A stretch of DNA of 44,606 nucleotides, taken from NCBI RefSeq assembly GCF_000485595.1, contig NW_014577061.1, positions 1,731,214 through 1,775,819 of the forward strand. The letters are read 5' to 3'. Position numbers and translations under genes: made by a program. This DNA is from Priapulus caudatus (Eukaryota). Numbering within the stretch: the first letter of the stretch is position 1; each line of letters begins with the position of its first letter. The notes under the pieces were generated by a model. The model had not been told where the DNA came from. It made no database searches and was given only the letters and a program-made list of their open reading frames with translations. Shown here in pieces: positions 1 through 44,606 of the stretch.

Positions 1-1044
1 GCATACGCATGTACATTTCCTCTTTCCTACTACAGTGTAGTGACGCCATATTTTAATATTTTCCAAGAAAACCTGCCGGCAGTTTGTCCCTTTTCCTTTG
101 CCCTGGTTTTGAAAAGGGCCAGTTAGAGAGCACAACTTCCTCCCCCCCCCTCGTCTTTCGTTCGCGCTCTCCCTCTACTCACTTTCTCTCTCTGTGTGTC
201 TTCAAACGTACTACGCGAAGAACATTATATATATACTGTATCAATGCATATGTATAATCGTAAATACCTGCGCTCACCCAGCAGTTGCCATAGTATCTAC
301 GTGCCCTATCTTTCCCCATCTGCTTCTCGTTGTACCTCTCCCCCTTTTGCACCTACCTCTCACTGTTCATTTGCCCGCACTCCCCGTCACTATCTACATC
401 TCAATACACCGCACGTACAAACTCTCCAACCTCGGCCATCTTTTCCCTCCTACTACTCCACCATTCCTATGTTATCATCCCACAAGCCGCGCTCATCGAC
501 ACCAGTAGCCCCCACAGTAGCTCTTTGATCATGCGGGATACATTATTGTGATAACACATGGTTACTCTTTGAATATCAGCATGTCCATCTCTTATCAGAG
601 ACTTCTGGATGAACTGTGGCAAAATTCAGTGGCGAGCCGCCGATGTCGCTGACTAGCGGTTAGCTCGCTTAGGTCGCAAAATCCACTTGATCGTCATAAC
701 AGTTACGTACAGCACGTGTCACAAAGGCTCAAACATGACACGTAGATACTATGGCAACTGCTGGGTGAGCGCAGGTATTTACGATTATACATATGCGTTG
801 ATACAGTATATATATAATGTTCTTCGCGTAGTACGTTTGAAGACACACAGAGAGAGAAAGTGAGTAGGGGGAGAGCGCGAACGAAAGATGAGGGGGGGGG
901 GGGAGGAAGTTGCGCTCTCTAACTGGCCCTTTTCAAAACCTGGGCAAAGGAAAAGGGACAAACTGCCGGCAGGTTTTCTTGGAAAAGATTAAAATATGGC
1001 GTCACTACACTGTAGTAGAAAAGAGGAAATGTACATGCGTATGC
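1..1044. repeat. Long inverted repeat (fold-back/MITE-like): arms 1-303 and 739-1044 around a ~435 bp spacer
   Basis: 1-303 (gcatacgcatgtacatttcctc...gttgccatagtatctacgtg) is the reverse complement of 739-1044 (cacgtagatactatggcaac...gaggaaatgtacatgcgtatgc), with only a few substitutions and a different poly-C/G length. The left end is cut by the window, so no TSD can be tested. Confidence 0.9.
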
Positions 1045-1223
1045 GTGCGTTCTTGCGTGCGTGCTTGCGTGTGTATGTGCGTACGTGTACTGCGTGGATG
1101 TGTGGGGGATGGTGGGTGGAGAGGTTGTGTTTGTGTCGGTCAGCATTATGTAAATTATATCTTATATGGATGATCTTCGTGCATTAGTGTCACTGAGGTC
1201 ATGGACACGTACCACCCCCTCCC

Positions 1224-1236
1224 CACGCGCGCACAT

Positions 1237-1284
<48 letters not shown>

Positions 1285-1302
1285 GCACGCACGCGCACAC
1301 AC
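1224..1302. repeat. (CA)n/(GCAC)n microsatellite
   Basis: Direct reading. Confidence 0.95.
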
Positions 1303-2494
1303 ACCCCCACCACCACCTCGGTCATGTTGACGTCCGAGAGTCTGTGTGTATATGTAGTTGGGAGCTAACTCCAGGTGCTCCTGTCGCATTTGTTTAGCAG
1401 CCTGACGACTTGCGTGGATGTTGGATGCTTCCGGTCACTCTCGTGGCACACCCGCTCAATCTGTGGTCGTAGATAGGTGCAACCAACGTCTTTCTCGCGT
1501 CTAAGCATCTCATCGCATACATGGACGCTGGTCACATCACCAAGGGTCTGGCCGCACGAAATATAAAGCCTGTCTAGTCCGCTCTAATATATGGACGATG
1601 GGCTGATGATTTCCTATCGTCGCCCCCCACTCTCCCCCCATCTGAGAGTTTAGTCATGTGTCTGAATGCTGAATATCATTCATTTCTCGGGCAGAACAGC
1701 CGCGTTTATGCGAACTCGTGATGCGGCCTATAGATGTGTAAATAACAATAAAAGTAACAGCTGTCGTTGGCAAAATTTCGAACGCCATCGGAATCCTGCA
1801 GCCACGCTCTGCGCTCTGACGCTGCTTTATAGGCACCACCACGGTTGTTCTAGGCATCTGCCAACGCCTAATATTGCCGTCGGGAGCGGTAAGGTGATCG
1901 CATACAACCGAAGCAGCACGTGAGTCGTAAGTGTGAAACCGTAGTTGTTCGGAGCAATTGTGCGCAGCCAGGCGCTTTAATCACGTCGAAAATAATGAAG
2001 TCGCCTCGCAGCACAAACGCGACGTCGCGCCGTAGGAAAGCCCGAGCAAATGGCTCTGGACACGAGCGGCAGATTAACTCTTTCGTAATTAATTGCGGCG
2101 AAAACGGTCATGTGACGGCCTACTCGCGCTCGTCGCCAACGACGTGGCGAGAAGCGGCGGCGCGCGGGCAGATGTTGGTCGTGTGAATGCCGAGGCAAAG
2201 CTTGTTTATTCTCATTCCTCGTGGCTGGCTGCGCGTGTGAGAGTGAGCGTGTGAGTGTGTGTATGCGCGTGCGGCTGTGTACAGCGCTGCCGCATGCTGC
2301 CGCTAGTGCTGCCCACTACGTACGCTCACTAGTACACGTCCCCGCAGCCTCCCAGCCTCCGCGTAAACTGACCACTTGTGTTGAGTACGTGGATCAATGG
2401 TGGAGAGCAGAAGTACATCTGTATATATGTATATATGTATATTTGCGTGCAGACACGGGCGCGTGCGACCACACGCACAGGCGCATATACACGT

Positions 2495-2495
2495 A

Positions 2496-2543
<48 letters not shown>

Positions 2544-2565
2544 CACACACACATATATATATATA
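2495..2565. repeat. (GCAC)n-(CA)n-(TA)n compound microsatellite
   Basis: Direct reading. Confidence 0.95.
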
Positions 2566-2626
2566 TTCCTGTTCCATGTTCCTGGTTGAACCTATTACTA
2601 ATACCTTCTAGTGACTTGTAGTGTCT

Positions 2627-2935
2627 TCACGTGTCACTTCACGTGTTCAAATTTAACAATACCCATAGTACATAGTAGATCCATACTAAATGAAGATCAG
2701 GTTGTGAAGAGCCGTAATTCCGTAGATTACTAGTCTACCTGGTGACGTTACCTTTCTCCTGGGTACACAAAGCTATTGCTCAGCAAGGTTTATCATCTTG
2801 TGTTTTCGTATATTTATTTTCAGATCACGTGTCACTTCACGTGTTCAAATTTGACAATACCCATAGTACATAGTAGATCCATACTAAATGAAGATCAGGT
2901 TGTGAAGAGCGTTAATTCCGTAGATTACTAGTCTA
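2627..2935. repeat. 111-bp direct duplication (2627-2737 and 2825-2935)
   Basis: tcacgtgtcacttcacgtgttcaaattt...tagattactagtcta occurs twice, 198 bp apart, nearly identical. Each copy has two CACGTG boxes. Confidence 0.92.
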
Positions 2936-3404
2936 GTAGATACATACTAAATCATTGTTTAGCCCAGATGATCATAGTCTCGCATGCCATTGTGCACATT
3001 TGGCCTGTTGGCACGTCGCCAGCAGGCTATTTGCATTGGTAATTTTTCCTGTTTCGCGATTGAAACATTCCGCTGAGGTCACTCTCTGTTCACGGCTTTT
3101 TCCGCTTGAGCGCGGCCACGTAAGACAAAAGCTCCGGCCGCCAGCCTTGCTTTATTATGCGCAGACAACATGCAGCTGGAAAATTGCACAGACTGCGGGT
3201 TGGTCCCTGAATGATAAACGTCCGCTGGTCATCAGCCAAGAAACAAAGACTGACCTTAAAATAACTATGCGCCTCTGGTTCGCCGCGCAGTTTTCTGGTC
3301 AGCCATTAACTCTTTCTTGATTGGAGCTCTATTTCTGGATTGCCGCAGAGCCAGCCGGTATGTCACTCTCGCATGGGAGGAGCTTTGTTAATTAGGAACG
3401 AACC

Positions 3405-3414
3405 NNNNNNNNNN
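3405..3414. other. Assembly gap (10 N)
   Basis: Run of n next to a microsatellite; a single n also occurs at 43645. Confidence 0.99.
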
Positions 3415-3423
3415 GCGCGCGCG

Positions 3424-3468
<45 letters not shown>

Positions 3469-3553
3469 TGGGTGTGGGTGCGTGTGCGCGCGTGTGTGTG
3501 TGTGTCTGTGTGTGTCGGCGTGTATGTATGTGTATGTATGTGTACGTGCGTGC

Positions 3554-3602
<49 letters not shown>

Positions 3603-3704
3603 CGTGTGCGTGTGCGTGTGCGTGTCTGTGTGTGTGTCGGCGTGTGTGTATGTGTATGTATGTGTGCGTGCGTGCGTGCGTGCGCGCGCGCGTGCATGCG
3701 TGTG
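3415..3704. repeat. Compound (GT)n/(GC)n/(GTGC)n microsatellite
   Basis: Direct reading; it generates several spurious CV/TH-repeat ORFs. Confidence 0.95.
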
Positions 3705-4929
3705 AAACAGCGTCTTGTCAGTTTAGGTTGTGTATAACGTATGTGGCTTCCAGGCAGATGCTCGTTTGTTCAGACGAGCACGATAGCAACACCGCGAAAT
3801 CAATCATTTTTATTTCGAGTTGAGTGTATTTCCAGTCAGTGTTTGTACAGAGTTTGTACAAGTGCAGAGTCTGTACGTGATAATACTGATATGTGTATAT
3901 TAGAAATGTTTGCGGATGCATTCAAAGCCTTATAGCGAGCAATGTGCGGGTCGGCAGAGACAACTTTACGGCGGTTCGAGAGAAGAGAGTTCGCAGAGCC
4001 GTTGATTCAAAACGTTCTCTAGAATTCGTGAAATATCCTATTCGTCTGGTGAAAAATTATTTTATGAATACTAACTCGTAAGCTTTGTGAATGTACGCGG
4101 TACGAATGCCAACGTTGTCCGTCTCCTGCATCAGTTTAATGTTTCCCCCATGTGCTACAGGAGATGTATTAGGATGAAGTTTATATTATGAAATTTTATA
4201 TACGAACGCAATTTTATATTTTTGTATACGTGAAAATGACAAGCGCATGATGCGCTGATATATCCGTAATATTTCTTCGATCGCTTTCTCTGAGAAATTG
4301 CGCCCAGAACAGGAAATGGAGCTTGGGTTCCTGAAGCCGGCACTATTCATCAGCATTAGATAAATGATCATCTGCGCCATTGCCGCACAGCCCACAGCCG
4401 TGGTATAGCGAGAACAGCGAAATCTCTCTTTGACACCAGGGTATATCGCTCGACATCTCTTTAGCATGTCAGGGAACAAATAAGACGCAGCCCTGTCCGT
4501 ATAGCAGGGTAGAGGCTAGGCAATATGCTCGCTGATTATCAGGGTAACTGCTGGACGAGGACAGCTCCTTGTAGCAGGGTATGGCCAGCTGAAGACCACT
4601 GCGTGCCAATGTTATGAATCAGGCACTTAGTTCTTTGTTATTCACGCAAATTGCCTATTATAATTGATAGGATTGGCTTGACAAAGTTTATATTCATGTA
4701 TGGACAATGTATGTGGCATGTGGGATCATTTTCTTAAAGAAGAAGAACGACACGGAATTGATAATTAGTGAAGTTTGTAAAACGGTTATAAATAGAAATG
4801 ATGTGGACCAATAAAATGTGAAAGCACAGTGCATATATTGAAGCCAAATATGTCTATTACACATTTAATATTAAAATACACTGACAGTGAATTTTTCCCA
4901 AAATACAACTTGTCGCATTTCCTATATAA

Positions 4930-4962
4930 TGTGTGTGTGTTGTTGTTGTGTGCGTGTGTGTG

Positions 4963-5002
<40 letters not shown>

Positions 5003-5035
5003 TGTGTGCGTGCGTGCGTGCGTGCGCGTGCGTGC

Positions 5036-5067
<32 letters not shown>

Positions 5068-5209
5068 CTTGTTGTGTGGTGTCGTGTGTGTGATCGTGAC
5101 TTAGTTGCGGCGCGCAGCGTGGTGCGTTGTGTGCGTGTCGTTGCGCGCGCGCGCTGCGCGCGCGTTGCGTGGTGTGTGTGAATGTGTGTGTGTGTGTGAA
5201 TGTGTGTTA

Positions 5210-5280
<71 letters not shown>
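4930..5280. repeat. Compound (GT)n/(GCGT)n microsatellite
   Basis: Direct reading. Confidence 0.95.
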
Positions 5281-5284
<4 letters not shown>

Positions 5285-5839
5285 TTCGTCGTGCTGTACA
5301 CCACGTGTCTTGCAAGAAGCGCATAATCTGCTATCCGATGTAAACTTGCTAGATGTGTAGAATTACTTCATTACGCCTGCATCATCGCATCGTTTGATAT
5401 TCAAGCCTGCATTCAGCCTACACGGATGAAAACGGCAATCTTTGCTGGATATTTTTTCGCGTAGCTCGCTCTTAACAAAGCGTAATTAAGGTATAGCACT
5501 GCAATGTAACGCGAAATTATTGTCGAAATAATCATGTGCATCAGCGACCGTACAGTGATTCTCTGTCGTTCTATGTCTGTCCAGCTGCGTGCTTCACTCG
5601 CCGACGCCCCCATGCGATGTTTGGCTCGCCAGTATTGAGACTGACGACCACGTTAGAGGGGTTCATCAGATGCCATCATCGAATCCACTCTCAGAACGTC
5701 GAGCAGGAGGGATAGTGTCGATCGTTATTAACCGCGCGCTGACGGTGCAGCACACGCCACGCCCTGCGCGAGCCCGACCACTCAGTATCCATGGGTACTA
5801 CCGCTACAGCATTTTTTCTCCGCACGCACGTGCAATGTG

Positions 5840-5917
5840 GTAGCTTTTCCGCGGCATCCATGGATGACAGGGTAGCTTTTTATCTGTCTTTATGGGTTTC
5901 ATAGTAGCTTTTCATCA

Positions 5918-5977
<60 letters not shown>

Positions 5978-6244
5978 TCATCGGCCATGTCTGGCAGGGT
6001 AGCTTTTTATCTGCATCCATGGGTTACATGGTAGCTTTTCATAATCATCATCCATGTAGGTCTGCACGCGTGGGTAACATAGTAGCTTTTCATCTTAATC
6101 CATAGATGCCATGGTAGCTTTCTGTCTGTAGCCATGGGTTACATGATAACTTTTCATCATCATCATCGTCATCGTCCATGGATGGCAGGATGGCTTTTTA
6201 TCTGTGCCCGTGGTTAATATAGTAGCATTTCACCTGCGGCCATG
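5840..6244. repeat. Diverged ~32-bp minisatellite (gtagctttt...ccatgg core, ~10 units) with embedded (TCG)n/(TCA)n expansion
   Basis: Recurring gtagcttttc/gtagctttttatctg...catccatgg units; (tcg)n tract at ~5912-5980. Confidence 0.85.
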
Positions 6245-7043
6245 CCTAATAGGGAAGATATTCCTCAGTATTTAAGAGTGGCATTGCAGGGTTTTCTTAG
6301 CATCCATTTATAAAAGGACACGTTTCTCTCAGCATCCTCACACGTACGCACGCGCGGATGCACACACATACTTTATTTAAACTAATTAAACTACTATTCT
6401 ATTATTATCTACTTAATAAAATATATCTAACATGTGAGCATCTGCGTGTGCTGCGGCCTTGTGTGTGTGTGCTTGTATACCTTCCGACGAAGGAATATAA
6501 TGAGTAAACACACACCCATACGTTGAACTATTCGATTGATCTAGGCGATTGAGAAAACCGGTGAACAATTTTCGCGGAAGTATAGTTTCGCTATTTGTTC
6601 TGGAACGTATCCAAGTCAGCACACGGAACTTCGTTAGCCGAGCTACATCTTTACAGTTACTGGCTTCCATCTCCATCTCTTTCTTACGCTGCCTCTTTCT
6701 CTGACTCATTCTATCTGAGCGCTCGGTAAATAATTCGTTCGCCTATTTACTTACTCGCCCGCGTTCCGACGTACATGGTCGTCAAAATTGTGACGGCCTC
6801 TGGTACAGTATCCAGCGGGGTGAGGTCGACGCAGTCACGAGACAGTAGATCATCTCTACGGAACCTGTAGCCGTTGCATTAATATCTCGTATTTCCATTC
6901 GCTGGATCTTTGGACGTATTCGGAAGCCACTAACCTAGACGAATTTTTGAGCGCTTTAACCGAAGAAGCTAAACGAAAGTCGAAGATTTACAGATTGGAC
7001 ACGAAGGGCCGTTTACATTCGAATATGTGACGGTTACGCGATA

Positions 7044-7104
7044 CTTTAAAACACGTAGTTTTAAACGCGTAGTTTTAAACGCGTAGTTTTAAATACGTAG
7101 TTTT
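7044..7104. repeat. 15-bp tandem repeat (ttttaaacgcgtag-type) x4
   Basis: Direct reading. Confidence 0.85.
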
Positions 7105-7857
7105 ACCATCTTGCCGTGTTCTCTGGCACGAACTGCATTGAAGCGACACGTGCCAGCTGCTGGGAAACAACGACAATTGCCGCATCGCTGTCATTTGCTG
7201 AGCAAGAACAAGCAGGCAGCGCAGAAATGCAGCACGTGATTTTGCAATGACTATATTCTGCTATAATGTATCTGCTGATGAAAAATGAGTGTGTATATGA
7301 ATGACAACAGATAGTCACGATTTTCGTAAAGCCAGTACCGAGATGGAATACACGCTGTATATTTCGCGAGCATTTTATGTGCGCCTATTACAATGTGGTT
7401 GTGGAAATTGTATTTTTTTTATACATATTTACATGATATTTATGTTTAGTTAGACGCATGTTCATGGCGAACGTTATATTCCGATAGCAAGCGTCTGAAT
7501 AAAGCCAGTCGAGGATATGCTTGGGGAGAGATCGGCAACGAGGCAGTTGTAGAAGTGTGTAATCTGTCATGCGTAGCGCTTGCAGGCAGACACACACGGC
7601 GTGTCATTGATAACTGGCGGTGGCACACGCTCGCAGCCCGCCTGTGTACGAGTATATATTGCATATTGTACGCGTAGTCGCCCGCAGGCTCGACGCGGCG
7701 GGCGTTGGACGGGATCTGGCAGCTTTGTTTCTGCGCCTCGTGATTGTCATCTAATTGATCATCATTCTTCATAAAAAATAACGGGCTGTAGTCATTTTTC
7801 GCCGGTGACAACTTGAATGGATAACATCTAATTACGTTTGGTTTATCAGCGTGTGTT

Positions 7858-7858
7858 A

Positions 7859-7906
<48 letters not shown>
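7858..7906. repeat. (GCGT)n microsatellite
   Basis: Direct reading. Confidence 0.95.
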
Positions 7907-10375
7907 GTTTCCGCGTAGCTTAACCCCGAGCATGTATTGATCAGCGCCAGTGTGGGATGGGCCGAACATGGTAGTTGCATTCCACACGCCATCGTGTTAG
8001 CCAATCAGTTTCTTGCTGCAAGAGTTGCATTTCATGAATATTAGATTGGTCATTATCCTACTGGGCGACTGCGCTGGTGTTTTCCTATCGGCTTGGAGTG
8101 CTTTCCGCAGCGTATTCGTCGGTCTGGCTGTCATGGGCATTGCAGTAACTGCACCCCCATTGCGTGATAATTTGTTCGAACGCACTTGCATTATTTAAGT
8201 CCATCCTCAACAAAGCTCGATTAGAACGCGTATTTCTGACGTTGTCATCGCGACCTGACTCGTAGTAGTCGTAGAAGGAAAGATTCGCTTGTTTGTGCGT
8301 TCATTCGCGAGTGTTCACTCTCGCATACACGCGCACACGCGCCCACACTCGCACACGCTCGCGCGAGTCTTGGGACACGCTTGTCGAATTTCCCTATGGA
8401 GAGAATACTCGGAACAATTTATGTATGTTGATACCGACGTTTTACTTATCGGTTGAAACAAGCTCCTCTGTTATGGTTAACCCTTCTCTTTCTCTATATA
8501 TATGGATATATTCTCTTCCTCTATGTCGTTGGATTTAAAAATCATCGTGTTGTATTGCTCTAAATATTCATCATATACGGCGTGCGTGCGTGTATATGTG
8601 CGTGTGCATATGGGCGTGTGCGTGTGAATGGTCGTGTGTGTATGTGTGTGCGTGGGTGTGTGGGCGTGTGTACGTACGCGTGTGTGTGTGTGTGCGCGCG
8701 CGCGCGTGTGTAGATGTTGTGTATTTCTAGGCTTGCCGCGGTGTGCGTTAGCCTGAAGCAGTAATCTTTACAATGGATTTGCTAGGACGTGCGCAGTAGA
8801 AGCGTTCCCCTTATTCACGTGTTTATGGCTCGGCCGTCGCAGTTTGCGCAAGTCTGGCGAGTCGTTGTACTAATATGGCCAGAGATAGCGGAGCCTCTAG
8901 TCTTTCCTATATCGAAATGGCACTGGGGCACTTCCAGTCATAAAGAGTGACACGGGTTAATTGCCCCGCCTATAATAGTCCATTTGTAACACATCTGTCA
9001 CGTTAAAAAGCCTGCGCAAAGTCATATATTGTTTAATAAAACATGAGAGTTTATGACGTGTAATGACCACACTTATGCGCTCTAATAAACAGCTTCGTCT
9101 GCTCTGCATCATATGGTCGAGACTTCATAATATGTGTCGGTTTATTGCACGCGATATTCCAGCTCTCTTGTCGCCTCCCAGTAGCGGCTTCATCAACAAG
9201 TGATGCTTCTTTATTGGTCCGTTCCCGGTCCTTTTCCTACCCGTAGGAAGGGAGTAATTGAGCGAGTGTGGTGAGATTATTGACGCATCAGTGCCTGCAC
9301 GTAACTGTGCCAATGAGAGCGAGCGTGCGAGAGGGAGAGAGAGATAGATCGAGAGAGAGAGGGAGAGAGAGAGAGAGAAGGAGGAAGAGATAGATAGAGG
9401 TGGGGAGAGGAAAGGGAACGGGGGCGAGAAAGAAGGCGGATGATAAGAGGCGAATAGGAGAGAGAAGATAAAAGGAAGGTGGATGACTAAGCATGATAAA
9501 TAAGAGTGAAGGAATAGCTAAAGGGAAGACAGGCCACGTGCAAGGTCGGATGGGTGATCGAGTCAATATCTGTATAATGTACGGAATATATGCCATGAAG
9601 GCCTTGAACGAAGGCTCAATATATTAACCTATCATGGGGTGTGGCAGGCAGGCAGACGGACGGACAGATAGACAGACCGACCGACCGACCGGCCGACAGG
9701 CAGGCACACGGCTATACAGAAAGACAGATGGCCAGAGTATATCATGAGTAAATAATAGGGGATTTTCTTATAGCGGAATTCCCTATTATTTTCTCCTGAT
9801 TGTATAGATATGCTCATATGATAATATTATAGCACCTAAGACCCCCAGCGTTATTTCTGTAAACTAATTTCGGTGTCGTGCACTTCCACCGACGGTTGTG
9901 TGAAAAGCTGCCACACTGGCGCCTTGTGTTAAGGTTTCGAGATCTTGCAACAGATGTTGCAAATAACAACAGGCGTCGCGCCCGAAAGTGTAAATGTTAA
10001 TTTATATGCGACTGTCAATTTTGTTCGACCTCATTTCTAGAGTGGCATAGGAGTATGTTTCTTTGTTCTATGTGGCAGGCGTTCATATACTGGCAGCATT
10101 CTGTCCTGTTAGGTCACTCTTCTACGGATATGCCGATATGTTTAGTAGTCAGGCGTCTTATGTGTGACTCACGCGGTCAGTGCAATCGGTGGACAATCGA
10201 AATCGGTGTCGCCATCTACTGTTCGGAAAGTGAGGTAATTATGCACAATATGCAACTAAATGGTAGGGGCATTTTACTGGTTGATGAGTTTCGCGGATCT
10301 GTAACGTACGCGTTCTTGATTACTATATATTTTCTATCGACACGCGTGGCAGCATATAGATAACTGATTTGCTAG

Positions 10376-11339
10376 TTTTTAGCTCATCTTGACATCGTCA
10401 AGATGAGCCATTGCCATGGGGCGTCGTCCGTCGTACGTCCGTCCGTCCGTCCGTCCGTCAACATTTGGCTACGGTCAACGATAACTTGAGAACCGTTTGA
10501 CCCACATGTTTCAAATTGCATACAGTTGTTACTCCTACGGGAGAGATGTGAACGTCCAATTTTGGAGCACGCCAGTCCACCTACTTTCGAGCCACGCCCA
10601 CTTTTTGGCAAAAATGGAAATGGCCATAACTCAGTGTAGGTTCAATTGATTTTGCTCATTTTTGGTATGTGAATGAATAAGGACTGGCCCCAAAACATAT
10701 CACACGGGTTTTGATATTTTTTTTAATTATGCAAATTAGGTAGATTTTGGCAATTTCACTATGCATTTCAGTGTCTGCCTACGGTCAACGATAACTCAAG
10801 AACCATTTGACCAATGATGTTTCAAATTGCATACAGTTGTTACTCTTATGGGAGAGATTTGCACGTCCTATTTTGGAGCACGCCCGTCGACCTACTTTTG
10901 AGCCACACCCACTTTTTGGCAAAAATGAAAATGGCCATCTAGATTCATTCGATTTTGTTAAATTCACCTACCTATACATTACCTACTTACCTAATCATGC
11001 CTACATGTAATATTGTGTTTTAGATTCTTTGTTACAGTAATTTGACTGGAATATTTTATTGCTTTTATTTGCGCGATAATCGAAAACCAAAATGGCAATC
11101 ATTTATGCGTAGCGCCATCTCTCGCCCAGATTTCAGACTTTCAGATCTGAAACATTTATTTTCGCATCAAAACTAACCCTGGAAGAAAACTGAAATTTAT
11201 ATTAGTATAAAACAGGGAATAAGGACATTTGATCACATTTCGGTCCGTCATAAATGAAACACTTACCAAATTTTAAATATCATCTTCCTCTTCTATCACA
11301 CTCAAGGTGAGCTATATAGTGTCATTGACACTTTCATTT
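10376..11339 (+). mobile_element. Non-autonomous Helentron-associated element (HINE/DINE-1-like)
   Basis: In order: T-run; 5' subTIR agctcatcttga (10381-10392) with adjacent inverted copy tcaagatgagc (10398-10408); (GTCC)n microsatellite 10425-10458; central tandem repeat of 310-bp period (acggtcaacgataac at 10471 and 10781); 3' subTIR tcaaggtgagct (11302-11313); stem-loop agtgtc-att-gacact (11318-11332); T-rich end. This is the canonical HINE architecture. Confidence 0.85.
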
Positions 11340-11446
11340 ACGATACCCTTGTTGCAAGCTATGGGTTCTCTCACTGTGAGCCACAGTATAATATTCCATG
11401 GATAAACTCGCACTAGACCACTCGAATACTGCACTGTTGTGTTATT

Positions 11447-11804
11447 CAAGGCACGGAATTCAGATTTTTTTTCACCGGCCCAGAGGGCTGGTAACAGCAA
11501 TTTCTTACCAGCCCTCGCCATAACTTACCAGCCCTCGTAAATTTTGTTGGTAAAATCAATGTCATGTTTCACGCTTGCATTTTCGATTTCAAATTTGTAA
11601 AATGTTGATAAATTATGGCGTGATATTCTTTAGGTAAAACAGTAATGTAGGCTATTTGCTCATTAATGCTATAAATAAAAATGTAGGTACTCGCTAACAC
11701 GGCTGAAACCACCGGCTCTGAGGGCCGGTGTTTTGCCAATGTTACCGGCCCTCCAAATAATTTGCAAGCATATGCCGGTGGGCCGGTGCTAATTTCGCGC
11801 CCTG
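11447..11804. mobile_element. MITE with CA(A/G)GG...CCCTG ends and 6-bp TSD (atypical hAT-like)
   Basis: caaggcacggaatt / aatttcgcgccctg imperfect TIRs (11/14); gttatt on both flanks; subterminal ccggcc/ccagcc repeats. Confidence 0.7.
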
Positions 11805-12711
11805 GTTATTATATAGTAATGGTGATAATTATTTCAAAATGGTTTCATTGGGTATAAACACGTCATTGGCAATTAGTTGGTTTATTAAACAATAACACTG
11901 ATCATTCATCATTATTTTCCATTAAACGTTATTAATTACCATGAATATTTTTCTTGATTAATATTACTTCGAAGTTAATAAATAATATATTTCAAACGCG
12001 GTGATGGTGGATTCTTTATATGAGTGAAGTCATAATATATATAACTGGAGATAATGCTTTACGCTGAAGTGTAGTTGTCTTTGAATCATAAAAGAATTAT
12101 ATTATTTGACTTGTCCATGCATACCGAAGACTGTTATTGACAGCGATGTTTTAAAATGCAAAAAAAGCGAGAAAATGCCTGTGTTGTTACATTAGCCAAA
12201 GGCTGTTTGCCCTCGACGTAAAACTAACAGCATTCGAGCAATTAACTTTCTGCGCCGAGAGAGGCTTAGGAAACAGCATTAACCCTAGTAAAAACGTTGA
12301 TCGTCGCTAGCACTCGGTTCTAGATACTTGTGAACCTGTAAACTTTGAAGCAGCTGTAGCGAAGTTAATTTACTGACAGAGCGCAGCAATTAAAATGGCG
12401 GCGAACTCAATTGTCCGTTACAGGCGTCTTGAGTAATTGACGTCGGTTAGGCTGTAATTGGTGCGCTCTCGTAGGTCTAAAGGAGAGTGAGAAAGAACGA
12501 CTTGTGGCTTCATCGTCGGTGCGGGGCCGTCTGGGAATGATTGCTTCACAATGATGAACTGTCACAGGCAGCAAGTGGCGCTATCGCATGACCTTCTACT
12601 ACGTCGGTCGTGCTACGCGTCTGTTGCTTTACAGCACGGATAAATTATATTGAAAATTAACAGGGGAAGAAGAAGTGGAAAATTACATGTAGGGGAGATA
12701 GATAGAGAGGT

Positions 12712-12714
12712 TTG

Positions 12715-12757
<43 letters not shown>

Positions 12758-12840
12758 GTGTGTGCGTGCGTGCGTGTGTGTGTGTTTAGTGTTTACACAC
12801 GCATGTACATTCTCACTCACTCACGCACGCACGCACGCAC
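12712..12840. repeat. (GT)n/(GCAC)n microsatellite
   Basis: Direct reading. Confidence 0.9.
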
Positions 12841-13039
12841 ATCAAGATATAGCGTAACAGGGGTAGAAGGAAAGAAAACTAACTTATGGCTACCCAGGGT
12901 AAGCCATCTGAACACTTTAGATTTCCGCTGGGAACACCTCCCAAAGGATTCATCCCTTTGCCAATCTATTTTAGAATCGTTTGTGACATTTGTGCAGCGA
13001 GTGGCCCAGCATGGTGCAGATGGGACATGGTAAGTGCTC

Positions 13040-13260
13040 TATTTTCGCGAAGAATGAGATTATGACGTCCACTTTATGCAGCGTGGCGCCCCCGCGGGCT
13101 TGCCCAATTCCACCCGCGTCCACAAAATTGGTGTCCTCCTACTATAAAATAATCATATTCGGGTCGTTATACTTTTAATAAAGACGATCGAATGCACTTA
13201 GTCGTCTACTCAGCGTCGTAGACCTCGCATTCCACTGGTGCACTATGTGATAGGTATGAA
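13040..13260 (+). promoter_or_regulatory. Candidate hunchback promoter and non-coding first exon
   Basis: TTTTCGCG (E2F-like), TGACGT (CRE-like), GC-rich boxes, CCAAT (~13104), TATAAAA 13143-13149, and a downstream donor TAG|GTATGA at 13253/13254. No transcript evidence. Confidence 0.35.
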
Positions 13261-13402
13261 TATCGTGTTAGGGAAGCGTCTTGTATCATATAAGCTATAT
13301 TATATGCTCTCTGTAAGCTCGGGTGTCTGCTAAACGAATTGCGCGCGGATGTCGCTTACCCTACGCTGCTCGTGACGACGGCGGCCAATGCAATGTCCGG
13401 TG

Positions 13403-13783
13403 CTCGCTCTCTCTCTCTCTGTCTCTCTGTCTCTCTCTCTCTCTCTCGCTCTCTCTCTCTCTCTCCCTCCACGTCTCATCCTCTCTCTCGTCTCTCGCTC
13501 TATCTCTCACGTCACCTCTCATCTCGTCTTCCTCCCTCGCTCGAATCCACTCTGTCTCTCTCTCTCTCTGCTCTCGACCGCGCCCTCCTCGTTCCGTCGC
13601 TCTCTCTCCTTCTTTCTGGTCTCTCTCGTATCCTCCGCTTCTCAGTGATGTCCTCTTCTTTCTTCGTATTTTTCTCCTCTCTCTCGCTAGCTCTCTCTGT
13701 CTCCCCCTCGCTCTCTCGTCACTCACACGTTTTCTCTTTTTTCTATCCCTCTAATCTCTCTGTTTCCCTTCCCCTCTATCTCT
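13403..13783. repeat. Long degenerate (CT)n polypyrimidine tract
   Basis: Direct reading. Confidence 0.95.
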
Positions 13784-14162
13784 AAGAGATATTAGTCCTT
13801 GCTGACTGTCCCCGCCAGCATAATTATTAGAGTAATAAATTTCCGTCATGTACTATTCCTGAAGAAGCCATTCGTGCACGACCAATGAGATGTTACTGAC
13901 ACGGTGCATATCAACTATGATATCTCCCGCTCTCTCTCCCTTTCATATATATATATATATATATCATATGATACACGAGACCCTGTACTCATATTACGGA
14001 TAAAAATATCTGGAGTATTTTGTTGAATGGTGAGCAATATATGACTAGAAAATGGAATGTTGCACGCATAATAATTATGGTGCGACGCGTGGTAAGGCGT
14101 CCGCACGCGTGATGTAATGTACCGTCCCCGTGAAGGCGGCGTTAGAGACGTGATGCGATGGA

Positions 14163-14207
14163 CAGCGTCAGCGTCAGCGTCAGCGTCAGCGTCAGCGTAA
14201 GACGTCA
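14163..14207. repeat. (GCGTCA)n hexamer repeat ending in GACGTCA
   Basis: Direct reading; six CGTCA half-CRE cores. Confidence 0.9.
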
Positions 14208-16720
14208 GCATGCGATCTAGTCGTGGTTTACGGCTGACGCACGCGCGTGTACATGTAGTGCTGAGCACCAGGTGTGCTAGAGTACATGTGCGTGATTCAG
14301 CGGCTCGGGCGTGAGGTAGCGCTAGTGTACAGCATTGGTGCGACGTAGTGATCGCCATCCATCGATTGCGCCTGTCGCCTCTGCGCCAGTTTTGAGCGAA
14401 CAGAAATGGCCACCGGAGACGTGTGTGTGTGTGTACCCTCTATAAAATTTAATACTGGCCGGATCAATCCACGCTGACCTAAATAGTGTGCAGCTAGTTA
14501 TTGCCTGCCGCCGCTTTTTCCGTGTAAATGACATTAAATTTAATGGTAGGCAATCAATGAGAGCAGCACGACGACACGGAGCCGAATTACAGCGGCCGCG
14601 ACATATTGCCTTGGTAACGGCGGCCATCGCTGGTTACGCGTGCCGAGTAAAGCACTGACCCATGGTCAGGCTTCGGCCAGTAACATGTGCAGTGATTACA
14701 TTATGATGGCTGTGATTGATGGCATAAACAAGGCGCCTGTTTGGAGAGACGCGCGCCGTACGCGCGCACGTAACCGTCGCTGTAGTCGTCTAGCGGAGTT
14801 CTTCGCCGCAACTTGGAAAGCAGCCGTGGATGGAGAAAACGCACAGCGTGTAGTGGCAATAAATAACGATGATTGCTTAGAGGACCAGCAACGGCTGACC
14901 ATACGGCCTTGTGAAAACTACGGCGATGGTGAACTTTGCTCGGTCAATGGTAGCTTTATTGGCCACGCGTGCGCTTGTACTATAACATACAAACGCAAAC
15001 AGCGTCTATTTTTCCCGATTCCGGCGATGGGCCATCGAACGATTCGTGTGGATGCTATAAATTCGTTGAAAATGCGATGGCGTATTTTGTTACATTTCTT
15101 CTCGAGGAAGTCCTGGAAAACTGGTCATCTTCTGAGCAGAGAGACGTTCCCCAATGCATTTTCAGTGAAAAGGCATGATGATTGTGATGTGAAGCAAGTA
15201 AAGCCGTAAATGTTCTTGCTTCATAGGTAATATTAGCATGCGTGGGAGAAACAGCGAGGCAGGGCTGTGCATGAGACCTGGTCATGTGTTTGTGCCCTGG
15301 CCCTTGGCCTCAACAAATATTTGTGCGCATTTTTGCAAGCGCGCCTTATCTCTCTCGCATGTTGACACAAGCAAGCGTTGTTGCGAGTATCTCAGTGCCA
15401 GGTCGTCCGCCGCTATCTGCGAGGCCATTACCTTTATGCCTTGGGAGCAATCGGTTTTTTTAATGACACCGTCCTGAATTGTCAACGATGCGCGCGCGCG
15501 GCCAGCCTCTCTGTTGTCGTGTGCGCCCGCAGCCGGTGTCGCTGACCCAACAGTTGTCTGTCAAGGACATATGCCTTGCTGGCGAAAGTAGCAGCTACGG
15601 GGTGCTTACGGGGAGGCTGGTGCGATCGATTAGCCTTATCAAAGCTTATTGATTTACAGAATAAATCTACATACATCTGACTGCATACGCTCGAAGCTGA
15701 CTGACGGCCAAGCGCTTCTCCCCATCTGCTCGTATTAGATTGTCTTGGCCTTCCAGCAGTCACACTTGCGCATGCCGTATTAGAACTGAAATGCGTATAT
15801 ATATATAATATATGACGTGGACTGACGTGGTGTGATCAAGTGTAACTAGGCATGAGGTTTTTTTTTATAACGACGACGATCGAATTTGTGCAGTTTTCTG
15901 TTTTCTCTCTCAGATAAGCACGCTGTTTTTCATTATGTGTAAGCTGGGCTGACTACTGTCCGGGTTTTCAGTGGTGAATACTGCTAGTGGCGTGCGCTGC
16001 CTCTGGCAGAGGATTCGATGGGTGTGACTGAAGCCATTTTTCATGGATTGTATGGTTGCAAAAATAAATCAGTAGCTAAACGTATTTTGTTTACAATTAG
16101 GCATTTTACCAACCTCCCCGACATTCCTCAAGAAATGTGGCACCCATAAATATTTACCTGCAGATGTTGGTTAGTTTGATTTTGTGCAAATAAACTCGTC
16201 GAGAGTACGCACTTGTTTAAAGCAGTTGCTATTTTGCGATGCAGTGCAGTGCCGCATACAGGAAAGACCGTGCTTCCAGCACTGACCACGCACGTACACG
16301 TGTACGTCTGTCATCAGTGCTAGTGGTCAGTCTGTCCAGCTATCTCTTGCCTCGCTATCTATAGAGATGTAAGTGCATGTCACCGGAAAAAGCTGCCACC
16401 GGGCAAATAAGCCGCAGTGGTCATCCCACTGCGATGTTTGTCTAGCTCGCTGTAATAGCTGAGACCACTCCTTCACTATTTACGCGCGCCTGCCACATGA
16501 ATGTGTACGTCTGCTTCAGTGAGTCAGTCACCACACGGCCCTTCACCGGCCATGACAGGCAGGAAATGAGACGGCTAAAGCCCAAAGCTTTTTAACGGTG
16601 CCATGTTTCTCGCTGGTGTTACTACACAGACGAGGTATACGAAGCATGCGGCTGTACAAAGCTCGTGTTTGGCACGTGTATCGTAAGAGTTTCTAGCTCA
16701 GTTATATATAGGCATTTCTA

Positions 16721-16744
16721 ATTTCCATTTTCCTTCGCTTACAG
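16721..16744 (+). promoter_or_regulatory. 3' splice acceptor of the hunchback coding exon
   Basis: Branch-like ttctaat, polypyrimidine tract atttccattttccttcgctt and acag| ending at 16744, 45 nt upstream of the ATG. Confidence 0.75.
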
Positions 16745-16789
16745 GTGCACAATTTGATGAAGGTAACTGCATAGCAACGACAGAACACG

Positions 16790-19700
16790 ATGGACAACAG
16801 TGAAGTTCGCAATGGCCTAGAACGACCGCTCGACCCGTCCTACACGAACGGTATGAGCATGAGCAGCTTGTACGGCGTCGCCGGGTACAACAGCGGCGCC
16901 CCCTACAACGGCAGCAGCGGCGCGTACATGAACAAGGCGGTCGAGGGCCAGCCGCCTGGCCGCATGGAGCCGCCGGTCAGCAACATGAGCTACGCGGTGA
17001 TGGACTACAACCGCCACTACCTGCCGCGCACCGCCGAGCACTCCGACTTCAACTCCTTCCGCAACTACATCATGAGCCGCATCGAGCAGCCGGACTTCTC
17101 GCCGGAGCGCGGCGGCGGCAAGCGCGCCGACAGCAACGGCGACAAGCAGCTTGCCTCGCCGCCCTTCAGCTCCGCGTACGGCTACGCCGGTGCCAAGGAC
17201 TCCACCGGCAGCGGCGGCGGGTACCGAGGCGTCCCTCCGGGTCTCGCCGACCAGCTGCCCGGCTACGGCCACGGACCGAAGGCGACCGATTACGTCGGCA
17301 ATGGTCACGTCGTCGGTGGGCCGCCGCACGGCTACCTGACCGAGTACGGCGGTCTGTACGCGATGCCCCCTGGTGAGCACGGCGGTGGCGGGCGGGCGGC
17401 AGGAGGCGCGGGGAAGCCCGGCCGCTACGGCCCGCCGATAGCGTACCAGCTGGATGTGACGAAGGGGTTGCCGCCGCTGCTGTCGCCGCAGCAGCGGACG
17501 CCGCCGCCACCGCCGCAAACCGCGCGCAATCCAGCGTTGCTGGCCTGCTTTGCCAGCGGCTCCGACTTGCAGGCGAGCCTCAACTGCAGCAGTGGGGGCA
17601 ACAGCAGCAGCAGCAGCAGCACGAGCAGCGTGTCGCCGAGCATGTCGCTGCCGCCACAGCCCTCCCCCGTGCCCCCGTACCACACCCCGCAGCCGCCCTC
17701 CCCCGCCGGCACCCTTTCCGAGACGACACCACACAAGCAGCGTCCCGACGCGGAGGAGGAGCCCGGCGACGCGAAGGAGAAGGGCGCAGTCTCCGACGAG
17801 AAGGCTGCGGTGAAGGAGGACCCCGGCGACGACGAGGAGGAAGCGATGGATACGGGCGACGCTCTTCCTGACGACATCTCGGCGCACAGCCCCGTCGCGG
17901 GGGAGGCCGCCGACAACCAGTCGGACACGGAGATCGAGGGCAGCATGAAGGAAGATGATGGCGGGAAGGAGGACAACGAGGACATCGCCGACCCGAAGCC
18001 GGAGAAGCCCGACGGCGTGGAGGAGGAGACGGAGGAGGAGGAGAAGGAGGCGGCGGCGGCGACGACGACGAAGGAGGAGGGTGCCGCCGTGGAGGAGAGT
18101 CTGGACCCGGAGAAGCAGTTTGCTCTGGCCTTCGAGCAGGCGAAGGCGGCGAGCATGCGCGCGCAGGCGGAGCTGACGAAGCGCAACCTGGAGCAGGCGG
18201 CGGCCGAGTTTGACGCGCACGAGGAGTTCATGCCGAGCATGGTCGAGGAGCGGCCCGACGCCGTCTACCGCTGCACGCTCTGCAGCTACTCGGGCACATC
18301 GCGCTTCCACTTCAACTCGCACATGAACACGCACTTCGACCACAAGTGCTCGCTGTGCGAGTACACGGCGCGCACGGAGGCGCGCCTCAAGAAGCACATT
18401 CGCGAGCTGCACGGCGACGCGTCGGCGGCGGGCGATGGCGGCAGCGGCGGCGCGCAGGCGCTGCGCGTGGCGCGCGTGAGCCAGATGCCGCCGAAGCAGA
18501 AGGTGTACCGCTGCAAGCAGTGCGAGTTTACGGCGACGAACAAGAACGAGTTCTGGGATCACTCGCGGCTCCACATCAAAGTCGACAAGATGCTGTCGTG
18601 CCCCAAGTGCAACTTCGTCACCGAGTACAAGCACCACCTCGAGTACCACCTGCGCAACCACTTCGGCTCGAAGCCGTTCAAGTGCAGCAAGTGCAACTAC
18701 TCGTGCGTGAACAAGTCGATGCTGAACAGCCACATGAAGTCGCACTCGAACTTCTACCAGTACCGCTGCCAGGACTGCACGTACGCGACCAAGTACTGCC
18801 ACAGCCTGAAGCTGCACCTTCGTAAGTACGGCCACAAGCCGGCGACCGTGCTCAGCGGCGGCGACATGTTCGTGCTGCAGCATCCCGAGCTGCTGCTCGG
18901 CCGGCGTGGCGCGCGCGGACCCAAGAAGAAGATGTTCGGCCTGCCCGAGTTGCCGCCGGCGATGATGAACGGCGGCATGCGGCACCCACCGTTTGGCTTC
19001 CCGATTCCGCCGGGCTTCAACGGCCTGCCGCCGTCAATGATGGGCAGCCTGCTGATGCAGCAGCAGCACAAGCCGTCGGCGGCGGCGCTGCGGGCCGGCG
19101 CGGTGGACGCGTCGCGCGGCGCCGGCGGCGAGCCGTGCCTCAGCTGCAACCTGTGCGACTTCCGCTCGAAGTACGCCGACCAGCTGAGCCGGCACATGAT
19201 GCTGCACGCCGCCGCCGACAACCAGGACCTCTGCAAGCTCTACGGCATCTCGACGGAGACGCTGATGGCCGACGGCCGCCAGGTGTCGCCGGCCGTGCTG
19301 CGCGAGGGCCAGCTGTCGCCGGGCGAGGTGCGCCGCTGGGCGCAGGAGGCCGAGCGCAGTCAGCCGAGGAGCAAGACGCCGCCGAAGCTTTGTTCGGCGG
19401 CCGCTGTCGCCGCGGCGCTCTACAAGAACGTTGAGGGCGTCGACAAGGCGAAGGTGCTCGACCTGAGCCGCAACCACGACGTCAGTGCGATGAAGGACGC
19501 ACTCGACCAGATCGGCGCCGTCAAGATCAAGCAGGAGCCGGACGCCGGCGGCCGGGACGCCCCGCCGCCGCCGCCGCCAGAATCGAGTCTTCCGGAGCCA
19601 GTGGCGGCGCCCTCCTCTGCCGCGTCGCCGTCGCGAAGCCGCCGCAAGGGCAAGGCCTACAAGCTTGACCGCATCTGCATGAAGCTGCAGAAGCAGTTCT

Positions 19701-20278
19701 CACCTGGCGGCGGCGGCAGCGGCGGCGGCGCCGAGTCGAACGACGGCTACAGCTCGGACTCGTGCGGCGCCCCCGCGGCCGGCGTCACCTATGCACTCGA
19801 TTGCGACGCAGCGGCGGCAGCGGCCGACGACAAGGTCGATCGAGAGCCGAGCGAGCATGTGCACAGGGTCGCCGACGCTGACTGCGTCGCAAAGCCTCCG
19901 CCGCCACCGCCGCTCGGCCGCGCGAGCATCAGCGCGAGTCCGGAGTACGAGGAGCAGTGCCATCGCGGCTTTGCCGAGCAGCAGGCGCTCTACCACAGCC
20001 ACCAGCTGTTCGGCGGCGGCGCGGCAAGGCGGCCGGAGCTGGGCAAGGCGTCGATTGGCGCGCTCGTGCTGCGGCAGATGGGCGGCGCCCGGCTCGCCGA
20101 CGCGTGCGAGGCATACGAGTGCAACTATTGTGAAATCTCCTTCAAGAACTGCGTGATGTACACGATGCACATGGGCTACCACGGCTACCGCGACCCGTTC
20201 AAGTGCAACATGTGCGGCCACCAGGCCGAAGACAAGATCTCATTCTTCTTGCACATCGCCAGGGTGGCGCACATGTAG
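16790..20278 (+). CDS. hb: Hunchback (hb/hbl-1) C2H2 zinc-finger transcription factor, 1162 aa, single coding exon
   Basis: Diagnostic middle fingers [65 protein letters not shown]. Two N-terminal fingers, one extra finger ([21 protein letters not shown]), basic box [10 protein letters not shown], and two C-terminal Ikaros/Hb-type fingers ([30 protein letters not shown]...[10 protein letters not shown]). Strong GC3 bias; in-frame stop upstream of the ATG. Confidence 0.97.
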
Positions 20279-23200
20279 AGCACCGCCCCCGCGTGCCGCG
20301 CGGCGTGCCCCGGTCACGTCCACGTACCGCGTAGTGCGTGTCCCCGTACTCGATGCCGCATCCTACCTTTGACTCATGCCAATCCATCAACTACCGGACC
20401 TCTACTGTTGCAATAACTGTCCGATCGACAGGACGTGGCTGGCTTGCTCGCTGGCAGACACATTCGGTGTGCTATCATGCATAGGTCTCGTGCAAGGTAT
20501 TCAGGTTTAAAAACTTCTGAGGAAAATTCATAATCCGTAATGCGGTCTCGGTTGGAGATGGTACACGGACAGTTCTTTCCATAGACGAATTAAGAGATAG
20601 TAACCAGTATAACTACATGCCTTAGACGGAAAAATGAATGTAGTATTTAGTGTGTCCTTCCCCATGGCCTTTTGTAGCTAGCTAAATTCCATAAGTATTA
20701 TGGGTAGTAAGTGAAAATGTTACTATCATGCATGTACCAAAGATATAACACTCTGGGAAGATGGCTTTCTAGGACGTGAAGATGTCAGCATGTTCTTGCC
20801 GTAACAAGAGGCAACCCTGAAGGTGGTGCCACGATGATTCTTCTGAGGTGGCAAATGCTTGGCGTTAGTCTGGAGAAATACGAGGCGCGCACAATCTATC
20901 TATACGTGTATTCTTGAATGTTGACTGTACTTATGGTCGGTTATTTATTAATGGTAACTATTGAGGCTTATGCTGGGATGCGTTCTCAGTAGAGTTATTC
21001 CTGTATCAGTAGATACTCGTCGTTTTCCGTAATACGCTGTGGATCCTTATATATGCGTATTGTGAACGTTGAATTCAGGAAAGAGTAACATGCAATACTG
21101 GCTAAATCTAAACTCGCCAAAGAACTTCTGCCACTATTTATAGTGATAGGAGATAAATATGTTATGGTATAACGCAATGGCAGGACGTATTCTGTGAAAC
21201 AGATGCCTAGCTGGTGGTTTGCTGTGAATAGAGGGTCCCATAATCCAAACCCGTTTGGCCAGCGTTGCATGCAAGTAGTCTTCCTGTGGCCTGTGTTCCT
21301 GATGACATTTATATGTTCACTGTTCGATGTTTGTAAGGTTCGGAGGTTTTCTTTTTTTTTCTTTGTAAATAATTTATATTTATGTCGAAACTGTATAAAT
21401 ATAGTCAGGGATGCAGTGATATTGACTCGTGGTGTCCAGAAGAGATATTGCTCAAACTTTGTTATTTCAAACTTTATCTGAACTCAGGGGTGTTTGGGAA
21501 GGTTTTCTCTGGATACTACGTGCTCAAGTGGGGGCGTCTGTCGTGTGTGTGTGGTCTCGCCACCGCTTGCCTAAGGCCTGCAGCTGCATTGCGAGACGAA
21601 CTTAGAGCTGGTCAGCGCTGTGTATTTTTTCTGTTGGGAGACGTCCGTGGTTGGCGCTTCGTCCAGGGGGCGCCTGCAGAGCTAGCGTGTGCCTCGGCGA
21701 CGCCGGGCAACCTCGCTCGTTGCAATGCGGTGTCGCGCGTGATCTCATGACGGTTGGCTGAGTGTGTACACTAAGGATCAACCCTCTTTTCAATTTGACA
21801 TCTTCCAGAATTCCAAAACTTTGTTTTTGTTGTGTTTTGTATGGTCAGGAGATCGCGACCTTTTTGAGGCTGGTCGCTGTATACGTTAATGTGTGGAATG
21901 AGTGTCGTGTAGTCGGGACTGCTATTGCACTCATTCATATCATTGTTTCACAGTGAGTTTTATGGACCAGCAAAGGAACGAAATGTTATGACTTTATCAT
22001 AGGTTTTTCATTATATTTGATTACTAGTTATCAGTGAGGAGTTGAATATTATTTTACTACTGTTGTATCTGTCGTTATGGAAGGTAATGCAGGGGCGAGG
22101 GAGATGTGTCCATGACATTGTGTTTGTGCTACATATTATACTCAGTGTCATAATACTATGCCTTAGGTCAGTCATCAGGGTTCAGAGTTTCTGCTGGCTA
22201 TTTTGTAATAATAGACTCAGTGGCACCGCCCTCGTGGCCGACGGAGCAGTTTATTTTCAGAAGTTTATATTTTTTCCAGGAGGGGAGCTTCTCGGCCACG
22301 AGGTGGCGCATGTGATGAGTCTGTACTGGTGTTGTTGATGATCAAAATAGTGGTGATACGCTGTCAAATCACAGTTTGAAGTTAATTTGCTCAAGACGTG
22401 GTGTCTGTGATTGCAGCCAGTGGTATAAGGAGATACACAGTACAGACATGTCAGCACTTGGGTACGTGCATGTATAAATACACACAAACACACACATAAA
22501 AAAAATATGTAGGTATGCATGTATATATATCATAGATTTTTATATATATATATATATATATATACGTATGTATGTACTCCTGTATGTGTATATGTGTTAC
22601 ACAGTGCAACTTGCACTTGTATTATATTGGCTGCAGCGAATAAGTAGCAGGTCTCCCTCTTGCTGTCCGCTTTACTGCAGATCCCAGGTTCAGAAAAATT
22701 ACTGTCTCTGTGGTTTCACTTTTGCGGGCCACTCATCCTACCGTTTGGACTGGCACATAAACAATGTGCATATAATCTAGTTATATTGTGATGTTTCCTC
22801 ACCTGCCCTGGGAGACACTGTAACAACCTCCGAATTGTTGAAAGATCACCTAGTGGTGGACATACCTCTACCGTAGGCGCCCACGAGACCACCTTACGTC
22901 GGTGCTGGTGCCCATAACGTTGTTACGGCGTGTTGCGGTAATCTTTCTAACAGAATTGGGAATTTTCGTCGCATTTGTTCTCGGTATCACAGGTATAGTT
23001 CCGTTAAATGCAATACGTAGCATCAGTGGGCAAACTTCACTTTTTTCACGTGCACCTGTAGGCGTTGACGTACAACCTACAGCGATTTCCTCTGGTTTCT
23101 GCGGGAGAGCCGTTTGCGAGCCGACAGACGTGTTACATTCACACTGCAGCCCTTACTAAAACTATACCGAATATTACCTCAGTAAGAAACACACTGTATG

Positions 23201-23360
23201 TCTACATTGTCTATATTTCCTTTGCATATTCTATCAATACGGGTTTAAATGTTTTATGAAATACTATATGTTTATATTGTGATTGCAAAAGCCGTCAGAT
23301 GGGAGACGTGCCTCTTCTAGAGCGTAAGGAGACCTTATCTCACGAAGTGCAGATACGAGC

Positions 23361-23361
<1 letters not shown>

Positions 23362-23407
<46 letters not shown>

Positions 23408-23642
23408 CTTCTCTCTTCTCTCTTCTCTCTTCTCTCTTCTCTCTCCCCCTGTCTATCTCTCTCTCTCTTTCTTTATCGATGTGTATGCGTGTCACCCCAG
23501 ATACTCTCTATCTCTCTTTAACTCTCTGCCTTTCCCTTCCCCCCTCTCTTTCTCTCTCTCTCTGTCTCTCTCACACAATTTCTCTCGGAGTACACGGAAG
23601 GGAAGCGTGCGTACTCTATGCGTCCGTGCGGGAGGAGAGAGG

Positions 23643-23704
<62 letters not shown>
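23362..23704. repeat. (CT)n tract followed by (GA)n tract
   Basis: Direct reading. Confidence 0.95.
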
Positions 23705-23707
<3 letters not shown>

Positions 23708-24609
23708 GGTTCGCGCAGTCGGCTTGTGTCGGCTCGGTCTCCCACTGGCGATCTTCGCAGCGTGTATCATAGCTTGTCATGTTATTATCGTCATAAACAG
23801 TATTGTAAACAGTTGCGTGGCAGGGATGGAGATAAAGCTCACGTAAAGCGCGGGAACGTATAGTTGTCGTATCTAAACACTACGTACATAACGTATTAGT
23901 AGCCGTAGCTTGCATATAATCCTAGCATCGTGTATACTGAAGATAGAGAGTAGCGTCGTAGATATGTTTATAGTTTGCTACATGTGTCATGCCAACCAAC
24001 CAGCTATATGAGCCGCAATCAAAGTGATTCAAATCAAAATGATGAGGACGTCGGCAGTGATACTGTCCGATTAATTGATTGCTGATGTATCAGGATCCAT
24101 GATTAATTTATTTTCATTTTGCTTGCTAATTTGTTTAGCCTATTTATTTTACCAAATCAGGAGTTAAGAATTGTGACTGTGTTACTGTGATGAATCAGTG
24201 AAGGAGAGAGAGATAAATATAGCAGGAATTGCTGTCAGTTTCTCTGTAGTAAATTTGATTTTTGGGTGATACCATTTGACCTCTGTGTTCCTTAAAAGTA
24301 ATATTTTATTAATGGAAGTAGGAAAACGACCTGGTTGGATATATTTACTCTAATCTTTCAGAACGTTTTGGAAAGCGAGATCACATAGTACGCAAGATTT
24401 CAAAATTTTACAACGACGCGTAGAGGTAATCACTTTTTTTTTAACTTTTTAATCAGCGAACTGACGAAACGTTAACCACCGAATACATCCAGCTGGAAAG
24501 GTCGTTGGTTTGCAGTCGCGATGTCATCTCATGCCTGCCTTTAAGTAGGGATGTCACATTGTACATGTCTTCGGGTAGAGCCACATGGCTCAAATAAGAC
24601 GCATAAAAC

Positions 24610-24735
24610 CATAGAAATAATATCAGGAGTTAATAATGACAAATTAGGACAGTCATTATTAACTCCTGATAATATAGATAGATCTATCTATATATAGAAA
24701 TATAGATATATATATAGATCTATATTATTTCTATG
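24610..24735. mobile_element. P-element-like MITE (CATAG...CTATG, 8-bp TSD) containing a nested 45-bp element
   Basis: TSD cataaaac at 24602-24609 and 24736-24743. TIR catagaaataatat(agat)/atctatattatttctatg. Inner element 24624-24668 has a perfect 17-bp TIR and a 7-bp TSD ataatat. Confidence 0.82.
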
Positions 24736-25196
24736 CATAAAACGAACCTATTCTATACGCCACACAGAGGGAGTGACGCCGCGCTGTTTATATTGAGAAC
24801 GCGTTAGTTCACATGACTGGAAATCATTTTGTCTTTAATAATAATGCATCCTGATGAGTAATCTTGCCTGGAGACTTCATGGACATCGTCATCGCGGCCT
24901 ATGTTTCCCAACATCGTGCCACGTGATCATCTAGTCATGCAAGACTGCAGTATTAAAATCTAAAATTACCAAAGAGGTAGGGAAAATTCGATATACGAAA
25001 TTTGTCGTTATACAGTATAGTTTAGCTGTCTTTAGGTAAATTGTTTGTGCCTGTTCCTCATCAGCTGTTTGTTATAGTGCAAGTCTTGCAAAGGGTCGTT
25101 GTGTACTAGTACAGTAGTTCCTGGCTTGTTCTGTACATCCAGCATTGCTCCATGCTCTACAGTACGTTGCCACTGTACAGCCGTGTTGTGATGTGG

Positions 25197-25202
25197 AATA
25201 AA
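25197..25202 (+). terminator. Candidate polyadenylation signal for hunchback
   Basis: AATAAA followed ~20-50 nt later by GT/T-rich sequence (tgtcgtcttcggtgtaatctgtttgtg). Confidence 0.5.
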
Positions 25203-26119
25203 ATAGCATTCAATCGATATCTGTCGTCTTCGGTGTAATCTGTTTGTGATGAAATGTCTCTGATTGGATTATGGAGTTCAATGTCTTCATCTCAGCTGCA
25301 ATCATTGATATTATACACACTGGCTATAGCAATGAGAATTTTTGGGAAATTCCGGGGAATTTCGCTTTTAACCGCTAGATACCTATTTTTAACCTATGTG
25401 ATGTGTAATTTACGATAATAATTACATTTTTTTTCACTAGAAAGTCGTATACCAGTATAATATTATTTCGCTATGAAGGTGTGATGGGGTAAATTTTCAA
25501 TATGACCGTTGACGTGTTGGGTGCATAATTTTGTATATGATACCATTCTGCCGGGCTTGCGTTTGTACGACGTAGACAACAGAATATGAGTACGATTTCT
25601 CAGCAGGTGTAGGTAGGGCCTACTCTGAGGGTTTGACCTCAGCTCTCTAATGCGATCAAAACATAATACGTATAACAATAACGTAAAATACCAGTGAGGC
25701 ATCCGCGTCAGTTCGTATAGCTTTTAATTAAAATATGTGATATTTCGCAAGAAGAACGAAATGATGACAATAATATTTGAAGCGAAATATAGTGGCAACT
25801 AACTACGTGACCAATCACGCATGTTCTGGTCTGGAATTTAGTAATAGTAAACATACACATGGGTATAATGATTTATGTTCTGAGTAGGTGGCGAACGGAC
25901 GAGTCTCCATATACGACCTAGCTAACCGTTTCTATTCGTGCTTAATTTGAATTTTAATATGCAGTTTGTGTGTATAGGTACTTCAATAGAGGCAGGTGGA
26001 GTGCATGGTACATATCTCTATAGAGATAAAGCCAAAAATTACTGAACATAAAGTGAAACAATAATAAATACAAATATTGTAACAATCATATTATATATAT
26101 ATATTTATTAATATATATA

Positions 26120-26158
<39 letters not shown>

Positions 26159-26600
26159 CGTACAACAACCGTTTTTACCATAATCGGGGTTGTACATATA
26201 TGAAAACTCGCCCGAGCTTGCACATAGCCAGGTCGCCCAGTAATATGAATAATACCTGTTGCTTTTGACAAAGAATACTGCTAAATTTATGCAAAAACGT
26301 AAACGTACTTCGTGACTAAAAGCATGATGGAAAAGCATTGCCGGAAAATCTCAGTCTTGTAAGATCCTAATTTAGAAACTATAAATAATTAGAAAATAAA
26401 GTCTAGTACATTCCGGTGCAATCCAGAATAACATGTGCAATTCAGAACTCAACCAAACGCAATTGCCAAACAACAAGATAAACATGGAAGAATTCCCCGA
26501 CCCCTCCCCCCGCCTACACACACACATTGTCTGTAAAATGACGTATGTTATGGAGATAACGTGTGTTAATGATCATTAATTTGTCCTAATATAATACAAT

Positions 26601-26655
26601 CAAGAGCTAATAATACATTAGTATATTAATATATATAAGTATATTATAGCTCTTG
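26601..26655. mobile_element. Small palindromic MITE-like relic
   Basis: caagagctaataata ... tattatagctcttg inverted ends around an AT core; flanks atacaat/ttactat match only 5/7. Confidence 0.45.
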
Positions 26656-27398
26656 TTACTATATCAGTCCCTATATAATCTAATACAAGTATGTGCGTGC
26701 GCGCGCGTGGGTGCTTTCCGTATCGGTCCTAAACGGTTCGTAATCAATCCGTTTGATTGGCGGACCATGCAGCATTCTGTACTCTGTCTCGCATGCTCAC
26801 ATTACCGTGCCTAGATATCGCTGGTTCCACAGCAAGAGCACGCCGATTAACTCGAAACGTAAATTGTATATCAAGCCATATTCCACCGCGACTAGTCACT
26901 TTATCGGCGTATAGAAATAATCTGTCACTTGACAAAAATGACTTGACACTGAAAAAAGCAGATGTCTAACCGCGACAGGAATAGTTATGGTTTCCTCTTC
27001 CGAGTTAACCATGGCGGAGAAAGAATAAGTATAGAAAAAGCAAACCCTTTATCCTCGCAGTCATATCATCGCAACCTAGCTGTACTGGTGTTATCATTTC
27101 CACCACAGAAAGAGAGGCGAACACCCTTAAAAGAATCAATTATATATATATATATATATATATATTTATTTATTTATTTATATATATATTCTGCATGGCA
27201 TGGGCGGTGGGTGGACTGCTTCCTCAGCACGTTGGACCTTAATTTCTATACGGACGGAAAGTATTTGCTGAGCCATAGACATAATGTATTTAGTATTCTC
27301 TTTACACATTTCTGTGGCATGCGCTATATAGGGGGCAGCACTCTCCAGTAACGGCTGTATACCGAGACGTGAATTTCAACATTTATTTTGCTCTATAT

Positions 27399-27572
27399 CA
27401 GGGGTTCTTAACCTGTGGTTTATGGACCGTTTGGGGTCGGTGGATGGGCTTCAGGGGGTCCGTGAACCAGGTGCATGCAAAATTTTGTGTTTATGTGCAT
27501 TTTCCTGGGGAGGGGTCCGTAGCTTTCACCAGATTCTCAAAGGGGTCCATGACTCAAAAAAGGTGCTACTTG
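27399..27572 (+). mobile_element. hAT-Charlie MITE resembling Charlie4z
   Basis: Begins caggggttcttaacct; repeated ggggtcc(a/g)tg subterminal motifs; ends ...ctcaaaggggtccatgactcaaaaaaggt with an eroded right TIR. 8-bp TSD ctctatat/ctctacat fits the Charlie NTCTAGAN-type target. Confidence 0.8.
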
Positions 27573-28663
27573 CTCTACATGATGGATGATACTATGTATG
27601 GACCTTTTCGCATTAAATAAGAAAACAACATAATAATAATAAAACACTTTACGTGTGCATTATAATAATATAAAATAAATCCGAAAAAACATCTGTTTGT
27701 TTTTTTTGGTACTATTAGATTTTAATTGGACATATATTTCTAAGATTTCGGTAGCTATAAACGTATGTAATAGATGCCTCATTGGTGGTGAATTTAGGAT
27801 ACATGTACATCTCTCAAATCTGGCTAGGATGCACAATTATAGTTTTAATTCATGGAAATTCATTCCGTAATAACAAATTCTTTAACGGGGATAAATAGTA
27901 AGAAAGGTTTACACATAAAAGTCGTACAACTGAAAATGAATTGAGAGCAGTACACATGCAAGGTTATTTGGTTATTATTATTATGTGGTATAGTAATACA
28001 CCTTCTAATATAGTGACACCAAATATACATAAAAATTATACGTGTTTACGATTACATTTAACACCAAACACTGTATACAAATGGCCCGTAACGAGCTGTC
28101 TGTTTCATCATCAACACGCACGATCAGAGACAGTGTCATGGCCATGATAGAGTCATTCCGACACTGAAGTCTATACAAAAGAAAAGACAACTCGTCAAAG
28201 GGGTGATACTATATGCTTACCTATACTATCAAGAGTTATTTCCTAAGCTGCGTGAGACAGTGGAATCGCTGCCCCTTCTGAGATTGACGCTCAAGGGACG
28301 GTCGAAGGCTTCCATGGAAACCTGACATTCAATGAGTAATTAATCCTGGGTAAAAGCGCTCGCAACTTCTGCCTAGATAAAAGACCCATTCGAGTACTAC
28401 GCAACGCAAGGACTATAGCACATAAATCCGGTAATTCTCCACAGAAGTAAATAAAAACAATCAAAAGCAAAGAAAATTAAATAGATATTATATATATATA
28501 TATTTATATATATATATAGTCAATTATACCGTGTACTTTGTAGGGTGTATAACGTAATGTGATTATATATTCGGTTATCAACGCAGTGTTTCACTCCTGT
28601 GTTAGAGCTTTGAGCGGGAAAAGCAACGTGACAAATAGGGATTCTTCAATAATTCTCCTTAAC

Positions 28664-28701
<38 letters not shown>

Positions 28702-30114
28702 TAAATAATGTATTAAAATTAAGTATCTATCCATTTAAAGTAATGGGTGTGTGTGCGCATGAGTGTGTCTGTGTGAATGGGCGGGTAGTATTTTACATCG
28801 CCTGGTCGTTATACTGGCATCCTGTATCGTATCCTGTGTTGTGCACTTCCAGTTAGTTGCTCTGCAAATTTTCCTGTGATAAATCTCAAGTATATATACC
28901 AGTTAGCGTGTGAATAATTCCCGGTAAGATATGTGGTTAATGACGTACAATATATGAACTTCCGCAGATAGGAAATGCTACGTTTATACGTCGCGTGAAA
29001 ACGATGACTATAGCATTCATTTATGATTAAATAAATCTGCAACGATGATGATACTTATTACTATTAATCAAAAATGCGTAAAATTATATTATGTTATATT
29101 AAACATCAAACTATTCTGAAAAAATATTATGAAATTGATCAGGCTAATCGACTAAGAAATAAGAGATACAATATCTGTAATATATAGTGTGCACTTGTTT
29201 CTGTAAAAGCCGCCATGTTTATTAGACGTTTATGAAGTTCCGATTGCGTTTTTGTGTTTATAAATTATAGGTCTGTATCGCGTTGGTGATATTGTATTTA
29301 TTATGTTGCGTATCGTAGACATTCGTGTCTCCTAGTTCAACAAGGATAGCATTTTATTTTATTTATTGATATTTGTTACTAATATAGCTTCATTCTGTAA
29401 TGTATTGACATTTGCGATAAGCTGGACGATTAGGCTACCGGTACTGTAACTGTTGAGTCTGCTGTAATTTTCGTAGTTCCTACCTTTTTGTAATCAGTAT
29501 GAACTCATGCAGCCACGAAAACGAAGTCGTATAATTACATAATCAGCACGTACTCTATTGCTGTAGTTACTGCAATTTAATAATGGCTATTTTGAAAGCA
29601 CAGAATTATTTCACATAGGTGTTTGTAAATAGTGAATGTCCCAGGCTGCATTGCCATTGGTCCCAGCAACATGATACATTTCCTAAGCATTTGCGGCTTT
29701 CTGACCTCCAACAATCTTAATATTATGTAAAAGGGGCATGGTATTGAAGAGGAGAAAAATTATTGAGTAAAGAATATATATTAATCCTGCTGGTTTTTAT
29801 GTGCCGTCTTCAAGCCGAGTTGTGAGTAGACCTAGCGCCGGCGCCAGGCAGGCTGTGCGACCGATTGTCTATACAGCCTGACACCCTTCCATACAAAAAA
29901 CCTATCACCTCTGCAGATCTAGATGAATAACTGTATATCTCAAGTAAAACTATTCTATTAGTTACCACCTTTGACTTGGCTTGTTTGAAATATGAACGAT
30001 AACTCACAGTTGTCCTGCTTCTAAACTAGAATGTACCCTATTTCTTAATTCAAGGTATAATCTGCTATAAATTCTCACAGCATATCAACTTTCCAAGCAG
30101 CTTTCCACGATTGT

Positions 30115-30190
30115 GTACCCGCCATGTTTACACTGCGCATGCTCAACGGAAGAGAGACACGAAAACCCGAAACGGAAAAGACTCGCTAGA
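30115..30190. promoter_or_regulatory. Housekeeping-type promoter motifs upstream of Crk
   Basis: YY1-like ccgccatgttt (30119-30129, minus-oriented), NRF-1-like tgcgcatgctca (30134-30145), ETS cggaag (30147-30152) and cggaaa (30173-30178). Confidence 0.5.
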
Positions 30191-30268
30191 AAATACTACA
30201 AAAATACGGCCACCCTTAAAAAATTGTTTCTTTCCCCTTTACCTACTCTCCTCTCAGGGTATCGAGTA

Positions 30269-30525
30269 GGGGCGCAAATCCACTTTAGGCACCTTAGGTA
30301 TCACGAAGTGATGCACAGATTTCTGTGTATCATCAACTGATGCCCAGACTTTCTGTATATCAAGGAATGATGCAAAAACCCTAACCCTAAACCTAACCCT
30401 AACACACTTCGTGATACCTAAGGTTATACTTTATGACTTAGGGTTAGGGGCATCATTCCTTGATATACGGAAAGTCTGTGCATCACTTCGTGATACCTAA
30501 GGTGCCTAAAGTGGATTTGCACCCC
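30269..30525. mobile_element. MULE-like (Ricksha/Rehavkus-type) MITE with internal telomeric repeats
   Basis: 51-bp TIRs with one mismatch (ggggcgcaaatccactttaggcaccttaggtatcacgaagtgatgcacaga); internal (CCCTAA)n and (TTAGGG)n; duplicated flank cgagtag (5-9 bp depending on boundary). Confidence 0.85.
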
Positions 30526-31839
30526 GAGTAGGTAGGTAGGTGGAAAATCTTTTTTATTTTGTTTTGACAAGATGTGTGTATGTATATTGTTTTGTTTTAA
30601 TCGGCCAATAAACTGTGTCGAGTAGCAGCGTTTTGGCGAGTCGGTCGGTAAAGGGGAAACAAGCACTATTTTATTTTAGGCCTAGTACAATAGCTGCACG
30701 ATGGCTCTCACGGCAATTACACACCAAAGCAAGTGAAACGATGTTCACAAATGTCTGGGCCATTTGTAAAAACCTTAGATGACATGTTCTCGGATGTATG
30801 GGTGGTTTACATGAGGAACGCAGATCGTTTGATTTCCCTTGTTCGATCTATTGCGGATTTTAGTCACAGTCGGAATGATACAACATGGTGGCGAATTCAT
30901 AAATTTGGTTTCATTCGTCCCAAAAAGTTGCTGTAAGTGTAACCCCGTAAGTACCAAGCGCATCGTAGTGCACTGATGGTTACAAGAAGGATCATGTATA
31001 CTGATTTATTTGGTATACCACATGTGAAGTGTTTTTTGGCGATATTTGGCAAATAAGACAACTACGTGTTTAGCTGCAGCCAATGTGTGAAACGGTCTTC
31101 TAACCCTAGCAAGACCGTTTCTTGGAGCTAGAGTTGACCATGATCATGCACACTGCCATAGCTCATTCATCTGTTGTCGTATGCACCCTGTGCATTTGTA
31201 TGTGTTCCCAGCACCATTCCAGCCCTGTCTGCCTACAGAAAACCCAAAATGCATCATGGTGATTTTTATCTGTTCAAGTTTGACTTGTTATCTTTTAAAT
31301 TTAGTTTATATAATTAATGGTAGCAATGATAAGATTAGCAAATTAGGATTAATGTTTAGAAGTTATTCTGTGAGTGTATAGTATACTTTTGTAAACTTCC
31401 TAATGGATATCAGAAAGCTGGAAACAGCAGAAAATATAAGTAATTTGCGTTATGTGCAAATAGGCCTGCAGTCACTTTGAATTTAATGAAAATGTGGCTA
31501 ATTAGTTGGTGTTCAGTATAGTATTCATGAATTTAATATCATGTCATATTTTCCAATGTTCTTGCAGGAAGAGCATCCTTTCACCTTTGCCTGGAAAATT
31601 CAACTCTGTGACACATATCAGTATGTGTAAAACCAATGATCATTAAAACTCTAATAGCAGCCAGTATGCCTTGGACATAGGATGAGAAAGCTTTATTGAA
31701 AAGTTCGTACATGCTGAGCTGATTCTGGGAATCACTGGATCTGAGATATCATCTTGGTCATCACTATCTGCTATTATTTTTGTGCTAGCTTCTTTTAGCA
31801 TACTGTATATGCTGGACCAGCAAGTTTCCAGTATTAAAC

Positions 31840-40128
<8,289 letters not shown>

Positions 40129-43100
40129 CTGACTCCCCGTACGGAAAGCCCTGCAGATGCTTCGCGATGAGCATGTCATGATCAATCCTTGCTGCAACTG
40201 GATGCGGGCCGGCTATTCCAGAATTCACCTGCCTGTGTGCCGAATGCTGAGGCTGTTCTGCTTTCGCTCACGACGCCGTGCACAGCAGCTGCTGCAAGTT
40301 TAGTGGGTAGAGCAAATTTGGATCAACTTGATATTCTCTATGACCCTGCACCATTGCTTCCTGGTATGTATAAATGAGTGGATCGAGGACCGTGGCAATA
40401 TTTGTGCATATGCGCCATCGTGGTAATGGCGACATCTTACGAGTCACAGAGACGGCTTGCTGCACTGGTGCAGCACTCCGAGAAATGTGAAGTGAACAAA
40501 GTGTAGTGAAAGAGCTAATGCGATGGAGGTGTCTCTGCTTCACGTGATGATCGTTTGAGGTCGTTAGCAAGACCAGGAAGCCCCGCCATACATGTCAACC
40601 GGCGTGGAATTTGAGCACTGTAGCAATAACCACGATGGTTTTCCTGCGCCAAGCATGCAAATTGGTTTGCTATGCAGTGGTCTGTAGCACTCAGCCAGCA
40701 TCCACGCAGACGGACTAATGCCTGGAATTGCTGCTGTTCAGTGCCGTTCACATACAGGCTACTAGGAGAACAAGACTTGTCTGTGTGTGATCAGTTTCTT
40801 GCTAGGCTTCATTCGTTTATTTCACTCGGTGGACGAGTGAGAAAAAGGTGTCCGCGATGGCAGTTTTGTTTGCTTGCCCCCTATGTAATGCGTCGATTGC
40901 TTTAACTTCTCCACGTTTTAGTTTGGAGAGCATGCAGAATGGAGAGACTTGATTTGCTTGGTTGCCAAATTCATGTGTTTGTAATTAGTTTTCACGATTC
41001 TTTGTGTTAAAAAGTGCCTACCTATGTTCTCCAACTACGTAGATTGTGATAACTTAATGCTGACTCCATGTTGCTCTAGTATTTCACGTGGTTTGTATCG
41101 TCGCTATTTTGCCACTGGGTTGCTGAAACAGATTGACCAGTGGTAGTGTCTCCAGGGTTTTCAACAATCATTATAAGTATAACTATAGGTAGCATAATTA
41201 TGTTGTTACATTAACGACTGAATCATAATGTAAATACATGGCTACTTGTATATGCACTTGATATGAACCATTCAGCATACGTTGCTATAGCAAATAAACA
41301 GTTGTATAGGTTATTTAAAGAATGAATTTTATTGTGTAGTTTTTACCATTTTTAGAGAGTATGTTGGACAACGTGCCAGTATGTTCTTTCCATTACGATA
41401 ATTGTTGGAGTCTGTGTTGCTTAAGTTATTTCTGGTTGCAATGCAGAAAGAGGATATTCAATTATGTATTTTGCTGCATGTATAAATGGGATGCTGATAT
41501 GTCAATGTACAAATTACCAGTCGTTTATTAATTATGCGAAAATTCTGTCAACACTGGGCTGGCGATTTTGAAAGAAAGTACACCTTTCTCGTTATGGTAC
41601 TGTGTCTATTTATGGCTGTGATTTCTACCAATTTATTGGGCATAATAATGGAGAGGTACAGAAGTAGGCTCGATACAGTTATTTGCGATATATGATGAGA
41701 ATCTTGCATTCTTGTCTGCTGTAGTCTTAATTAAATGTTAAAGCTTTTTTTCTGAATGCCCAAACACTTACGACGGACAGACGCCAACAGAACGTCTTGT
41801 TGCAACAGTGCCTAATGTTAACCGTTCATCTCAAACTCTGAAACTAGTTGCTTTCGGAATGTAAAGCATGAAAAAAAACTACAATATTTCATAGTTTGGG
41901 CTAACATTGTAGTGTCAAGAGTTATTTATGTTGTATAGCCAATGTTTCCAATTTTATGGTAACAACAGAGCAAATCATAGACATTTAGTGTGTGCATTTT
42001 TGCAGGAAAATCTAGCTGCATAACAAATGCATACTGAGAATAGGTAGCGTCTGCTTCATCGTGGTCTCGGTTGGATTGGTTACATTGAATTTTGCTGGTG
42101 TTTACGTATTTAAACGTATCAGTAAAGTGAATGGTTATGCCTATTTGGGGTCTGTGCTGTGAGAATTAAGGTTAGATGTCACTGCGTATCAGTGCGCGCT
42201 GCTTATTCGTGCATTATCAACCAGGTCATGCACGATCTAATGCTGTTGTGAGATTCGTGAACCTATTAAAATACCTATAAATGTTTACCCTGTGGCCCAT
42301 TCCCTATGTTTGCCTAGGCGGGGACCGATGCTATGCTGGTTGTTGTAGCCTTCTGTGGGGCGTTTGATCGCGATGTAGATATTGACCAGGTCAGTTCACC
42401 TACGAATTTGGGCAAGGTATTGGTAACTATTGCAGTTTGAACATAACGAGTTTCAACATGTGCTTGTATTTGAACTATCCAATGATATCTCAGCGCTGGT
42501 AAGAAAAGATTGTGGGGCTTGTTCATATATTTAATTTAAATTTTCTTGAATATTTTATCAGTTGGGTGTGAGAAATTAATCTATTGTCAACAGAGGTGTG
42601 GATTGCTTGTCTACCATAATCTATTTTAATTCGTATTGATGCTTTTAATAATAAACTTTCCATCTTGTAATTGAACTGGACATATTGCGGCAAAATTATG
42701 ATATAATAATGGGGATAAATAGAATAATGTACATATTTTAGTTGTAATTGTTAGAAAATGTTGTACTGCTTTATGATAGTTAATAGGTGTTGCATAACGT
42801 TTTAAATAAATACCTGTTCAATTTTTTTGAAATTGTGTATCAGTTGCATATATTCAGCGCGGTTGTTTGTGTTCAGATTCTCTCACTTCTGAATTCATCC
42901 ACGTGTAATGTTTTGGGGCCTGTGCAAAGCAAATGTAGCTGTATTATAGTAACACCTAATAAGGAGATATCGTGTTAGCTCTTTAATGACTAATATAGGT
43001 GTAGACTATAGTATAGTACTAGGAAAAACTAAAATGAGGAATGAAAAGTAATCATGCCATGGTTTAGGTGCCTTCGTGGAAACAAACAGCATCATACTCA

Positions 43101-43337
43101 TACTAGTATATATGGGGCTGCTAAAATAGACTATTCTGGATCTATGATAAATTCGCTCCACTCATTATAGCATAAATATATACAAACGCGTGTGTTTGTA
43201 TATATCTATGCTATGGCCAAGCTATGGTCGTAAGTTGAAGCATAGATGTATACAATGTACAATACATATCTGTGTTTGTATATATCTATGGTTGAAGCCA
43301 ATGAGCTACATATAGTCAGGTCCCTTATAGCTTCATG

Positions 43338-43604
43338 ATAGTGTATTAACTCTCATATCTCGCGAACGAATTGAGCTACATTTCTAAAATTCTAGGTACC
43401 TAGCTATAAACACATCTCTCTATGGTCTCTGTAAATTTTGAGTTTATTGAAGCACGAATAGTTTAATTAATTACCAAAAATATACGCACGGTATCGTCAT
43501 AGGATAATATACGCGCGGCTATGGCCCGTAGGATAGTGTACTAACTCTATCTCGCGAACGATTTGAGTTGCATTTTCTAAAATTCTAGATACCTATAGAC
43601 ACAT
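43338..43604. repeat. Diverged ~75-bp direct repeat (43338-43415, 43532-43604)
   Basis: gatagtgta(t/c)taactct..atctcgcgaacga..tgag...ttctaaaattctag occurs twice. Confidence 0.8.
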
Positions 43605-43645
43605 GTCTTAGCTATCTTTCTGTGAATATTTGAGTTTGATCCTCN

Positions 43646-43695
<50 letters not shown>

Positions 43696-43928
43696 TGCCC
43701 TAACGCACACGTACGCACACACACTCGCACACACAGACATGCCCTCACGCACACGTACACACACGCGCGCGCGCGCGCGCAGACATGCCGGCCCATACAT
43801 AGCCATGCACTGTTGGCCAGCCACCCGAGGGCAAGCCATCGTACTATTCTTACAGACGTCAATGTTAAAGGCCGTACCATTAATTACTTACATTTAATGA
43901 TATCATGTTGTTTCTCTGCTTCCTACAG

Positions 43929-43960
43929 GATATGCATCTCAGTTCGTCTTAGGATGGACG
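43929..43960 (+). CDS. Possible 32-nt exon upstream of the TM exon (YASQFVLGWT)
   Basis: Strong acceptor tttctctgcttcctacag| and donor ACG|GTAAGA; open in the frame that joins the TM exon. Confidence 0.4.
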
Positions 43961-44235
43961 GTAAGACGATTAGATTAACAATGCTATTAGATTATCGATT
44001 CAGTCAGTTTGCTCAGATTTTATTACTGCCTGCCAACTTTCTCTAATTATACTTATGACAATACACACTAAACTCACTAAAGGAAACAAAGTATAATTTT
44101 ATCTATATTGTAGTTTTGCTACGTACTATTGATATTCGTACTTATCTACTTTTTCGAGCGTAAACTACAATATATTTGCTCTGTGATACCCATGTTTAAA
44201 CACCCCGCCGCCCCCGCGCATGCGCACTACCGCAG

Positions 44236-44385
44236 GAGACGGACGTCCATGGTTACATGATGTCGGTACTCGTGCCAGTGATAACGGGAATCAGCGGTGC
44301 TATCGTCATCATCGTCGTCATCTACGTGCTGCGTTACTGGCGACGACAACTCAACCACGTCCAACGAAAACGACCGCATCTAGGA
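44236..44385 (+). CDS. Exon encoding a single transmembrane helix plus basic juxtamembrane segment (unknown gene, continues beyond window)
   Basis: cgcag| ... GGA|GTGAGT, 150 nt, translating to ETDVHGYMMSVLVPVITGISGAIVIIVVIYVLRYWRRQLNHVQRKRPHLG. Confidence 0.65.
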
Positions 44386-44409
44386 GTGAGTATAACTATG
44401 TACGACGAA

Positions 44410-44510
44410 TGTACGTGCGTGCGTGCGTGCGTGCGTGTGTGCGAATGTACGTGCATGCATGCATGTGCGCGTGCGTGCGTGCGTGTGTGCGTGTGTCCGT
44501 GCATGCATGT

Positions 44511-44586
<76 letters not shown>

Positions 44587-44606
44587 TATATATATATATA
44601 TATATA
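44410..44606. repeat. (GCGT)n/(CA)n/(TA)n microsatellite
   Basis: Direct reading. Confidence 0.95.

What the first reader, a model, noticed from the sequence alone, without database searches (positions are those of the whole stretch)
23160..23181. Near full-length let-7 complementary site downstream of hunchback
Seen: 23160-23181 reads AACTATACCGAATATTACCTCA. The perfect complement of let-7 (UGAGGUAGUAGGUUGUAUAGUU) is AACTATACAACCTACTACCTCA, so 17/22 positions are identical with no gaps. let-7 nt 1-7 pair Watson-Crick, nt 8 is G:U, nt 9-10 pair, nt 11-14 form a central loop, and nt 15-22 pair perfectly. Established: this seed + central bulge + 3' pairing design is that of C. elegans heterochronic let-7 complementary sites, and hbl-1 (the nematode hunchback) is a let-7-family target. 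Inference: let-7 control of hunchback exists in this non-nematode lineage and may be ancestral rather than a nematode innovation.
Basis: partly seen in the sequence, partly recalled or inferred. Interest (0 to 1): 0.88.

Follow-up and report, generated by a model that had tools for sequence, protein, structure and literature searches.

The report
let-7 docking site behind non-nematode hunchback
A 22-base stretch 2.9 kb after the hunchback gene of an animal that is likely neither a nematode nor an arthropod matches the microRNA let-7 far better than chance and lies near matches for its cluster partners miR-100 and miR-125, so it is likely a docking site in a long messenger tail through which these timing RNAs would damp hunchback as let-7 does in worms, though no RNA evidence yet shows that the message reaches that far.

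Summary
The 22-mer is real: 17/22 Watson-Crick pairs plus wobbles at g8 and g13, 2,881 nt after the stop of an intronless nine-finger hunchback (16790-20278). Trees place the gene in Ecdysozoa, apart from arthropods and not nested in chromadorean nematodes. A seed plus an 8-nt 3' block is expected 0.0006 times in 5 kb. Its duplex energy (-21.8) is not exceptional. The design is not that of lin-41 sites (g11, g12, g14 unpaired) but resembles the dot-1.1 site, and there is one site, not hbl-1's ten. New here: a miR-100 seed match lies 56 nt downstream and two miR-125 seed matches lie upstream. Among 32 unrelated hunchback 3' flanks, one pancrustacean gene has the same let-7 pattern (0.007 expected). 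A four-member pancrustacean clade keeps extended miR-100 sites. The three seeds together are enriched on the sense strand (p 0.001; 0.008-0.037 with that clade collapsed). Looser let-7 tests showed no enrichment. Untested: whether the mRNA reaches the site, conservation in close relatives, function, ancestry. About 65% a selected let-7 site; about 30% an ancestral link. The scan noted similar sites behind Krüppel and chinmo on other DNA, none for hunchback.

The parts
16745..16789 (+). Likely start of the coding exon: pyrimidine tract and AG splice acceptor about 45 nt before the ATG
   Evidence: sequence printed; splice use inferred
16790..20278 (+). hunchback coding sequence, 1162 aa, no intron, nine C2H2 fingers (2+4+1+2)
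   Evidence: finger positions; named hunchback relatives; 55% identity over the full length to unnamed P0003, same start
20279..23350 (+). Predicted long 3' UTR; its end is unknown. No AATAAA or ATTAAA until 24952 and 25197
   Evidence: 0 observed, 1.66 expected, P 0.20: weak; inferred, no RNA data
21364..21371 (+). Pumilio-type element in a U-rich stretch (second copy at 22520); motif definition recalled
   Evidence: not tested against chance
21405..21411 (+). miR-125/lin-4 seed match, 7mer-A1
   Evidence: seed nt 2-7 from PMC11977657
21483..21489 (+). miR-125/lin-4 seed match, 7mer-m8 (the eighth miRNA base is recalled, not from a call)
23160..23181 (+). let-7 complementary site: 7mer-A1 seed, G:U at g8, g9-10 paired, g11-14 mostly open, g15-22 paired
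   Evidence: seed unpaired more often than 80% and the 3' block more often than 97% of 8-nt stretches in the flank
23238..23245 (+). miR-100 seed match (nt 1-8 complementary, 7mer-m8), seed only, in an 80% AU context; the only copy of this 7-mer on the + strand of 41 kb of non-coding window
   Evidence: miR-100 sequence from PMC11977657

Best explanation
The 22-mer is likely a selected let-7 target site in a predicted 3' UTR of at least 3 kb of this ecdysozoan hunchback mRNA, where let-7-loaded Argonaute would bind through the g2-7 seed, make up for the G:U at g8 with the g15-22 block, and repress translation or destabilise the message without slicing, likely helped by the miR-100 seed match 56 nt downstream and two miR-125 seed matches upstream. 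The likely outcome is that Hunchback falls when the miR-100/let-7/miR-125 cluster comes on later in development. Shown: the sequence, its position and strand, its excess over chance, the neighbouring seed matches, and a like site behind one other non-nematode hunchback. Inferred: inclusion in the mRNA, binding, repression, joint action and timing. Slicing is judged unlikely because g11-12 are mismatched (established knowledge, recalled).
For: Strict pattern expected 0.0006 in 5 kb, 4 of 5000 shuffled miRNAs. let-7 on hunchback is a pairing named in advance by C. elegans genetics. The same criterion, fixed on this site before the relatives were scanned, hit 1 of 32 unrelated hunchback flanks on the sense strand and 0 antisense (L048:3263-3284, about 330 nt after the stop and before the first AATAAA; 0.007 expected, 82 of 5000 shuffled miRNAs). 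All three cluster seeds occur in 20279-23350 (P 0.016; let-7 and miR-100 7-mers within 100 nt P 0.004). The three seeds, flagged in the window first (note), are jointly enriched in 22 non-nematode flanks (p 0.001; antisense 0.20-0.56; 0.008-0.037 with one clade collapsed). A g2-7 match, G:U at g8 and distal pairing works in vivo at dot-1.1 (PMC5909448). The site is comparatively accessible. No canonical poly(A) hexamer precedes it.
Against: No RNA evidence that the transcript runs 2.9 kb past the stop; variant poly(A) hexamers occur earlier (for example TATAAA at 21394 and 22473), and the lack of canonical ones has P 0.20. No DNA of a close relative could be compared. Duplex energy is bettered at four other places in the window. 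g11, g12 and g14 are unpaired, the region that matters most for let-7 in C. elegans, and even a perfect seed failed there when g11-13 were all mismatched (PMC9161110). One site only. A looser two-block score found 2-4 of 32 flanks, no more than shuffled miRNAs (p 0.11-0.89). The window's miR-100 match has no real 3' pairing (-15.1). The first stage looks at many windows and many miRNAs, so one such match can arise by selection (70 of 1000 shuffles reach 17/22 in a whole window). The triad test was not compared with other conserved miRNA families.
Confidence: 0.65

Rival explanations
1. Chance match, or a match outside the mRNA: the transcript is cleaved at a variant signal 1-2.5 kb after the stop, and the 22-mer is the lucky tail of a search over many genes and miRNAs.
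For: 2,881 nt from the stop; variant hexamers upstream; energy not exceptional; 7% of shuffled let-7 sequences reach 17/22 in a whole window; 31 of 32 other flanks lack the strict pattern, though only 11 of the 32 reach 2.9 kb; simple seed matches are common (P 0.19-0.32 each in 3 kb).
Against: Sense strand, downstream, right gene for the miRNA; 0.0006-0.006 expected locally; independent like site in L048; triad enrichment on the sense strand only.
Confidence: 0.27
2. The site is bound by a let-7 paralog or another lineage-specific miRNA whose central bases fit g11-14 better, or it works as a decoy in a separate non-coding transcript downstream of hunchback.
For: The mismatches fall where let-7a pairing matters most; G:U at g8 plus distal pairing selects one family member at dot-1.1; this species' own miRNA set was not examined.
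Against: g15-22 match canonical let-7 without a gap; let-7a is kept full-length in most bilaterians; nothing points to a separate transcript.
Confidence: 0.06
3. The 22-mer is itself a let-7-like miRNA gene on the minus strand.
For: Its reverse complement has let-7's ends; a 6-bp inverted repeat flanks it.
Against: No precursor hairpin with the 22-mer on one arm (z -0.65 for both minus-strand frames); no Rfam let-7 match at the gathering score in the window or at E up to 10 in 20279-25300.
Confidence: 0.02

Closest known systems
let-7-family and lin-4 sites in the C. elegans hbl-1 3' UTR (10.1101/698977, passages; PMC9161110, passages)
   Same: Orthologous gene, same miRNA family, miR-125/lin-4 seed matches alongside, sense strand after the stop.
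   Different: hbl-1 has ten let-7 sites and one lin-4 site, shown by deletion; here one extended let-7 site 2.9 kb out, two miR-125 7-mers, a miR-100 7-mer, and no functional test. In C. elegans the miR-100-family member mir-52 promotes hbl-1 and no direct target was known (PMC3353893, passages).
dot-1.1 miR-48 site of C. elegans (PMC5909448, passages)
   Same: Watson-Crick at nt 2-7, G:U at nt 8, extensive seed-distal pairing: the closest site design.
   Different: Selects miR-48 rather than let-7; which distal bases pair there was not seen (it is in a figure); tested as two copies.
lin-41/TRIM71 LCS1 and LCS2 (PMC5909448; PMC9161110)
   Same: Seed block, central gap and 3' block against let-7 itself.
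   Different: [quoted passage not shown]
Drosophila let-7-Complex (miR-100, let-7, miR-125 polycistron; PMC3545287, passages)
   Same: The three seeds found in this flank are those of the cluster.
   Different: hunchback is not named as a target in the passages seen; whether this animal keeps the cluster was not tested.

Membership tests
hunchback/hbl-1 orthologue | Four middle and two C-terminal C2H2 fingers, plus two N-terminal and one extra finger in the ancestral form (layout recalled) | tested here: met
   nine fingers at residues 495, 520, 575, 604, 632, 660, 786, 1111, 1139; 421 relatives at E 1e-30 or better, many named hunchback
non-nematode source | Protein not nested among nematode sequences | tested here: inconclusive
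   free trees place it outside nematodes; AU rejects nesting with chromadoreans (p 0.009) and with annelids (4e-11) but not sister to all five nematodes (p 0.18); no named close relative
canonical let-7 seed site | Watson-Crick match to nt 2-7 with A opposite nt 1 or a match at nt 8 | tested here: met
   7mer-A1, G:U at g8
canonical let-7 seed site | Lies within the mature mRNA's 3' UTR | not tested
   no RNA data obtained; poly(A) hexamer count inconclusive (P 0.20)
canonical let-7 seed site | Conserved at the orthologous position in relatives | tested here: inconclusive
   no close relative's DNA found; like site in 1 of 32 distant, unalignable flanks
canonical let-7 seed site | let-7-dependent repression | not testable with these tools
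   needs a reporter, CLIP or site mutation
lin-41-type 3'-compensatory let-7 site | Continuous pairing at g11-g15 | tested here: not met
   g11, g12, g14 mismatched, g13 wobble; requirement from PMC9161110
lin-41-type 3'-compensatory let-7 site | Central bulge or wobble in the seed | tested here: not met
   g2-7 intact, wobble at g8 only
hbl-1-type multi-site array | Many let-7 sites plus a lin-4 site | tested here: not met
   one 7-mer site and one 6-mer for let-7 in 5 kb, two weak seed-poor candidates near 22780-22801 and 23066; miR-125 7-mers present
dot-1.1-type site | g2-7 Watson-Crick, G:U at g8, extensive seed-distal pairing | tested here: met
   against the description in PMC5909448
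let-7 precursor (Rfam RF00027) | Hairpin with the mature sequence on one arm; model match | tested here: not met

The most novel reading that the evidence does not exclude
Hunchback has been a joint target of the whole miR-100/let-7/miR-125 cluster since at least the ecdysozoan ancestor. The nematode let-7/lin-4 to hbl-1 switch is an inherited and amplified piece of that control, some pancrustaceans kept mainly the miR-100 arm, and sites like this one, which pair g9-10 and g15-22, are part of what conserves let-7's otherwise unexplained distal bases.
Probability: 0.3. Interest if true: 0.8.

Novelty: new member of a known kind. Interest (0 to 1): 0.5.

Why it matters
let-7 control of hbl-1 is a core step of the C. 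elegans developmental clock, while fly hunchback is known for Pumilio/Nanos control. Whether the miRNA link predates nematodes is open in the papers I could search. A real site in a third ecdysozoan lineage, a like site in a pancrustacean and conserved extended miR-100 sites in another pancrustacean clade make the question testable by alignment and reporter, and offer a candidate conserved target for miR-100. The site also pairs the let-7 bases (g9-10, g17-22) whose conservation PMC9161110 could not explain. The mechanism itself is ordinary miRNA targeting, and a single predicted site cannot carry the claim of ancestry.

Tried and rejected
Minus-strand let-7-like gene: no hairpin, no Rfam match (the 29 weak matches are all below the gathering scores and lie mostly on simple repeats). 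Repeat origin: no direct-repeat family or long inverted repeat listed for 20279-27000 covers the site (20 of 21 families and 25 of 204 pairs shown). Duplex energy as proof: rejected, four better places in the window. Loose two-block let-7 enrichment in 32 flanks: none at seven settings (p 0.11-0.89). The let-7-like match in L023 (4069-4090, mismatch at g7) is not shared by its three relatives in the alignment (a poor alignment), so it was not counted. Relatives' DNA in prokaryote and viral collections: 0 of 12 and 0 of 37 candidates confirmed. A named close relative among shorter proteins: none in the 120 of 159 listed. A first tree did not finish and was rebuilt with fewer rows. Rows dropped: of 76 loci, 34 lacked the C-terminal fingers and 4 gave false ends, leaving 38, 32 after removing near-identical ones, 25 at one per lineage, 22 without the 3 nematode-like ones. 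The strict test misses lin-41-type sites: it did not score the two in the nematode control L046, which the 3'-anchor search found. A Nanos-response-element box pair was not found after the stop (motif recalled). Literature searches for let-7 or miR-100 sites on hunchback outside nematodes listed no such paper (listings and abstract starts only, open-access library).

Full report
Observation. The sequence is as described: 23160-23181 on the + strand reads AACTATACCGAATATTACCTCA. Against let-7 as quoted in the finding, g1-7, g9-10 and g15-22 are Watson-Crick, g8 is G:U, g13 can form U:G, and g11, g12 and g14 are mismatched. [quoted passage not shown]

The gene. One open frame, 16790-20278, encodes 1162 residues with nine C2H2 fingers; a likely splice acceptor lies about 45 nt before the ATG. 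A search with the finger region gave 421 relatives, many named hunchback. The closest, P0003, is unnamed, 55% identical over the full length, with the same start. Quick trees put the pair in Ecdysozoa on a long branch outside arthropods and nematodes (34 rows; 20 rows, where it joins the onychophoran at 93, unstarred). AU tests reject nesting with chromadorean nematodes (p 0.009) and with annelids (4e-11) but not a sister position to all five nematodes (p 0.18). No named close relative came up in either search. A priapulid or other scalidophoran is my inference from that gap and comes from no call.

Chance. The site is the best ungapped let-7 match in the window (17 of 22, next 14), and its two-block pattern was absent from 100 shuffles. 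A 7-mer seed site with 8 or more contiguous pairs to nt 11-22 is expected about 0.0006 times in 5 kb; 4 of 5000 shuffled miRNAs hit the real 5 kb. By energy the figure is 0.004-0.006, and 70 of 1000 shuffled miRNAs reach 17/22 somewhere in the whole window. Four other places have a lower duplex energy than -21.8. So the match is strong for a pair named in advance (let-7 on hunchback), and only modest if every miRNA and every part of the window is allowed.

Is it in the mRNA? Not tested by RNA. It lies 2,881 nt after the stop. No AATAAA or ATTAAA occurs before 24952, against 1.66 expected up to 23250 (P 0.20); variant hexamers occur earlier. The seed and the 3' block are predicted to be more often unpaired than 80% and 97% of 8-nt stretches in the flank. 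It is not a minus-strand precursor and lies in none of the repeats listed.

Design. PMC9161110 shows that g11-16 are the critical 3' bases, that lin-41 sites need g11-15, that g17-22 are dispensable but can compensate, and that a perfect seed with g11-13 all mismatched failed while g11-12 mismatched alone did not. This site sits at that boundary. Its closest tested design is the dot-1.1 site, with g2-7 paired, G:U at g8 and distal pairing (PMC5909448, passages). C. elegans hbl-1 has ten let-7 sites and one lin-4 site (10.1101/698977, passages); this flank has one 7-mer and one 6-mer in 5 kb.

Neighbouring sites. A miR-100 seed match lies at 23238-23245, 56 nt after the let-7 site (sequence from PMC11977657, passages). 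It is the only copy on the + strand of 41 kb of non-coding window, in an 80% AU context, but has no real 3' pairing (-15.1). miR-125 seed matches lie at 21405 and 21483, with a 6-mer at 22175 (the eighth base of miR-125 is recalled). Each alone is common (P 0.19-0.32 in 3 kb); all three together P 0.016; let-7 and miR-100 within 100 nt P 0.004. These local figures were computed after the matches were seen. The three miRNAs form one polycistron in flies (PMC3545287, passages).

Other hunchback genes. A metagenome scan gave 76 loci; 38 had a usable stop, 32 were non-redundant, and only 11 of these reach 2.9 kb. None is a close relative. The strict let-7 pattern hit 1 of 32 on the sense strand and 0 antisense: L048:3263-3284, TACTATACACCGATATACCTCA, in the same register as the window's site, about 330 nt after the stop and before the first AATAAA; 0.007 were expected, and 82 of 5000 shuffled miRNAs did as well. 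L048 is pancrustacean by tree, and its sister row L011 has a 7mer-A1 at +132. L005 has g11-22 fully paired (two wobbles) with a broken seed, and the nematode control L046 has two lin-41-type sites and a lin-4-type 8mer. Against this, a looser two-block score showed no enrichment at any of seven settings, and plain let-7 7-mer sites were in 5 of 22 non-nematode flanks over 3 kb (2.25 expected) but also in 4 of 22 antisense.

An unbiased ranking of all 16,384 7-mers over the first 1.5 kb of 25 flanks put the miR-100 match third (5 of 25, 0.63 expected), miR-125 18th and the let-7 7mer-A1 303rd (13th, 14th and 62nd at 3 kb); on the antisense strand the first two were absent. No single word survives correction for 16,384 tests; the value of the result is that these three were named beforehand (note). 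The triad beats random triplets at p 0.001 in 22 non-nematode flanks and 0.008-0.037 when the clade L012/L017/L023/L043 is collapsed to one; antisense p 0.20-0.56. That clade carries the clearest signal: 8 miR-100 7-mer matches in 4 of 4 flanks, three of them (in L017, L023 and L043) at -23.9 to -27.6 with pairing to the miRNA's 3' half, in UTRs that otherwise barely align. Other conserved miRNA families were not used as controls, so the enrichment may reflect general miRNA targeting of a developmental regulator.

Literature. Nine searches listed no paper on let-7 or miR-100 sites in hunchback outside nematodes (listings and abstract starts). In Pristionchus the hbl-1 orthologue is a predicted let-7 target (10.1101/2024.07.19.604269, passages; its target tables S6-S7, not seen, could show whether it is also a miR-100 candidate). 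The sites are conserved in C. sulstoni (PMC8063082, passages). C. elegans mir-52, of the miR-100 family, acts upstream of hbl-1 in the opposite sense with no direct target known (PMC3353893, passages). I recall that Lin et al. 2003 already proposed miRNA sites in fly hunchback; I saw nothing of that paper or of Abrahante et al. 2003, so the idea of conserved miRNA control of hunchback may be old even if these sites are new. PMC1180435, PMC11701709 and PMC1309705 were seen as passages; the last gave Pumilio control of fly hunchback and the miR-2 seed words. Earlier scan notes report miR-100 and let-7 sites behind Krüppel and a let-7 site 3.2 kb behind chinmo in other genomes; I did not check them and do not count them as support. 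Look-ups by place and by protein found nothing.

Verdict. The most likely reading (0.65) is a selected let-7 site in a long hunchback 3' UTR, acting by ordinary repression, probably with miR-100 and miR-125. Chance or a position outside the mRNA stands at 0.27. An ancestral link is possible (0.3) but not shown.

Noticed in passing
   Followed up: partly
L048:3263-3284 and L011, about 132 nt after the stop: let-7 site in the same register as the window's behind a pancrustacean hunchback; its sister row has a 7mer-A1 that shares the ten bases ending at the seed.
   Followed up: partly
L005:3367-3388: lin-41-like let-7 site (g11-22 paired with two wobbles, broken seed) 124 nt after a pancrustacean hunchback stop, -19.4 kcal/mol; not seen in relatives L007 and L008.
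   Followed up: partly
L012, L017, L023, L024, L043 3' flanks: A shared block beginning AAGTTCC, often followed by a U-rich run, in 5 of 25 flanks; no miRNA or protein assigned; absent from the window's flank.
   Followed up: no
window 21058, 22784, 23275: TATTGTG, the top-ranked 7-mer across hunchback flanks (12 of 25, 3.6 expected), occurs three times in the window's flank, once 30 nt after the miR-100 match; two copies overlap a miR-2-family 6-mer, and a miR-2 7-mer lies at 22405-22411 (seed words from PMC1309705).
   Followed up: no
window 21364 and 22520: Pumilio-type elements in the predicted UTR; Pumilio-family control is known for fly hunchback and worm hbl-1. No paired Nanos-response boxes found.
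   Followed up: partly
window 23152-23186: A 6-bp inverted repeat closes on both sides of the let-7 site and could loop it out; folding is no better than shuffles.
   Followed up: partly
window 23363-23704: Long CT and GA microsatellite arms that form a large inverted repeat 180 nt after the site; if transcribed it would be double-stranded.
   Followed up: no
window 16745-16770: An ATG followed two codons later by a stop just upstream of the hunchback start: a possible minimal upstream ORF.
   Followed up: no
window 3001-43000: G over C and T over A skew on the + strand through most of the window, also far downstream of hunchback; no other gene was recognised among frames of 100 aa or more (by eye).
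   Followed up: no

What the first reader, a model, noticed from the sequence alone, without database searches (positions are those of the whole stretch)
21405..23245. Sites for all three miRNAs of the let-7 cluster (miR-100, let-7, miR-125/lin-4) in one putative 3' UTR
Seen: miR-125/lin-4 seed matches TCAGGGA (21405-21411, 7mer-A1), CTCAGGG (21483-21489, 7mer-m8) and TCAGGG (22175-22180). miR-100 match TACGGGTT (23238-23245, complementary to nt 1-8) lies only ~57 nt from the let-7 site. Further let-7 partial matches are TACCTC (22863-22868) and TACAACCTAC (23071-23080, complementary to nt 8-17). Established: miR-100/let-7/miR-125 are co-transcribed as an ancient bilaterian cluster linked to developmental timing, and miR-100 has few known targets. 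Inference: a single polycistron may cooperatively switch off hunchback at a juvenile/metamorphic transition, i.e. an undescribed heterochronic module.
Basis: partly seen in the sequence, partly recalled or inferred. Interest (0 to 1): 0.85.

Follow-up and report, generated by a model that had tools for sequence, protein, structure and literature searches.

The report
let-7 cluster sites on hunchback mRNA
The long RNA tail of this invertebrate's hunchback gene carries one strong, likely real docking site for the microRNA let-7 and weaker predicted sites for its cluster partners miR-125 and miR-100; sites for the same three microRNAs recur behind hunchback genes of other invertebrates, which would make this developmental-timing link older than the nematode case where it was discovered.

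Summary
All six motifs are at the stated coordinates, downstream of a hunchback ORF (16790-20278) of an ecdysozoan placed outside arthropods and nematodes. RNA reads cover them to at least 23350. The trio exceeds chance (four 7-mers vs 0.7; all three present in about 1% of shuffles, 2.5% for a 4.9-kb UTR), but unevenly. The let-7 site at 23160-23181 is strong (17 of 22 pairs; 7 of 4000 shuffles). miR-125 is modest (P about 0.015-0.04). The miR-100 site alone is chance-level (P about 0.2, no 3' pairing). Other conserved seeds are enriched too (10 vs 3.6), so this UTR is a general microRNA hub, and seed spacing (56-71 nt) does not support cooperativity. [quoted passage not shown] The miR-100 signal comes wholly from four springtail-like loci, and none of the 26 has all three. 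Verdict: a variant of the known let-7/lin-4-to-hbl-1 regulation, with miR-100 as a new candidate input; no function tested. The scan earlier noted miR-100 and let-7 sites behind a springtail Kruppel.

The parts
16790..20278 (+). hunchback coding sequence, one open frame, 1162 aa, C2H2 zinc-finger protein
   Evidence: ORF; Pfam zf-C2H2; best named hits are hunchback proteins, 64-71% identical over the finger region; trees
20279..23350 (+). Transcribed region after the stop, read as the 3' UTR (minimum extent; reads continue past 23350)
   Evidence: runs X2-X4, depth in X2 from about 1 to about 15 toward 23350, 9 X2 reads run over the ends of the stretch while its first bin has no depth, no joints; libraries unstranded
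23160..23181 (+). Main let-7 site: g1-g10 paired (G:U at g8, A at t1), open centre at g11-g14, g15-g22 fully paired; duplex -21.0 kcal/mol
   Evidence: 17 of 22 pairs; 7 of 4000 shuffles; similar sites in L048, L023, L052
23070..23093 (+). Possible second, 3'-compensatory let-7 site: g2-g5 and g7-g9 paired, g6 mismatched, 6-nt offset, g10-g17 paired.
   Evidence: 2 of 600 shuffles, criterion set after seeing the site; longest-block P=0.024; second-best let-7 duplex, -19.8 kcal/mol
21405..21411 (+). miR-125/lin-4 7mer-A1 seed match, no 3' pairing
21483..21489 (+). miR-125/lin-4 7mer-m8 seed match, no 3' pairing, predicted poorly accessible (0.006 unpaired)
23238..23245 (+). miR-100 7mer-m8 seed match (U at t1), no 3' pairing, flanks 80% A+U (above the 95th percentile of the UTR)
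   Evidence: (P 0.21-0.25 alone)
22175..22180 (+). miR-125 6-mer, not distinguishable from background
   Evidence: 26% of controls pair as well
22863..22868 (+). let-7 6-mer, not distinguishable from background
   Evidence: 80% of controls pair as well
25197..25202 (+). First AATAAA after the stop, followed by GT-rich sequence; predicted poly(A) signal that would give a UTR of about 4.9 kb
   Evidence: sequence only, not checked with reads

Best explanation
The hunchback mRNA has a transcribed tail of at least 3 kb with one extended let-7 match and seed matches for miR-125 and miR-100, and it is likely repressed by let-7 and, less certainly and additively, by the other two, as one of several microRNA inputs. 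Shown: the gene, RNA over the sites, the pairing, and enrichment of each seed behind hunchback genes elsewhere. Inferred: Argonaute-bound let-7 binds 23160-23181 (seed plus distal 3' block) and perhaps 23070-23093, lowering translation or stability of hb mRNA when the cluster is expressed. From C. elegans hbl-1 and Drosophila chinmo, that would be late in development, so the early-fate factor Hunchback would be cleared from older cells. My estimates that a site is functional: let-7 0.8, at least one miR-125 site 0.6, miR-100 0.5, all three about 0.3. The link between hunchback and this cluster is probably old in protostomes, with lineages using different members.
For: let-7 site: 17 of 22 pairs, 7 of 4000 shuffles, unique in the window. 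RNA covers all sites. Trio P about 0.005-0.03; 0 of 122 overlapping 3.07-kb tiles from the rest of the window hold all three; no 7-mer for the three on the minus strand of 20279-23350. In 26 non-redundant hunchback downstream regions: 8-mers for let-7 in 4, miR-125 in 3, miR-100 in 4 loci, against 0.39, 0.31 and 0.24 expected (1, 1 and 0 of 400 shuffles). Word ranks 3, 17 and 1 of 16,384; ten other conserved seeds rank 308-14,345; minus-strand ranks 2769, 11791, 1776. Extended let-7 sites (at least 15 pairs in register) in 3 of 26 loci vs 0.07 (0 of 500); extended miR-100 sites in 3 of 26 vs 0.03 (0 of 500). The distal miR-100 site is a conserved island in four springtail-like UTRs that otherwise do not align. 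C. elegans hbl-1 has ten let-7 and one lin-4 site whose deletion causes retarded defects (10.1101/698977).
Against: The window's miR-100 site is chance-level alone and lacks the 3' pairing of the springtail-like sites. Without those four loci miR-100 has 0 8-mers in 22 (rank 14,486), and the four are one clade, so one evolutionary event. None of the 26 has 7-mers for all three; 2 have let-7 plus miR-125. In the first 1000 nt let-7 is not enriched (one 8-mer, 74 of 400 shuffles), and the distal sites in L052, L011, L027 and L012 follow AATAAA hexamers, so they may lie outside the UTR. The main let-7 site leaves g11-g14 unpaired, the part most needed in C. elegans (PMC9161110). By free energy alone the best let-7 duplex is borderline (P=0.053 of 300 shuffles) and the best miR-125 and miR-100 duplexes are unremarkable (P=0.60, 0.88). 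In C. elegans loss of the miR-100-family member mir-52 lowers hbl-1 expression, opposite to direct repression (PMC3353893). The Diabrotica and snail miR-125 variants add no 3' pairing. Reads are short and unstranded, so no single molecule links the ORF to the sites.
Confidence: 0.55

Rival explanations
1. Only the let-7 site or sites are functional; the miR-125 and miR-100 7-mers are background matches in a long UTR.
For: miR-100 alone P=0.21-0.25, no 3' pairing. miR-125 P=0.015-0.07 depending on UTR length and control; one 7-mer is predicted inaccessible. A stretch of the minus strand at about 35-39 kb of the window has one let-7 and three miR-125 7-mers, with no gene evidence examined there. 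No miR-100 enrichment outside one clade.
Against: Joint P 0.005-0.03. Thirteen conserved seeds give 14 7-mers vs about 4.2 expected in this UTR, so most such matches here are probably not background. miR-125 8-mers are enriched in 22 non-springtail loci (0 of 400 shuffles).
Confidence: 0.24
2. One reading: one polycistron delivers all three microRNAs, which would cooperate as a dedicated switch that turns hunchback off at a juvenile or metamorphic transition.
For: All three seeds are in one transcribed tail, seen in 0 of 26 other loci and about 1-3% of shuffles. The cluster is typically intact in protostomes (PMC3384580). let-7 and miR-100 sites lie within 90 nt in the best-covered part of the tail.
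Against: Seed spacing of 56 and 71 nt is outside the 15-35 bp range. Other families are equally enriched. In chinmo, let-7 and miR-125 act at different times rather than together. No stage or cluster data for this animal.
Confidence: 0.11
3. The main let-7 site would act as a trigger of target-directed microRNA degradation, so that hunchback mRNA lowers let-7 and the two form a double-negative switch.
For: The site meets all four pairing criteria in the methods of PMC10102002: g2-g8 paired with one G:U, last 8 nt paired, 4-nt central gap, -21.0 kcal/mol; 11 of 600 shuffles have such a site. L048 and L023 share the distal 3' block with an open centre.
Against: The 3' block is A+U-rich. That paper found candidates meeting only part of its screen inactive. 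hb mRNA is scarce in these runs (55-371 reads per about 1.1 Gb). The matching L048 and L023 sites do not pass the same filter.
Confidence: 0.06
4. Everything is chance, or the distal sites are not on the hunchback mRNA (separate or overlapping transcript).
For: Unstranded 51-nt reads, low depth, no spanning record, and no silent stretch laid as a DNA control.
Against: Continuous summed coverage from the stop, a 3'-ward rise as expected for a + strand poly(A) RNA, zero depth at 16400-16631, no AATAAA before 25197, and let-7 pairing at 7 of 4000.
Confidence: 0.04

Closest known systems
C. elegans hbl-1 3' UTR: let-7 family and lin-4 complementary sites (10.1101/698977, passages; PMC9161110, passages)
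   Same: Same gene family, same two seed families, sites in the 3' UTR, including an imperfect-seed plus 3'-pairing type.
   Different: hbl-1 has ten let-7 sites and one lin-4 site; here one strong and one possible let-7 site, two miR-125 7-mers and a miR-100 7-mer. In C. elegans the miR-100 relatives (mir-51 family) act upstream of hbl-1 in opposition to let-7 and no direct target was named (PMC3353893).
Drosophila let-7-Complex targets chinmo (PMC4979967, passages) and br-Z3 (PMC7144073, search listing only)
   Same: A zinc-finger timing factor co-targeted by co-transcribed let-7 and miR-125.
   Different: [quoted passage not shown] Here the target is hunchback, sites are few and untested, and a miR-100 match is present.
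C. elegans lin-41 LCS1/LCS2 3'-compensatory let-7 sites
   Same: 23070-23093 has an imperfect seed with pairing from g10 through g17 at a positive offset, the binding mode described in PMC8940178.
   Different: Offset is +6 rather than +1 (optimum +4 in vitro), the seed has a U-U mismatch, and the main site has the opposite layout (good seed, open g11-g14).
TDMD triggers in Drosophila mRNAs such as AGO1/miR-999 (PMC10102002, passages)
   Same: Seed, short central gap, paired 3' end.
   Different: No evidence of let-7 decay, and no hybrid-read data.

Membership tests
hbl-1-type let-7/lin-4 heterochronic target | Target is a hunchback ortholog | tested here: met
hbl-1-type let-7/lin-4 heterochronic target | Sites lie in the transcribed 3' UTR | tested here: met
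   RNA over all sites; strand and single-molecule continuity inferred, not shown
hbl-1-type let-7/lin-4 heterochronic target | A let-7 site beyond chance | tested here: met
   7 of 4000 shuffles
hbl-1-type let-7/lin-4 heterochronic target | Array of many let-7 sites (ten in hbl-1) | tested here: not met
   One 7-mer, one 6-mer and one possible compensatory site in 20279-25220. This lowers 'same architecture', not 'works like'
hbl-1-type let-7/lin-4 heterochronic target | lin-4/miR-125 site | tested here: inconclusive
   Two 7-mers, P 0.015-0.07, no 3' pairing
hbl-1-type let-7/lin-4 heterochronic target | Site-dependent temporal down-regulation of the protein | not testable with these tools
   Needs reporters or mutants; stages of runs X2-X4 are not given
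let-7-Complex co-target (chinmo type) | [quoted passage not shown] | not testable with these tools
   No genome held; no Rfam family reaches its gathering score in the window; usual in protostomes per PMC3384580
let-7-Complex co-target (chinmo type) | Sites conserved in close relatives | not testable with these tools
let-7-Complex co-target (chinmo type) | Seeds enriched behind distant orthologs | tested here: met
   each family separately; miR-100 in one clade only
let-7-Complex co-target (chinmo type) | Spacing for cooperative action (15-35 bp) | tested here: not met
   56 and 71 nt between seeds (range)
TDMD trigger | Four pairing criteria of PMC10102002 | tested here: met
TDMD trigger | ZSWIM8/Dora-dependent loss of the microRNA, relieved by deleting the site | not testable with these tools
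   Needs small-RNA data and perturbation

The most novel reading that the evidence does not exclude
hunchback was a direct target of the whole miR-100/let-7/miR-125 cluster in the protostome ancestor. Lineages kept different subsets: let-7 plus lin-4/miR-125 in nematodes and a bivalve-like locus, strong paired miR-100 sites in springtails, and all three in this slowly evolving ecdysozoan. That would make hunchback a deeply conserved miR-100 target and the nematode heterochronic link a remnant of an ancestral timer.
Probability: 0.3. Interest if true: 0.82.

Novelty: new variant of a known kind. Interest (0 to 1): 0.58.

Why it matters
let-7 control of hunchback is established in nematodes. Whether it is a nematode invention or an old animal timer is, to my knowledge, open, and direct invertebrate targets of miR-100 are few. 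This window gives one strong let-7 site in an ecdysozoan outside nematodes and arthropods. The comparison adds paired, extended miR-100 sites behind springtail-like hunchback genes, which can be tested directly in a culturable animal. My searches of the held library listed no paper whose title, abstract start or read passages report miR-100 sites in hunchback; most were seen as listings only and subscription journals are missing.

Tried and rejected
No genome is held, so the cluster could not be located. Rfam found nothing at gathering scores in the window and only sub-threshold, mostly microsatellite-driven hits in 20279-26000. No RNA holder was listed by the index; RNA runs came by species label. 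A second read lay downstream of 23700 gave no result, so the 3' end and a silent-stretch control are missing. Genome contigs gave no hunchback locus (12 pattern matches, 0 confirmed). A first tree did not finish; a first locus filter was too strict and was corrected. Rejected: the 6-mers at 22863 and 22175 as evidence; 3' supplementary pairing for miR-125, with three species' sequences, and for miR-100; cooperativity by spacing; direct homology of the window's miR-100 site with the springtail-like site, since only the seed and scattered columns agree. The 9 variant positions seen in reads miss the sites, but the sites are too short for that to count. PMC6772994 and PMC3562263 held nothing relevant in the passages seen. 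Earlier-findings look-ups by place and by protein returned nothing.

Full report
Gene and animal. One open frame at 16790-20278 (+) encodes a 1162-aa C2H2 zinc-finger protein. Its best named relatives are hunchback proteins at 64-71% identity over the finger region; an unnamed protein, P0003, is 85% identical there. In a maximum-likelihood tree of 39 rows (named proteins, the window's protein and P0003; 241 finger columns) the window and P0003 fall with ecdysozoans (100), outside the arthropod clade (95) and the nematode clade (99); their exact position is weak and differs between trees. A priapulid-type worm is my guess from that position; no call shows it. No genome is held and no Rfam family reaches its cut-off in the window, so this animal's own microRNAs were not seen. 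I used the sequences printed for Trichinella (PMC3212509, table passage). let-7 is the same over the 21 nt printed for Diabrotica and differs by one letter in a snail; miR-125 varies in its middle.

The observation. Four runs were laid on 16400-23350. The three raw RNA runs gave 371, 270 and 55 reads, unstranded, 51-52 nt. Summed, they cover every bin from the stop to 23350. Depth in X2 rises from about 1 to about 15 toward the right end, reads run past it, there are no joints, and the first bin (16400-16631) is empty. That fits a + strand poly(A) RNA with a 3' UTR of at least 3.07 kb, though no molecule links ORF and sites. The end was not mapped; the first AATAAA is at 25197, followed by GT-rich sequence.

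Chance within the window. In 20279-23350 there are four 7-mers for the three seeds against 0.65-0.71 in 5000 dinucleotide shuffles (P=0.0048). All three families have a 7-mer in 0.7-0.8% of shuffles, or 2.4-2.6% for a UTR to 25220. Composition-matched seeds on the real sequence give 1.1% and 3.0%, and 0 of 122 overlapping tiles elsewhere in the window have all three. The parts are unequal. miR-125 has two 7-mers (P=0.014-0.017; 0.04-0.07 with the longer UTR or the matched-seed control) and no 3' pairing with any of three species' sequences. miR-100 has one 7mer-m8 (P=0.21-0.25), no 3' pairing, in flanks that are 80% A+U. The two 6-mers are noise. The let-7 site at 23160-23181 pairs g1-g10 (G:U at g8) and g15-g22: 17 of 22 Watson-Crick pairs in register, reached by 7 of 4000 shuffles, while no other place on either strand of the window exceeds 14. 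By free energy alone it is borderline (P=0.053 of 300). PMC8940178 (passages) describes this positive-offset mode, with an optimum at +4.

A control that cuts both ways. Ten other conserved seeds give 10 7-mers in the same region against 3.6 expected (6 of 2000 shuffles); 5 of the 10 families have a site. miR-7 (2), miR-9 (2) and miR-92 (3) are as enriched as miR-125. The UTR looks like a general microRNA hub. That makes any one conserved seed here more likely to be real, and it removes the case for a dedicated trio within this UTR. Seeds lie 56 nt (let-7 to miR-100) and 71 nt (the two miR-125 7-mers) apart, outside the 15-35 bp range that PMC4979967 cites for enhanced repression (passages).

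Other hunchback genes. A scan of metagenome contigs gave 76 loci; 39 include the last finger pair, a stop and downstream DNA. I dropped 13 whose downstream regions align with a kept one (L007, L016, L018, L020-L022, L033, L034, L065, L067, L072, L073, L075), leaving 26 with 227-3500 nt each, 45,702 nt in all. None aligns to the window's UTR. 8-mer sites occur for let-7 in 4, miR-125 in 3 and miR-100 in 4 of 26 loci, against 0.39, 0.31 and 0.24 in 400 shuffles (reached 1, 1 and 0 times). Among all 16,384 words of seven letters plus A, these three rank 3, 17 and 1. The ten control seeds rank 308 to 14,345, and on the minus strand the three rank 2769, 11,791 and 1776. Extended let-7 sites (g2-g6 plus at least 15 pairs in register) occur in L023, L048 and L052 (0.07 expected, 0 of 500); L048 and L023 share the window's layout of a distal 3' block and open centre. 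Extended miR-100 sites occur in L012, L017 and L023 (0.03 expected, 0 of 500), down to -28.4 kcal/mol.

Limits of that comparison. All seven miR-100 8-mers lie in L012, L017, L023 and L043. Their proteins are closest to each other, to springtail (Orchesella) hunchback and to unnamed relatives of it, and share a motif with it; the finger-only tree put L012 apart from the other three. Their UTRs align only in short islands, one at the distal miR-100 site, which argues for selection, but they count as one lineage. In the other 22 loci miR-100 has no 8-mer and one 7-mer. let-7 is not enriched in the first 1000 nt (74 of 400), and several distal sites follow AATAAA hexamers; I did not check that these regions are transcribed. 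None of the 26 has 7-mers for all three families; L001 and L052 have let-7 plus miR-125.

How it most likely works. Shown: the gene, RNA over the sites, the pairing, the enrichments. Inferred: let-7 in Argonaute binds the main site and perhaps the compensatory one 67 nt upstream, miR-125 and miR-100 may add seed-only repression, and other families act in other cells or stages. By analogy with hbl-1 and chinmo this would clear an early-fate factor late in development. I put the sites at 0.8 (let-7), 0.6 (at least one miR-125) and 0.5 (miR-100). Against a simple picture, the main site leaves g11-g14 open, the part C. elegans needs most (PMC9161110, passages). That same layout meets the four pairing criteria for decay triggers in PMC10102002 (methods passage; 11 of 600 shuffles), which leaves a small chance that hb mRNA degrades let-7.

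What is known. hbl-1 has ten let-7 and one lin-4 site, and deleting them gives retarded defects (10.1101/698977, passages). chinmo is co-targeted by let-7 and miR-125 at different times. The C. elegans miR-100 relatives act upstream of hbl-1 against let-7, with no direct target named (PMC3353893, passages). The Pristionchus preprint lists its hbl-1 among predicted let-7 targets and does not name it for miR-100 in the passages seen (10.1101/2024.07.19.604269; supplements not seen). The cluster is usually intact in protostomes (PMC3384580, passages). The 2003 hbl-1 papers I saw only as reference titles. Searches for hunchback with miR-100 or the full trio listed 5, 7, 8, 2 and 4 papers; none reported such sites in what I saw, which was mostly listings.

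Verdict. Observation confirmed, interpretation partly supported. It works like the hbl-1 regulation but lacks its array of sites. The new elements are the taxon, a candidate miR-100 input, and evidence that hunchback is tied to all three cluster members across protostomes, though rarely in one UTR. New variant of a known kind; interest 0.58.

Noticed in passing
L017 (236, 478 nt after stop), L023 (224, 409), L043 (206, 227, 420), L012 (202, 519): Two or three miR-100 seed sites in each of four springtail-like hunchback UTRs, the distal one with 3' pairing around g12-g20 (down to -28.4 kcal/mol). This is a stronger miR-100 target case than the window's own site; the L017 site also passes the decay-trigger filter.
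   Followed up: yes
window 20409-23015: Seeds of other conserved microRNAs: miR-9 8-mer at 20736 and 7-mer at 21117; miR-92 at 20409, 21091, 23009; miR-7 at 21278, 21801; miR-124 at 20618, 22159; miR-8 at 20694.
   Followed up: partly
window 21364, 22520, 21829: Two Pumilio-type elements and one Nanos-response-element-like motif (labels recalled; counted, not tested against chance).
   Followed up: no
26 hunchback downstream regions: The word AGTTCCTA ranks 2 of 16,384 (5 loci vs 0.6) and TTTGTACA ranks 6. The first would match the miR-276 seed (recalled label).
   Followed up: no
window 23363-23704: CT and GA microsatellites in inverted orientation just after the let-7/miR-100 region; they could form a long RNA hairpin in the UTR.
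   Followed up: no
L001 (116, 162 nt after stop); L046 (about 85 and 289): Two loci that group with nematodes: L001 has a let-7 8-mer and a miR-125 7-mer 46 nt apart; L046 has a 3'-compensatory let-7 site and a lin-4/miR-125 8-mer.
   Followed up: partly
window about 35200-39300, minus strand: One let-7 and three miR-125 7-mers within 3 kb; could be chance or the UTR of a minus-strand gene.
   Followed up: no
window 16400-23350: Read counts differ about sevenfold among RNA runs X2-X4 of similar size (371, 270, 55); stages or tissues are not given.
   Followed up: no
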